Shown: positions 1-64,000 of the stretch, piece after piece
Position numbering within the stretch: position 1 is the first letter of the stretch
How the letters are laid out: every line of letters begins with the position of its first letter
Source: an uncultured Verrucomicrobiae bacterium
GTDB taxonomy: Bacteria > Chlamydiota > Chlamydiia > Chlamydiales > Rhabdochlamydiaceae
NCBI GenBank assembly: GCA_963813135.1
Contig: CAWEXY010000011.1
Location: forward strand, 1 to 64,000
Direction of reading: 5' to 3'
DNA length: 64,000 nucleotides
Program-made: the position numbers and the translations under genes
The notes under the pieces: generated by a model
Seen by the model: only the letters and a program-made list of their open reading frames with translations
What the model was told of the DNA's origin: nothing
Databases searched by the model: none

Positions 1-1272
1 ACAGGCATCGCCGTCATCATTTTTTCTTCGCAGGTCAAAGACTTTTGCGGCCTGCACATCCCCCAGCTGCCTGCTGATTTTATTCCTAAGTGGCGCGCCA
101 TCTTTGCAGCCCTGCCTACGCTCGATCCCGCTACATTTGGCCTTTCTGCGGGAACTCTTGCCTTAATCCTTCTCGTCCGGCGATTCATTCCCGTCCTTCC
201 TTGGGGGATCACCGCAGTCGTCCTGGCCACGCTCGTTTCTTGGATCTTCCATCTGCCCGTCGATACGATCGCCTCGCGGTTCGGGGAGATCAAGCGGTCT
301 TTCCCGCTGCCCGAGCTGCCCTCTTTTTCAGGAATAGATCTCGACTGGCGTAATCTCATTCCTGACGCCATCACGATCGCCTTTTTAGCCGGCATTGAAT
401 CTCTGCTCTCTGCCGTCGTCGCCGATGGGATGGGAGGGACGCGGCATCGTTCTAACTGCGAACTTATGGCGCAGGGTTTTGCCAACATCGGCTCTATCCT
501 CTTCGGCGGCATCCCGGCGACAGGCGCGATTGCCCGCACGGCCACCAACATCAAAACCGGCGCCAAAACACCTGTCGCCGGGATGATTCATGCGGTAACG
601 CTGTTGCTGATTATTTTTGCATTTGCGCCTCTGGTCAGCCAAATCCCCCTCGCTGCCTTGGCGGCTGTTTTAATGATGGTCGCTTGGAACATGAGCGAGC
701 TCGAGCATTTCGTCCATCTGTTCAAAGCCCCTGTCGGTGACCGCGTCGTCTTACTGGCGACCTTTCTGCTCACTGTTTTGGTCGATCTGACGACGGGCGT
801 CGAGATCGGCATGATCCTGGCCGTTTTTTTATTTGTGAAAAGAATGGGCGATATGCCCGGCGTCGTCTCTCTTGCGGTCTTTGAACAAGACGTATCCGAT
901 AAAGGTGACCTTGAGGCCATGGCGCAAAAAAAATTACCGCCGCATGTCGAGGTCTATGAAATCACGGGACCCTTTTTCTTTGGCGTGGCAGACAGTTTAA
1001 AGAATGTCCTTTCGAATATCGAGTTTCCATCTAAAGTATTTATTTTGCGGATGCGCAAAGTTCCCATTATCGATGCGAGCGGGATGTCGGCGCTACGGGA
1101 GTTTTACGACAAGTGCCATAAAGAGGGCACGGTCCTGCTTCTGACAGAAGTGCATGATCAGCTTCTGGCGCCGCTGAAGAAATTTGGACTTATCGATCTC
1201 ATCGGTTCTGACAACATTTTTCCCGATATAGATAGAGCCCTAGAAAAAGCAAAAAGCCTCTCTCGTAAATAA
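1..1272 (+). CDS. SulP family sulfate/anion permease with C-terminal STAS domain (5' truncated by window edge)
   Basis: Frame 1 is open from base 1 (TGIAVIIFSSQVKDF...) into the 430..1272 ORF; SulP motifs IESLLSAVVAD and PATGAIARTATN; STAS-like EITGPFFFG...IDASG. Confidence 0.92.
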   Translation, partial: TGIAVIIFSSQVKDFCGLHIPQLPADFIPKWRAIFAALPTLDPATFGLSAGTLALILLVRRFIPVLPWGITAVVLATLVSWIFHLPVDTIASRFGEIKRSFPLPELPSFSGIDLDWRNLIPDAITIAFLAGIESLLSAVVADGMGGTRHRSNCELMAQGFANIGSILFGGIPATGAIARTATNIKTGAKTPVAGMIHAVTLLLIIFAFAPLVSQIPLAALAAVLMMVAWNMSELEHFVHLFKAPVGDRVVLLATFLLTVLVDLTTGVEIGMILAVFLFVKRMGDMPGVVSLAVFEQDVSDKGDLEAMAQKKLPPHVEVYEITGPFFFGVADSLKNVLSNIEFPSKVFILRMRKVPIIDASGMSALREFYDKCHKEGTVLLLTEVHDQLLAPLKKFGLIDLIGSDNIFPDIDRALEKAKSLSRK

Positions 1273-1280
1273 AGAGAGGC
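1256..1280. terminator. Hairpin between convergent sulP and grgA
   Basis: GCCTCTCT(1256-1263)/AGAGAGGC(1273-1280) stem preceded by an A-run. Confidence 0.5.
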
Positions 1281-1291
1281 CTTCATGCATT

Positions 1292-2041
1292 TTATGAAAT
1301 AAAATGCGTCCAGCCGGTCGCTCCTGTGGAGAAAAAGGTCGAGGTTGTCTCGGTCGTGACGCGGTTTAAGGGATTGGATTCTCCGCCTTCATCGTCTTCT
1401 TTTTTCTCTTCAGGCGCGGGCTCTTCGATAGGAGCATTTTCGGAGTGTTTGCGGTGAAACTTCTCAGAAATGAGCGAGGTCGGCGGGGGAAGAAGGTGGC
1501 CAAAGATATTGGAGCCTTCTTGCGCAGGCGCCGGCTGCTCGTTAGAGGATTCTTCAGAAGGGGCTGGCTCTTCAGAAACAGGCTCCTTAGGAGCTTCAGG
1601 TGCGCGCGGGCGCATATCATCGCGCTCGTCGTGGCGGCGGCGGCGATGGCGGCGGCGGCCATGGCGTCTTTCTTGCATGGGGCCTTCGGAAGTTGCGGGC
1701 GCTTCTTCGGAAGCTTCGGCGGGTTCTTCTTCGGAGCGCTCTTCGCGGCGGACGGGGGCTTCGCGGCCTCCGCCGATTTTGATGGTGCGCTCAAAAGAGG
1801 CGTTTTTCAGGACGACGCGGGTCTCTTTGACTTCGAGCACTTCATAGTCTCCAACGGGGACTAGGAATGGGCGCGGACGCTCTTGCGAGCGGAAAAAGAG
1901 GGCTTGTCCAAAGGAGACGACTTCGACGGCGTCGACAGTAAATTCTTCTTGCCCGTCGGATTTGCTGCTGCGAACGGTGAGTTTGCAGCCGTCTTTCGGG
2001 GTGATGATGGTTTCAATGATAGGTTCACGTGTGTAATTCAT
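1292..2041 (-). CDS. grgA: Chlamydial transcription factor GrgA (CT504-like)
   Basis: N-terminus MNYTREPIIETIITPKDGCKLTVRSSK...PFLVPVGDYEV resembles GrgA; Arg-rich central patch; directly downstream of gap; start reassigned to ATG 2041. Confidence 0.85.
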   Translation of the reverse strand: MNYTREPIIETIITPKDGCKLTVRSSKSDGQEEFTVDAVEVVSFGQALFFRSQERPRPFLVPVGDYEVLEVKETRVVLKNASFERTIKIGGGREAPVRREERSEEEPAEASEEAPATSEGPMQERRHGRRRHRRRRHDERDDMRPRAPEAPKEPVSEEPAPSEESSNEQPAPAQEGSNIFGHLLPPPTSLISEKFHRKHSENAPIEEPAPEEKKEDDEGGESNPLNRVTTETTSTFFSTGATGWTHFIS

Positions 2042-2045
2042 ATAA

Positions 2046-3059
2046 TTATTCTTTTTTTGCCATGTATTTGAGGAGATCGACGACGCGGTGGGAATATCCC
2101 ATCTCGTTGTCATACCAGGCGATGAGTTTGTAAAAGCGACTATTCAGCGCTATTCCAGCTCCTTTGTCAAAAATACAAGAGGAGGACGTTCCGATAAAAT
2201 CGGAGGAAACAACTTCATCTTCGCAGTATTCGAGAAGGCCTTTTAGGGGGCCTTCGGCGGCTTTTTTCATTGCCTGGCAAATCTCTTCGTAGGTGGTTTC
2301 TTTTTTTAGCCGCACAGTCAGGTCGACGACCGATACATCGGCCGTCGGAACGCGAAACGCCATTCCGGTGAGTTTGCCTTTGACTTCAGGAAGGCAAAGT
2401 CCTACAACTTTCGCTGCACCGGTTGAGGAAGGAATGATATTAATTCCCGCTGCACGACCTCCGCGGGGATCCTTTTTTGAAGGACCATCGACGGTGGGTT
2501 GCGAGGCGGTGAGAGAATGAACGGTCGTCATGAGCCCTTCTTCGAAACCGAAGTTATCGACAAGAACTTTCGTGAGGACCGCTAAACAATTGGTTGTGCA
2601 AGAGGCGTTGGAGACGATGGTATCGGTTGCAGGGTTGTATTTTTCGTGGTTCACACCCATGCAAAAGGTCGGCAGCTCTTCCTTGCCGGGAGCGGTCAAA
2701 ACGACCCTTTTAGCTCCAGCTTGGATATGCTTTTTTGCGTCTTCCAACTTGGTAAAATGTCCGCTCGACTCCACAACGTAATCGACGCCCAGTTTCTTCC
2801 AAGGAAGGAGGCTAGGGTCTTTTTCGGAGAAGACGGCGACTTTATTGCCGTCGGCAATGATAGAGTTTCCTTCGACGGAAATGTCGAAAGGAGCTCTTCG
2901 ATGCACCGAATCGTATTTGAGGAGGTAGGCGAGGTTTTCAGCCGGAACGAGGTCATTGATCGCTACGACAACGACGTCTTTGGCATGCAGCTCCGTTAGG
3001 ATACGAAAAACGAGTCGTCCTATACGTCCAAATCCATTGATAGCAACCTTAAGAGGCAT
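2046..3059 (-). CDS. gap: Type I glyceraldehyde-3-phosphate dehydrogenase
   Basis: INGFGRIGR, catalytic [13 protein letters not shown]. Confidence 0.98.
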
Positions 3060-3085
3060 GCGGGGCTCCGGTAAAACTTCCTTTC

Positions 3086-3114
3086 ATCATATAGTAGTTT
3101 AAGGGCGTTGTAAA
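3086..3114 (-). promoter_or_regulatory. Putative sigma66 promoter of gap-grgA
   Basis: Minus strand TTTACA-17 nt-TATGAT. Confidence 0.55.
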
Positions 3115-3156
3115 GGAATTTGGGTCGATTTCCCAAGCTGCCTGAAACAGCTCCTT

Positions 3157-3810
3157 TTATGCTTTTAAAGTAAAAGAAGAAAAAAATTCGTCCCTTATTG
3201 GATTTGTCTTTCCGTCATATGTTTTATCAAAAAGTATGTATAGGCCAGAGTTAGTTGAGTAAGTTCTTATGCAACTTCCTTTCTTCTCTTTTCCAGTTTT
3301 TGACGATCTTATAGAGGAAGGTTCTATGCGAAATTCTGTAACAAGAAATCTATCGTGAGGAATTTGCATTTTCGTTGCCGCTGTTATTACTTCCTTGGCC
3401 TTAGGCTGAAACGCTATCAAAAACTCTTGTACAGAACATTCCAAGGACTCATATGAAGAGGGGCGCTTAAGATTTCCTACAAAGGGGCTATACATTATGC
3501 CCACGCTTGAAATTTTACTATTTATATAAGTATATTCATAATTTTCAATTCGATGTCTGTCCACTTTAATCTCAAGTATTCTATGGGAAAAGGGATCTTT
3601 CAGAAAGGAGTTAAAAGGGACATTGATACACGCAGTTTGTTCGTCCTCAGTTTGTTCGTCCTCAGTTTGTTCGTTTCGTGCAAGGCGAAAGGGGAACCAT
3701 TGAGCATGGTTTCGATTAAATGGGTAATCCAATTCGACAGTGAGTTGATTGACGCCCATATTATTTAGTGCCGACGTGCTTTGTAGAGTATTTTGTATTT
3801 GCATTGTCAT
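3157..3810 (-). CDS. Hypothetical protein (AT-rich orphan)
   Basis: 217-aa ORF with AAGGA upstream; no recognisable domain. Confidence 0.7.
   Translation of the reverse strand: MTMQIQNTLQSTSALNNMGVNQLTVELDYPFNRNHAQWFPFRLARNEQTEDEQTEDEQTACINVPFNSFLKDPFSHRILEIKVDRHRIENYEYTYINSKISSVGIMYSPFVGNLKRPSSYESLECSVQEFLIAFQPKAKEVITAATKMQIPHDRFLVTEFRIEPSSIRSSKTGKEKKGSCIRTYSTNSGLYILFDKTYDGKTNPIRDEFFSSFTLKA
3633..3674. repeat. 15-bp tandem repeat (~2.8 copies, encodes EQTED)
   Basis: CAGTTTGTTCGTCCT at 3633 and 3648, partial copy at 3663. Confidence 0.9.
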
Positions 3811-3877
3811 ACAATATCCTTAAATTAATGGATATATTTTAAATGAATGAATCAAAATTAGCAAGAAATTTGATTTT

Positions 3878-3911
3878 AAAAAAAAGCGCCAAGTTATATT
3901 TTAACTTGGCG
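3878..3911 (-). terminator. Rho-independent terminator of the rpoA-rplQ operon
   Basis: CGCCAAGTTA/TAACTTGGCG 10-bp stem followed on the minus strand by a U-tract (A-run 3878-3885). Confidence 0.85.
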
Positions 3912-3935
3912 TCTTTAAATCTTTAAGTTGATATT

Positions 3936-4373
3936 TTACTGAGCAAGGAGCTCGATGACGCAGGTAGGAGCGTTGTCCCCTACGCGTTGGCTAAGGCGAA
4001 GAATGCGGGTATAGCCGCCTTTGCGCTCAGCAAATCGTGCGGCGAGGTCGGTGAAGAGCTTGCCGATGACGAGACGATCGTTGTTATAGATGTCTTCTTT
4101 TTTCTCTTTGCCGGCTTTGATCGCGCGGGCTTCTTTAGAAGTGACCGGGTTGTAGGTGATCATGAGCTCGGCAATCGCCTGACGGCGGTGGGCGAGCGTG
4201 CCCTTTTTAGCAAGGGTGATCACATGGTCAGCATGGCGGCGCAGTTCTTTCGCTTTTGCGACGGTGGTCTCGATGCGTTCGTGCTCGAAGAGAGACTTGA
4301 GCATGTTCGCGATGAGGCAGCGGCGGTGCCCCGATTTGCGGCCGAGTTTAAATGTGTGTTTTCCGTGTCTCAT
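3936..4373 (-). CDS. rplQ: 50S ribosomal protein L17
   Basis: MRHGK...[15 protein letters not shown]...GGYTRI; carries an internal insertion. Confidence 0.97.
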
Positions 4374-4376
4374 GGA

Positions 4377-5474
4377 TTATACCTCTTTCGCTGCGCGCTC
4401 AGCTAAATATTCAGTTAGGACTTGCTTGACGTTATCGCGGGTGATACCGATGCGGGAAAGGTCCATACCGAGAGAAAGTCCGAGCTCTTCGAGCTTCGCT
4501 TTGATCTCGCTTAAGGATTTTTTTCCGAAATTACGGAATTTCAGCATTTCCGATTCGGGCATCACGACGAGTTCGCCGATGGTTTCGATGTTAGCTCCGG
4601 CGAGGCAGTTGGTCGAACGGACAGAAAGCTCGATCTCATTGATTTTGAGAACGAGTTTTTGGAGAATGGAATCTCGATCCGTGCTCATCTCGATGGCGCC
4701 CTGGTCAAATGTGATATCGTGGGCTTTCAGGAGGAGGAACACTTGGAAATGGGTGATGGCGATCTGGACGGCAAAGCCAAGGGCTTCGTCGGGGGACAGC
4801 CTTCCATCGGTGGTCACTTCGAGAATAAGACGGTCAAAGTCCGTGTCTTGTCCTACGCGGGTATTTTCGACAAAGTAATTGACGAGGCGAACAGGAGAAA
4901 AAGCAGAGTCGAGAAGGATTTCATCGATCACTTTTTCTTTCATGACATGTCTCTCGGAAGGAACATATCCACGGCCGATTGCAATCTTGAGATCGACTCG
5001 TTTCATCATCGGCTTGGTTACCGTGAAGATGGGCTGATCAGGATTGACGACATCGAAGTCGGAATCCCCGAGCAGGTCGCCGAGGGTGACCATGTACTGG
5101 CCGCCTTCTTTGTCGAGCATATCGCCGGTCACATCGATGACTTTAGAAATGACTCTTGGCTCACGGGAAATATGTTCTTCTTCGATGGGGAGCTTGCGGA
5201 GAAGCGCCGATTTGAGATTGAGGATAATGTGGGTCATATCCTCGACGATGCCTTCGATGGCGGTATATTCGTGCGGCACGCCTTCAATTCGCACTGAAAC
5301 AATAGCAGGCGCTTCCATCGAGGTGAGGAGGATACGTCGCAGGGCATTGCCTACGGTATGTCCAAATCCACGTTCAAATGGCTCTGCGATAAAGCGGCAA
5401 AAGTTCTTCTTGCGGGACGCTTCATCTACTTTAATTTTCGAGGGCAATTCAAACTTGCCGTACTTCACTGTCAT
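4377..5474 (-). CDS. rpoA: RNA polymerase alpha subunit
   Basis: EPFERGFGHTVGNALRRILL, ELSVRSTNCL, RNFGKKSL. Confidence 0.98.
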   Translation of the reverse strand: MTVKYGKFELPSKIKVDEASRKKNFCRFIAEPFERGFGHTVGNALRRILLTSMEAPAIVSVRIEGVPHEYTAIEGIVEDMTHIILNLKSALLRKLPIEEEHISREPRVISKVIDVTGDMLDKEGGQYMVTLGDLLGDSDFDVVNPDQPIFTVTKPMMKRVDLKIAIGRGYVPSERHVMKEKVIDEILLDSAFSPVRLVNYFVENTRVGQDTDFDRLILEVTTDGRLSPDEALGFAVQIAITHFQVFLLLKAHDITFDQGAIEMSTDRDSILQKLVLKINEIELSVRSTNCLAGANIETIGELVVMPESEMLKFRNFGKKSLSEIKAKLEELGLSLGMDLSRIGITRDNVKQVLTEYLAERAAKEV

Positions 5475-5493
5475 GATTTTCTCCTAATAAACT

Positions 5494-5916
5494 CTAGACG
5501 CGACGTCTCTTTCTGGCGCGACAGCCGTTGTGAGGAACGGGTGTACTATCGCGGATTAATGAAATAATAAGTCCTGCACTTTGAAGTCCGCGCACGGCTG
5601 ATTCGCGGCCGGCCCCGGGCCCTTTAAGGTTGACCTCAACTTCTTTCATGCCGACAGCAAGCGCGCCCTTTGCGGCATCTTGGGCGGCGACTGTTGCGGC
5701 GAAAGCTGAGGATTTGCGGGAACCGTTGTAACCAAGTTTTCCAGGCGAGGACCACGAAATTACTTGCCCTGAAGGATCTGTGATCGACACGATCGTATTG
5801 TTAAATGTAGCAAGAACGTGTGCCACCCCGATCGGGACGTTGCGAGCTGTTTTTTTGCGCGTTTTTACAGGGGGCTTTTTATAATCGGGTTTTTCTGATT
5901 TAGATGTTTCTTTCAT
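5494..5916 (-). CDS. rpsK: 30S ribosomal protein S11
   Basis: [30 protein letters not shown]. Confidence 0.98.
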
Positions 5917-5919
5917 GGT

Positions 5920-6288
5920 TTATTTCTTCTTCCCAGCTACAGTTTTGCGTTTGCCTTTACGTGTTCTTGAGTTAGAACGAGTTCTTTGGCCGCGTACGGG
6001 GAGGCCCAGACGGTGGCGCATGCCTCGATAAGAGTGGATGCTGATGAGGCGTTTAATGTTGTTTTGGATCTGGCGGCGCAGGTCTCCCTCGACAACATAC
6101 TCCGACTGGAGCGTCGCGTTTAAGCGCGAAATGTCGTCTTCTGTGAGTTTATGCGCACGCATATTAGGATCTAGTCCTAATTTTGCAATGATTTGATTGG
6201 AGAGTTTACGCCCAATTCCATAGATGTACATAAGGGCGATTTCGAGCCTCTTATTATCGGGAATATCAACGCCGATCACGCGAGCCAT
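5920..6288 (-). CDS. rpsM: 30S ribosomal protein S13
   Basis: [27 protein letters not shown]. Confidence 0.98.
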
Positions 6289-6315
6289 GCTAAATTCCTT
6301 TTTTAGTATCTGATG

Positions 6316-6344
6316 AGTGTATCATGGGGAGTATTTATGCTCAA
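6316..6344 (-). promoter_or_regulatory. Putative internal sigma66 promoter of the alpha operon (rpsM)
   Basis: Minus strand TTGAGC-17 nt-TACACT in the secY-rpsM gap. Confidence 0.6.
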
Positions 6345-6351
6345 GGGGTTT

Positions 6352-7725
6352 TCAACGCCCGCGAACTCTCCCCACTTTCATAAATCCATCGTACCTCTTC
6401 ATCAAGAGGTGCGATTCTATCTGCTTTGTCGTATCCAGGACGACGCCTACTAGGATCAGAAGGGAAGTCCCTCCAAAAAAATGACTTATAGCGGCATCGA
6501 CTCCTAAAATACGGCTGACGAGGGTGGGCAGAATCGCGATAAGGGCCAAAAAGAGGGCTCCAGCAAGGGTTATACGTCCCATGGTTGATTCTAAATAATC
6601 TTGTGTAGGTTTGCCTTGGCGAATGCCAGGGATAAAAGCCCCGTTTTTCTTCATGTCGGAAGCGATTTGCTCGGGGTGGAATTGGGTCGCCGTCCAAAAG
6701 TAAGTAAAAAATATAATTAACAGAACATAAAGGACCATATGGACTGAGCTGCCCGGCGACAGCATGGTGGCAAACTGGCCAAACCAATTGCCGCGGCCGA
6801 TAAATTGGGCAATCGTCGCAGGGAACATAAGAAGGGAAGAAGCAAAGATAACCGGGATAACACCTGCATAATTTATTTTAAGCGGGATATAAGCATTCCC
6901 TCCCCCTTGGGTCTCATGACGGCCCACGACGCGGCGGGCGTACTGAAGGGGGATGCGGCGCTGTCCTTGGATCACGAGAATGGTGCCGAGGATGATCATG
7001 ACGAACACGATAGCAAGTATCACTAGAGAGGAGAACGTGAGCTGGCCGGGCTCTTGCGAATCTAAGTTGAGCTGTCGAATGATCGATCCGAGCGTGCTGG
7101 GAAGAGAAGATAAAATACCGATGGTGATAATGAGGCTGATCCCATTGCCGATCCCTTTCTCGGAAATTTGCTCGCCCACCCACATCAGAAGCATAGTGCC
7201 TGCCGTCATGGTCGCCATGACAATGAGATAGAAAAGCCAGGGGGTGCCAAAGAGCTGCATCTCAATGAGGGGTTGTAAAATGATGCCTGGCGATCCAGCA
7301 TTGAGCTGTACGGCATATTTCGCAAATAGACCGGCTTGAAAGAAGGCGAGGCCGACAGTCATAGCCCGTATTAAGCGTCCCATTTTTCGGCGTCCGCTAT
7401 CGGGGCTTTCCCGCATTTCCCTTTGGAGGGAGGGAACGAGCGCCATCAGGAGCTGCATGATGATCGAGGCTGAAATATAAGGCATGACGCCGAGGGCGAT
7501 CACGGTCATGTGCGCAAAAGCGCCGCCGGAAAAAACGTCCATCAATTGGAATAAATTTTGGCTTCCGCCTGTAGCTGATCGAAAAAGCTGAACGGCCATA
7601 TCCCCGTTGATGCCAGGGACCGGAATGTGAGCTCCAATGCGACAGAGCATGAGAAGAAGAAGTGTAAAGACAATCTTCGTCTTAAGCTCCGGGACAGAGA
7701 GTATCCTCTTCAGACCCTCGATCAT
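6352..7725 (-). CDS. secY: Preprotein translocase SecY
   Basis: [42 protein letters not shown]. Confidence 0.98.
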
Positions 7726-7737
7726 AAACTCCTTACT

Positions 7738-8193
7738 TTAAGAAAGTAGTTCGTAGGAAATTTTAGCTTTGTCGAGCTTTTCTTTAGCGGACGCAGATAA
7801 AGCGTGCGCTTGGATTGTCACCTTTTTGGTCAACTCGCCGCTGCCTAAGATCTTTAGGCCGCCGGGGACTCGGCGCGGGGCCAGTCCTTTGTCTTTTAAA
7901 GTAGCAAGATTGACGGTCTCGCCTTCTTTATAGAGGCGATCGATCAGTCCGAGGTTAACGACGTGCACTTCTTTGGCAAAGCGTTCGTTGCTAAAACCGC
8001 GGATGGGAAGTTTGCGGTACAGGGGTTTTTGTCCGCCTTCGTATCCGAATCGGCATTGCGATCCGCGACGGGCGCTGTCTCCTTTGCCACCGCGGCAAGA
8101 AGTTTTACCGCGCTTAGAACCGAGTCCGCGGCCGACGCGTTGAACTTTCTTAGGAGGACGGTGGGTATCTTTCAGAGATGATAGGGATGTCAT
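7738..8193 (-). CDS. rplO: 50S ribosomal protein L15
   Basis: RVGRGLGSKRGKT, EGGQKPLYRKLP. Confidence 0.97.
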   Translation of the reverse strand: MTSLSSLKDTHRPPKKVQRVGRGLGSKRGKTSCRGGKGDSARRGSQCRFGYEGGQKPLYRKLPIRGFSNERFAKEVHVVNLGLIDRLYKEGETVNLATLKDKGLAPRRVPGGLKILGSGELTKKVTIQAHALSASAKEKLDKAKISYELLS

Positions 8194-8687
8194 GCGAGAC
8201 CTCGTGCGGCAAGCGCTTTTTTACGATTTTTAAGTTGGCTGAGTGCTTTGAGCGTCGCACGCACTTGGTTGAGGGGATTGTTCGAACCAAAGATTTTGGC
8301 GACAACGTCTTTAAGACCGCCGAGCTCCAGAACAGCACGGACTTTAGAACCGGCGATAATACCTGTTCCGAGCGGCGCGGGCTTTAGAAGAAGGGTTGAT
8401 CCATCTTGATTGACCATGATTTCATGGGGGATGCTTGTTCCTTCCATTTCAAAGGTCATAATATTTTTACGGGCAGCTTCACTTCCCTTTCGGATGGCAT
8501 CAGAGACTTCGTTGGCCTTGGCAAATCCAAACCCGATATGTCCTTGTCCATCGCCGATGATGATGAGAGCAGAAAAACTAAATTTTCTTCCCCCTTTTAC
8601 GACTTTAGAACACCGATTGATATAGAGGACTTTCTCTTCAAACTGGGTTCCTAAGTCTTCTTGGCGCTGCCGAATTTCCTTTTTCAT
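8190..8687 (-). CDS. rpsE: 30S ribosomal protein S5
   Basis: INRCSKVVKGGRKFSF, GTGIIAG. Confidence 0.97.
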   Translation of the reverse strand: MKKEIRQRQEDLGTQFEEKVLYINRCSKVVKGGRKFSFSALIIIGDGQGHIGFGFAKANEVSDAIRKGSEAARKNIMTFEMEGTSIPHEIMVNQDGSTLLLKPAPLGTGIIAGSKVRAVLELGGLKDVVAKIFGSNNPLNQVRATLKALSQLKNRKKALAARGLA

Positions 8688-8705
8688 CTTCGCTTCCTTT
8701 TCACA

Positions 8706-9074
8706 CTAAAATTGTAAACCCGCTTTCCGGGCGCTATCTGCTAGCTGAGCAATGAGTCCATGGTACTTATAATGGCCGCGGTCAAAAACAACTCTCTGTA
8801 TATTCTTGGCCAGAGCAATCTCTGCTATCTTTTGACCGAGAATGGTTGCCGCTTCTTTCGATTTGACCATTTTTTGCTTGCGCATCTCTGGCATGACGGT
8901 GCTAATCGCTGCTACCGTGTTCCCCGCTTCATCGTCGATGAGTTGGATAGAGAGGTGGCGATTGGATTTAAATACAGACATGCGGGGCTTTTCTGCATTG
9001 CCGCGGAGTTTTTTTCGAACTCTATGTCGTCTTGTGAACCGCTGACTGTTTCTTACTTTTTGTGAATTATCCAT
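8706..9074 (-). CDS. rplR: 50S ribosomal protein L18
   Basis: PRMSVFKSNRH, VFDRGHYKYHG. Confidence 0.97.
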   Translation of the reverse strand: MDNSQKVRNSQRFTRRHRVRKKLRGNAEKPRMSVFKSNRHLSIQLIDDEAGNTVAAISTVMPEMRKQKMVKSKEAATILGQKIAEIALAKNIQRVVFDRGHYKYHGLIAQLADSARKAGLQF

Positions 9075-9079
9075 AACTT

Positions 9080-9634
9080 TTATCCTGCTGCCGTCTTAGC
9101 TTTTGCGGCTTTTCCCGCTTTTTTGCGGACGTATTCATTTTCATAACGGATCCCTTTGCCTTTGTAAGGCTCGGGCGGTTTCATCCCTCGCACTTGCGCG
9201 GCAAATTGGCCGACAGCTTGCTTGTCAATGCCGGTGATGGTGATCGTCACGCTTTTATCGACAGCGACTTGAACTGTCTTGGGGATCATTACATAAGTAG
9301 GATGGGAATTTCCTACTTGAAGATCCAACTTCTGTCCTTGCACAGCGGCGCGGTATCCGACGCCAACCATGGAGAGTTTCTTTTCAAATCCTTTGGAGAC
9401 GCCGATAATCATATTATTGAGAATCGCTCTATAAAGTCCGTGGGTGATATTAGGGATTTCTTTTCCCTCTTCGCGAGAAATAATAGCGAAGCCATCTTTA
9501 ATATCGATGAGGATCCCCTCGTGCATTGGATGTGTCAGCGTTCCCTTAGGTCCTTTCACCAGGATCTGGGCTTTGTCAATCTTGATTTCGACTCCCTTGG
9601 GAATCGGTATGGGGCTTTTTCCTAATTTCGACAT
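9080..9634 (-). CDS. rplF: 50S ribosomal protein L6
   Basis: MSKLGKSPIPIP (start 9634), PPEPYKGKGIRY. Confidence 0.97.
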   Translation of the reverse strand: MSKLGKSPIPIPKGVEIKIDKAQILVKGPKGTLTHPMHEGILIDIKDGFAIISREEGKEIPNITHGLYRAILNNMIIGVSKGFEKKLSMVGVGYRAAVQGQKLDLQVGNSHPTYVMIPKTVQVAVDKSVTITITGIDKQAVGQFAAQVRGMKPPEPYKGKGIRYENEYVRKKAGKAAKAKTAAG

Positions 9635-9638
9635 GCTA

Positions 9639-10031
9639 TCACCATATGAGGCAGAGAAGCTCTCCGCCAACGTTTTGTTTACGAGCTGTTTCTCCATCGA
9701 GCACTCCTTGGGGAGTCGACAGAATAGCTGCGCCCATTCCTCCATGTACTTTCGGAATTTCGCGGGAGCCGACATAGCGTCTCAGGCCTGGAGAAGAGAT
9801 TCTCTTTAATCCTTGCAGCACAGGCTCTCTGGCTTCTGCGTAACGCAGGAAGACGCGGGCTTTACGATTTTCTTCATTCACAAGAATATGTTCGATAAAT
9901 CCGAGTTTTTCGAGGACGCGGAGCAGATCGAGGATCATGCGGCTGGAGTACAAATCGATAAAGCGATGCTTAGCACGCACGCCGTTGCGAAGACGGGTTA
10001 AAAGATCGCTGATGGGGTCACTATGCGCCAT
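9639..10031 (-). CDS. rpsH: 30S ribosomal protein S8
   Basis: [30 protein letters not shown]. Confidence 0.97.
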
Positions 10032-10596
10032 GTTTTACTCCTGTTTCCTTTTTGCCCTCTTCTTTTTTGAAGGGAAAGCCGAGCATCGTTAAGAGCGACA
10101 CACATTCTTCATCCGTCTTTGCCGACGTGACGAATGTGATATTCATCCCTTGGGTTCTCTTCACTTCATCGAGATTAATCTCGGGAAATACTTGCTGATC
10201 TTTCAATCCGAGCGAATAGCTTCCGCGCCCATCGCATTTGAGGGGGAAACCGCGAAAGTCTTTAATGCGCGGAGAAACAATATTGCAAAAGCGGTCTAGG
10301 AAATCATACATTCTCTTAGCTCGCAGCGTCACCTTCAGACCAATCGCTTGCCCTTCGCGGGATTTAAAGTTGGCGATCGCCTTTTTTGTCTTCGTGACGA
10401 TCGGCTTTTGTCCGGATAGGAGGGTGATCTCTTTAATGCAATCTTGGATCGCGTTCTTATCTTTGGCAGCTTCCGCAATTCCCATGCTGATAACGATTTT
10501 CTTCAGCTCAGGAACAAGCATCGGATTAGCATATTTAAACTGCTCTTGGAGTGCCCCTTTCGCTTTTTCTCGGTACTGTTTTATTAATCTAGACAT
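10021..10596 (-). CDS. rplE: 50S ribosomal protein L5
   Basis: MSRLIKQY (start 10596), [22 protein letters not shown]. Confidence 0.97.
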
Positions 10597-10603
10597 ATTT
10601 TTC

Positions 10604-10924
10604 CTAAACCTTGCGAAGGACGGTCTCTTTATCGCCCTTCTTATAGTAGAGTTCTTTGGCTCCGCCTTTCGCGATGCGCGCACGAACTTTCACAGCTTTG
10701 CCTTCATCATCACAGAGCGCAACATTCGAAATGTGGATGGGCACTTCCATCTCAATGATGGAGGGGGTCTGCGTCTGAGCTTTGCGTTTCACATGCCGTT
10801 TGCGGATGTTAATCCCTTGCACGACCACGCGATCGCCCACATGGCGAAGAACCGCGCCTGTTCTCCCTTTATCATTTCCGGCAAGAACAACAACTTTATC
10901 GTCTTTTTTTATCCACTTACTCAT
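10604..10924 (-). CDS. rplX: 50S ribosomal protein L24
   Basis: KOW motif [25 protein letters not shown]. Confidence 0.97.
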
Positions 10925-10925
10925 T

Positions 10926-11294
10926 TTAAATCACCTCTGGTGCAAGGGAACTGATTTTCGCAAATCCGGCATCGCGCACTTCGCGGGCGATGGGGCCGAA
11001 AATACGTGTCCCTATCGGGTTGTCTTTATCGTCAAGCAGCACACAGCTGTTATCGTAAAAACGGATCATCGACCCGTCGGCTCGACGAATGTAGCTTTTC
11101 GTTCGAACGATGACCGCGCGAACGACCTTGCCTTCCTTGACCATGCCATCCGGCGTTGCTTCTTTCACGCTGCAGATGACGATATCGCCGACACCGGCAT
11201 AGCGTCTTTTGGATCCTTTAAGGACCTTAAAACAGCGGACTTTTTTAGCGCCGGTATTATCGGCGACTTCTAGGTTGGTTTCTTGTTGAATCAT
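10926..11294 (-). CDS. rplN: 50S ribosomal protein L14
   Basis: [30 protein letters not shown]. Confidence 0.98.
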
Positions 11295-11539
11295 GCTTTA
11301 GCTCCTAGCACACGCCAGCGCTTTAGTTTCGAAAGAGGTCTTGTCTCTTCGATGCTTACAGTTTGTCCGATCTCGACAGCAGGACCGTCCACGTGGGCAT
11401 AATATTTTTTTGCGCGCTTGATCACCTTCCCAAATTGGGGATGGCGAACAGTGTGTTCGACGCGAATAACAGCCGTTTTGTGCATCTTGTTGGACACGAC
11501 AACGCCGGTTCGAACTTTACGGCTTGATTTCTTTTCCAT
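11291..11539 (-). CDS. rpsQ: 30S ribosomal protein S17
   Basis: [22 protein letters not shown]. Confidence 0.97.
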
Positions 11540-11736
11540 TATTTCTGTTCCTTCTGTCTAAGAACCGTCAAAATGCGTGCGCGATCCCTTTTCTTTTCTC
11601 GGAGAAGATGGGGCTTTTCTAACTTGCGCGCAAGCCGAAGCTCATTGGTCAAATTGAAAATCTCTTTGGAGAGATCTCGAAATGCCAATTTAAGCTCGCT
11701 TTCGGTCTGGTCTTTTAATTCTTTTGCTTTCAACAT
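11539..11736 (-). CDS. rpmC: 50S ribosomal protein L29
   Basis: MLKAKELK...[11 protein letters not shown]; lies between rplP and rpsQ. Confidence 0.93.
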
Positions 11737-11740
11737 AGTT

Positions 11741-12160
11741 CTATATCCTTTCCAAGCGCTCGACAAAGCGGGTCTTGATGCCGATTTTTGCTGCAGCGCG
11801 GCGCAGGGCGTTTTGAGCGAGGTCTTTCGAGACGCCGCCTACTTCAAATAAAATTCGGCCGGGTCTGATAACCGCGACCCAGTGGTCGGGGTTTCCTTTT
11901 CCTTTACCCATACGTGTCTCAGCTGGCTTCTTGGTCACTGATTTGTCAGGGAAAATACGAATCCAAACCTGACCGCGGCGGTTAAAGTAACGTGTGATGG
12001 CGACGCGGCAAGCTTCGATCTGTTGGTTGGTAATCCAGCCGCGGTCGAGAGCTTGCATGCCGAAGTCCCCGAAATCGAGGAAGCCGGCAGCTTTGGTGAG
12101 GCCCTTGCGCGAGCCTTTCATCATCTTGCGATATTTTGTCCTTGTGGGAATCTGTGCCAT
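11741..12160 (-). CDS. rplP: 50S ribosomal protein L16
   Basis: [17 protein letters not shown]. Confidence 0.98.
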
Positions 12161-12163
12161 AAA

Positions 12164-12793
12164 TTATTGCTCTCCTTCCCCGCGATTGATCCATACCTTA
12201 ACGCCAATGGAACCATAAGTTGTCTCTGCGCGTCCCATGCCATAATCGATATCAGCGCGCATAGTGTGGAGAGGAATACGGCCCTCTTTGTACCACTCCA
12301 TCCGTGCGATCTCGGCTCCTCCGATTCGGCCGGAGACGGCTACTTTAATACCGGCAGCTCCCGCGTCCATGGAAGATTGGATCGCTTTTTTCATGACGCG
12401 TCTAAAGGGCATGCGGCGTTCGAGTTGACGTGCGATATTGTCAGCCACGAGTTTAGCATCGAGATCAGGTCTTTTAATTTCTTCGACTTCGATCCAGATT
12501 TCTTTGCCTGTCAACTTCTTGAGCTCTTGCTTAAGGATATCGATCTCAGCTCCTTTCTTTCCGATCACAAGACCGGGACGGGCTGTATGGATCGTCACTT
12601 CAATTTTGCCGCTCATTCTCTTAATGGTGAGCTGGGCTGTTCCTGAGCAGCAAGGCTTGGACATCAAAAAGTTGCGGATGAATCTATCTTCTCCGATATT
12701 GCCGCCAAATTCTTGTTTGTTGGCATACCAAAGTGATTTCCATTTTTTAGTGAGGGCGAGACGAAAACCAATGGGAGATGTCTTTTGACCCAT
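12164..12793 (-). CDS. rpsC: 30S ribosomal protein S3
   Basis: [29 protein letters not shown]. Confidence 0.98.
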
Positions 12794-12794
12794 G

Positions 12795-13139
12795 TTACTT
12801 GTTCTCCTGTGCTTCTAAGACGATCGTGAAATGGCTCGTTCTTTTCATGACGGGAGCTCTTCCACCACGGCTTTTAGATTTTGCGCGTTTCAGAACGGCG
12901 CCGCAGTCGACGCGAACTTCTTTTACTTTCAGTTGCTGACGCGGGACATTCAGTTGCGTTTCAGCGTTAGCAATCGCACTGTTGAGCGTCTTTTTCAGCA
13001 ATATGCCGCCTTTCAATTGAGAGTAGGTGAGCTGAATAAGAGCTTCTTCCGCCATCAGTCCGCGGATCAAATCAGCGGCAAGGCGTGCCTTACGAGGAGG
13101 AATGCGTTGGTGTTTTGTAACGGCTCTAGCTGTTTGCAT
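12795..13139 (-). CDS. rplV: 50S ribosomal protein L22
   Basis: [28 protein letters not shown]. Confidence 0.97.
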
Positions 13140-13142
13140 ATC

Positions 13143-13511
13143 TTACTTACCTTTTTCTCCGTTGGCCGGTTTAGCTGCTTCAGCTGGAGCTGCTGCGGCA
13201 GCGGTTGCTCCTGCTGCAGGGGCAGCGGCGGCAGTAGCTGCTTCTTCCATTTTCTTAGAACCGTGGCCTTTAAAGATGCGTGTATGGGAAAACTCTCCCA
13301 GACGGTGGCCTACCATGTTTTCCGAAATAAAGACGGAAATAAATTTTCGGCCGTTATGCACTTCAAATGTATGTCCAATCATATCTGGGATAATCATCGA
13401 GCGGCGCGACCATGTTTTAATGGGTCTCTTTGTTCCAGCTTGGTTTTGTTTTTCGACTTTCGCGAGCAAGTGATGGTCTACGAAAGGTCCTTTTTTAAGT
13501 GATCTTGCCAT
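13143..13511 (-). CDS. rpsS: 30S ribosomal protein S19 with Ala-rich C-terminal extension
   Basis: [26 protein letters not shown]. Confidence 0.97.
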
Positions 13512-13513
13512 GA

Positions 13514-14335
13514 TTATTTCCTTCGATCCTTAACGATCCACTTCATTGTCTTTCTCTTCGAGCGAGTACGGTAGCCTTTCGTGTACATCGACCAGGGAGT
13601 TTGCGGCAGATATCCGTTGTGTTTACCTTCACCACCACCGTGGGGGTGGTCGACAGGGTTCATCGCGGTTCCACGGACAGTAGGTCTGACACCCATCCAT
13701 CGGCGGCGTCCCGCTTTTCCTTCAACCCGCAGAATACGCTCAGCATTAGAGACGGCCCCAAACGTTGCGCGGCAGTCTTCATTAATGAGGCGCACTTCGC
13801 CTGACGGCATTTTAAGCGTCACATAACCAGCGCTCTTAGCCATGAGCTGCGCTGATAAGCCTGCGCTGCGAACCAGTTGTCCGCCTTTGCCCGGCTTCAT
13901 TTCGATATTGTGAATGACGGAACCGAGCGGCATATATTTCATGCGCATGCAGCATCCGATCTCATAGACTTCTTTGTCGGAAGTAAGAACGCGGTCGCCT
14001 ACTTTGAGGCCTTCAGGGGCCAGGATATAACGCTTCTCCCCATCGGCATAGTTGACAAGCGCGATGTGCGCTGTGCGATTGGGATCGTATTGGATCGAAG
14101 CGACAGTGGCGGGAATTTCTTCCTTATCCCGTTTAAAGTCGATCAAGCGGTAAAAGCGTTTATGACCGCCGCCTAAATGCCGGCATGTCACGCGGCCATG
14201 ATGGTTACGACCGTTTGTGCGCTGCTTGCTCACGAGGAGCGATTTTTCGGGCTTCGCCCCTTTTGTCAGCTGAGCGTGGCTCTCTAAAATGAGCTCGCGC
14301 TGACTCGGTGTCATGGGTCTGAACTTTTTCGTCAT
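13514..14335 (-). CDS. rplB: 50S ribosomal protein L2
   Basis: [20 protein letters not shown]. Confidence 0.98.
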
Positions 14336-14338
14336 AGT

Positions 14339-14677
14339 TTAAACCTTTTCCTCAATCGTATCGCCGGGTTGCAGAGTCACGATCGCTTTCTTAAAACCGC
14401 TTCGCATACCGATGTGGCCGCGCACGCGGCGCTCTTTTGGTTTAGTCGTGATCGTATTGACGGCGATAACTTTAATGTTTCTTTCTGCGTAAATTTCTTC
14501 TACCGCTGCAGCGATATCGCGCTTGGTCGCGCGCTTGTCGACAACAAATACATACTTGGGCGTCTCGCATTTGCGCACGCTGGAGTTGCTTTTGTTCGCT
14601 GCGAGGCCTTCTAGCACACGAGCTTTCTCCGTTATGTAGCGGCTCTTAATTACATCGTAGGGTGTTTTGCGGTGCAT
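14339..14677 (-). CDS. rplW: 50S ribosomal protein L23
   Basis: ITEKA, YVFVVD, FKKAIVTL. Confidence 0.96.
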   Translation of the reverse strand: MHRKTPYDVIKSRYITEKARVLEGLAANKSNSSVRKCETPKYVFVVDKRATKRDIAAAVEEIYAERNIKVIAVNTITTKPKERRVRGHIGMRSGFKKAIVTLQPGDTIEEKV

Positions 14678-14680
14678 AGC

Positions 14681-15313
14681 TTATCCTTCTAGTATCTTCA
14701 TCAGTTGCTGCGCAGCTGGCTCGAGCACGATCACATTTTGATGGGCAGCCAGGGCATATCCATTGACGTTGGGGAGCAAAAGGAAATCGCTGCGGTCAAT
14801 ATTGCGCATGCTTTTAACAAAAGCCTCTTCGACCTCGCCACCCAAGAAGAGAACAGGTCTGCCATCGAGCTTTACACTCTTGAGGAAGGCTGCCACTTTC
14901 TTTGTCTGGGGTTTTTTGAGCTTGTCGCTCTTGAGGATCAGAAGACGATTTTCTTGGATTTTTTCTGCGAGAAGGTGGCGAATCGCCGCGCGCTTCTCTT
15001 TTTTATTAATGCGCACGTGCTGGTCAAACTTCGCACGCGGGCCGCCGACGCGTCCGCCGCCTTTATATTGCGGGGAGCCGAGGTACCCTTGACGAGCGCG
15101 CCCTGTCCCTTTTTGAGGATGGGGCTTCTGTCCTGAGTGATTGACTTCTGCGCGAGTCTTCGTGTGCGCGGACCACTGGCGAGCATTGTTACGGATCGCC
15201 ACGAGATAATCTTTAATGAGCTGTGAATTGACCTCATTGTCAAGAAGCTTGTCATCGACGCTGAGTTCGCCAATTTCTTTTCCTGAGAGATCGTATTTTT
15301 TAAGGACTGCCAC
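14681..15313 (-). CDS. rplD: 50S ribosomal protein L4
   Basis: TKTRAEV, QKGTGRARQG; GTG start. Confidence 0.97.
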   Translation of the reverse strand: MAVLKKYDLSGKEIGELSVDDKLLDNEVNSQLIKDYLVAIRNNARQWSAHTKTRAEVNHSGQKPHPQKGTGRARQGYLGSPQYKGGGRVGGPRAKFDQHVRINKKEKRAAIRHLLAEKIQENRLLILKSDKLKKPQTKKVAAFLKSVKLDGRPVLFLGGEVEEAFVKSMRNIDRSDFLLLPNVNGYALAAHQNVIVLEPAAQQLMKILEG

Positions 15314-15325
15314 GACTTTAAACCT

Positions 15326-15988
15326 TTATTTTTTCTTCAGAGTGAGTTTTTTCTTAGCAGGAGCGATGAAGACAAGTCCTCCTCGAGATCCTGGAATCGA
15401 TCCTTCAACGAGGATCACTTGCTTTTCTGTATCAATTTTCACAACACGCAGACTCTCAACTGTCACGCGCTCTCCGCCCATGCGGCCGGCTTTTTTCTGG
15501 CCAGGCAAGCATCGGCCGGGCGACGTACGCATACCGCACGATCCGCCGTGGCGATGAAATCCCGATCCGTGGGCAGCAGGACCGCCAGCAAAGTGGTGGC
15601 GCTTCATAACCCCTTGATACCCTTTTCCTTTGGAGACGCCGATGACGTCGACAAAGGGAATTTCTTGAAAACTTTCTACGCCAATTTCTTGTCCGAGCTG
15701 GTAAGAATCGACGTTGTCGACCTTAATTTCGCAGCTCTTGCGCCGTGGGTCAACGCCGGCTTTTTTAAAATGACCCTGCTGCTGCTTGGGAACGCTGTTT
15801 ACTTTAGAAGGCTTCGCTTTAAAGCAGGCGAGCTGAACAGCTTCGTATCCATCGGTCTCTTTCTTTTTCAATTGAGACACGACGTGCTTTTCGGTCGAAA
15901 TCACGCTGCAAACCACGAGATTGCCCTTTTCGTCAAAAAGCTGCATCATCCCCTGCTTGATTCCCATTAACTTAAATTTCGGCGCCAT
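15326..15988 (-). CDS. rplC: 50S ribosomal protein L3
   Basis: DGYEAVQL, SKGKGYQGVMKRH, AGRMGG; start ATG 15988. Confidence 0.97.
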   Translation of the reverse strand: MAPKFKLMGIKQGMMQLFDEKGNLVVCSVISTEKHVVSQLKKKETDGYEAVQLACFKAKPSKVNSVPKQQQGHFKKAGVDPRRKSCEIKVDNVDSYQLGQEIGVESFQEIPFVDVIGVSKGKGYQGVMKRHHFAGGPAAHGSGFHRHGGSCGMRTSPGRCLPGQKKAGRMGGERVTVESLRVVKIDTEKQVILVEGSIPGSRGGLVFIAPAKKKLTLKKK

Positions 15989-16012
15989 AGTGTATTTTCC
16001 TATTAATCTTCC

Positions 16013-16119
16013 GAGCCGGCTGCAAAATTCCCGCTCCGTTAAAACTGAAGGTTTTGCGGGCAACGGGGAATTTCTGCAACCAGCTCTTACTCGACGACAG
16101 ATCGCTCTGTCATAAGTCG
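16013..16119 (-). promoter_or_regulatory. Structured 5' leader of the rplC-rplD operon (candidate ribosomal-protein autoregulatory RNA)
   Basis: Long hairpin 16013-16086 and second hairpin 16092-16119; mismatches resolve as G-U pairs on the mRNA strand. Confidence 0.6.
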
Positions 16120-16131
16120 GCTAAACCGAAC

Positions 16132-16161
16132 AGACTAGCAAAATTCCGGATTTTTCAGCAA
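16132..16161 (-). promoter_or_regulatory. Putative sigma66 promoter of the ribosomal protein superoperon
   Basis: Minus strand TTGCTG-18 nt-TAGTCT with extended TG. Confidence 0.55.
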
Positions 16162-16213
16162 ACGAAATTCCTAAGAGCTCGGATTAAAGTAATCTATTTG
16201 AGCCTGAGCGGGC

Positions 16214-16306
16214 TCAAAGTTGGCGGGTGAGAAAAGAAATGAGGATGAGAGAAGCGATAAGGCCGGTCAAGACAAGTATGATGATCCATTCGGATAAGGT
16301 TAGCAT
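16214..16306 (-). CDS. Candidate 30-aa single-pass membrane peptide
   Basis: MLTLSEWIIILVLTGLIASLILISFLTRQL*, one hydrophobic stretch; no clear RBS. Confidence 0.3.
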   Translation of the reverse strand: MLTLSEWIIILVLTGLIASLILISFLTRQL

Positions 16307-16364
16307 GGATGCGGCCAAAGAATTTTCCAAAGAGTTTTTAAGGGCTCCATGGAGCCCTGCGCCG

Positions 16365-17190
16365 TTACTGTCTTTTTTCAGGGATAACGTCTGGTTCCAT
16401 ATAATATTTTTTATAGAAATGGCCAGCAGTTGTGCTGCCCGCCCACAATACTGTGACGCCAAGATTCATTTGATACAGAACAACTGCTGCCATCATTTTG
16501 ATTCCAGAAGCATACTGCACATAAACAATCACGGCCAAGACTGCGGCTGCAACGCCTAAAACGGCGGCGGCGGTATTCATCCAGTCATACAAATAATGTT
16601 TAGGATCGCTGGGTTTGTTTTTAAGCTGATGATAGATCTGATAAGCCCTTAGCAGACCGATACCTGTGACACACGGGCATCCCCACCCCTCAATAATTTA
16701 TCCCAACCAAGGCCAATCAGCCCAGAATCTTTTGCAAAACGGGCGACGACCACAACGGAAAAACCCCATTCGGAGGCTTCTAATAATTTTTTATCTAAAC
16801 TTTTTTGTTGATCCAGCCTCAGCGATCCATCTGAGCTTGCCTCCTCCATCGTTAGGAGAGGGCTTAAGAGAGTCCAAGCCTTGATTACGTTTAGGCTGAT
16901 GCCCCGCTCGCAGCAGCGATTTGCTCGAAACGCTGCAATACGGGCGATATATCTCTGCCGTTCGATAGCATACGCCATTGATGGTAGTAGTGGACAAATT
17001 GCCATGCGTGGGTGACCGACGGAGTTTGCAAATATGCTTTCCCTTTTATCCAATTCGAAAAAATATGCCCTAAGCGCGCTGTCGGCAGAGCTTTATCAAA
17101 TTCTGTTTGGGTTACAGGTCTACCAAAAAATATTTGAGCTTGTTGAAGGTAGTAGTTTTGTCCACTAGTTGCAGGTATAGATCCGGCCAT
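16365..17190 (-). pseudogene. Hypothetical membrane protein (~275 aa) split by two frameshifts
   Basis: ORF pieces 16891..17190, the 3' part of 16649..17053 and the frame containing 16365..16592 join at ~16910 and ~16685; AAGGAG RBS; hydrophobic C-terminal segments. Confidence 0.55.
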
Positions 17191-17259
17191 TGTTCTCTCC
17201 TTTGCTATAAAAAAAAGAGTATCGTTGAAGGAATTGTTTTTGCAAAGAAAAATTAAAGT

Positions 17260-18218
17260 TTATGCGAGAAATATATAAGGATTTTGGGCGCCGCGCAAGA
17301 ATTCTTCGATTTTCATCGGTCGCTTCCCCCTCGAGCTGGATCTCAAGCAGGCGAAGGGCATCTTGCCCGCACGCAACGATCCATTCTTCTTAGAAAACCG
17401 GATATTCGTCCCCGGCTCTCCGGTAAACGGAACGACTTCCGTACGGAGGATTTTGATGCGTTTTTGCTCTTTGCCGTTACTGACGAGGCTCCAAGCTCCT
17501 CCGGGCAGGAGAAAGGGCCCGGACCCTGGTTGTGAAGGTCCCGCGCTGGCCTATCAAAGCGGAGCCGTTCTTCCTCGGACGTGATTTTCGGGGCAAATGT
17601 GACGAGGGTTGGATCTCTGAGGGGTCTTATGGGCCCTGCCAGCCGATAGATCGCGTATCACCTCTAAGAGCTTGCGGGAAGCCAGCTTGGCAAGCTCCGC
17701 TTCAAGCTCGCCGAGCGTCATATCAGTGGCCACCTGGATCTTTCCCATAGCATAAACATCGCCAGCGTCCATCTCGAGGACCATATCCATGATGCAAACG
17801 CCGCTTTCCTCATCGCCTGCCATCAAAGCGCGGCGAATGGGGTCGGCCCCGCGGTATTTGGGAAGAAGGCTGGGGTGAACATTGATGCATCCGAGGCGGG
17901 GAATCTCTAATATAAAACTTTTTAAAATTTCGCCATAGGCGACGACGACAAAAATATCGGGGTTATAGGATTTAAGGAGAGCTGCAAATTCTGGAGTGGA
18001 TGCCTTGGCTGGTTGATGGACGGGCAAGCGAGGGTTAAGGCGCAAGGCGGCCTCTTTGACGGAGGAGGCAGCAGTTGAAGGGAGCGCCCTTTGGGTTTAT
18101 CGGGCTTGGTGACGACGGCCGCCACTTCGATATCAGGCTCTTTGAGAAGATCGGCGAGAATATGGGCAGCGAGAGCGGTCGTTCCGAGAAATACAATGCG
18201 CGTTTTAGAGGTCGTCAT
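17260..18218 (-). pseudogene. fmt: Methionyl-tRNA formyltransferase, multiply frameshifted (probable sequencing indels)
   Basis: IVFLGT, VVTKPDKPKGR, INVHPSLLPKYRG, MDAGD, C-terminal LEIQLEGKRPM; about 6 frame changes near 18062, 17617, 17527, 17503, 17386, 17328. Confidence 0.9.
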
Positions 18219-19065
18219 CTTCTAGCATTTCAGCGTACTCGGGCAGCTCTTCTATGGGTTCGGCGGCAGGCTCTACCCTCTGGAATCCAATGAGGCCGCG
18301 GCGTGAAGCGCGGCAAAATTGCATCCAATGCTTGATATAGAGGCTCGGCTCGACTTCGCGCTGGATCCTCTCCAAAGCCTCGGACAGGCTAAGGCCGGAA
18401 CGGTATGTTAACTTAAACGCGCGGCTGAGGTCTTTGCGCACTTCGTAGGGAAAGCCGTTGCGCTTGAGGCCGACGAGGTTAAGGCCGCCGATCTTGTAAG
18501 GCGATCCGCCCCCGATCGTATAAGGAGGGACGTCATGGGTGACGCGAGAAAATCCGCCCACCATGGCATAACAGCCGATCCGGGTAAACTGATGGATGGC
18601 GGCAAGGCCGCCGATGACAGCGAAATCTTCAATCACGACATGTCCGGCAAGCTGGGCGCAGTTGGCCATGATCACGCGATTACCCACTTCGCAATTATGC
18701 GCGACATGGCAATAGGCCATGATTAAACAGCCATCTCCAACGCGGACGACCGAGTTTTCCTGGCATGAGGAGTTGATCGTGACGTATTCGCGGATTTCAC
18801 AATTTTTGCCGATGATGACAAATGTTTTCTCTCCACGGAATTTCAGGTCTGCCGTTTTAGTTCCAATGGCGGCAAAAGGCCAAATGGTGGTTCCTTCGCC
18901 GATCGTCGTATGCCCATCGATATAGGCATGGGATTTAATCGTGACGTTGTCTTCTAATATGACCGTGCTTTTAACGATAGCGTAAGGCTCGATCGTGACG
19001 TTGTTGCCCAGTTTTGCACCAGATTCAACGATGGCGGTCGGATGTATATTATGAGATTTTCGCAT
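18205..19065 (-). CDS. lpxA: UDP-N-acetylglucosamine acyltransferase
   Basis: Hexapeptide repeats, IHPTAIV, HVAHNC, HQFTRIG, GLNLVGLKR. Confidence 0.97.
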   Translation of the reverse strand: MRKSHNIHPTAIVESGAKLGNNVTIEPYAIVKSTVILEDNVTIKSHAYIDGHTTIGEGTTIWPFAAIGTKTADLKFRGEKTFVIIGKNCEIREYVTINSSCQENSVVRVGDGCLIMAYCHVAHNCEVGNRVIMANCAQLAGHVVIEDFAVIGGLAAIHQFTRIGCYAMVGGFSRVTHDVPPYTIGGGSPYKIGGLNLVGLKRNGFPYEVRKDLSRAFKLTYRSGLSLSEALERIQREVEPSLYIKHWMQFCRASRRGLIGFQRVEPAAEPIEELPEYAEMLEDDDL

Positions 19066-19075
19066 GCTTTAACCT

Positions 19076-19546
19076 TTACACCATCCCTCTATCGATGAGG
19101 GCAAAGCCAATTTCTGCTTCGACGACGACCTGTTCATTCACGATCGCCTTCGCCGCTACTTTCCCGCCCTTAAAGCTGACATGCTGCCCTTCGATGTGCA
19201 GAAAAAGCACGTCGCCGGGCATTACAGGTCTACGAAACTTGGCATTATTGACGGTAAGAAGCACTGCAATTTTATCTGTTTGGAGTTTTTGATGCACGAG
19301 AATGCCGCCTGTTTGAGCAAGCGCCTCTAAAATCAGAACGCCCGGCATAATCGGCGCACCAGGAAAATGGCCTGAAAAAAAGTGTTCGTTCATCGTCACA
19401 TTTTTTTGGCCAACGATCGTTTCAGCTTCGAGATCGATATGCACAATTCGATCGACGAGAAGAAACGGATAGCGATGCGGCAAAATCTCGGCTATGCGCT
19501 TCGCATCAAGAATCGGAGGCTGGGGAGGTGTCTGCGTAGGATTCAT
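19076..19546 (-). CDS. fabZ: 3-hydroxyacyl-ACP dehydratase
   Basis: LPHRYPFLLVDR, GHFPGAPIMPGVLILEALAQ. Confidence 0.98.
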   Translation of the reverse strand: MNPTQTPPQPPILDAKRIAEILPHRYPFLLVDRIVHIDLEAETIVGQKNVTMNEHFFSGHFPGAPIMPGVLILEALAQTGGILVHQKLQTDKIAVLLTVNNAKFRRPVMPGDVLFLHIEGQHVSFKGGKVAAKAIVNEQVVVEAEIGFALIDRGMV

Positions 19547-20388
19547 GCGGTCCTTAATTCATTTAATAATTGTTTAGCAAAAGCTTGGTGGGCACGGTGC
19601 CCGGAACGGAGGGCGATGATGTGCGCTTTCATGGTTCGCCCCATCAGTGCCAGATCGCCGATGAGATCTAAAATTTTATGGCGCACCATTTCATCCGGGA
19701 AACGGACTCCTTCGGGATTTAACACTTTGTCTCCTTGAATCACGACGCCATTTTCCAAACCGGCATCTTTTAAGCGGCCGCTGGCAATCAGAGGGGCAAT
19801 CTCTTCATACAGCACAAAGGTGCGGCAGGGGGCAATTTCTGCGGCAAAAGTTTGGGGCTCGCACACAAACGTATAAAATTGCGTGCGCAGGTAAGGCGAT
19901 GTTGGATAATGAAGCGTATAACTTACCTGAAAGCGTTCCGCCGGAATAGCAATGAGATGAACATCGCCGTCAACCCAAGAAACCGGAGCGGCGATCTGAA
20001 ATATCTGACGATCTTCTTTTTGCTCTTCGATGCCTGCGCCCAGGAGATATTCTACGAAAGGCTTTGCGCTCCCATCAAAAATCGGAATTTCCTGTCCTGA
20101 GACCTCGACAAGCGCGTTGTCGACATTCATTCCTTTAAGCGCTGCGAGCAAGTGCTCTACCGTCTGGACAGATGCCCCTTCACGCTCCAAACGCGTGCAT
20201 CGAATATCGGCTTTCACAAAATCGATATGGGCGGGAATGGAAGGCGCCCCTGCGAGGTCCATGCGCTGAAAAGTAATCCCGCTACCCGCGGCAGCCGGAC
20301 AGATACGCACCGCAGCCGGCTGCCCGGTGAATAATCCGCGCCCTGAGAATGCAATATCGTTTTTTATGGTGCACTGCTTTAAAGACAT
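19543..20388 (-). CDS. lpxC: UDP-3-O-acyl-GlcNAc deacetylase
   Basis: TVEHLLAAL, EIPIFDGS, RHKILDLIGDL. Confidence 0.97.
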   Translation of the reverse strand: MSLKQCTIKNDIAFSGRGLFTGQPAAVRICPAAAGSGITFQRMDLAGAPSIPAHIDFVKADIRCTRLEREGASVQTVEHLLAALKGMNVDNALVEVSGQEIPIFDGSAKPFVEYLLGAGIEEQKEDRQIFQIAAPVSWVDGDVHLIAIPAERFQVSYTLHYPTSPYLRTQFYTFVCEPQTFAAEIAPCRTFVLYEEIAPLIASGRLKDAGLENGVVIQGDKVLNPEGVRFPDEMVRHKILDLIGDLALMGRTMKAHIIALRSGHRAHQAFAKQLLNELRTA

Positions 20389-20398
20389 TAGTCTAATC

Positions 20399-21922
20399 TT
20401 AACCCATCTTTATATTTCGAACAAGAAGAGCCAGAGACAAAATACAAATTGTCAATATCCCCGCGTTGCCCCACCAGCTAAACAAAGTAAAATATTTATA
20501 TGTCGAAACATGGGCGACAAGCACTCCCGCCGACTGTTCCTTCAAAGAACCCGCAACCCTTCCCAAGCTGTCAACCGCCGCCGTAACCCCTGTGTTGCAT
20601 GCGCGGAGAAGCGGCACGCCGTTTTCAATCGCGCGGACTTTTCCATGATCAAAATGCTGCTGAGGCAAAAGCGTGCCAGGATACCAGCCATCGTTCGTAA
20701 GATTGATGAACAATTCAGCCCCTTTTTGCCGCGCATCTTGCATCACATGGCTAAAAGTTTCTTCATAACATATCGAGACGGCGAAGGGGACCTTGCCTTG
20801 AAATATTTTAGTTTCATGGCCGGGGGTAAAAAAGGAGGAAATGCCGTAAGACGCTGTTAAGCTTTTCAACCAGGAAAACGGGAGATATTCGGCCAAAGGC
20901 ATCAAAATTTGTTTATCATAGCGCGCCTCTAGTTCCGAGGCGGGGCACACATGAAAAGCTGAAGAATAAAATTGACTTCCTTCCTGGGCATCCAGACCTG
21001 CCACAACTTCGGCGGAAAAGTGATCGGCCAACTTATGCATCCAAAATAAATTAGAGACTTTGCCCGCAACCGCATGCGAGAAAGCGCCTAAATTTTTGTT
21101 AAAAATTTCCTCCACAACTTGGCCGCGATAAAGGGGGAGCTGAGCGACTAAAGGGACAGCATATTCAGGGAGCACGATGAGATCGAGCGGCTCTTTGATC
21201 GGTTTTAATACATTTAAGATACGCTCCCATTGCATGTAGGGCGAAACAAATTCCTCCAAACGGCCTTGTAAAGGAATTTTTTCAGACGGAAGAAGGCCCG
21301 TTTGAACCAGGGCGATGGAAAGCGTTGGGCTTTTTTCTAATTTAGGCCCGTGATACGCGATATGAAGCACGCCTATCAAATAGGGGACCGCAGTGAGAAC
21401 GCCCCAGGCATAATATTTTTTATTCCAAAAAGCGAGGTTGGTCAAAATAACCCAATAAGAGAGGCCTAAAATTCCGAACAAAGAGGCCATCTGCAAACTA
21501 TAGATCGAGGCCGTGAGGCTAAGGCCGACGGGATTCCACGTAAACCCGCTCAAAAGAAACAGGCGCATCCATTCAAAGATCGTCCACAAAGCCGCGATAG
21601 CCACATGGGGAATTTTGTCCACCCACAGAGTCAGAAGGCCAAATTGGGCTCCTAGCCCCAGAGCTAACGCCGCATAGACGCCCAAGATATATAACCCTTG
21701 AAACTCCGTCGAGGCCATCCAAGAAAGCTGGACCAGCTGCACACAAAAAAACCACAGGGAGGCAGCATAAAACCTATGCTTTCGCGCATTTAAGGGAACA
21801 AAGACTCTCCATGCCAGAGCATACCCTATCGATGCCGCGAAGAGGGCAGTCAAAGTGCCGAACGCCGGCTGCCCAAACGCAACCAGCAAAAAACTCGCAA
21901 TGATTAAAGATATCTTTTTCAT
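20399..21922 (-). CDS. lnt: Apolipoprotein N-acyltransferase
   Basis: N-terminal TM helices; nitrilase triad LPEY, YDKQILMPLAEY, ICYEE; RACNTG. Confidence 0.95.
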   Translation of the reverse strand: MKKISLIIASFLLVAFGQPAFGTLTALFAASIGYALAWRVFVPLNARKHRFYAASLWFFCVQLVQLSWMASTEFQGLYILGVYAALALGLGAQFGLLTLWVDKIPHVAIAALWTIFEWMRLFLLSGFTWNPVGLSLTASIYSLQMASLFGILGLSYWVILTNLAFWNKKYYAWGVLTAVPYLIGVLHIAYHGPKLEKSPTLSIALVQTGLLPSEKIPLQGRLEEFVSPYMQWERILNVLKPIKEPLDLIVLPEYAVPLVAQLPLYRGQVVEEIFNKNLGAFSHAVAGKVSNLFWMHKLADHFSAEVVAGLDAQEGSQFYSSAFHVCPASELEARYDKQILMPLAEYLPFSWLKSLTASYGISSFFTPGHETKIFQGKVPFAVSICYEETFSHVMQDARQKGAELFINLTNDGWYPGTLLPQQHFDHGKVRAIENGVPLLRACNTGVTAAVDSLGRVAGSLKEQSAGVLVAHVSTYKYFTLFSWWGNAGILTICILSLALLVRNIKMG

Positions 21923-22371
21923 TCCTTGGAAGGCTTACCCTTTTTTGCTCCGCCGGCGGCCAGGAGTAGAAATAAACCTCCTAAAATGCCGATATTTTTC
22001 AAAAACATCACCAACTGCATCTGAGCGTCCGCACCTGTGGCCATCCAGAAAGGATGCATGACGATCGTTGCCGGAATAAGAACCAAAAGGAGCAGTGTTG
22101 CGCCCGCCTTGAGGCGAACGCCGATAAAAAGAAGAAGCCCGCCCAGACCCTCAAAGATCGTGGCTATCAAAAGTAAAATGGGAACCAAGGGGAGCAAAAA
22201 CCCAAAAATATCTTGAACTTTGGGCATGGTCCCCGCGTACTGATGCCACTGCGCCATGCTGTTGGAAAAATATTGTTCCGTTTCTTCCCAATGTAAAATT
22301 TTATTTGCTGCTGCGAAAAGAAAGACTAAACTCAGTGAAACCCGACCCAGAAGCGACCAAAAAGCATTCAT
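21919..22371 (-). CDS. DoxX family membrane protein
   Basis: LLGRVSLSLVFL, HPFW, FLKNIGILGGL. Confidence 0.85.
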   Translation of the reverse strand: MNAFWSLLGRVSLSLVFLFAAANKILHWEETEQYFSNSMAQWHQYAGTMPKVQDIFGFLLPLVPILLLIATIFEGLGGLLLFIGVRLKAGATLLLLVLIPATIVMHPFWMATGADAQMQLVMFLKNIGILGGLFLLLAAGGAKKGKPSKE

Positions 22372-22429
22372 ATTTACCTCATTTCAAGAAAACATACCAA
22401 ACAAGGCTTTTCTAGGATATAATTCGTGC

Positions 22430-23494
22430 ATGAATTTTAGAGAACATCACCGTCAAAATATCTTGCAAGCCTTGCGAACGCACCAGGGCCCTCTTGATCT
22501 TTTTTTAAACACCTATTTTCGCGCCCATAAGGCGATTGGGTCCAAAGACCGCCGCTTTTTAAGCGATACGATCTACGAAGATGTAAGGTGGAAAGGGCTC
22601 ATCGACTATTTAGGCAAGCGGCCCTCCGATCTTCTCGCCGCCTCATATGATCCTTCCATTCCCGCGCACATCCGGGTCAGTTTTCCTCAAGAGCTTTTTA
22701 ACGCCCTCGGAACGGAAGCTGAGGCCCTTTGCCGCATCCTGAATGAGCGCGCGCCCACCGTTATCCGCGTCAACACCCTTAAAACGACCCGCGAGGCCCT
22801 TTTACAAGCATGGGCCGGGAGGTACAATTGCTCGCCCACCCTGCAATCTCCCTGGGGAATTATTTTTAAAGAACGGATCCACCTCCTCTCCCTTCCCGAA
22901 TTTCAGGAAGGCCTGTTCGAGATCCAAGATGAGGCCAGCCAGCTCGCCGCCGCCCTCGTTGAAGCTAAACCCAAAGACCATGTGCTCGACTATTGCGCCG
23001 GCAGCGGCGGCAAGACGCTCGCCTTTGCCCCCGCCTTGCAAAATCAGGGACAAATTTATTTGAACGACATCCGCCCTCATGCCCTGCAAAAAGCCCGCCT
23101 GCGCCTTAAACGCGCAGGAATCCACAATGCCCAATTCCAACTATCACCGAAGCTGAAAGGAAAGATGGACTGGGTCTTCGTCGATGCTCCTTGCAGCGGG
23201 ACCGGAACCCTGCGCCGCAACCCCGATCTCAAATGGAAATTCACCCTTGAAATGCTCGACCGCCTGATCTTAGAGCAGCGACAGATCTTCGCCGACGCCC
23301 TTTCCTATCTCGCACCCCATGGGACGATCATTTACGCCACCTGCAGTCTTCTCCACCAAGAAAATGAAAAGCAGATCGCCTTCTTTGAAGAAGCACACGG
23401 CCTCAAGTCACAAAAAATCTTTCGCTCCATCCCACAAAGTGGCGGCATGGACGGTTTTTTCGCCGCCACCCTCAAGTTAAAAAGAGAATTTTAA
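22430..23494 (+). CDS. RsmB/NOP (Fmu/Sun) class RNA m5C methyltransferase
   Basis: IQDEASQ, LDYCAGSGGKT, VDAPCSGTG, YATCS, DGFF; start ATG 22430. Confidence 0.9.
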   Translation: MNFREHHRQNILQALRTHQGPLDLFLNTYFRAHKAIGSKDRRFLSDTIYEDVRWKGLIDYLGKRPSDLLAASYDPSIPAHIRVSFPQELFNALGTEAEALCRILNERAPTVIRVNTLKTTREALLQAWAGRYNCSPTLQSPWGIIFKERIHLLSLPEFQEGLFEIQDEASQLAAALVEAKPKDHVLDYCAGSGGKTLAFAPALQNQGQIYLNDIRPHALQKARLRLKRAGIHNAQFQLSPKLKGKMDWVFVDAPCSGTGTLRRNPDLKWKFTLEMLDRLILEQRQIFADALSYLAPHGTIIYATCSLLHQENEKQIAFFEEAHGLKSQKIFRSIPQSGGMDGFFAATLKLKREF

Positions 23495-23538
23495 CGCAAA
23501 GGCGAAAAAAGTTCTTGGCGCCTTGGCGTTAAAATTCT
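23485..23538. repeat. REP-like palindromic repeat, copy 1
   Basis: AGAATTTTAACGC...GCGTTAAAATTCT arms shared with copies at 34673 and 37853; supplies the stop codon of the upstream gene. Confidence 0.85.
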
Positions 23539-23602
23539 TTTCCCCCCAAATCAAAAAAGAGAAGCATGGTGCAAAATCAAAAAATATGATAGTTTCTGCA
23601 CC

Positions 23603-24613
23603 ATGATGAAGTTCCTCTTTTCCCTACTATTTTGCACCTGTCTGCTAGCCAATAATCCCGATGGCGAAATCATCGTCAATAATCGCATTTTGGCGAAGGT
23701 CCAAGGAAAGTCGATCTCGGTTTTGGATGTCATGAAAAAAATGGACCTCTTCATCAGCGACCATTACCCTGAAATCCTCAACGCTCCTGCTGGTAAATTT
23801 CAATTTTATCAAGCTCAATGGAAACCCGTCTTAGACCAGCTGATCGACACCCAATTGATGATGGCCGATGCCGAAAATCGGGAACACAAGATCACCGTCA
23901 GCGATGGAGAACTTCGAGAAGAGGTTATGCTCCGCTTTGGGCCCAACGTCATGGGAACTTTAATAGACTCCATCTTTCCTACGACGAGGCTCGGAGCATG
24001 GTGCACGATGAGATGATCGTGCAGCGCATGCAATGGTTCCGCGTCTCTTCCAAAGCCCTTCAACGTGTGACAGCTCAAGACGTCAAGGACGCTTACGCCG
24101 AATTTTGCCGCGCTAATCCCCCCAAAGAAGAATGGAAATATCAAGTGCTGACCATCCGGGCGCCCACGGATGAACTCGGGAAGTCGGTTGCTGAGAGCGC
24201 ATTTTCCCTTCTGCGCGAGGTCAAAGAAGGGCTCGCCGCTGTCGCCGATGTCCTTAAAGAAAAGCATGTCACCGAAAACGACCTTGTGATCACCGTATCC
24301 TCTGAATACACAGTCGAAGACAAAAATCTCTCTCAAAATCTCAAAGACACGTTAAGCGTTCTAAAAGGAGGGAGAATTCACCCCCCCTCTCGCACAGCAA
24401 AGCAATGTCTATCGCCTTTACCATTTGAAAGAGCATAAAAAAACCGACACCCCAACCTTTCCAAAAATGGCCAACCGTCTCAAGGATTCTCTCTTAAATA
24501 AAGCAGCGGCCGAAGAGATGGAAAAATATATCTCCAAACTTCGAAAGCGGTTTGAGTATGAAACATCCCCCGCGGATATTCCCGCTGATTTCCAGCCCTT
24601 CTCGTTACAATGA
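23603..24613 (+). pseudogene. SurA N-terminal-domain periplasmic chaperone-like protein, two frameshifts (probable sequencing indels)
   Basis: Signal peptide; NRILAKVQGKSISVLDV, LDQLIDTQLMMADAE; frame changes near 23960 and 24368; directly upstream of rsmA. Confidence 0.7.
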
Positions 24614-25438
24614 GATATCAACCCTCCCACCTGCGCAAGCTCCTCGACGAGCTCGGCATACGCCCCTCTAAACGCCTCTCCCCAAAATTTTCTCATCGAT
24701 GGCAATATAGTGCGCAAGATCGTGCATTTCGCGGGCGTAAAAAAAGGAGATTCCGTCCTCGAAATCGGCCCTGGCCCAGGAGCCCTGACGGAAGAGCTCA
24801 TAAGTGCAGGGGCCCGCGTGACCGCAATAGAAAAAGATCCCCGCATGGTCCAACTGCTGGCCTCCTTGCCCGGCCTTACCATCGTTGAGACCGACATCTT
24901 AAGCTATGAGGTCCCCGCCGTTAAGCCAAAATGGAAAGTCGTGGCCAACCTTCCCTATCACATCACGACCCCCGTCCTTGCCCATCTTATCGAAAACCGC
25001 GATCGCATCGATTCGATCACCGTCATGGTGCAGCGCGAAGTCGCCGACCGCTTCCGCGCCAAGCCCAACACCAAAGACTACAGCTCATTTTCCGTTTTTT
25101 TGCAGTTCTACGCTGATGTGCACTTCGGTTTTGTCGTGTCCCCCACTTGCTTTTTCCCTGCGCCGAAAGTCCATTCTGCAGTCGTACGCTTAGACCTTCG
25201 CACGCCGCCCCCCGTAAGCTCTGAGAAAAAGTTCTTCGAACTTGTCAGGACCGCTTTTGGCAAACGCCGCAAAATGCTCCGGAGCAATCTAAAAGAAATT
25301 GCTGCGCCTCTCCTCATCGAAAATGCGTTAGAGAAACTGGGCTTAAGGCGCGATGCCAGGGCGGAAGATCTATCCGTGAGGGACTTTACGGCTCTTTTTC
25401 AAGAAATAGAAGAGAAGAATCGCGAAGTTAAGAGCTAA
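24610..25438 (+). pseudogene. rsmA: 16S rRNA dimethyladenosine transferase, one frameshift in a C-run near 24680
   Basis: PSKRLS(QNFLID) after shift; LEIGPGPGALT, VANLPYHIT, MVQREVA. Confidence 0.92.
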
Positions 25439-26623
25439 AATCGTCAGCAAGAGCCCTCTTCTATGCTCTGTGCATGTTTTTTGCACTTTGAACCAAAAAG
25501 TCTCATGCAGCGGCTGCGTCGCAAAAAGAGGAGCCGATTTCACCACAGCCCCTTTTTCATCGAGCAGCTGAAGTTCTCCCACCCGCTGGCCCGCCTCAAT
25601 GGGAAGCGCTACATTATTCCATAGGAGATGCGGCTTCACTAAGGGCTCCTCTGCAGGATAATAAGTCATTTTCAAATCGATATCGAGAGCGCCTTCCAAA
25701 TCCTTTGCCGCTCCGCGAATAGGAGTCGAAAAGTGGTCATGCTCCGCTGAAAAGTAGGTCCGCACCTGCGGTTTTTGGGCAAAGGCCGCCTCGAAGAGCC
25801 GGATCGCATCGCGATAACGGCTTGGGGCATCGGGGGCTCCTAAAACCACGGCGATGAGCGTCCGCCCCTCATGTTCCGCTGCTGCGACGAGCGTAAAGCC
25901 CGCGTGGGACGTATACCCCGTTTTAACCCCTATCGCTTTAGGATAAAAATGGGGACCAGAGCGCAGCAATTTATTCGACTGATGGAAAAAGGTCTCCGAT
26001 CTGGGTTTGGGATATTTGACCGTTCTGACCGCTTGGCGAAAAAAAGGATGCTTCAGGCCCTCCCGGGTGAGCATCGCCATATCATAGGCCGTCGTCCTGT
26101 GCTCGGGGTGGTGAAGGCCATGGGGGTTGCGGAAGTGGGTGTTTTTAATCCCCTTTGAGGCCATAAATGCATTCAGTTCGTCCATGAACCGTCCAAAATC
26201 CCCCGATACCTGATGCGCGATGACATTGGCCGCATCATCCCCCGAAGAGAGAAGAAGAGCATAAAGGAGGGTCCGCAGGGAAAATATTTCCCCCGCCCTG
26301 ATGCCCACGTTCGACCCGTCCGTTTCGATCAGGTGGGCGGGATATTTATCGTAGTCGGCGTGTTTGGCGGCCGGCGAGACCCGCGCGACGCACTGCCTTG
26401 TCGCAGCCACCTGCTCATCGAGCGCATGTCCTTTCTTCTCAAGGGCATAAAGCGCAGTTGCGATCTTGGTAATGCTCGCAGGATAGGCGACTGCATAGGG
26501 ATCTTTCCCATAGAGGACGGCCCCTGTCTCGGCATTGATCAATATCGCTGATTTGGATGAAATGTCTAAATGGAGCGGCTCAGCATTAAGGACTCCAAAA
26601 AGAAAAAGAAACAGCCACCTCAT
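25370..26623 (-). CDS. dacC: D-alanyl-D-alanine carboxypeptidase (PBP5/6 type)
   Basis: PASITK (SxxK), SGDDAA, NPHGL, KTG; C-terminal membrane anchor. Confidence 0.9.
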   Translation of the reverse strand: MRWLFLFLFGVLNAEPLHLDISSKSAILINAETGAVLYGKDPYAVAYPASITKIATALYALEKKGHALDEQVAATRQCVARVSPAAKHADYDKYPAHLIETDGSNVGIRAGEIFSLRTLLYALLLSSGDDAANVIAHQVSGDFGRFMDELNAFMASKGIKNTHFRNPHGLHHPEHRTTAYDMAMLTREGLKHPFFRQAVRTVKYPKPRSETFFHQSNKLLRSGPHFYPKAIGVKTGYTSHAGFTLVAAAEHEGRTLIAVVLGAPDAPSRYRDAIRLFEAAFAQKPQVRTYFSAEHDHFSTPIRGAAKDLEGALDIDLKMTYYPAEEPLVKPHLLWNNVALPIEAGQRVGELQLLDEKGAVVKSAPLFATQPLHETFWFKVQKTCTEHRRGLLLTILALNFAILLFYFLKKSRKVPHG

Positions 26624-26732
26624 CCCTTCAGTCTAGCGCATAGGGACTTATGCCTGCAAGGCACACCGTGTTTTAAAATTATTTCTTGATATTGTTGCCG
26701 CCAGCCTGTATTAATGGGGTTAGAGGCACTGC

Positions 26733-27167
26733 ATGATTCCACCGAATAAGCTTGAAGAAGCGTACGCTGAATTTTCTGAAAATCCACAAAAATGGATTCC
26801 TGACGGGGTTATCAACGTCAACCTCAATCTCTTGCAGGAACTCGGCCTGCTGAGCAATGAAGAGCTCGAGCAGAACAATTCCGACAATCTCATGCATTAT
26901 TTCCATGTGATTGAGACCCCCGACAAGGTGACGCTCTTCAATGACAAGTTCGGGATTTGGATCGTCCCCAAAGTAGAAGGAGAGAATCCCACCACCCTCA
27001 CCTTTATAGCGACCCTTCCGCAGGATAAGCCGCACTTGGAAATTGTTTTCGCGACTTCGGGCGTTTACAACACGCCGCGCTTCATTCTTAAAGTGTTACA
27101 ACATTTCCTGAACGAAGTGATCGATACCGAATCGATCATCTCCAATATCGACAAGCCTACCGGCTGA
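26733..27167 (+). CDS. Conserved chlamydial hypothetical protein (CT550-like)
   Basis: 144-aa ORF divergent from dacC, FHVIETPDKVTLFN motif; synteny from recall. Confidence 0.7.
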   Translation: MIPPNKLEEAYAEFSENPQKWIPDGVINVNLNLLQELGLLSNEELEQNNSDNLMHYFHVIETPDKVTLFNDKFGIWIVPKVEGENPTTLTFIATLPQDKPHLEIVFATSGVYNTPRFILKVLQHFLNEVIDTESIISNIDKPTG

Positions 27168-27326
27168 GATAGATCTTCAACGCAAAGTAAGATTCATTTT
27201 GATTTTACAAGCCACCATCATCTTACGCCAGATAGACAAATGACGATTTTGCGTAAGATGCCTCTGAAGCTTACCGCCATTTCCCCAAGCATAAAGTAGA
27301 GATAAAACATCTATTTCTGGAGACAT

Positions 27327-27935
27327 TTATTCTTTCGCATCTAGCTCTGCATGCCGGCTCGGAGGGACAGAGCCAATCGCATCCACGATCTTTCGGGCCA
27401 GATCGCGATAAAGCGGTGTGATCGCATCGTCTTGCGCCCCCTCCACAGAGTCGAGCTGCCCCATCGAAAAATTAAAGACGGAGGCTCTTTCTCCAGGCTT
27501 GGGAAAAAACGAGAGCTGGCGCAGGGAATTGACATCGGAATAATCGTAATCGGCCCATGCGACGACGGAGATGGGACCCAGGAGAACTTTTTCAGTGATC
27601 GCGTCGACGAGGGTCACATCGGCCGTGATCGTGCGGCGATTTTCGACAGCGATGAGGTTATGTTCGACTTTACCTGACTTGACCTTGCGGTCATGCCTCC
27701 AGCCGATGATATCGGTTCCATCGCCGGCAATGTTCACTTTTAAAATCCGGTCTCCGCTGCGGGATGTATAGTCGTACTGCCCGCTCGTTTCAAGCTCGCG
27801 AATGAGCTGGCCGGTGAGCAGCCCCTCAAAATCCCCTTTTACATAAGGCACTTCGACGGAAATTTTTTTATCATCATCGCTGAAATGATATCCGCAAGAG
27901 CAAAGGAGAATGAGGAGGCTAAGAAGACGTTTCAT
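27327..27935 (-). CDS. LptE-like LPS assembly lipoprotein
   Basis: Lipobox LCSC followed by GYHF; LARKIV C-terminal helix; adjacent to bamD. Confidence 0.75.
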   Translation of the reverse strand: MKRLLSLLILLCSCGYHFSDDDKKISVEVPYVKGDFEGLLTGQLIRELETSGQYDYTSRSGDRILKVNIAGDGTDIIGWRHDRKVKSGKVEHNLIAVENRRTITADVTLVDAITEKVLLGPISVVAWADYDYSDVNSLRQLSFFPKPGERASVFNFSMGQLDSVEGAQDDAITPLYRDLARKIVDAIGSVPPSRHAELDAKE

Positions 27936-28878
27936 GTTCTAAGGGGGGACGCAATTTCTTTAAACGAGCGCGCGACAGCTCGGCCGATTTAGAATTGGGA
28001 TATGTCTTAACGATTTTATGATAATAAAGAACGGCCGCATGCGGCTTTTTCGTGCGCTCAAAAAATTGGCCGATGTCGTAAAAGCTCTTGGCATAGACTT
28101 CTTGCATGTCAAAGAACATTTGCTCCACGGTGGCGACCCTGTCGTCGCTGGGGAAATCTTGCCGGAATTTACGCAAGTTGATCTCGGCGAGATCGATGAA
28201 ATCGGCATCAGGGTACTCTGACTTGCACTCCGTCAAATAGACTTTAGCGATCTGCACATAGGCATCGGGCGCCAGGGAATGTTTGCGAAAACGGCGGATA
28301 AGGGTTTGAAGCGTCTCGATCGAGGCGGTAAATTCCTCAGCTTCCAACTGGAGCATCGATTTTCCCAAAAGGGAACGCGCGGCTAAATCGTCGCTAGGAA
28401 GGGCCGAAATGACTTCGTCGTAAATTTTGATCGCATCTTCGTCAGCGGACATCCATTTAGGAAAAGCCGCAACTCCTGCTAAGTGGCGTTTGGCGCCTTG
28501 CCGAAAATTTTCAGCGATCTGGAATTTATATTCGATCGCGTCTCGAAAATATTTGAGGGCGGTCTGAACTTTGAGATACTCAGAAAAATGCTTATTGGCG
28601 AGGTCATAATCTTCGAGATGAAAATGCGCTACGCCTAGATGGAAAAGAGCATCTGTATGGAAAGGAGTCCCCTCAAAATTGACGACGACAATGTTAGCTT
28701 GGCGCAGGAGCTCTTGCCAATTTTTTTCTTCATGAGCTTTGATGGCGGCGGCATAATGGTCTTGGGCCGAGGAAGTGGCAACCTCTTCAGAAGCGATCAG
28801 CTTTCCTTGTTTCAAGACATAGGCTGCCGATAAAGGGTTTAACGAGAGGAGGGTGATAAAAAAAAGAATATAGCGCAT
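27919..28878 (-). CDS. bamD: Outer membrane assembly factor BamD-like TPR protein
   Basis: Signal peptide, TPR helices, IGQFFERTKKPHAAVLYY...YPNS. Confidence 0.75.
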   Translation of the reverse strand: MRYILFFITLLSLNPLSAAYVLKQGKLIASEEVATSSAQDHYAAAIKAHEEKNWQELLRQANIVVVNFEGTPFHTDALFHLGVAHFHLEDYDLANKHFSEYLKVQTALKYFRDAIEYKFQIAENFRQGAKRHLAGVAAFPKWMSADEDAIKIYDEVISALPSDDLAARSLLGKSMLQLEAEEFTASIETLQTLIRRFRKHSLAPDAYVQIAKVYLTECKSEYPDADFIDLAEINLRKFRQDFPSDDRVATVEQMFFDMQEVYAKSFYDIGQFFERTKKPHAAVLYYHKIVKTYPNSKSAELSRARLKKLRPPLEHETSS

Positions 28879-28879
28879 G

Positions 28880-31800
28880 TTACAATTCTACCACTGTGAA
28901 AGATTGAAAGGAAGGGACGCCCCGCAAAAATTGGGGGAGGTCCGGATGGAGCTCGACACCCCAGCTGGCTTCAATGGCCACAGTTCCAACCCTCTGATTC
29001 CCTGTCCAAAACTCAAGATCGATTCCCGTAGAACCCGAGTGGCCTCGAAAGATTTTTTTCATTTCTAAAAGATGGCTGAGGCGGACGCGGTCGGCGTCGA
29101 GTTTGATTTTTAGCCGGCGGGGGGGCTCTTTTTTTTTCTTCTTTTTTGCTAGCGCGGGCCATGCTTTTAAACTGGCTTTTCGAAGCCTCCAAGGCCGCGT
29201 TAGAAGCTTCGATGGCCGCCTCATCCACTGTCGAAAGATCGCCCAGCCATTTACAGGTTAGTTTGAAGTCCTCGTCTTGCTTTTCTACGTGCAGGACGGC
29301 CGCAAGAAGCTGATTTTCGACGAGCAGGGAAGCATGCTGCTCGAACATCTCGGGCCAAATGGGAAGTTCCAAGCGATCGCCCCCGTCGCTGATTTTGAGG
29401 ATCGCAAATTTTTTCTGCGACTTTGACGAAATCTTGGTGCTCACCTCTTCGACGATGAACGCCGTGCGGACGGTCATCGATTTATCGATGTCGCCAAGAG
29501 AAGTGCAAGACAGCTTTTGCAAGAGCGGCCTAAATCCATCGAGCGGATGGCCGGTGAGGTAAAAGCCGAGAAGCTCTTTTTCTCTGCGGAGCATTTGAAG
29601 GGGCGGCGCGGTCTCCTCGGAGATCACAAGGGCGGGCTCTTCTGCTGCAGCGGCAGAGGCGGATCCAAAAAGATCCATAATCCCTTTCGATGTTTCCTTC
29701 TGCTGTTTTACCGCGGCGTTGAACATCGGTTCGACGGAGAGCAAAAGGCTCGAACGGCTATTTTTGGTAAAGTCAAAACATCCAGCTTCGATCAAGACTT
29801 CGCAGACCTTTTTGCCGACTTTCTTTGTATCGATTCTTTTGCAAAAATCAAAGAAGGAAGCAAAAGGCCCTTTGGCCTTTCTTTCCGCTAAGAATCGCAT
29901 CGACGACTCCCTCGCCGATCCCTTTGATCGCCCCCATCGCAAAGCGGATGCCTTTGGCGGTCGCGACAAATTCTTTGTCCGATTCGTTCACATCGGGCGG
30001 CAGTATCGCGATGTCCATCGCACGGCACTCGGCAATGATTTTTGCGACCTTGGCCGTATCCCCCGATCGCACGTCATCAGCGCCGCCATCCATTCTTTGG
30101 GATAGTGGGCCTTCAAATAGGCCGTCACATACGCTAGATAACCATAAGCCGCGGCGTGGGATTTGTTGAATCCATAGGAAGCAAATCGTTCGATCTTATC
30201 GAAGATGGGCCCCGCTATTTTTTCTTCGATCCCTTTTTCTTTCGCGCCTCGTAAAAATTTCTCTCGCTGGCGGGCCATCTCGTCGCTGTCTTTTTTTCCC
30301 ATCGCGCGCCGGAGCACATCGCCTTCGCCCAGGGAATAATTCGCTAAGATGCTGGCGATCTGCATCACCTGCTCTTGGTAGACCATGATGCCATAGGTCT
30401 CAGCGAGAACATCTTTCATCAGGGGGTGGTCGATCTCGATGGGCTCGCGTCCATGTTTGCGGGCGATAAACGAGGGGATCATCTCCATCGGACCTGGCCG
30501 ATAAAGGGCACCGACGGCGATGACCTCTTCAAAACGGTCGATGTGAAGCTGCCTGGCAAGTTCTTGCATTCCTCCCGATTCCAGCTGGAAGATCCCGAGC
30601 ACCTTTCCCTTATTGAGAAGAGAAAATGTCGCTAAATCATCGAGCGGCAAATTCACCCAATCGATCTTTTGCCCTGTCGTTATCGCGATCGCATCGACCG
30701 ATTTTTGGATCGAGGTGAGCGTTTTAAGTCCCAAGAAGTCGATCTTGAGCATCCCGACCGCTTCAACCGGTTTCATGGAAAATTGGGTCGCCAGCATTTC
30801 GCTATCTTTGACGGTGCACACGGGTATGCGATCGGTGAGCGGATCTCCAGAAATAATGATCCCCGCCGCATGCGTGCCGGTGCTTCTGACAGACCTTCAA
30901 GCCGGCGGGCGATGTCGATGACCTCTTTCACTTCCGGGTCATTGGCGTATTGATTTTTTAATTCCTGATCGACCTCCAGCGCTTTATCGAGTGTGATGTT
31001 GAGCTCTTCAGGCACGAGTTTGGCTATCGCGTTAACTTTCGAGAGAGGAACGCTTAAGACACGTCCCACATCCTTGATCGCCATCTTCGCCTTCATCGTG
31101 CCAAAAGTGATGATCTGGGCTACTTTATCTTTCCCATATTTTTGCACCGTATAGTCCATGACCTCGGCACGCCTGTCCATGCAGATGTCGACGTCGATAT
31201 CGGGATAGGAAATACGCTCGGGATTGATGAACCGCTCGAAGAACAAATGGAACCGCAGGGGCTCGATATCTGTAATTCCAATCAAAAATAAAACGATCGA
31301 ACCGGCTCCCGATCCCCGGCCCGGCCCCATGGGAATTCCCCGATGCTTGGCCCAGGCGATGAAGTCGTAGACGATGAGAATGTAATCGCACATTCCCTTG
31401 GAGATAATGATATCTAACTCGTAGGCCAGCCTGTCCCGCACCACTTGGATGGGATCTTTACCCGGATATTTCTCCTCGACTTTCGCGAGACCTTCTTTCG
31501 TATATCGTTGGGCGATGCCTTCTTCGCAAAGCTTCCGCAGAAAATCCTCTTTGGTCATTTGATCGGGCGGAGTAAATACCGGATAATAGCGCGCCTTAAA
31601 ATCGAGTTGGAGGGAAATTTTTTCATTGATTTGCAGCGTCGTCTCTAAAGCCTCGGGAATATCGGCAAAGAGCGCCTCCATTTCTTGTGGAGAGCGGAAA
31701 TGCATCTGATGGGAGAAGAGAACTTGCCGTTTGGGATTGAGGACGCGATTTTTAGGATTGCCTTGCGAGTCCCTTTCCCAAATCTCGCACGGCTCGCCCG

Positions 31801-32551
31801 ATTGAATGTTCATCAAAATTTCATGCGCTTTCCAATCATCCCGCTCTAAGTAATGCGAGCTAACGGTAGCGACAAGCCGAATCCCTTCGCGCTTCCCTAT
31901 CTCCTTCAGCTGCCCAATGAGCACCTCTTGCTGGCGCACAAAGTCGCGATAGTTTTGAAGGAGCCAGCCCTCCTTGTCCATCCCGTCTTGCGCAATTTGC
32001 GCTTCCGACATCGTGTGCCGCTGGAGCTCCAAATAAAAATCTTCGCCAAAAAGTTCTTGGAACCACTTAATCTCTCCCAGCGCTTCCTTCTCTCGATTTT
32101 GGAGCAGCAAAAAAGGGATCATCCCTTGCAGCGGCCCCGATAAACAAATCAGCCCTTCGGCATATAACTTGAGTGCTTCTTTATCGATGCGCGGCGTGTA
32201 ATAAAAGCCTTCCAAATGAGCGATGGAACTTAATTTGCATAGGTTCTGATACCCCTGCTGATTTTTCGCGAGCAGAATGAGGGGGAAGCCCGCCGGCACG
32301 CCGGGGATCCGCTTCTTATCGAGCCGCGAATGAGGCGCCAGCATGAGCTCGCAGCCGATGATGGGCTTGATCTTTACACTTTGGCATGCCTTATAAAACT
32401 CGATAGCGCCATACATGTTCCCTTCGTCTGTAATAGCGCAGGCCGGCATGCCCAGCGAGGCAGCTTTGGCGGCGATATCTTCAACGCCCATCGTAGAATT
32501 AAGAATGGAATACTGTGAGTGAACATGGAGAGGGATCCAACGCGATGACAT
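28880..32551 (-). pseudogene. dnaE: DNA polymerase III alpha subunit, four frameshifts (probable sequencing indels)
   Basis: PHP domain LHVHSQYS, GPGRGSGAGS, FERFINPER, PDIDVD, KIDFLGL, YGFNKSHA, LGFYLTGHPL; frame changes near 30893, 30062, 29892, 29130. Confidence 0.95.
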
Positions 32552-32582
32552 GCCTTATTTTTAGCAGATCGCAGAGCTCAGA

Positions 32583-33941
32583 TCAAGCTGTTTGCTTTTC
32601 TTCGGCTAGTTCAGCAGCAGCGTATTTGGGATTGGTCTTGATTGACCATAGAGGAACCAGGAGCAGAACTGCCAGAGCTCCGCAAATAGTGAGCGTGACG
32701 AAAAATCCTTGCCATCCCCATATTTCCATCGCTTTCCCGAGGGGGTATCCTGCGGCAGCCTGGCCAAGATAGGCGACCCAGCCGACAAAACCATTGGCGC
32801 TGGCCGCCGCTCTTTTGTGCGCAAGCTCGACCGCCGCAATGCCGATGAGCATTTGGGGGCCAAAAATCAAAAATCCAATGAGAAAAATGAGGGAATAATC
32901 AAGAACTAGGTTGCCCGGCGGGGCCATCCAAAGCGCGACAAGAGCAATGATGACGCTCAAAGAAAAAAGAATATTGACAGGACCTCGACGGCCCCCAAAA
33001 ATTTTATCGGAAGCCCAACCGGCGACAAAGCTGCCGACAAGGCCTCCTATTTCGAACCAGAAAATGCTGGCCGTCGACGCCACGAGCGAATAGCCCCGGG
33101 TCTCTCTTAAGAAAACAGTCGACCAGTCATTGACGGCGCCGCGGATCACATAAACAAAAAAGTAGGCAAACGCCAAGATCCAAATATACGAGTTATTAAT
33201 AATGTATTTATAAAGAATTTCTTTAAACGACAGATTTTCTTCCTGTCCCCTTTTTCCATCAGGATAGTCGTTGCGATGCTTCTCGATCGGCGGAAGGCCA
33301 AGGGTCTCCGGCGTGTCGCGCAGGGTAAATAAGAGGAACCCTCCAATTCCGATACAGAGCAGCCCCGGAACAAACATTCCATACCGCCAGCCGAACGCTT
33401 GCGCACATATGCCGACAATCAAAGGAATGATCGCGCCGCCGACATTATGCGACGAATTCCATAAGCCCCACCATGTTCCGCGCTCTTTTTGCGAATACCA
33501 ATGGGTGAGAAGCTTCATGCATGGCATAGAACCCCAGCCCTGAAAACAGCCATTCAGGCCGCAAAAAATAGCGAACCATAGAACGGAAGAGGCATAACCG
33601 AAGGCAATATTAAAAATACCCGTCATGATCAGACCAACGGACATAAAGACCCGCGGGTTCGATCGATCTGCGAGAATCCCGCTCAAAAACTTGCTAAGCC
33701 CATAAGTTAGAGCTAAAACGCTGCCCAAAATCCCTAAATCGCTCTTGGAAAACCCCAACTCCGAGCTAAGGAGCGGCATGATGCAGGCGTAACTCTTGCG
33801 GGAAAAATAATAGAAGACATATCCGATGTAGATCCCAAAGAAGATCCGCCATCGCCAATAGTTATACTTTTTTTTAACAACATCCTGATCTTGAATCTCA
33901 GGAGGTATCGGCGCCGGCTTAAAAAGATCAAAGAAACTCAA
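32583..33941 (-). CDS. uhpC: Hexose phosphate transporter (MFS, OPA family)
   Basis: YVFYYFSRKS, WYSQKERGTWWGLWNSSHNVGG, FGPQMLIG; TTG start with AAGGAG. Confidence 0.92.
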   Translation of the reverse strand: MSFFDLFKPAPIPPEIQDQDVVKKKYNYWRWRIFFGIYIGYVFYYFSRKSYACIMPLLSSELGFSKSDLGILGSVLALTYGLSKFLSGILADRSNPRVFMSVGLIMTGIFNIAFGYASSVLWFAIFCGLNGCFQGWGSMPCMKLLTHWYSQKERGTWWGLWNSSHNVGGAIIPLIVGICAQAFGWRYGMFVPGLLCIGIGGFLLFTLRDTPETLGLPPIEKHRNDYPDGKRGQEENLSFKEILYKYIINNSYIWILAFAYFFVYVIRGAVNDWSTVFLRETRGYSLVASTASIFWFEIGGLVGSFVAGWASDKIFGGRRGPVNILFSLSVIIALVALWMAPPGNLVLDYSLIFLIGFLIFGPQMLIGIAAVELAHKRAAASANGFVGWVAYLGQAAAGYPLGKAMEIWGWQGFFVTLTICGALAVLLLVPLWSIKTNPKYAAAELAEEKQTA

Positions 33942-33979
33942 GACAATCTCCTTGCGGATTCCATAATAATATTGTTAGT

Positions 33980-34008
33980 AACATACCTAGACTTAGGGGC
34001 AAAGTCAA
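33980..34008 (-). promoter_or_regulatory. Putative sigma66 promoter of uhpC-dnaE
   Basis: Minus strand TTGACT-17 nt-TATGTT. Confidence 0.55.
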
Positions 34009-34055
34009 TCTCAAATTCCCTAGTATAAAATATAATTTTACATCATATTGAGGCT

Positions 34056-34667
34056 ATGGGCGAATTCAAAACAAATATAGAAGCGGGCTCGGGTCCTTAT
34101 AAGGATTGGCTGACGGTTCAAAGGGTCGACGAAATTCGAAAAGAAAGGGGCGAAGAACTCGAAAAAATCGCATCCGAAAAGAGTCCCGATCTTCTTCTCT
34201 TCTCCGGCCTCTTGCTCCATGCAAGAAAAATATTTAATTTATTGTCGTCTGCCACTCAATTTGGACATGCGGCCATCATCGAAAGCCCGACAGGCCTCAT
34301 CCCTTATCTTGCAAATTTAAAGAAAATTCTTCACGAACTCTCCAAATCCGATCAGAGTCAAAACGTCGAGTTCGTTCAAAAATTTAGCGACAGCTGGAAC
34401 GAACTGATCCAGGCCTTTTCCACCATCCAATGGGCGCAGAGAAAAGACCTTGTGGTGATCACAGCCATCAGCGCTCTTTTTGCTGGCATTGGGTCGTACC
34501 CTCTTGGGCAAGAACATTCCCTGGGATTTTATTTGAGCAGGTTTGCCGGAGAAAAATGGCTTCCCTTTCCCTTCATCGAGCTCTTAAGCTCCCTGCACAC
34601 GAATAAAAAGCTCCTCCACGAATGGATCCGCATGGCGGATGCCATCATCTCCCATCTCTCAAGCTAA
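34056..34667 (+). CDS. Hypothetical protein
   Basis: 203-aa ORF filling the uhpC-hisS gap; EHSLGFYLSRFAGEKWLPFPF segment looks conserved-like. Confidence 0.75.
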   Translation: MGEFKTNIEAGSGPYKDWLTVQRVDEIRKERGEELEKIASEKSPDLLLFSGLLLHARKIFNLLSSATQFGHAAIIESPTGLIPYLANLKKILHELSKSDQSQNVEFVQKFSDSWNELIQAFSTIQWAQRKDLVVITAISALFAGIGSYPLGQEHSLGFYLSRFAGEKWLPFPFIELLSSLHTNKKLLHEWIRMADAIISHLSS

Positions 34668-34672
34668 AGAAG

Positions 34673-34742
34673 AGAATTTTAACGCAAAGACGCAAAGGCG
34701 CAAAAAATCCTTGGCGGCTCCGCGTCTTTGCGTTAAAATTCT
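34673..34742. repeat. REP-like palindromic repeat, copy 2
   Basis: AGAATTTTAACGCAAAGACGC...GCGTCTTTGCGTTAAAATTCT, 21-bp perfect arms. Confidence 0.9.
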
Positions 34743-34802
34743 TTCTCCCAATCTTCTACAGCTTTGCGTTTTATCCTCCAGGATCGTAACATTGTTAAAC
34801 TT

Positions 34803-36086
34803 ATGGAATATAAAGCCCCGAAGGGAACGTTTGATATTTTGCCTCAGGCAGATGAAGCTTGGCGCATGTCGGCAAAATGGCAATACGTCGAAGAAGTGAT
34901 GCGTAAATGCGTCGCCGATTATGGATTTAAAGAAATCCGGACGCCGATTTTTGAGCAAACGGAACTCTTCGTCCGCGGCGTAGGAGACAGCTCCGACATC
35001 GTGTCGAAAGAAATGTATACTTTTCAAGATAAAGGCGAGCGCAGCCTAACTCTCCGCCCCGAAGTTACAGCCCCCATCATCCGAGCCTTTGTCGAAAACC
35101 GCCTGGCCCAGACCCCCGGCCTGCACAAGTACTTCTGCATCGGCCCCATGTTCCGCCAAGAACGGCCCCAGGCCGGCCGCTATAGACAATTTCATCAACT
35201 GGACGTTGAAGCCGTCGGCTGCGGCAAACCTGAGCAAGACGCTGAGGTGATCGATCTCGCTTGCACACTGCACCGAAAACTCGGCATCAAAAATTTGAAC
35301 GTGATGATCAATTCGATCGGCGATGAAACTTCCCGCGTAGAATATCGCAAAGCTCTGCACGAATATCTGCAGCCGCACCTATCGTCTTTATCCCCTGAAA
35401 GCCAAGTCCGCTTTTCGAAAAACGTCCTCCGCATTTTAGACTCCAAAGACCCCAATGATCAAAAGCTCCTCGAAAAGGCGCCACGCACCATCGATTTTTT
35501 AAGCGGGGAAGCGAAAGACCATTTTGAAGAACTGCTGAAGCTCTTAAAGCACCTCGGCATTTCTTACGCCGTTAATCATAAACTCGTGCGCGGGCTCGAT
35601 TATTACAACAAAACGGTTTTTGAAATCGTCTCAGAGGAGCTCGGAGCTCAAAACACCATCTGCGGCGGCGGCAGGTACGATGGCCTTCCGGCGCTTCTGG
35701 GCGGGCCCAACCTTCCCAGCATCGGTTTTGCCACAGGCATCGAAAGGCTCATCCAAACGATGCTGGGGCAAAATGTCTCTTTTCCTCGTCCAGCCCATCC
35801 TTTTGTGTTTTTTATCCCTCTTGGCACGGAAGCGCTTTCTACGGCGATGGACCTTCTCTGCAAGCTCCGCCACAAGGGCATCGCGTCCGACATCGATATG
35901 GGCGCCAAAAAAGTACAGCGCGGCCTAGAACTGGCAAGTAGCGCCGATGCCGACTACGCCATTGTCATCGGAGATCGCGAATTAGAGCAGAAAGAAATCG
36001 AGCTCAAAAACCTTTCGACCCGCGAGGCGAAGAAAATCCCCTTAAACTCGCTCATTTCCACTTTAGAGGAACTCCATGGCCTTTGA
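34803..36086 (+). CDS. hisS: Histidine--tRNA ligase
   Basis: [38 protein letters not shown]; start ATG 34803. Confidence 0.98.
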
Positions 36087-37848
36087 TTATAAACGCACCC
36101 ACACCTGCGGCGCTCTTAACGGGTCCGACGTCGGAACCACTGTCACACTTTCAGGATGGGTCCATCGCAGGCGCGACCTTGGCAGCCTCATCTTCATCGA
36201 CCTCCGCGATAGGTTTGGCCTCACGCAATTAGTATTCGACCCCCTCAAAAACAGCTCGATCCACGCCGTCGCCTCCAAACTTCGCGCCGAATGGGTTGTT
36301 TCCATTCGCGGGACCGTCCGTCCCCGCGCTCCGGGCATGGCCAACTCCAAACTTGCCACAGGGGAAATTGAAATCGACGTCACGGAAATCGAAATTCTCT
36401 CCGCTGCAAAAACCCCGCCCATTTCTGTCGCCGACGACATGACCGACGCGCAAGAAGAGGCCCGCCTCAAATACCGGTACCTTGACATTCGCCGCGGCCC
36501 CATTGCCGACAGGCTTGCCACGCGCCATCTGGCCATGCACCACACGCGAAATCATTTCCATGCGTTGGACTTTTTAGAGATCACGACCCCCGTCCTTGTC
36601 AAATCAACTCCGGGCGGAGCCCGCAATTACCTCGTCCCCTCCCGCATCTACCCAGGAAATTTTTACGCCCTGCCTGAATCTCCGCAGCTTTTTAAGCAGC
36701 TCCTCATGATTTCAGGAATGGACCGGTATTTCCAGATCGCTACGTGTTTCCGCGATGAAGATATGCGCGCCGATCGCCAGCCTGAGTTCACCCAAATCGA
36801 TGTCGAGATGAGCTTTTCCCACCCCGAGGATATCATCCGCATCATCGAAGGGCTCTTCGTCAAACTCTTTAAAGAATGCGCCGGCAGATCCATCGCAGCC
36901 CCCTTTGCCCATATGACCTATGCCGACTGCCTTGAATATTACGGCACCGACCGCCCCGACCTCCGATTCGGCATGCCGCTCCTGCGCCTCGATGATATCG
37001 CCAAACGCTCGACGTTTAAAATTTTCCTCGACACTCTCTCGACCGGCGGATGCATCAAAGCCCTCAACGTTAAAAAAGGCGCCGACGCCTCCCGCCGCAT
37101 GATCGATGCATACACTGAGTTCGTGAAACCTTTTGGCTTGAGCGGCCTTGCTTGGCTCAAAAAGAACGAAGAAGGACTAACCTCTTCTTTCGGAAAATTC
37201 TTCACCGATGATCTCATGAAAGAAATTCTCTCGCGCCTGGAAGTTGACAATGGCGATCTGGTTCTTGTCGCCGCAGGCCCCGAGACCTGCGTCAACCAAG
37301 GCCTCGATCAACTGCGCCGCCGTATCGCCCATGAGAGAAAAATGATCCCCGAAGGAAAGCTCAGTTTTCTCTGGGTCACAGATTTCCCTCTCTTCCGCTA
37401 CAACGCCGAAGAAGGCCGCATCGAAAGCGAGCATCACGCATTCACCGCGCCTCATCCTGACGACGTCCACCTCCTCGATCAAGACCCCCTCAAAGTCCGG
37501 GCTCTCGCTTATGATATTGTCCTCAATGGCTATGAAGTGGGAGGCGGTTCTCAGCGGATCCACAATGGCGAGCTGCAAGAAAAGATTTTCCGCATCCTCA
37601 AACTCTCGGAAGAAGAGATTCAAGAAAAATTTGGATTTTTCGTCGAGGCCCTGCAATACGGCACGCCGCCCCATCTAGGAATCGCCCTAGGCCTCGACCG
37701 TTTGGTCATGCTTCTCACCGGCACCGACAGTATCCGCGACGTGATCGCCTTCCCTAAAACCCAGAAAGGCAGCGATCTCATGACAAACGCCCCAGCCCAA
37801 GTTACTGATCGTCAACTCTCCGAACTCAAAATCCAAATTTCGAAATAA
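36076..37848 (+). CDS. aspS: Aspartate--tRNA ligase
   Basis: [50 protein letters not shown]. Confidence 0.98.
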
Positions 37849-37852
37849 AGAG

Positions 37853-37921
37853 AGAATTTTAACGCAAAGACGCAGAGCCCCAAAGATTTTTTGCGTCTTT
37901 GCGCCTTTGCGTTAAAATTCT
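37853..37921. repeat. REP-like palindromic repeat, copy 3
   Basis: AGAATTTTAACGCAAAG...CTTTGCGTTAAAATTCT followed by a T-run; 5 nt after the aspS stop. Confidence 0.9.
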
Positions 37922-37995
37922 TTTTTTGCATAGCACTCTAGCCTTGGCATTAATGAGGATGATAAGGTAAAGTTAGGAACGAGCAGGAGCCATTT

Positions 37996-38775
37996 ATGTT
38001 TAAATATTTAATTACCATTCTGGGTGTCACATCTCTTATCGCTGAAGAAGCAGCACCCACCCCCGAGCAAACTTCGAAGGAACCCGTGAAAACGGAAGTT
38101 GCCCAAGTGGCAAAAATTTCCGAGGCTTTTGGCCATCTCATCGGCAAGAACCTCGAGTCGACAGGCTATAAATTCGATGTCGCCCAGGTGATCAAAGGAC
38201 TTCAAGATGCAGCAGCGGGCAAAGACGCCCCCATGACAGAGATGGAATGCGTCCAAGCTATTACAGCAGCGCAAGAAGCAGCTTTTAAAAACCAAGCTGA
38301 AGACAACCTCAAAAAAGCTAATGAATTCTTGGAAAATAACAGTAAAAATGCCGACATCGTCACGGTCGAGCCTGGCAAACTTCAATACAAAGTTGAGCAA
38401 CCCGGAACGGGCGCCGTCGTCGAAGAGCACTTCTCTCCCCTTATCCGTTATAAAGGAAAGTTTCTGGACGGAACTGTTTTTGGATCTTCCAAAGAAGACG
38501 AGCTCATTTCTCTCGATGAAACAATTCCGGGATTCACCAAAGGCATCCTCGGTATGAAAGAAGGCGAAAAGCGCACTCTTTTCATTCACCCTGATCAAGG
38601 CTATGGAACAAGCGGCTACCTGCCTCCCAACTCCCTGCTCACATTCGAGATTGAAGTTGTGAAAGCCAACGGACTGCCTGCTCAAACCACCGAGTCTATA
38701 TCCTCGCACCCCAAAGAAATGTCAAATCCTGAAGTGGCGTTTCCGAATCTCGAATCTCCTCGCGAAGTGCGTTGA
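37996..38775 (+). CDS. mip: FKBP-type peptidyl-prolyl isomerase Mip
   Basis: SEAFGHLIG, YKGKFLDGTVFGSS, IPGFTKG, LPPNSLLTFEIE. Confidence 0.92.
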   Translation: MFKYLITILGVTSLIAEEAAPTPEQTSKEPVKTEVAQVAKISEAFGHLIGKNLESTGYKFDVAQVIKGLQDAAAGKDAPMTEMECVQAITAAQEAAFKNQAEDNLKKANEFLENNSKNADIVTVEPGKLQYKVEQPGTGAVVEEHFSPLIRYKGKFLDGTVFGSSKEDELISLDETIPGFTKGILGMKEGEKRTLFIHPDQGYGTSGYLPPNSLLTFEIEVVKANGLPAQTTESISSHPKEMSNPEVAFPNLESPREVR

Positions 38776-39233
38776 AGATCATCTTATTCCAGCCTCAGAT
38801 CCCGCAAAATGCGGGCAACATCGTCCGTACCTGTAGCGTAACAGGTACGGACCTTATTTTTGTCAGACCCCTCGGGTTCAGCACATCGAGCCGCCATCTT
38901 AAACGGGCCGGCCTCGATTATTGGGAAGGCGTCGACGTACAAATCATCGACGATCTGATCTCTTACCTTGAAAATTTATCCGCACCTTTTTATTTTTTTT
39001 CTAGCAAAGCCACAAAAAACTACACGGATGTTGACTATACAAGCCAAGATCATTTAGTTTTCGGTTCAGAGACGGAAGGGCTTCCTCCTGCCATACATGG
39101 GAGGTGGAAGGAGAGGTTTTATCGAATTCCGATGAAACCAGGAGCTCGCTGCCTTAACCTCGCCTCCTCGGCGGCGGTGGTATTGTACGAAGCAAAAAGA
39201 CAACTTAACCTTAGTTCCGAATTGATTTGGTAG
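38772..39233 (+). CDS. trmL: tRNA (cytidine/uridine-34 2'-O)-methyltransferase (SPOUT)
   Basis: PQIPQNAGNIVRTC, RAGLDYW, FGSETEGLP, LNLAS. Confidence 0.93.
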   Translation: MKIILFQPQIPQNAGNIVRTCSVTGTDLIFVRPLGFSTSSRHLKRAGLDYWEGVDVQIIDDLISYLENLSAPFYFFSSKATKNYTDVDYTSQDHLVFGSETEGLPPAIHGRWKERFYRIPMKPGARCLNLASSAAVVLYEAKRQLNLSSELIW

Positions 39234-39257
39234 AGGGTTGTCGCAGATTGTGAGGGG

Positions 39258-39336
39258 CTTTTTGGAAATTTTGACGAATCCAATAGCCCCAATGTTAGGC
39301 AGGGTGCCTATGGGTTCGTCAAAATTTATCAAAAAG
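39258..39336 (+). promoter_or_regulatory. Long hairpin immediately upstream of the transporter start
   Basis: CTTTTTGGAAATTTTGACGAATCCA / TGGGTTCGTCAAAATTTATCAAAAAG. Confidence 0.55.
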
Positions 39337-39344
39337 AGACCAGG

Positions 39345-41510
39345 ATGGTAAATCTTTTTAAATCATTCTTTGGGATGTCGCTAGCCCTTCAAATGGCTTT
39401 AGCGACAGCTTTGGGAATTCTTTTCGGCATATTGCTGGGCGACCTGTGCTCGGTCTTTGCCCCTTGGGGCAGCGCCTATATCATGGTGCTCAAGGTCACC
39501 ACCATTCCCTACCTGATCTGCGCCATCATCCACGGCGTAGGGCGCCTCGTTTCCTCCACAGCGAAACAGATCCTGCAAAAGGGGCTGATCTTTATCGGAT
39601 GCGCATGGGCGATCAACATTACGATGATCTATGTTACCGCCTTTATGTTCCCCCGTTCCCATGGCATTCCCCAAGGGAGCTATAGCGGAAAAACACCTCC
39701 GGGCATCAACTTTGCCGAACTGCTCATCCCCGACAACATTTTCTATGCGCTCACGCACAACATCATCCCTGCCATCGTCGTCTTCGGCATATTGATTGGG
39801 ATCGCCCTCATGCATCTCAAAGAGAAGACCACATTCATGGAGCTTTTAGAGACGCTCGTCAATGCCCTCACACGCATTACAGGCTGGATCAGCCGGATCA
39901 CACCGATTGGAACTTTTCTGATCATCGCCTCTCAGGTCGGCTCCATGAAACTCGCGATCGTTCAGCAAGTGGGGGCTTACTTAACCCTCTACATATTGAC
40001 CGCCGTCATCCTTGTCTTCTGGGTCTTCCCCCGCTTCGTCAGCATGCTCACCACGATCCCCGCCAAACGGTGGATCAAAGACCTCGTGCCCATTCTCGTC
40101 TTAGCCTACACCACCAACGTCGTCATCGTCACGCTGCCCTTCATCATCGAGCTCATAAAAAAAGAGACCGAACAGTTTTACCAAAAAGATGGCCGGATCA
40201 AAGACCAAATCCAAGGGATCGTATCGATCATCTTCAACCTGCCTCTTGGGTCTCTCTTCATTTCAATTTTTATTTTCTTCATCGCCCTTTTCTACCACTC
40301 GCCCCTCAACCTCGGCAGCCAGATCCAGCTCTTTTTGACTACTTTTTTAACCAGCTTGGGCGCTGTCGGCCTCGGATCGTGGATCAATTCGCTGACATTC
40401 CTCCTCGACAGTTTGAACTTGCCCCTCGATGCCGTCGACCTCTACCTTTCCACCCTTCCCTTCACTGCCGGATTCCAGTCGATGATCTCTGTGATGGAGA
40501 TCGCTTCCCTCTCCCTGCTCATAGCTCTTGCTTGCCACAGCCTCCTTAAGTTCCGCTGGCACCAGATCCTGCGGAGCTCAGCCCTCACGATCGGCCCCGT
40601 GATCTTCTTTGCATTCGTGATCAAACTCCTCCATCCCTTCCCTCAAATTTCGAATCCTCATAAAAACATCGCTGAAATCCCCGTGACCCCAGAAATCGCT
40701 GTCCATGTCTATAAAGACTCTCTTCCATCTTCCCGCTCGGGCGAAGTCTTCGAACGCATCCTCCGCTCCAAAGTCCTTCGCGTCGGTTATAACATCAATG
40801 CCCTTCCCTTCTGCTTTGAGAACGACTTTGGCGAACTCTCCGGCTATGATGTCTCTTTTGCGTACGCCTTGGCCCGAGACCTTGGATGCTCTCTCGAGAT
40901 GGTGCCCATGTATTTTGGAAATGTCGCGGACGATCTCAATGAAGGACTCTATGATATCGCTATGTCGGGCCTCACGATCAACGAAGACCGGCTCCGAAAA
41001 TTAAGCTTCACCAATCCCTATATCGATGCGCGAATTGTATTTGTGATGCGCAAAAAATACCGAAAAGAGCTCACTTCCATCGACGCTATTTTAGAGCGGC
41101 CCCAGGTGAAAGTCGCTGTTCTGCGCGGCTCGTCCTATGAGACCCTGGCCCACACCCTATTTCCTGACACGCAAATCGTCGCCATCGACAGTTATGAGGA
41201 CTATGCCCGGTATCAGCCCAACGCCGTCCTCATCCGCGGCGAGCCCCAGGCCGTCGCCTGGAGCCTCCACTACCCCAACTTCACGGTCGTCGTTCCCACA
41301 GAACCTATTGGCAAAGACAGCCTCGGATATGCCGTGAAGCAAAATGACGTGGCCTTTGTCTCCTTCCTCAATCAGTGGCTCCGCTTGAAGAAGCACGAAG
41401 AGTTTACCCAGCGCCAATATGATCTATGGGTGCTCGGTAAAACGGAAACTGTTCTAATCGAAGAACCCCGCTGGTCCGTCGTCCGCAACGTCTTTCATTG
41501 GGTGGATTAA
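39345..41510 (+). CDS. Dicarboxylate/amino acid:cation symporter fused to a family-3 solute-binding domain
   Basis: Hydrophobic N-terminal ~430 aa with LIPDNIF; C-terminal LRVGYN...GYDVSFAYALA...DIAMSGLTINEDR. Confidence 0.85.
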   Translation: MVNLFKSFFGMSLALQMALATALGILFGILLGDLCSVFAPWGSAYIMVLKVTTIPYLICAIIHGVGRLVSSTAKQILQKGLIFIGCAWAINITMIYVTAFMFPRSHGIPQGSYSGKTPPGINFAELLIPDNIFYALTHNIIPAIVVFGILIGIALMHLKEKTTFMELLETLVNALTRITGWISRITPIGTFLIIASQVGSMKLAIVQQVGAYLTLYILTAVILVFWVFPRFVSMLTTIPAKRWIKDLVPILVLAYTTNVVIVTLPFIIELIKKETEQFYQKDGRIKDQIQGIVSIIFNLPLGSLFISIFIFFIALFYHSPLNLGSQIQLFLTTFLTSLGAVGLGSWINSLTFLLDSLNLPLDAVDLYLSTLPFTAGFQSMISVMEIASLSLLIALACHSLLKFRWHQILRSSALTIGPVIFFAFVIKLLHPFPQISNPHKNIAEIPVTPEIAVHVYKDSLPSSRSGEVFERILRSKVLRVGYNINALPFCFENDFGELSGYDVSFAYALARDLGCSLEMVPMYFGNVADDLNEGLYDIAMSGLTINEDRLRKLSFTNPYIDARIVFVMRKKYRKELTSIDAILERPQVKVAVLRGSSYETLAHTLFPDTQIVAIDSYEDYARYQPNAVLIRGEPQAVAWSLHYPNFTVVVPTEPIGKDSLGYAVKQNDVAFVSFLNQWLRLKKHEEFTQRQYDLWVLGKTETVLIEEPRWSVVRNVFHWVD

Positions 41511-41554
41511 TCACATGAGGCCAGGACTCAAAGGGATGCCGATGAAGACGCCAT

Positions 41555-41875
41555 CTATGCGCGCGCTTTGCCCGCGGTATTAATAAATTCTTTGAGCGAT
41601 GCTTCGTCGCGAAGACCTACGACCCGGCCCATTTCTTTTCCATTTCTGAAAAGGATAAGGGTGGGAACGGAGGTGACCTGATAGGAAGAAGCGATGCGCT
41701 GAGCATGGTCGACATCGAGCTTGCCAACGGTCACGGAACTCTGCATTTCTTGAGCGATTTTCTCAAGAATGGGGGTCATCATGCGACAAGGGCCGCACCA
41801 ATCGGCATAGAAATCGACGAGGGTCGTCCCTTGGCTGATTTCGGCCTCAAAAGTATCTTCTGTGAACTTTTTCAA
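41555..41875 (-). CDS. trxA: Thioredoxin
   Basis: DFYADWCGPCR, SVPTLILF. Confidence 0.97.
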   Translation of the reverse strand: MKKFTEDTFEAEISQGTTLVDFYADWCGPCRMMTPILEKIAQEMQSSVTVGKLDVDHAQRIASSYQVTSVPTLILFRNGKEMGRVVGLRDEASLKEFINTAGKARA

Positions 41876-41956
41876 AATTTTACTCCTGGTTCTGTAGAGG
41901 TAATATTAGCAGATTGTTTTCCGAAAAACAAGCCGCTCGATTATAATGAGCGCCTT

Positions 41957-42040
41957 GCGGCCATGGCGGAATTGGCAGACGCGCTAGATTCAGGTTCTAG
42001 TCGAGGCAACTCGGTGGATGTTCAAGTCATCTTGGCCGCA
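41957..42040 (+). tRNA. tRNA-Leu (CAG)
   Basis: GCGGCCA/TGGCCGC acceptor stem; CTAGA-TTCAGGT-TCTAG anticodon arm; long variable arm; TTCAA T-loop; TATAAT at 41942-41947; no encoded CCA. Confidence 0.95.
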
Positions 42041-42074
42041 ATTTTTGACCTAAGCTTTACACCCCGTATATAAC

Positions 42075-42653
42075 TTAGGCGAACTGTCCTTGGTTGTGTA
42101 ATGCATCCAGAACATTCTTAGCCGCAGAAATTTTTTGAAATCTCTCTGTGGCGCCTTCGGCCTTATTCTTATCGGGGTGATATTTTAGACTCAATTTCTT
42201 ATATTTTTGTTTAACCTGGTCATAATTAGCGGTCTCATCCAACCCAAGATCCGCTAAGGCCTGATCTTTAGGCTTTCGTGCTTCTTCAGGCTCTTCGGTT
42301 TGTGTTTTTTCATGCTTAATTCTCGTACCGGACCTAGCAAAAGCCACGCCTCCCACAAAGCATAGCACACCGGCAACCGGGATGCTTATTGCCTGCCAAA
42401 CTGTGATGGAAGGATTAAGAAAGGAAACGGCATAGCCGCTGACAATAATGCTAATTGCAAAATTAGTCGGAATTGATAATCTTTTAATGGCGATGTCCAT
42501 AATGATCCCTATGATTAACGAAGATCCAACCATTAAAACGGCATAGCCTGTTCCATATCCTTGAGGGAGCTTTGTATAAGCCCGCGCAGCTGTCTCGCAA
42601 CCAAATGCGAATGCGCCAAGAGCAACCAATCCATTACCTATAGAAACACTCAT
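42075..42653 (-). CDS. Membrane protein with C-terminal J-domain
   Basis: 3-4 hydrophobic segments, then LGLDETANYDQVKQKYKKLSLKYHPDKN...ERFQKISAA (HPD motif). Confidence 0.85.
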   Translation of the reverse strand: MSVSIGNGLVALGAFAFGCETAARAYTKLPQGYGTGYAVLMVGSSLIIGIIMDIAIKRLSIPTNFAISIIVSGYAVSFLNPSITVWQAISIPVAGVLCFVGGVAFARSGTRIKHEKTQTEEPEEARKPKDQALADLGLDETANYDQVKQKYKKLSLKYHPDKNKAEGATERFQKISAAKNVLDALHNQGQFA

Positions 42654-42668
42654 ACTGTAACCTTTCTC

Positions 42669-43310
42669 TTACGGCGGAATGCCCCGTGCGCCGGAACGCA
42701 GCCAAGCTTTTAACGCTTCCAAAGATGCGGTCAATTCCTGAGCAATCGCCTCTTTCGCCTTTTTACTCTCCAGATGCGCGAACGATTCCCAACGGATGGG
42801 AGATCCAAAGACGCAAATGGTCTTTCCCCATAGTTTGGGCAGCTTATGTCGGCGGCCCCACACTTTAGACGCTCCATGGATATAGACAGGGATCACCGCG
42901 CTTCGCGTGCGTTCCACGATAAGTCCAATGCCGGGCTTGATCGGCTGCAGATCCCCGTCCATCGAACGGGTTCCTTCGGGGAAAAGGATCACTTTCCTTC
43001 CTTCCTTAAGAAGACCAAAGATCGTCTTCAATACCCCCACGTCGGAGGCTCCGCCCGATACAGGGTGGGCGTTGAGGGCAGAAATCAACTTTCCAAAGAG
43101 TTTATTTTTAAAGAGCGTCCCCCTAGCCAGAAAATGGACCTCTTCAGGCCAAGAGATCGAGACGAGGGGCGGGTCAAGGAACGACGCATGATTGGCGGCG
43201 AGGATGGCGCCTCTGGGATAATAATGTTCGAGGCCATAGACTTTATGGCGGTAGAAAAGCTTGCAGAAAGACCAGGCAAGGAAGATGACGATCCGATAGA
43301 GAAATTTCAT
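42669..43310 (-). CDS. plsC: 1-acyl-sn-glycerol-3-phosphate acyltransferase portion (own ATG at 43310)
   Basis: NHASFLDP (HxxxxD), LFPEGTRS. Confidence 0.85.
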   Translation of the reverse strand: MKFLYRIVIFLAWSFCKLFYRHKVYGLEHYYPRGAILAANHASFLDPPLVSISWPEEVHFLARGTLFKNKLFGKLISALNAHPVSGGASDVGVLKTIFGLLKEGRKVILFPEGTRSMDGDLQPIKPGIGLIVERTRSAVIPVYIHGASKVWGRRHKLPKLWGKTICVFGSPIRWESFAHLESKKAKEAIAQELTASLEALKAWLRSGARGIPP

Positions 43311-44006
43311 ATGCCAGCTGAGCCAAGGAGGCCGGCGGCTTTTTTTGCGCACGTATTCGAGGATGCGGTCGGTGACTTCTTTGATCGAAAGCTCGGATGT
43401 ATCTATCACATAGCTATCGGGCGGCTGGCGGAGCGGCGAGAGGGTCCGTTTAGAATCATAATCATCGCGCTGCTGCAGCTGTTTGAGCATCGCCTCGCGG
43501 CTGAGGCCTTCGGCCTCATGCGGTCTTTTTTGGAGCATTTCATCAAGGCGCCGCTGCGCCCGGATGTCGGGCCTGGCCGTGAGAAATATCTTGTATTCAG
43601 CGTCAGGGAAAACCGTGGTGCCCATATCGCGGCCCTCAAACACGCCTCCCTTTTTAGCGGCGAAGTTGTGCTGGATCTTCAAGATGGCTTCGCGAACGAT
43701 GGGAAGGGCAGAGACGGGGGAGACGTATTGATTGATTGCCTGCGAGCGGATTTCGGCTGTGACATCGATGCCATTGGCAAAATAATGAACATCGTCTTTG
43801 CGCAGTTTGATCTCGAAACGGAATGTCTTGAGCAGTTCCGCAATGTGCTTTAGGTCCGAAAGAGCAATTTTGTGCTGCAACAGAAGAAAGGTGACGGAGC
43901 GGTACATCGCACCCGTGTCGAAATAAGGAAGGCGCAGGGCCTTAGCAACATTTTTTGCGAGGGTCGTCTTGCCAGTTCCTGCAGGGCCGTCGATTGTAAC
44001 TATCAT
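42669..44006 (-). CDS. cmk: Cytidylate kinase, read through in one ORF into plsC (fusion probably due to one extra A at 43340-43346)
   Basis: IDGPAGTGKTT, DTGAMYR, EGRDMGTTVFPDA. Confidence 0.9.
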   Translation of the reverse strand: MIVTIDGPAGTGKTTLAKNVAKALRLPYFDTGAMYRSVTFLLLQHKIALSDLKHIAELLKTFRFEIKLRKDDVHYFANGIDVTAEIRSQAINQYVSPVSALPIVREAILKIQHNFAAKKGGVFEGRDMGTTVFPDAEYKIFLTARPDIRAQRRLDEMLQKRPHEAEGLSREAMLKQLQQRDDYDSKRTLSPLRQPPDSYVIDTSELSIKEVTDRILEYVRKKSRRPPWLSWHMKFLYRIVIFLAWSFCKLFYRHKVYGLEHYYPRGAILAANHASFLDPPLVSISWPEEVHFLARGTLFKNKLFGKLISALNAHPVSGGASDVGVLKTIFGLLKEGRKVILFPEGTRSMDGDLQPIKPGIGLIVERTRSAVIPVYIHGASKVWGRRHKLPKLWGKTICVFGSPIRWESFAHLESKKAKEAIAQELTASLEALKAWLRSGARGIPP

Positions 44007-44872
44007 GGTCTAATGAAAAAATATACAACAGGAGAGGTAAAAAGTAGAGAATCGACCATGTCGAGAATCCCCCCCACGCCTGGGAGCGAATTACTATCTT
44101 TGACAAACGCATCGCGCTTGAGAAGAGATTCCGCAAGATCGCCGATCTGGGCGAGAACACCAATCACCATGCCAATCCAAATCGCGTGGAGCAGGTCCAA
44201 ATGAAAAGAGGGCATAGAAAAAGCTTTACTAAGGAGCGAATAGATAACGCTCAAGATGACAGCGGAGAAAAATCCTCCAATGGCGCCTTCGACGGTTTTT
44301 TTGGGGCTCAGTTGGCGCGCAAGAGGCCGTTTTCCCCACAGTTTACCGGCAAAATAGCCTCCAATGTCGGTAATTTTGGTCACCGTAATAAGATAAAAAA
44401 GCCACCAGCGCCCGTCTTGAAGAGCATACTGAGAAGAGAACGGATAAAGGATCGCCATCATGAAGCTAAATGGAAGGGCAATATAACAGACGCCAAAAAA
44501 TTCGACGGCGATATGCAAAAGAGCATTGCTGGTGTTTTTAAAGTGGGCGATAAAAAACGAGATGAACCCCAAGATGATAATCAAAAGGGCTAGTTTCGAA
44601 AACTGGGGATACGCCGATGAAATATAGAAAGCGATCACTTCGAAAACGGCAACGGCGATCATGAGTTTGGAAGCAGGATGCAGCCCTTTAGACTTCGTCA
44701 TCTGCGCGTACTCCCAGACGGCAACCCCCGTGAGTCCTGCAATGGTTAAAACGAGAAGAATATTAACGATCGGATGATAAGAAAAGAAAATGAGCAGGGC
44801 CACGATGATAATTGCGGTTCCTGACAAGAGCAATCGCTGCGTTAGATCGTTCATTTTACGAATATTTAACAT
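44003..44872 (-). CDS. cdsA: Phosphatidate cytidylyltransferase
   Basis: DIGGYFAG, LSPKKTVEG, GDLAESLLKR, GGILDMVDSL. Confidence 0.96.
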   Translation of the reverse strand: MLNIRKMNDLTQRLLLSGTAIIIVALLIFFSYHPIVNILLVLTIAGLTGVAVWEYAQMTKSKGLHPASKLMIAVAVFEVIAFYISSAYPQFSKLALLIIILGFISFFIAHFKNTSNALLHIAVEFFGVCYIALPFSFMMAILYPFSSQYALQDGRWWLFYLITVTKITDIGGYFAGKLWGKRPLARQLSPKKTVEGAIGGFFSAVILSVIYSLLSKAFSMPSFHLDLLHAIWIGMVIGVLAQIGDLAESLLKRDAFVKDSNSLPGVGGILDMVDSLLFTSPVVYFFIRP

Positions 44873-45594
44873 CCCGCTCTCCTTTCTCGACGTTGGTAGT
44901 CGAGCAGTGCTTGTAAAAGGTGGTGCTCGTTAAAGTCGGGCCAGAGCACATCGCTAACATATATTTCAGAATACGAAATCTGCCAAAGTAAAAAATTGCT
45001 GAGGCGCATTTCTCCGCTAGTGCGGATGAGAAGCTCCGGATCTTGCCATTGAGCGGTATCGAGATATCCAGCCAACATCTTCTCAGAGATGGCTTCTTTT
45101 GCCAAGCGGCCTTCTAGACAATCGTTCACCATGGAGGAAACGGCCCGGCGAATATCGTCGCGGGCCCCGTAATTGATAGCGAGAACGAGATCGATCCTAG
45201 CGCCATGCGCAGTCGCGGCCTTAGTCTCTTCTAAAATTCTAAGCACATCAGGAGGGAGTTTTTCGAGGTCGCCAATCGCATCGAGACGGACTCCTTCGCG
45301 GACCATCCGTTCGCATTGTCCTGATAAATACATCTTAAATAATTGCATGATGCTATCGACTTCGTCAACGCTTCGATTCCAATTTTCTGTAGAAAATGCG
45401 TAGACGGTCAGGACCTCGATGCCCAGATCGGAGGCCGCGTCGACGATATCCATGAGAGCTTCGGCTCCCTTCCAATGCCCGATCGTCGTCGATACGCCGT
45501 GTTTTTGGGCCCAGCGCCGATTCCCATCCATAATAATGGCAACATGTTTGGGAACCCGCTTTAAACCAATCTCTTCCGGTACAGTTGAGTGCAT
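44866..45594 (-). CDS. uppS: Undecaprenyl diphosphate synthase
   Basis: HVAIIMDGNRRWA, FSTENWNR, IRTSGEMRLSNFLLWQ; start ATG 45594. Confidence 0.97.
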   Translation of the reverse strand: MHSTVPEEIGLKRVPKHVAIIMDGNRRWAQKHGVSTTIGHWKGAEALMDIVDAASDLGIEVLTVYAFSTENWNRSVDEVDSIMQLFKMYLSGQCERMVREGVRLDAIGDLEKLPPDVLRILEETKAATAHGARIDLVLAINYGARDDIRRAVSSMVNDCLEGRLAKEAISEKMLAGYLDTAQWQDPELLIRTSGEMRLSNFLLWQISYSEIYVSDVLWPDFNEHHLLQALLDYQRRERRAGC

Positions 45595-45706
45595 GAACCT
45601 TTTCCAAAAAGAGTCAAACATAACGAAAGCTACTTTTAAACGCACCAAAAGATTGCCATTAATGCGGCACTCATAGAAGATGGCCCTTTTAAACGCAGGA
45701 GTCCGT

Positions 45707-46408
45707 GTGAAAAAAATATTTATCGCTGCTTCGCTCTTAACATCTTTAGTTTACGCCGAAGAGGCCAATGCGCCTGCCCCAAACGACCATAGATTCTTCA
45801 TTGGGCCTGATATTTTTTGGGACCACACCGATGCCAAAGCTGAAATCAAAGGAATTAAATACAAGTATAAGGCAAACAGCGCCATGTTCGGCCTGCGAGC
45901 CGGCTATGATTATTTAAAACCCAATTGGGCCTATTTTGGCGTCTATGCCATGACATCAGCTGGCCACCAATCCTCTAGAGAGGACGTAGAGGCCCCGATA
46001 TTTCCTCCCTCCCACGCCAAAGAATCCGGCTATCGCATGCTCAGCAATGTCGAAGGCCGCATCGGTTATAATTTTAAAAGCCCTCTCTTTGTGCGCACCA
46101 CCATCACCCCCTTCATCGGCGGCGGCGGGTTTTTCAATAAACTTCATGATAAAGAAAGTTTTGATTGGGGCTATGCAACACTGGGACTTCGTTTGAATTT
46201 TGGTTTTACTGAAGACCTCGATGTGGGCGCCAATTTAAAAGTTATGAATGCGTTCAACGATGTTTGGGGATTTGAAGGGGCCCTTCCCTTGACTTGGAAA
46301 ATTTGCAACCGCTGGGATTTCCAACTCGAACCCTATTACCTCAGGCTCGACTCTAAATGGCCTTCGCAAATCTTGGGCTCTAGATTTTTATTTGGATATA
46401 GATTTTAA
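45707..46408 (+). CDS. Outer membrane beta-barrel protein, paralog 1
   Basis: AGGAG + GTG start, signal peptide, aromatic-rich strands, C-terminal FLFGYRF beta-signal. Confidence 0.8.
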   Translation: MKKIFIAASLLTSLVYAEEANAPAPNDHRFFIGPDIFWDHTDAKAEIKGIKYKYKANSAMFGLRAGYDYLKPNWAYFGVYAMTSAGHQSSREDVEAPIFPPSHAKESGYRMLSNVEGRIGYNFKSPLFVRTTITPFIGGGGFFNKLHDKESFDWGYATLGLRLNFGFTEDLDVGANLKVMNAFNDVWGFEGALPLTWKICNRWDFQLEPYYLRLDSKWPSQILGSRFLFGYRF

Positions 46409-46471
46409 TTACACATCTATTAATTCTTTAGAATTGTAATTAATACGCCAGACAGCAAAGATAATTAGCTT

Positions 46472-47245
46472 ATGAAACGAGCTTTTATCTTTCTGGCTGC
46501 AATTTTTTCTTCTGCGCTCTTTGCAGAAACTCAAGCGATAGGACCTCTTCCTTCGCCGCATCAATTCTCCTTCGGATTAGAAATGTTCGAGAACCGCTCC
46601 CTTGAAAAGGTGTTTCATTCGGGAGGCAAGAAGTCATTTTGGGACGAAGACCGCCCCGCTGGCGCTTATATCCGAAAATACCGAGGCAGCATGACCGGGC
46701 TAAGACTCGGCTACGATTATATTTCCCCCGATACGATTTATGTAGGAACTCATCTTTCTTTTGCAGAAGGATGGACCACTGTTTCTGATGACAATGTGTT
46801 TGCACAACTGCTCAAAGGGATTGCCCATATCATCGTTCCTTGGGACGCCAACAGCTATTTTAGCAACGCCGAAGGCAGGGTCGGCTACACGTTCAAGACC
46901 TTTATCTCTCCTCGCAACACTGTTACCCCTTTTATCGGAGGCGGCGAATATTTTTTAAACCTCGATCATCATCGCCAGCACCAAACGTATGCCGCCCTAG
47001 GACTTCGCTCTAATTTTGGCTTTACGCAAAGCATGGACGTCGGCGCCCATTTTAAAGTTATCTATCTTTGGAATGACAATTGGGGATACGAAGCTTCTCT
47101 TCCTCTCACATGGAAGTGGGGGAAAGCTCAGGAATGGAATTTTCAGCTAGAGCCTTACATCCTTCGCCTCAACACCCGGCTGTCTACCGACCTCATCTGC
47201 TCCGAAATGTGGGGCGCCCGCCTCCTATTCGGCTACCATTTCTAA
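46472..47245 (+). CDS. Outer membrane beta-barrel protein, paralog 2
   Basis: Signal peptide, C-terminal LLFGYHF; shares GLRxGYDY, EGRxGY, TPFIGGG, FQLEPY with paralog 1. Confidence 0.8.
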   Translation: MKRAFIFLAAIFSSALFAETQAIGPLPSPHQFSFGLEMFENRSLEKVFHSGGKKSFWDEDRPAGAYIRKYRGSMTGLRLGYDYISPDTIYVGTHLSFAEGWTTVSDDNVFAQLLKGIAHIIVPWDANSYFSNAEGRVGYTFKTFISPRNTVTPFIGGGEYFLNLDHHRQHQTYAALGLRSNFGFTQSMDVGAHFKVIYLWNDNWGYEASLPLTWKWGKAQEWNFQLEPYILRLNTRLSTDLICSEMWGARLLFGYHF

Positions 47246-47307
47246 AATCTTCCCAAGATCGGAGGCGGGTTAACATCCTCTCAGAACTTGCGTAATGCGC
47301 TAAAGTG

Positions 47308-47336
47308 TTGACGGTAATTTAACATAAATTTATCCT
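47308..47336 (+). promoter_or_regulatory. Putative sigma66 promoter
   Basis: TTGACG-17 nt-TATCCT upstream of 47378. Confidence 0.55.
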
Positions 47337-47377
47337 ATTATTTAATTTTTCATACATATTAAAAAAAGGGTGGTTTT

Positions 47378-49081
47378 ATGGCTTCAACGATAAATTCTAC
47401 TAGTGCTAAATGGTCCTTTAGAGAGGCGGCAGAGGAAATTTTAAGCGCACGTGACAAAATTCAGGAACTTGTAGAAGGTTTAAAATCAGTAGTACAAATT
47501 TATGAACTTGATGAAATAAAATCATTTAAGATTATTGAAACCAAGCTTTTTACCATACACGATAATGCTCGTCCGTTGCTTGGTGGCGTAGAAGTTAGCT
47601 TAAATTTGATTTCTAATTCTGAAAAATGCAAGGAAGTTGCTGAGATTTATTCCAAAAAAGCAAAAGAGTTTGGTTTGTTCTCCCAAGAGCGCCGTTCATT
47701 CAATGAATTGAAAAAACAGATTTTAAAAATGCAGACACAGGAATTATTCTTTCAAATAAATGTTCCGAATGGAAAGGATTTTATTGAAAGGCTTGAACTA
47801 GAAAGCGCAAAAGTCAAACAGCTCTTCTCGAAATTTAAATTCACCGAGTACTTTACTGGATCAATTCGTGTGGGAGAATATTGTGAAGTCTCAGCTAAAA
47901 TAGCAAAAAATTATAAAAAGAAAAGTGGAATCGTACAACTCAAAATTGATAATCAAACAATCCAATTGATTCATGTTGAACATACGAGTTTACCGGATTA
48001 TTCTCGCCGTGCGGATGAATGCAAGAAGTTGTCTGAAGTCTATAAATCGGAAATTACACGAATTACTGGTGATAGCAAAAGCCTTAATCTTCCACAAACA
48101 AAAATTCAGCTTGCAATATTAAATATCTTGGCCAAGAAAGTTGAACAAGCCCATCAAAAATGGAGTTCGCTAGCGGACAAATACAACAATTATTTTGCTG
48201 TCGAAGTAATCGAACCCCCAGCCGCTAAAATCGTAGAGAAAATACGATATGATGATCCAAGACTTAGATCTTTTCCATGGACATTTTTTGAGCGTAAAGA
48301 TATAGCTCAATGCATCAGTTATCTGGCATCTCTGAAAGACGTCCCTGTGGTGGAAGATGTAATACCGTCTATGCCACGAATTGTTAAGCGGTGGCATTTT
48401 GAAAATTTAACAATCCTTCTTTCCCATTACTCTACTAAGAAGTCTTGCGAAAACCAGGCTAAAAAAATTTCAGACTATGCCTTTAGCTTTCATCAACTTA
48501 AACAGGAGTTAAAAAAATGTGTAAAAATACCTAACCCCAAGCCCGAACCTTTTGTTCTAAGAGATCGTTCTGTTGTCAAAGCTAATCAGAGTTTTCTTTC
48601 GTTTGTTTACGAATTCGGAATGATGTTTTTGGGACACCGCCAAGACCCTTTTGACTTAGAAGAAAGAAGACGAAGCGAACTTTGGTTTGAGAAAGCCTTT
48701 GAATATAATTATCGATATATAGAGTATGAAACGTTGAAGAAGGTCGTGAAAAGCTGCACAGGCGCATTTGTAAAGTACCAAAAAATGGCTGAGGATCTTC
48801 GCTCATCTAAAAAAAGCTGGTTAAAGGTTCAACTAATATACCATGAGTCATTCGGGCCTCCGCCCAAACCTCGAGACTTTCCTTTTCTAGTCTATAACGA
48901 GGTAACTAGAGAGTTTGATAGACTTGACAATAACTCTTTTATAACAAAATCAACAATTGACTCCCTGTCATCTAGCACGCCCGTTTTAGATGATATACAT
49001 GACACGGTAGTTTTTTTTCGGCAGGATTCTGATGCACTTGCATTCCAAAAGAATGGCTATAAAACCTATTGGAAAAATTAG
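47378..49081 (+). CDS. Hypothetical protein (AT-rich, Lys-rich, effector-like)
   Basis: 567-aa uninterrupted ORF; Ser/Thr-rich N-terminus; no recognisable domain. Confidence 0.8.
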   Translation: MASTINSTSAKWSFREAAEEILSARDKIQELVEGLKSVVQIYELDEIKSFKIIETKLFTIHDNARPLLGGVEVSLNLISNSEKCKEVAEIYSKKAKEFGLFSQERRSFNELKKQILKMQTQELFFQINVPNGKDFIERLELESAKVKQLFSKFKFTEYFTGSIRVGEYCEVSAKIAKNYKKKSGIVQLKIDNQTIQLIHVEHTSLPDYSRRADECKKLSEVYKSEITRITGDSKSLNLPQTKIQLAILNILAKKVEQAHQKWSSLADKYNNYFAVEVIEPPAAKIVEKIRYDDPRLRSFPWTFFERKDIAQCISYLASLKDVPVVEDVIPSMPRIVKRWHFENLTILLSHYSTKKSCENQAKKISDYAFSFHQLKQELKKCVKIPNPKPEPFVLRDRSVVKANQSFLSFVYEFGMMFLGHRQDPFDLEERRRSELWFEKAFEYNYRYIEYETLKKVVKSCTGAFVKYQKMAEDLRSSKKSWLKVQLIYHESFGPPPKPRDFPFLVYNEVTREFDRLDNNSFITKSTIDSLSSSTPVLDDIHDTVVFFRQDSDALAFQKNGYKTYWKN

Positions 49082-49284
49082 AAAAGTGATAGCAAGAACT
49101 CTTCCTTGAAGACCCTGGCCTGAAAAGGTAGGACTTTTGCATCGCGATCAGTCAAAACAAGACCCCTACCTTAAAGCGTCTAACTTAACCCATCTTTTGA
49201 AGCAGCCGAGTTTCAACTGGCACTAATGCCTTCTCCAGAAACAAACCACTTGCCTCTACTCATCGTCATTAAAAATTGAATAGA

Positions 49285-50790
49285 CTATATATTCTCCCCG
49301 ATTTTTTTGAGCTCCTTCTCTGCCTTGATACTCCAGACCAGGACGATTGCATCCCTACTTGCCGAGACAAGGCGCTTGCCTCCGTTCATTGTCGTTAAGG
49401 AACATATAGGAGCTGCATGTCCCTCGAGCTTTTTTAACTCTTTCCCAGTCTCGATGTCCCAAATCCGAATAGTTTTGTCAACGCTTCCCGTAGCAAGCCA
49501 CTTCCCTCCATTTAAAACCACCATGCACAAAACGTCTCCTGTGTGTCCCTTAAGCCTTTTTAACTCTTTTCCTGTCTCGATATCCCAGATTAGAATGGTA
49601 CCATCACTGGTTCCGGAGGCAAGCCAATCATTTTTATTCACCACCAATAAGGCAGAAACATGTGTCGAATGTCCTTCAAATTTTTTAAGCACATTCCCAG
49701 TCTCGATATCCCAAATCCGGATGTCGTTGCCCGAGCTTCCAATAATCCAATTCCTCTCATTAACAGCCGTCAAATAACCTACAGCTCCTGTACTCCCCTT
49801 GAGCTTTTTGATCATCTTCCCCGTTTCGACATTCCATATGATAACATAATTGTCAGAACTTCCGGCAGCAAGCCACTTTCCTCCATTGACTCCTGTTAGA
49901 GACATAGAACGGCGTTTATGCCCAGCGAGTTTGTGAAGTTTTTCCCCGGTGTCCACATCCACAATCCAAGCTTTCTCTTTGCCGAAGTCTGCACAGGCAA
50001 GCCACTTTCCTCCGTTCACTAATGCAATAGAATTGCCAAACGGGCTGTCAAATATTTCAAATTTATTCCAAACGCTACCTCCCTGACAAAAAATATGCCA
50101 AGTACAAACACTTGTACCGCAAGCCCCGATCAACTCGTTTAACTCGTTTCCAACTTCTCTTTCTATAAGTGACAGGACATGACTATCTGTTCTAATTAGA
50201 TTAATGCATTCTATCTGAATAGATTGTCTTTCGAGAGGAAGGGCCTCATGTGGAAAAAACTCCAATCGCACAGGTGTGCGCCCACCCCCGAGCACATTAA
50301 TGTTAAACTCGGTCTCAATCATGGCCCGGAGCTGCTCAATCTGTTCGTAACTGACTGGGATGGTAAGGTTGTCAGGGCCTCTGTTCTCCAAAGAGCGTAT
50401 GTTCCATTCCATTACTTGCGATGCTTTAATCCAAAGTAAAGTATTGCTGAAAAGGGGGGCATCCGACCGCTCTACTTCTTTAGAAATTTTGTTTGTTAGA
50501 AACGTAATAACAGGCATGAATAGTCTTTCGGCCGAAACGGCTATTTCACAAAGCTCCACTCGCGTAGGTTTACGAGCCACCTTAACGAAAAACTGGGTCT
50601 CAATCATGGCCCGGAGCCGATCAATCTGTTGATCACTGACGTCGATATCATAGTACTTGGCTCCGGTCTCCCAAGATTGTACGGAGCATTTCAGTGCATT
50701 AGACGCGAGTAAAGTAACTTTGAAAGGGATGGCATTCCACTGCCCTAATTCTATAGAACTTGTTTTTGTTAGAGGCGTAACAGCAGCCAT
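49285..50790 (-). CDS. WD40 beta-propeller protein with duplicated N-terminal module
   Basis: Six clear ~42-aa GH...WD repeats (e.g. LKGHTGDVLCMVVLNGGKWLATGSVDKTIRIWDIETG); AAGGAG before ATG 50790. Confidence 0.9.
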   Translation of the reverse strand: MAAVTPLTKTSSIELGQWNAIPFKVTLLASNALKCSVQSWETGAKYYDIDVSDQQIDRLRAMIETQFFVKVARKPTRVELCEIAVSAERLFMPVITFLTNKISKEVERSDAPLFSNTLLWIKASQVMEWNIRSLENRGPDNLTIPVSYEQIEQLRAMIETEFNINVLGGGRTPVRLEFFPHEALPLERQSIQIECINLIRTDSHVLSLIEREVGNELNELIGACGTSVCTWHIFCQGGSVWNKFEIFDSPFGNSIALVNGGKWLACADFGKEKAWIVDVDTGEKLHKLAGHKRRSMSLTGVNGGKWLAAGSSDNYVIIWNVETGKMIKKLKGSTGAVGYLTAVNERNWIIGSSGNDIRIWDIETGNVLKKFEGHSTHVSALLVVNKNDWLASGTSDGTILIWDIETGKELKRLKGHTGDVLCMVVLNGGKWLATGSVDKTIRIWDIETGKELKKLEGHAAPICSLTTMNGGKRLVSASRDAIVLVWSIKAEKELKKIGENI

Positions 50791-50972
50791 AGATTTCTCC
50801 TTATTTCTAAAGATAGAATCAAAAAACACAACCGTAGAATAGCCTATAAATGGAATTATTGTAAATTTTTTATGCTATCCCCTTATGCTTGCCTAAACTG
50901 TAAGGACTTCTGTCTAGACAGCAATGCCCCAAAAGGGGTATCCTGGATAATTTAATTATAAAGGATTTTTTC

Positions 50973-53900
50973 ATGGACAAGCGTAAGCGCTGGCAAGCTA
51001 TTTTGATCATTGCTGTGATGGTGCTGACCATCTATAACATTCTGCCCACAGTCTTCTTCTACACAAAACCCCTCAAAGATCCCATCGGCCAAAAGCGGGC
51101 AGCCCAGGTGCAACTAGGCATCGCCGAGCGCATCAACGATATGGGTGAAGATGCCCTGGAGTGGTCGCGCTCTTACGCTAAGCTTCTAGGATTAAAACCC
51201 ACATCGATCAAGCTCGATAAAGAGAATCCTCGATTTATCCACCTTACATTTGCCAATGTCGAACAGGCCGGAGCATTTCGCAAAACATTGCCTAGAGCTG
51301 GAAGCCTCATTCCTTTTGCGCCCGCTCAACTAAGCCTTTACGACAACGACCCTGCGAGCACCACCGTCACCATCAGCCGCCGCATTCCGATCCAATTCGA
51401 CACGCAGAAACTGAATAAATATTTCGAGTTCGGAACAGTACGCGATGCCGAAGGAAATTTTACCGACCTTTATCGAGCCCTCGTCACCGACCGCGCCAAG
51501 CAGCTCGCCAGCGTTCTCGGGGGTCCTGGAGAGAATGGGCAGATGGCCGAAGCTATCGTCGAGCACGTCGATGATCCTGTCACGCCCGACCTCGCGCTGC
51601 AGCTGAGCCAGAACCTGCTTCGGTTCATGAAAAATTTTGATGAAAAATCCGATGCCGCGAAAAGATATTTTGCCTCTTTTTCTCAAATTGACACGCCCGA
51701 CCGCACTCTTTTTATCGACCGCCTGATCGCTGCGATGGCGATGATTAAAGATAAGACAAAATTAGAACGGATCGCCCTATCTCAAGAAAAAAGAGACCCT
51801 TCGGGGCAGCGGAAATTATCTAGAGACCGTCAAAGAGCAGCGCTTAGAAATGCTCACGGCGAGAGAAAAAACTCTATCAGACGCTGAAAATCTCCTGCGG
51901 CGCCATGCTGCAGATGCCGCCAAAGGGCAAGCTCCTTGGAATGAGGCGGCCGTTGGCGCCCTTCTTAAAGAAGAAGCCAAAAAAAATCCTTTGTCCCAAA
52001 CGATCTCCTTTGTAGGACGCAACACCTATATTGAACAAATCGTTATCGATTATCCGGGTGAAAAAATTTCTCTTATTCCCTATGCAGACGTCGCTCAAAA
52101 ACGTCAAAGCCAAACGCAAGCGATCGATCAGCTCCTTTACAATGAGATGGCGTTTGCCTCGCGCCAATCCGGAGAAACGATCCAGCCGTGGCGTGAGCAG
52201 TTTGAGATCGCCCTTCATGCGCTTCCAGACACAAAGAGCATCCTCGCGCTGCGTTTAAATAGCATCGCAGAAGCTGTCGCAAAAAAGACGGCCGATACCA
52301 TTGCTTCGCAGTGGATGCCCCAGCATGCCGATTTAAAGCGCGATGTGTTCCCGATCTGGGACTATGCCACCTATCAAAAACTTCCCGCTGCCCAAAAGAA
52401 ACTGGGCCTGGTTGTTTTTGTGCCAGTCATGCAGGGGACAATGCCCCCTAAAGGCTTCCGCATGAACTCGGTTTACGTCATCGCCAAGGGAATCGATCAA
52501 GTTCTCCAGCGCTTTGAAAATCGGCCCGATTCAGCAGAAGCTCAAGCGTTCATGGAAGATTTTCAGGCCCTTTCACAAATGCTTCAGAAAAATGGATTCG
52601 TCGGCTACTCAGCAAAAGCGTTAAACCCTTCTCCCGAATTTGCCGGCGATTATATTTTCGAAGGCGAAGACTATTATCAAACCGTCCTGAAGGCCTCGCG
52701 GGAAGATTTCACCGTTCGCGGCACGAAGCGGTATGCGGTGCTCGAGTTCAGCAATGTCGAACAGCGCATTTTGACCGAGAATAAAATTGACAACCGTATT
52801 CATGAAGATCTTCTCAAGTGGCGCGATGATTACCACGCTGCGCAAGTCGATCTTCGCGGCACGACCAAATATGACGTGCCCGCCCCTACGCACAGCGTGC
52901 TCCTCAGCAACTTAAAACTGAGCGCCGTGAAATATTTCCGCGGTGATGAACGCAAGGTCCTCCATTGGGGACTCGATATGTCCGGAGGAAAGACCGTCCA
53001 AATCGAACTTCGCAATAGTAAAAATCAAGTTGTCACCAACGATGCCGACGTGCGGCAAGGAATCAACGAACTCTACAGCCGCGTCAATAAGATGGGCGTT
53101 TCCGAAGTGAGCATCCGGCAAGAGGGAAGCACTATTTCTCTTGATTTCCCCGGCTCTCAATCCTTGTCCGCCGGCGAACTCGTCAAAGCTTCGACGATGT
53201 ATTTTCATGTCGTCAACGAGAAGTTCATGACAAATCCTCAGCTAGCCGAAGCGAGCCAGCGCTTTTTGCAAGAAGTCTGGAACGAGGCCTTGATCACCGG
53301 CCGTAAAGACGGAGAAAATTTAAGCCGCATCGCTTGGCGCCATCTCTATGGAAGCACCGGCGAGGGCGAGTCATTGCAACCTCAAAGCCCCTCCGCTAAA
53401 TTCCTATTTGATAACGGCCTGCGCCTTGCTGCCCCTGATTCTGACATCGGCAGCGCTTTCAATGATCAAACATCCAAGATCGCCCTATTCCGCGGCGATG
53501 ATTACACCGAGTGGCATGGACAAACACATCCTCTTATCATCGTCTTCAACAACTTTGCTCTGGAAGGATCGAACCTCGAAAATGTCCACGCCTCTTATGA
53601 TCCCTCCAAAGGCAACTTTTTAGCCTTCGGCATTCAAGGAACAGCGGCGCGCAATACTTTGGAAGCTTGGACGGGAACTTTTGCGAAAGAAAAAGTGGGC
53701 GGAACCCCCTTAGAGATTGACTCGCGAGGACGCGGCTGGCGTATGGCTGTTATTCTGAACGGATCGGTCATCACTGCACCAACGCTCGACTCTGCGCTGC
53801 GCGACAGCGCCTCCATCACCGGCAGTTTTACCCAGCGGGAAATCAGTTTGCTGGAAGCCGATCTAAAGGCCGGGTCTCTCAGCTTCACCCCCCGCATCCT

Positions 53901-55467
53901 CTCTGAGAAAAACGTCAGCCCCGAACTCGGAACTCAAGAGCGCCTCCACGGCATCATCGCCATGGTCAGCTCCTTATTCCTCGTCCTGATCGCCATGATC
54001 GCTTACTACCGCTTTGGAGGCATTGTCGCCTCGATCGCAGTTCTGTTTAACCTCCTGGTCATCTGGGCAGCCCTGCAAAACATTGGCGCAACGCTCACCT
54101 TGGCCGGGATCGCCGGGGTCATTTTGACCGTAGCGATGGCCGTCGACGCCAACGTCCTTGTTTTTGAACGGATCCGCGAAGAGTTTGCCGCGACGGGCCG
54201 CATTACATCCGCCGTGCACGCCGGCTACCGCAAAGCCTTGTCCGCCATCGTTGATTCCAACGTCACCACCATCATCGCCGCCGTCATTTTGATGAATTTT
54301 GATTCAGGCCCCATCCGCGGTTTTGCCGTAACGCTCATCATCGGCATCGTCTCTTCTCTTTTCACAGCTCTCTTTATGACGAGATTTTTCTTCTCCGGCT
54401 GGGTCCAAAATCCTGCTAATAAAGAGCTCAAGATGGCGACCATTTTCCGCGCGCCTTCCTTCAACTTTTTGAAATACACCAAGCCGACCCTGATCATCTC
54501 CGCCGTCGTGATCTTGATCGGAAGCTACTTCTTAGTGGCCGGCCGGCAAACGATGTTCGGCATGGATTTCACCGGTGGATATGCCCTGACCGTAGAGCTC
54601 CCCACTGATGGGAAAGGCCTTTATCGCACTGCCGTCGATGAAGCGCTTGCCAAACAAGGGCTTTCAGGACAAGAGTTCCAAGTGCGCGAACTCAACCCCG
54701 AAAATAATGTCCGTATTTTCTTGAGCCGCAGCCTTCAAAACCCAGGGCGCCCCTTCCATAACATGCCGGATGACCTCGGCGACAAAGAAGCCGCGTATGC
54801 TTATCAAAACAACCCCAAAATCGCTTGGATTGTAAATGCCCTTGCTGCATCCCATATCCAACTCGGTCCCGATGCCCTCTCCACGCTGGATAAAAACTGG
54901 ACATCGATCAGCGGACAGATGTCCGACTCGATGCGCAATGGGGCGATCCTCGGCATCGCGCTTGCCCTCGCGGCCATTTTGATCTACATTACCCTGCGCT
55001 TTGAGTTCAAATATGCCATCTCAGCAACTTTATGCCTCGCCCATGACGTCTTATTCTGCGTCGGCGTCCTCGCGCTGGCCCATGCTCTAGGCCTGCCCGT
55101 TCAGATCGATCTGCACACCGTCGCAGCCCTCACGATGATCGTGGGATATTCCCTCAATGACACCATCATCGTGTTCGATCGCATCCGCGAAGAGATGAGG
55201 TTTAAACATAAGGCATCTCTCTCGAGCATTATCAACCACGCATTGAACGTCACCCTCAATCGAACCATTATGACATCAGGCATTACGATCATCGCCCTAG
55301 TCCCCCTGCTCCTGCTGGGCGGAAGCACCATTGTAGGCTTTGCTTTTGTGATGCTCATGGGTGTCATTTTTGGAACTTTATCGTCCCTCTTCATCGCTGC
55401 GCCGCTCATGCAATTTTTCCACGAACGTGAAAATAAAATGGGAAAACTGGCGCTAAATGGGTCATAA
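50973..55467 (+). pseudogene. secDF: Chlamydial fused SecDF, one frameshift in the A-run ~51788-51793 (probable sequencing indel)
   Basis: WGLDMSGG, AMAVDANVLVFERIREE, GMDFTGG, GYSLNDTIIVFDRIRE; removing one A joins 50973..51887 to 51850..55467. Confidence 0.93.
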
Positions 55468-57187
55468 AGGCGCAGGCCCTCTGTGGGTATATCCAGAGAC
55501 CGATGCTGAATGGACCAAAAGCATCGTCCAGGAGTTTAAAATTCATCCGGCCACAGCGCAGGTCTTGGCCTCTCGCGGCTTTACCGATTTAGAAGAAATC
55601 CACGATTTTCTCTATGCAAAACTTCCCGATCTCTACGACCCTGCGCTTTTTCCCGATATGGATCGAGCTGTCGCCCGCGTTTTAAAAGCCCAGGCCGCCG
55701 GTGAAAAAGTCCTGATCTACGGCGACAACGATGTCGACGGCATCACCGCGGCAGCGCTCCTCACCGAATTTCTGCAATATGTGAACATCTATGCCATTTA
55801 TTACATTCCCAACCGCATCTCTCTCAAAGAAAACGTCATGCGGCATGCCGTCGAATACGCCCGCAAAAATAAATGCACCCTTCTCATTACCGTCGACTGC
55901 GGCATCACCGCTGCCAATGAAATCGAAGAAGCCGCCCGCCACGGCATCGACGTCATCGTCACCGACCACCATGAGCCGACCGCCAAACTCCCCCACACCG
56001 CCGCCACTCTCAACCCCAAACTTGTCGGCAACACCTACCCTAATCGGGAGCTGACCGGCGTCGGCGTCGCGTTCAAACTCGCCCACGCCATCACCGATGA
56101 ACTCATCGAAAAAGGCTCCTTAAGCTCCGGCCGCATCGACCTCAAACGGTATCTCGACCTCGTCGCGCTCGGCACCATCGCCGACATGGGCGCCCTCGTC
56201 GATGAAAACCGCATCCTCGTCCGCTACGGCCTCCGCCAAATGCGCAAAACCCGCCGCATCGGCCTCTCCACTCTCTGCGCTCTGTGCGACATCAAAATGA
56301 GCGACATCTCCACCATCGATATCGCTTCTAAAGTCGCCCCCCGCCTCAACAGCCTCGGCCGCATCGCCGATCCTAACAAAGGCGTCGAACTTCTCCTCCT
56401 CCGCGACTCTGTCGCCGCCGAAGTCCTCGCCCGCGAACTCGACCTCAACAACCAAGAGCGCCAAAAAATCGAACGGCGCGACTCCGAAGATGTCGACACC
56501 TATTTGTTCCATCATCCCCAAATGTTCAAAGATAAAGCGATCGTCCTCTCCTCCAACAAATGGCATCCCGGCATTATCCCCATCATCGCCGCGCGCATCG
56601 CCAAACAGTACAACCGCCCCACCACCCTCATCGCCATCGAAGACGGCATCGGCAAAGGCTCCATGCGAACGATCCCCGAGTTCCCCCTTCTTCCCGTCCT
56701 CAAAGAACTCGCGCCCCTTCTCCTGAATTTCGGCGGACATGACTATGCGGCCGGCCTCACCATCGACGCCGACAAGATCCCCCAGCTCACCCACAAATTT
56801 ATTTCATTTGCCAACGAAAAACTGCAAGACCAAGACATCCAAGCCAAACTCCCCCTCGATAGCAAGATCCAATTTGCCGATCTCACCTTTGAGTTCATGG
56901 AATCCTTCGGCCTCCTCGAGCCGTTTGGCAATGGAAACCCCGTCCCCATTTTCTACTGCGATGCCAAGCAAAGCTGGCCTCCCAAAGTCGTCGGAAAGAC
57001 CCATCTCAAGCTCTATCTGGAACAAGGCGATCGCGTCCTAGAGGGCATCGCCTTTGGCATGGCCGACAAACGCCCCACGATCCTCAAGAAAAACATGATG
57101 CTCCACATCGCGTTCACGCCGCACATCAATACGTTCATGAACAAGTCGAGCATCCAGCTCCACATCAAAGATTTCAGACCGGTGTAG
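55457..57187 (+). CDS. recJ: Single-stranded-DNA exonuclease RecJ
   Basis: YGDNDVDG, TVDCG, TDHH, GTIAD, PRLNSLGR, GGH, EPFGNGNP. Confidence 0.97.
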   Translation: MGHKGAGPLWVYPETDAEWTKSIVQEFKIHPATAQVLASRGFTDLEEIHDFLYAKLPDLYDPALFPDMDRAVARVLKAQAAGEKVLIYGDNDVDGITAAALLTEFLQYVNIYAIYYIPNRISLKENVMRHAVEYARKNKCTLLITVDCGITAANEIEEAARHGIDVIVTDHHEPTAKLPHTAATLNPKLVGNTYPNRELTGVGVAFKLAHAITDELIEKGSLSSGRIDLKRYLDLVALGTIADMGALVDENRILVRYGLRQMRKTRRIGLSTLCALCDIKMSDISTIDIASKVAPRLNSLGRIADPNKGVELLLLRDSVAAEVLARELDLNNQERQKIERRDSEDVDTYLFHHPQMFKDKAIVLSSNKWHPGIIPIIAARIAKQYNRPTTLIAIEDGIGKGSMRTIPEFPLLPVLKELAPLLLNFGGHDYAAGLTIDADKIPQLTHKFISFANEKLQDQDIQAKLPLDSKIQFADLTFEFMESFGLLEPFGNGNPVPIFYCDAKQSWPPKVVGKTHLKLYLEQGDRVLEGIAFGMADKRPTILKKNMMLHIAFTPHINTFMNKSSIQLHIKDFRPV

Positions 57188-57233
57188 AATAAATAAGCCG
57201 CGGTGCAAAGCGCGGCCCGTGTGAAACAGACGC

Positions 57234-57953
57234 CTAATTTTCCAATTTGTATTTAATCCAATTTTGGAATGAGGCAAATATGGTTTCGACTTTACCCTCA
57301 TTTGGGCTGGGTGCCGATACAAGGAGACCTTCCCTAGTGTGGATAGAGGGCACTGAGATAGTTTCACAGAAGATGGCATACAACTCGCTAAAATTCAAAT
57401 GCCCTCTTATTTTCTGTTCATCTTCTGTTTTTGAAAGCTCTTCATAGTAGATACTCCGGACTTTTTCAAAAAAATACTTGGTATAAACGCCATTTTTCTC
57501 CGCCTCTGCTCGACTGTTATATCTCTCCGCCAAAATTTTTAATCGGCCTTTCGCAGTTAAATCCGTCTTAAAAAGACCTTGAAAACTTGGATCAGTTTTC
57601 AATCGCTCGGACACCGCCGCATCTCTAAGGATTTCCTTGCGCTTATTTTTCAAGTCGTCGTTGTTGCCCAGTCTCTCCAAAAACATGATTAAGCCAAAAA
57701 ACATTCCGATAAGCGGAAGTAATCTTCCGTTTGAAAATCTATAAAGAGTCGTGGAGCCTGAAGCAGCAGCTTTGTCTACCCAAATTGTTGCACGGGCCCA
57801 AAAAAGAGATGATATCACAGTAAGACCGCCGTAACCGAAGACCCAAAGTTTCTCCGTCTTGGCTTCTTTTTGCGCCTGTGCAATCGTGTTAGGGTCATAA
57901 GGCATGCCCGTAAAAATAAGGTTCTCAAAAGCTGCTTTAGAAAGTCCTAACAA
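57234..57953 (-). CDS. Hypothetical protein with two hydrophobic segments
   Basis: 239-aa ORF; GGAGG upstream of TTG. Confidence 0.7.
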   Translation of the reverse strand: MLGLSKAAFENLIFTGMPYDPNTIAQAQKEAKTEKLWVFGYGGLTVISSLFWARATIWVDKAAASGSTTLYRFSNGRLLPLIGMFFGLIMFLERLGNNDDLKNKRKEILRDAAVSERLKTDPSFQGLFKTDLTAKGRLKILAERYNSRAEAEKNGVYTKYFFEKVRSIYYEELSKTEDEQKIRGHLNFSELYAIFCETISVPSIHTREGLLVSAPSPNEGKVETIFASFQNWIKYKLEN

Positions 57954-58011
57954 GGATTCCTCCGTGGGTGATTATGGAGGTATTCTATAGAAAATCAAAA
58001 AAACATCAATA

Positions 58012-58618
58012 TTATTTAACGCTTTTTTCTTCGCGCTCTGAGCATTCAAATTTTACCAAGTCAATAGTGTTTGGAAACAAGAGCCGAGCTTCGGACGTCT
58101 TCGGTTGAACGATTGCCATGCCGCAATCCCATCCCTTTAGGGGTGGGTTAGGCAGGCCTGTAGTTGGTCTATTCCTTAAATCCTCGAAGAATCCCTTCCA
58201 TTTATGGGAGGGTTCTTCAATTCGGACTATCTTTAACTTGTTGGGGGATCTCATTTTTTTTCGAAATACTGTTCATTTGCACGAGTTCTTCTTCTTTATT
58301 TTTTTGGACTGTATGGCTAGCGAAAAATCCAACCGCGGAAACTAAAAGCAATAACATGGTAAGAATGAAAAGCATCGTATGCGCGTGGTATAGTAATATG
58401 AGCAACCAGACCAATCCAATGGGAGTTCCATAGAAACTCGTTACCATTGCCATAAAACCAACCCCAATCGCAGCAAAAATCATCTTCGTGACCGAAGTAA
58501 TCTTTATTTGAATCGCCAAAGAATTTATCTTCTGAGCATCCGGCTGTGAACGTTCGACACCATTATCAGGGAAGGTTGTAATTGCCACCTCAGAAGGACC
58601 AATAATTTTACTAACCAT
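58012..58618 (-). CDS. Inc-like protein with long bilobed hydrophobic domain (probable frameshift at T8 run 58254-58261)
   Basis: ~55-aa hydrophobic stretch MIFAAIGVG...VSAVGFFA; 58217..58618 continues into 58012..58254 if one A is removed. Confidence 0.6.
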
Positions 58619-58754
58619 AATTAACTCCGATATATTGATATTAAATATTAATATATTTTAATAAAAAAATCAACTAATTAAACAAAAGCAATTAAATTTT
58701 TGTTTATATCTTACCATGTCCGCGGCCGGTTATGTGATCGAGGAGAAATCGCAC

Positions 58755-58788
58755 AAAAAAAAGAGAGGCGATATCTTTCGATATCGCC
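58755..58788 (-). terminator. Rho-independent terminator of euo
   Basis: GGCGATATC-GAAA-GATATCGCC hairpin followed by TCTC and a T8 tract on the minus strand. Confidence 0.85.
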
Positions 58789-58822
58789 CCCAAAAAGCCA
58801 TAATGGCTGGTGATCCCTAAGC

Positions 58823-59278
58823 TTACATCGCTTGGGATTGGTTGTCTTTCTTAGCCAGGTAGTTCTCCTGGTAAGATTTCACATCGTTCACGTGAATGAC
58901 CCATGCAGCGCCTTTGCGAATAGCTTTCATCAAGCCAACGCGTGTCGCGTAATAGATCTTCTGCGCAGGTACGTTTAACATCTTCGCAACTTGATTGACG
59001 GAATAATAACCTTTCATATTGTCAAACAGAAGCTCGCCAGCGTACATCGATTTTGTACGGGAATACTTTTGCTTGCGGTAATCATCCAAGTCATTCAGGT
59101 CAATCGTCCAACGTGCAGCATCTTTAGAAGCTTTCAGCTTTTTTTGCTTAATCGCGACGTAAATAGCTTGGCGCGTGACGTTATTGATCTTTGCTGCTTC
59201 AGTGATGGAAACGACCCGTTTGCCAGAAGTATCTTGCGATTCTTGTGCCGGCATTTGGTGTTGTGGATCGTTAATCAT
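58823..59278 (-). CDS. euo: EUO, chlamydial repressor of late genes (tandem HTH)
   Basis: VSITEAAKINNVTRQAIYVAIKQKKLKA...YSVNQVAKML...KIYYATR...GAAWVI. Confidence 0.95.
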   Translation of the reverse strand: MINDPQHQMPAQESQDTSGKRVVSITEAAKINNVTRQAIYVAIKQKKLKASKDAARWTIDLNDLDDYRKQKYSRTKSMYAGELLFDNMKGYYSVNQVAKMLNVPAQKIYYATRVGLMKAIRKGAAWVIHVNDVKSYQENYLAKKDNQSQAM

Positions 59279-59389
59279 TTTTTTTATCCTCCTAACAGTT
59301 AGTTGTTTGAGTCACCTTTGACCCAACTTTTGTCACTAAGTTTTGCAGCCTTTTATTATTAAAAGTTATTATGCCTTAGTAGATTATTA

Positions 59390-59418
59390 ATTATGTCATA
59401 TAAACGCATTGAAATCAA
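59390..59418 (-). promoter_or_regulatory. Putative sigma66 promoter of euo
   Basis: Minus strand TTGATT-17 nt-CATAAT. Confidence 0.5.
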
Positions 59419-59544
59419 GCGCCTTTTGCGGGGGGCGAAAAATCAATGACAAGTTTTATTTTTAATGGCCGGAAACCAGGGAGATACGATAAGCTCCCAA
59501 TTATGATAGACTCGATATGGAAGGGGAATTTTAAGCGACTTGTA

Positions 59545-61446
59545 ATGAGGAGCTTATGCTATCTCCCTCTACTTCTGTGCCTTATAGCGGCCCCTCTCGA
59601 ATCCAAGCCTCCAGAACTCACCCCTAAAGACACGCACCATAAAATCAAAGAAATTCTCAAAGCACATGCCTGCCACCATGAGCTGACCCCGGAGCTTGTC
59701 AAAAGGAGCTTCCATAACTTCCTCGAGGAGCTCGACCCCAATAAGATCTATCTCCTTAAGGGAGAAATAGAAGAGTGGACTAATCCTACCGATGCCCTTC
59801 TGGCACAAGCTCTTGAGCACTTTAGAGCGGAGGATTTTACCATATTCGAAAAAATCCACCACAAAATGAAGGATGCGATTGCGCGCCGCAACCGCCTCGA
59901 AGTCCGTCTAGCAAAAGCAAAGGTTCCCACCGAGGTTGATGCTAAAGAATTCAAAGATATTTCATGGGCCGTTTCGGAAGAAGAGCTGTACGATCGTCTG
60001 CTCAAGATCAAGGGATTGCAAGTGGAGTCGGCAGCGAAATTTGATAAGGAAGTGCAATCATCCTTTTTTCAGCGCATGGACAAACGGCGGCGCATTCGAG
60101 AAGACGAGCTGATCGGCGGCTCCGCGGAAATACAGAAGCAGCATGTTTTAGCGCTCATTCTCAAAGCGACGAGTACCGCCCTCGATTCTCAGACTAATTA
60201 TTTCACGCCGGCAGAAGCGACGCAATTTATGATCCAAGTACAGCAACGCCTCTTTGGCATTGGCGCTCAGCTTCGCGATGACCTCAATGGTTTTACGATC
60301 ACACGCATCTTGGAAGGAAGTCCTGCAGCGCAAGGCGATAAACTCCATGTAGGAGATCGCATCATCGCAGTTAATGATGTTCCCGTCATCGGCATGGAGA
60401 TTACGGAAGCGGTCGAATACATCCGAGGGCCTCAAGGAACTATCGCTCTTTTAACAGTCCTCCGAGGCGAGGAAAAACTCGACATCGATATCACTCGAGG
60501 AGAAATCGTCCTCAAAGAGTCGCGCTTAGAATCCCATGTCGAGCCTTTCGGCGATAAGGCCATCGGAGTGCTCAAACTTTATTCTTTCTACCAAGATCAG
60601 ACTTACTCCTCAGCATCCGATTTAGCGCAAGCGATCAATGATCTTAAAAAAGAACATGACCTCCAAGGCATTATCCTAGATCTGCGCGGAAATGCCGGAG
60701 GTCTTCTTCCGCAAGCCGTCTCCGTCGCAGGACTCTTCATGACTAAAGGCGTCGTTGTCTCTGTCAAAGATAATACAGGAACCATCCAGCATCTACGAAA
60801 TATTGACTCCAAGATCGCCTGGGATGGGCCGCTCATCATCGTTACGAACCGCGCCAGCGCGTCGGCTGCCGAAATCGTCGCTCAAACGCTCCAAGAATAT
60901 GGACGCGGCATCATCGTCGGCGATGAAACAACCTTTGGAAAAGGAACATTCCAGACATTTACCCTCGAATCGACCCACTTGGCAAAAGTAAATCCGAAAG
61001 GAGAATACAAAGTCACCCGAGGCCGCTATTATACGGTATCGGGGAAAAGCCCCCAGCTCGTAGGAGTGAAAGCCGACATCGTCGTTCCAGGGATCTTTTC
61101 AGCGATGGAAGTCGGAGAGCAATTCTCTAAATATCCTCTAGAGACCGACCAAATCGCCCCTAGTTTCGATGATGACCTAATGGATATTCCCGCCCTCCAT
61201 CGCTATCAAGTGTCCAAGCTCTATAAATTTGATTTGCAGCCCATCATGAAGACATATGAGCCCTACATGGGCCTGCTGCGGCGAAACTCCGATCTGCGGC
61301 TCAAAGAAAATAAATATTATCAAAAGTTCCTCGCCGACATAGCAAATAAAGATTTTAGCTCATCCGAAGAGGGCGACATTCAGCTGAAAGAGGCAGTCAG
61401 CCTCATGAAAGACCTCCTCTTCACCATGCACCACCCCTCCGTTTAA
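59545..61446 (+). CDS. tsp: Tail-specific protease (S41, PDZ)
   Basis: Signal peptide from ATG 59545; GIGAQL, DLRGNAGG, SASAAEI, TFGKGTFQ. Confidence 0.95.
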   Translation: MRSLCYLPLLLCLIAAPLESKPPELTPKDTHHKIKEILKAHACHHELTPELVKRSFHNFLEELDPNKIYLLKGEIEEWTNPTDALLAQALEHFRAEDFTIFEKIHHKMKDAIARRNRLEVRLAKAKVPTEVDAKEFKDISWAVSEEELYDRLLKIKGLQVESAAKFDKEVQSSFFQRMDKRRRIREDELIGGSAEIQKQHVLALILKATSTALDSQTNYFTPAEATQFMIQVQQRLFGIGAQLRDDLNGFTITRILEGSPAAQGDKLHVGDRIIAVNDVPVIGMEITEAVEYIRGPQGTIALLTVLRGEEKLDIDITRGEIVLKESRLESHVEPFGDKAIGVLKLYSFYQDQTYSSASDLAQAINDLKKEHDLQGIILDLRGNAGGLLPQAVSVAGLFMTKGVVVSVKDNTGTIQHLRNIDSKIAWDGPLIIVTNRASASAAEIVAQTLQEYGRGIIVGDETTFGKGTFQTFTLESTHLAKVNPKGEYKVTRGRYYTVSGKSPQLVGVKADIVVPGIFSAMEVGEQFSKYPLETDQIAPSFDDDLMDIPALHRYQVSKLYKFDLQPIMKTYEPYMGLLRRNSDLRLKENKYYQKFLADIANKDFSSSEEGDIQLKEAVSLMKDLLFTMHHPSV

Positions 61447-61455
61447 TAAATGATA

Positions 61456-61476
61456 TCAGGCTCGTTCCGAGCCTGA
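61456..61476. terminator. Hairpin downstream of tsp
   Basis: TCAGGCTCG-TTC-CGAGCCTGA 9-bp stem. Confidence 0.7.
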
Positions 61477-61498
61477 GAAAATAAAGTAAGTTTTAAGT

Positions 61499-61788
61499 TG
61501 CCAGAGACAGTCGGGCCCACAGCACTTTGTGCCCGCCGGCTGCTCGCTCGCGCTGCTAAAGCATCGTCGTCTCGCAGACAAAACTGTGAGAATAAATTTG
61601 TTTCTGCGAGCCGACGGTGCCCACGAAGTGGGGACACAGCCGGCGGATTCAAGACACAAAGCGCCATCGGTCCGAACGAGTCGGCGGCAGTACTCCGTAC
61701 GCCGCGACGTGGGAGGATCCGATGGGGCACAGTGGATTGAATCTCAAAGGGGCAATGGGGGACGTCAGTCCCCGATATGTCTATGGCA
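61499..61788. ncRNA. Unidentified highly structured element (candidate ncRNA or MITE-like palindromic element)
   Basis: At least six nested helices closed by a terminal inverted repeat; GC-rich between AT-rich flanks; see findings. Confidence 0.5.
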
Positions 61789-61856
61789 CGATAAAATTTA
61801 ATTTATATAATTTATTTATTTGGGCTCGCCAGAGTCCAAATACTGCTCTCTTAAGC

Positions 61857-61885
61857 TTGAATCGATTGGTCAAAGATACTATACT
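61857..61885 (+). promoter_or_regulatory. Putative sigma66 promoter of gltX
   Basis: TTGAAT-17 nt-TATACT, 8 nt before the ATG. Confidence 0.65.
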
Positions 61886-61893
61886 ATTTCTTC

Positions 61894-63393
61894 ATGAAAC
61901 CTGTACGTGTTCGCATTGCTCCGTCTCCGACCGGCGATCCCCATGTGGGAACGCTCTATATGGCCGTCTTTAACCTCATCTTCGCGCGCCATTTCAAGGG
62001 TAAGTTTTTTGTTCGGATCGAAGATACCGATCGTTCGCGGTCCCGCCCTGAATACGAAGAAAATATTTACAAAGCCCTGCGCTGGGCTGGCATCCAGTGG
62101 GATGAAGGCCCCGATGTCGGAGGCCCCTACGGTCCTTACAGGCAATCCGAGCGCACGGAAATTTATCAAAAGCATGTGCAGGTGCTTCTCGATACTGGGA
62201 AAGCTTACAAATGCTTTGCGACGCCGGAAGAACTCGCTGAAATGCGCGAGATCAGCGCGAAAACAGGGCAGCGCGTCGGATACGACCGCCGCTACCGCAA
62301 CTTAAGTCCTGCTGAAGTCGCCGAGCGCGAAGCCGCCGGCCAACCTTATGTCATCCGCCTCAAAGTCCCTCTGACGGGAGAGTGCGTTTACGAAGATGGG
62401 ATTAAAGGACGCATCACCGCGCCCTGGGCCGACATCGATGATCAAATTCTCCTGAAATCAGACGGGTTCCCTACCTACCATTTGGCAGCCGTGGTCGATG
62501 ACCATCTCATGGAGACTTCCCATGTGATCCGCGGCGATGAATGGATGAGTTCTACGCCTAAGCACATACTGCTCTATCAAAGTTTTGGATGGGAGCCGCC
62601 TGTGTTCATGCACATGCCGCTGCTCCTGGGCAAGGAAGGCAGAAAACTCTCGAAGCGCAAAAATCCTACTTCCATTTTTTACTACCGCGATTGTGGGTTC
62701 TTGCCTGAAGCCCTCGTCAACTTCCTGACCTTGATGGGCTATAGCATGCCCGGCGATCGCGAAATCTATTCCTTAAGCGATATCACAGCCGAGTTCGATC
62801 CCAAGCGCATCGGCGTCTCAGGAGCCTTTTTCGACATCCAAAAGCTGGAATGGCTCAATCAGCAATATCTCATCAAAATGATCCCCGAAGACCAGTTATG
62901 GAACCGTATCCGCAACTGGGGCTTTGCCGATGATTTTATGAAGAAGCTCATGCCCCTCTGCCACACGCGGATCAAGACATTTGGCGAGTTCATGGAACTG
63001 TGCAACTTCTTTTTTATCAATCATATCCCCTACACCGATGCACTCTTTACATCCAGCGATACGCCCAAAGAAAAATCGGCCCACATCCTCCAATGCATTC
63101 TTTGGAGCCTCGATGAACAGGAAAATTGGGGAAGAACGGGCATTGAGCAAGCATCTAAAGACGTCGCAGCAGCCTTTGGCATGCCCCATAAAAAAGTGAT
63201 ACCTATTCTTTACGGAGCAATCATGGGGAAACACCATGGCCCTCCTCTTTATGATTCCTTTGAACTGCTAGGAAAAGATCGATGCCGCGCAAGACTCCTT
63301 CAAGCCATCGACTTCTGCGGCGGGATTTCCAATAAAAAGATGGACGCGCTCGCCAAGGGGTGGGCTGGAAAGACCTTACTTGCCGTCAGCTGA
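61894..63393 (+). CDS. gltX: Glutamate--tRNA ligase
   Basis: [31 protein letters not shown]. Confidence 0.98.
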
Positions 63394-63495
63394 AGGTTCT
63401 TTTTCCTCTTCCACTTTGGAAATGATATAAGAAGATTGATAGCCAGTATCAGCACAGCTAGCGAGAAACGATAACAATATGAATAAAATGAACAT
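63376..63495 (-). CDS. Candidate 39-aa lipoprotein
   Basis: [39 protein letters not shown]; lipobox LASC; AAGGA upstream. Confidence 0.5.
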
Positions 63496-63524
63496 AGGGT
63501 CCTTGTAGCATTTTGTGAGAAAAT

Positions 63525-64000
63525 ATGTCTAGATTAGAGCCCTTTTCAGCGCGCATTCGAGAGCGATATGCTCTCACGAAGCCAGGTTCCACCAAGGCAA
63601 CCTACCATCTTGTCTTGGACCTGAAGGGCAGCCATTTTTCCTTTAAAGTAGGGGATTCTTTGGGCATCTATGCCCAGAACGATCCGCTCGTCGTCGAACG
63701 GTGGCTGAACAAACTCCACGCTTTCGGTCAAACGATGATCACCGACCCCCGCAGTCAGAAGATGATGCATCTTTCTTCTTTTTTAATGCATAAAGCTAAT
63801 TTGGGACGTCTCACTCCTGCCTTGGCCCAAGCCCTATCCTACACAGGCCCGCTCGACATAGACCCCCTCGATATCCTCGCGCCCCTAGCCCCCCAAGAGC
63901 TCGTCTCGAATGCTGGCCCCCCTCCTTCCTCGTTTCTATTCTATCGCTTCTTCCCCCAGCGTCCATCCCGATGAGGCCCATCTGACAGTCTCTCTTTCTT
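63525..64000 (+). CDS. Sulfite reductase flavoprotein-like (CysJ-like FAD/NADPH oxidoreductase), 3' truncated, frameshift ~63909
   Basis: TYHLVLDL...FKVGDSLGIYAQND; after the shift LPRFYSIASSP (FAD-binding motif). Confidence 0.8.

Follow-up and report, generated by a model that had tools for sequence, protein, structure and literature searches.

An internally deleted palindrome between tsp and gltX of an uncultured chlamydia points to an undescribed repeat family of MITE type whose arms share an unusual fold

MITEs are normally tied to a single IS family. The palindromic repeat of environmental chlamydiae described here resembles prokaryotic MITEs such as Correia/NEMIS, RUP, QMITE1/2 and Chunjie, as presented in the available text of PMC10969869, in being non-coding and intergenic, with inverted ends and a variable copy number, and also in its truncated derivatives, its elements inserted into each other and the duplications present in young copies of relatives. 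Unlike those MITEs, it has inverted repeats of about 200-310 bp instead of about 4-30 bp, is GC-rich with a covarying fold of its own in each arm, and ties one core to at least three types of carrier ends instead of a single IS family. With REPINs/BIMEs and their RAYT (PMC3116915, PMC3733652) it has in common hairpin-forming inverted doublets, mosaic copies, placement at gene ends and strand-specific imperfect hairpins, but its arms are ~10 times longer than the 20-40-bp REPs, no RAYT is flanked by arms, and the local RAYT-like genes have a separate REP family. It also departs from REP units with a GTAG or CGTC tag (tags judged by eye), since the arm model spans 174 positions and has another end motif. 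Rickettsia palindromic elements (RPE; PMC10969869, PMC3184786) are likewise long palindromic repeats abundant in an intracellular bacterium, but, compared by description, they measure about 105-150 bp against 430-600 bp here; moreover, whereas RPEs frequently insert in frame into genes, the copies that we examined are intergenic, with no in-frame insertion noticed in the ORF listings around them. Finally, TIMEs and cargo-carrying non-autonomous transposons (PMC4133298) also bracket unrelated passenger DNA with inverted ends, although in TIMEs those ends are the 38-bp Tn3 ones and it is whole elements that work in pairs, whereas the passengers here lie in the loop between half-elements. Taken against these systems, the element works like a MITE, with terminal inverted repeats, dispersed copies with filled and empty sites and target duplications in relatives, although its TIRs are not short and no consistent target duplication was found in the window copy or its genus; it does not behave as a REPIN nor, by orthologous loci and Rfam, as an ncRNA gene. 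We found no description of the family in the main texts (mostly of open-access papers) that were searched; the available text of a MITE review has no mention of 'chlamyd' (PMC10969869), and that of PMC9723776 none of 'MITE' or 'palindrom'. We classify it as an undescribed family of MITE type, unusual in the fold that its arms share.

The DNA stretch analysed (hereafter the window, 64,000 nt) belongs to a genome of 1.83 Mb that is 82% complete (G000), which we compared with that of a congener (G001) and of other relatives. An earlier note had drawn in the tsp-gltX spacer of the window a multi-helix element at 61499-61788, interpreted either as an ncRNA gene or as a non-autonomous palindromic mobile element. 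All its helices are present at their coordinates, and the segment does fold almost completely, with -150 kcal/mol on the + strand (z = -7.7) and -132.9 kcal/mol on the - strand (z = -5.8), none of 200 shuffles being as stable on either strand. It is also, as had been noticed, a GC-rich island in AT-rich flanks: the GC content of the 50-nt bins of 61501-61800 is 0.60-0.70 in four of six and 0.44 and 0.48 in the remaining two, versus 0.30-0.38 in the adjoining sequence. No hallmark motifs of RNase P RNA, tmRNA, SRP RNA or a tRNA had been seen in it. Rfam at E<=10 gave over 60500-62800 a single chance match (20 bits against a 70-bit cut-off) and no family at or near the cut-off over the window element or 10 loci holding full copies. 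The limits of the element were drawn too narrowly, since the left hairpin, the AT tracts and a hairpin at 61820-61839 align with other copies, and it extends over 61456-61840 (Table 1). The left hairpin has a terminator-like score on the minus strand, but it belongs to the repeat; of the loci examined, only those of G000 and G001 have its canonical motif. The AT tract formerly read as promoter-like is likewise part of the repeat, and its TATAAT is private to the window copy.

Table 1. Parts of the window copy and its neighbours, in window coordinates
Feature	Position	Strand	Evidence
tsp (tail-specific protease), left neighbour	59446..61446	+	Pfam Peptidase_S41, TSP_NTD, PDZ
Left outer hairpin, genus-specific outer end	61456..61476		Aligns with outer hairpins of other copies
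Left AT-rich tract, outer hairpin to core	61477..61498		Multiple alignment
Degenerate left core end, family motif TAGACATGTCGGG	61499..61518		Alignment; pairs with 61771-61788
Internal deletion region, about 113-123 nt of left arm	61518..61532		Alignments with full copies
Remaining inner left arm	61533..61578	-	Pairs with 61603-61646
AT-rich central loop; IS/cargo-gene landing site in other copies	61579..61602		Other copies
Inner right arm including GAA-triloop hairpin 61620-61632	61603..61633	+	Sequence, alignment
Intact right arm: self-folding covarying rod and core end	61634..61783	+	Covariance model, z, covariation
Right AT-rich tract	61784..61818		Aligns with tract of other copies, which are without its TATAAT
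Right outer hairpin, degenerate	61819..61840		Alignment
Predicted sigma-70-type gltX promoter, outside element	61857..61885	+	Promoter prediction; similar -35/-10 site in G001, without element
gltX (glutamate-tRNA ligase), right neighbour	61894..63393	+	Pfam tRNA-synt_1c, Anticodon_2

Both pairwise comparison with two full G000 copies and a multiple alignment place a loss of about 113-123 nt in the left arm. The helices are real: the outer stem and the pairings 61522/61655, 61533/61637 and 61561/61603 join inverted arms, and the inner helices beyond them correspond to self-folding of the right arm, because that much of its left partner is gone. What looked like a multi-helix RNA is, on these alignments, a half-deleted palindrome with a right arm deprived of its partner, that is, an internally deleted copy of a dispersed long-palindrome repeat. 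Two full copies of G000 fold with z = -16 and -19 (two tested), and the right arm of the window copy alone with z = -5.8; in this retained arm the + strand fold is more stable than that of the - strand. Scored with a covariance model that had it in its training set, the arm 61634-61783 reaches 118 bits, and it is 59-75% identical to eight other G000 arms. An assembly artefact is unlikely, because contigs from two public DNA runs of different studies match 61394-61544, 61447-61597 and 61779-61929 without differences; one of the two runs may be the source of the assembly. In four public DNA runs no joint across this site was found, and no RNA run was listed as containing the element. In run X3, two 151-nt contigs at window positions 61446 and 61510 (weak evidence, as single low-depth contigs) suggest that a near-identical strain shares this deleted copy but that its left end differs and is closer to the canonical one; if true, ends would still be being exchanged.

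Diverged relatives of the window copy are dispersed over five contigs of its own genome (BLAST, nhmmer), as the mobile-element reading had anticipated. The covariance model built here detects in G000 at least 10 arms at 7 loci, and full palindromes occur at three loci (C3, C7 and C11:78 kb). A full copy consists of an outer hairpin, an AT tract, the core end TAGACATGTCGGG, an arm, an AT-rich loop and then the mirror image, with inverted arms of about 200-310 nt; the 47 distinct full copies are non-coding, have terminal inverted repeats and measure 380-750 nt (median 516). The exact core end was found in 39 of 129 genomes of the family, with 0-56 per genome (control matches, 0-2 per genome), and in 30 of 401 genomes of the phylum. 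The covariance model matched at least 23 of 150 genomes of the phylum in five families and, in the own family, at least 11 of 22 genomes besides G000, with none in 27 genomes of family f28 among the matches listed; at most 18 candidates were scored per genome, so that these counts are floors. In metagenomes the arm is present at 62 of 71 pattern loci; the remaining nine, as well as eight pattern matches in non-chlamydial genomes, were dropped as chance since they had no arm-HMM match. Viral contigs gave 0 matches, and phage and plasmid collections none to the one full copy queried. The copy-richest genome, G013 (99% complete), has 74 ends within one mismatch and mosaic arms: for 0 of 34 was the own partner the best match, the best other arm was at most 93% identical, and segment similarities between arms correlate weakly (0.22-0.40). 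Many contigs end inside these palindromes, which makes copy numbers in draft genomes floors as well.

Several neighbouring observations concern variants and other repeats. At L180, L184, L206, L235 and L552 the terminal 70-180 bp of an arm plus its flank is tandemly duplicated. The palindromic insert in the TPP riboswitch of G000 (C5:9226-9391, L026; see also L437) represents a different family; a relative has an IS982-family element whose terminal repeat begins with the same letters as the end of this insert. A 35-50-bp word (L385:3558-3608) occurs at about eight places in G000, and MITEs of 174-186 bp with plain ISL2-type ends and 3-bp duplications (L037, L230, L294, L452) are also found in the transposase-poor G013.

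The arm fold was studied in an alignment of 46 arms picked by hand from 88 candidates with <85% mutual identity, partial and spurious rows being excluded. The consensus is a rod of 30 pairs, in which 94.6% of the cells are paired and 22 of the 30 pairs show two-sided changes, counts that relatedness inflates and that concern a structure derived from the same alignment. None of 500 shuffles reached any of five covariation measures, and slid controls paired 25-46%; the rod thus covaries across the family, a fold beyond chance. Read toward the element end, purines make up 82% of the internal loops, which contain tandem GA mismatches, triloops are G..A in 34 cases versus T..C in 14, and the forward strand is the stabler one in 38 of 46 arms with RNA parameters and in 45 of 46 with DNA parameters. 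Wobble-type mismatches between arms show no strand preference (120 sense versus 123 antisense in 23 co-directional copies), and lone arms at co-directional sites are sense in 14 cases and antisense in 8 (p = 0.29). The orientation of the arm follows the element end rather than transcription.

Strong folding, the covariation of the rod and the greater stability of its forward strand with RNA parameters are what would be expected if the tsp-gltX spacer encoded an undescribed small RNA, but the locus itself makes this highly improbable. Among the best 30 of 60 genomes with a gltX match (the own genome and 29 relatives), the arm model matched the own locus and a partial remnant in one of the 29 relatives; in 23 of these relatives tsp lies before gltX, the median gap being 134 nt (37 nt in G001). 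Because it is missing at the gltX loci of relatives, the window element is no positionally conserved ncRNA. The specific idea of an ncRNA gene divergent from gltX is likewise not supported, given the retention of the gltX promoter-like site where relatives lack the element and the stabler arm fold being that of the + strand. The 290-nt shape, in addition, is a product of the deletion, the TATAAT is private and Rfam gave no family near its cut-off. Other positions are equally labile: none of seven orthologous spacers holds an arm, five sites with a copy in G001 being without one in G000 and two with a copy in G000 being without one in G001, and one of the orthologous spacers compared is a clean empty site (G000 C13:70459). 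The other reading of the earlier note, a non-autonomous palindromic mobile element, is borne out by the dispersed copies, by this reciprocal presence and absence in the congener, and by the target duplications and near-identical copies of relatives.

Other features of these spacers deserve mention. At two places where G001 has a copy (G000 C10:58638-60254 and C19:23335-24633), G000 has genes for 515 and 432 aa that G001 does not have there, one of them behind a lone outer hairpin. The tsp-gltX spacer is a hot spot, with unrelated palindromes or extra genes in L033, L034, L037, L051, L054, L039 and L045. Left of tsp, window 58823-59278 (-) encodes a protein of 151 aa with two HTH_17 domains, presumably the chlamydial regulator EUO, and in G002 a repeat copy with a decayed transposase adjoins the homologue of this gene product.

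In relatives, arms sit about 40-65 bp inside three different IS-type ends. In G104 they lie ~65 bp inside CAGGG...CCCTG ends, six of nine arms are 98-99% alike, and exact 10-bp duplications flank all three elements for which the retrieved sequence covers the two ends (14 loci examined). Intact ISAs1 transposase elements of the family also begin with CAGGG; ISAs1 follows a 10-bp duplication rule, and the three intact ISAs1-type elements tested had no target duplication. One metagenome contig (L314) shows a CAGG-type end, an arm and then a broken ISAs1 transposase gene, and another (L345) the same end and arm with a different flank. The elements of G200 have GGCATGG-type ends with a single arm about 40 bp further in (two arms in 2 copies); five arms are identical, and 7-9-bp duplications accompany seven of the seven elements with both ends (four exact 8-mers and three with one mismatch; 11 loci examined); these elements gave no IS1595 match. 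The remaining type comprises ends that we take to belong to the ISL2 group. In G002, the 309-bp terminal repeat of L543 (96% complementary, with ATT on both sides) equals an ISL2-type end plus arm and encloses a decayed IS5-family (DDE_Tnp_4) gene abutting the arms, with no inner ends discernible by eye; its N-terminal piece shares 64% identity with the corresponding piece of a transposase-like frame that, elsewhere in the family, lies between plain ISL2-type ends. Arms flanked by outer ends of ISL2 type occur in G065 and G018 too, and plain ISL2-type elements have ANT duplications, such as have been ascribed to bacterial IS5 (PMC4482050). The ISL2-type and CAGGG-type ends that carry arms resemble those of intact ISs in the family; both transposase copies associated with arms, L543 and L314, are decayed, and we found no intact transposase gene flanked on either side by ends that bear an arm.

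Of the dispersed copies with target duplications that would mark a MITE, the dispersal is seen, and the duplications are seen in the relatives G104 and G200; in the genus of the window, seven copies shared no consistent direct repeat beyond their outer hairpins, a single 7-mer at L018 being out of register. Nor did G000, G001 and G013 contain any match to DDE_Tnp_1, DDE_3, DDE_Tnp_4, HTH_Tnp_4, Y1_Tnp or DDE_Tnp_IS1595. G000 has one IS110 and one IS3-like gene, with no arm adjoining either, and G013 a RAYT-like gene truncated at its 5' end with its own REP family; such genes occur in the family (L518, L520, L521 and L523) together with a REP family of their own. As candidate parents we rejected IS481, two close relatives of which have their own ends and no flanking arms, and IS4, which inserts into the arm with its own 10-bp duplication. 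No link to arms was found for RAYT/Y1, IS630, IS110, IS3, IS1595 or extra tyrosine recombinases as mobilisers, and a 12-bp palindromic target built from two core ends showed no enrichment in five genomes. An apparent transposase shortage in 13 genomes with at least seven exact ends was set aside because related genomes are not independent and because variant ends, as in the IS-rich G104, escape the exact motif.

The central loop is a landing pad for ISs and cargo genes. Between paired arms we found genes of the IS481, IS4 and IS701 families, a DUF2442 gene, a weak HNH-like gene, a threonine-aldolase-like gene and one ORF without assignment; one genome also has REP doublets of the RAYT family, placed between arms or next to them. 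Two copies in G336 contain an IS4 element at the same stem position, one of them with an exact 10-bp duplication. REPs have similarly been reported as targets of other ISs (PMC1525189). A nested mosaic in a complete genome of another family (L362-L364) combines the present repeat with an IS4 element and relics of its ends, another small palindrome and an element of IS481, and in G000 (C23:770-3260) a protein-kinase gene that follows a groEL-like ORF has a left end on one side and a right arm on the other and may represent a cargo-bearing copy.

We consider it probable that the 290-nt fold is the inner part of an internally deleted copy of a palindrome repeat of environmental chlamydiae that spreads as a MITE moved in trans by IS transposases acting on its outer ends. 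The folded arm would have joined the ends of at least three carriers (of IS5/ISL2 type, of ISAs1 type and of the type seen in G200) by inserting close to the end of an IS or within a small MITE, after which one end was copied onto the other, and the carrier transposase would then have multiplied the composite. Once the transposase was lost, copies may have persisted, been reshuffled by recombination between arms, suffered deletion of one side and been invaded in the central loop. The window copy would be an old, probably immobile relic that landed past the tsp stop codon and left the gltX promoter untouched. The dispersed copies, their labile positions, and, in G104 and G200, the duplications at outer IS-type ends and the near-identical arms at different loci support this explanation; a genus of the window in which neither carrier nor duplication was found, the absence of a core-boundary duplication (3 bp in 0 of 47 full copies, and no longer repeat above chance) and the intact ISAs1 elements without duplication weaken it. 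More tentatively, and as a possibility that we find somewhat doubtful, the arm could be a selfish folded-DNA hyperparasite, with a structure under selection, which colonises unrelated IS ends (those of IS5/ISL2, of ISAs1 and of the G200 type), passes from one carrier to another across five chlamydial families and forms inverted cassettes that collect genes in the central loop.

Ordinary MITE theory leaves the conserved, strand-specific and covarying arm fold unaccounted for. Alternatively, the arm pair itself might be mobile, as folded ssDNA (REPIN- or attC-like) recognised by some enzyme, inserting at palindromic AT sites, often in small MITEs or IS ends, and hitch-hiking only afterwards. The same core does occur within unrelated outer ends or none recognisable, and 13 nt at its end show sharp conservation, which is in part a consequence of how the motif search was built. 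The sequences immediately beyond the core are more inverted-similar than shuffled partners (5.2 versus 3.5 of 10; 47 copies), also within G013 (4.45 versus 3.77, p about 0.03), and AT borders the core on both sides in 32 of 47 copies, although this is indistinguishable from the repeat itself. The purine-rich loops, tandem GA mismatches, G..A triloops and forward-strand stability with DNA parameters fit such a substrate as well, GNA mini-hairpins being far more stable in DNA than in RNA according to the available text of PMC13037366. No suitable enzyme emerged, however: the arm is present at 0 of 30 Y1-transposase loci and 0 of 25 RAYT-like loci, where the RAYT-like genes have their own REP family; 356 neighbour proteins fall into 246 families, none recurring more than four times, with no transposase family among the 80 scanned; and G013 and G001 have just two XerC/D-like recombinases. 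Since in recent bursts the duplications lie at the outer IS-type ends, we regard an autonomously recognised arm pair as rather unlikely.

Whatever first spread them, the copies might instead be kept by the host as mRNA 3'-end elements, acting as stabilisers or two-way terminators. Gene ends are indeed favoured by the copies, with 14 convergent and 6 divergent among 43 classified full copies versus 166 and 250 of 934 G000 spacers (crude ORF calls); the outer hairpin is terminator-like by score, and MITE transcripts are described as influencing mRNA stability (PMC3733652). Positions nevertheless differ even within a genus, lone arms have no significant sense bias, and avoidance of promoters accounts for the placement without any function, so that host retention seems improbable to us.

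Movement in trans by IS transposases is the reading that we carry forward. The analysis discards a false ncRNA candidate and delimits a family of repeats in uncultured chlamydiae, unusual in that one conserved folded arm travels in the ends of different transposase families. If the arm does change carriers, the family would offer a model of a non-coding parasite that outlives its transposase in closed, host-bound genomes, and its central loop would be a recurring entry point for ISs and lineage-specific genes.
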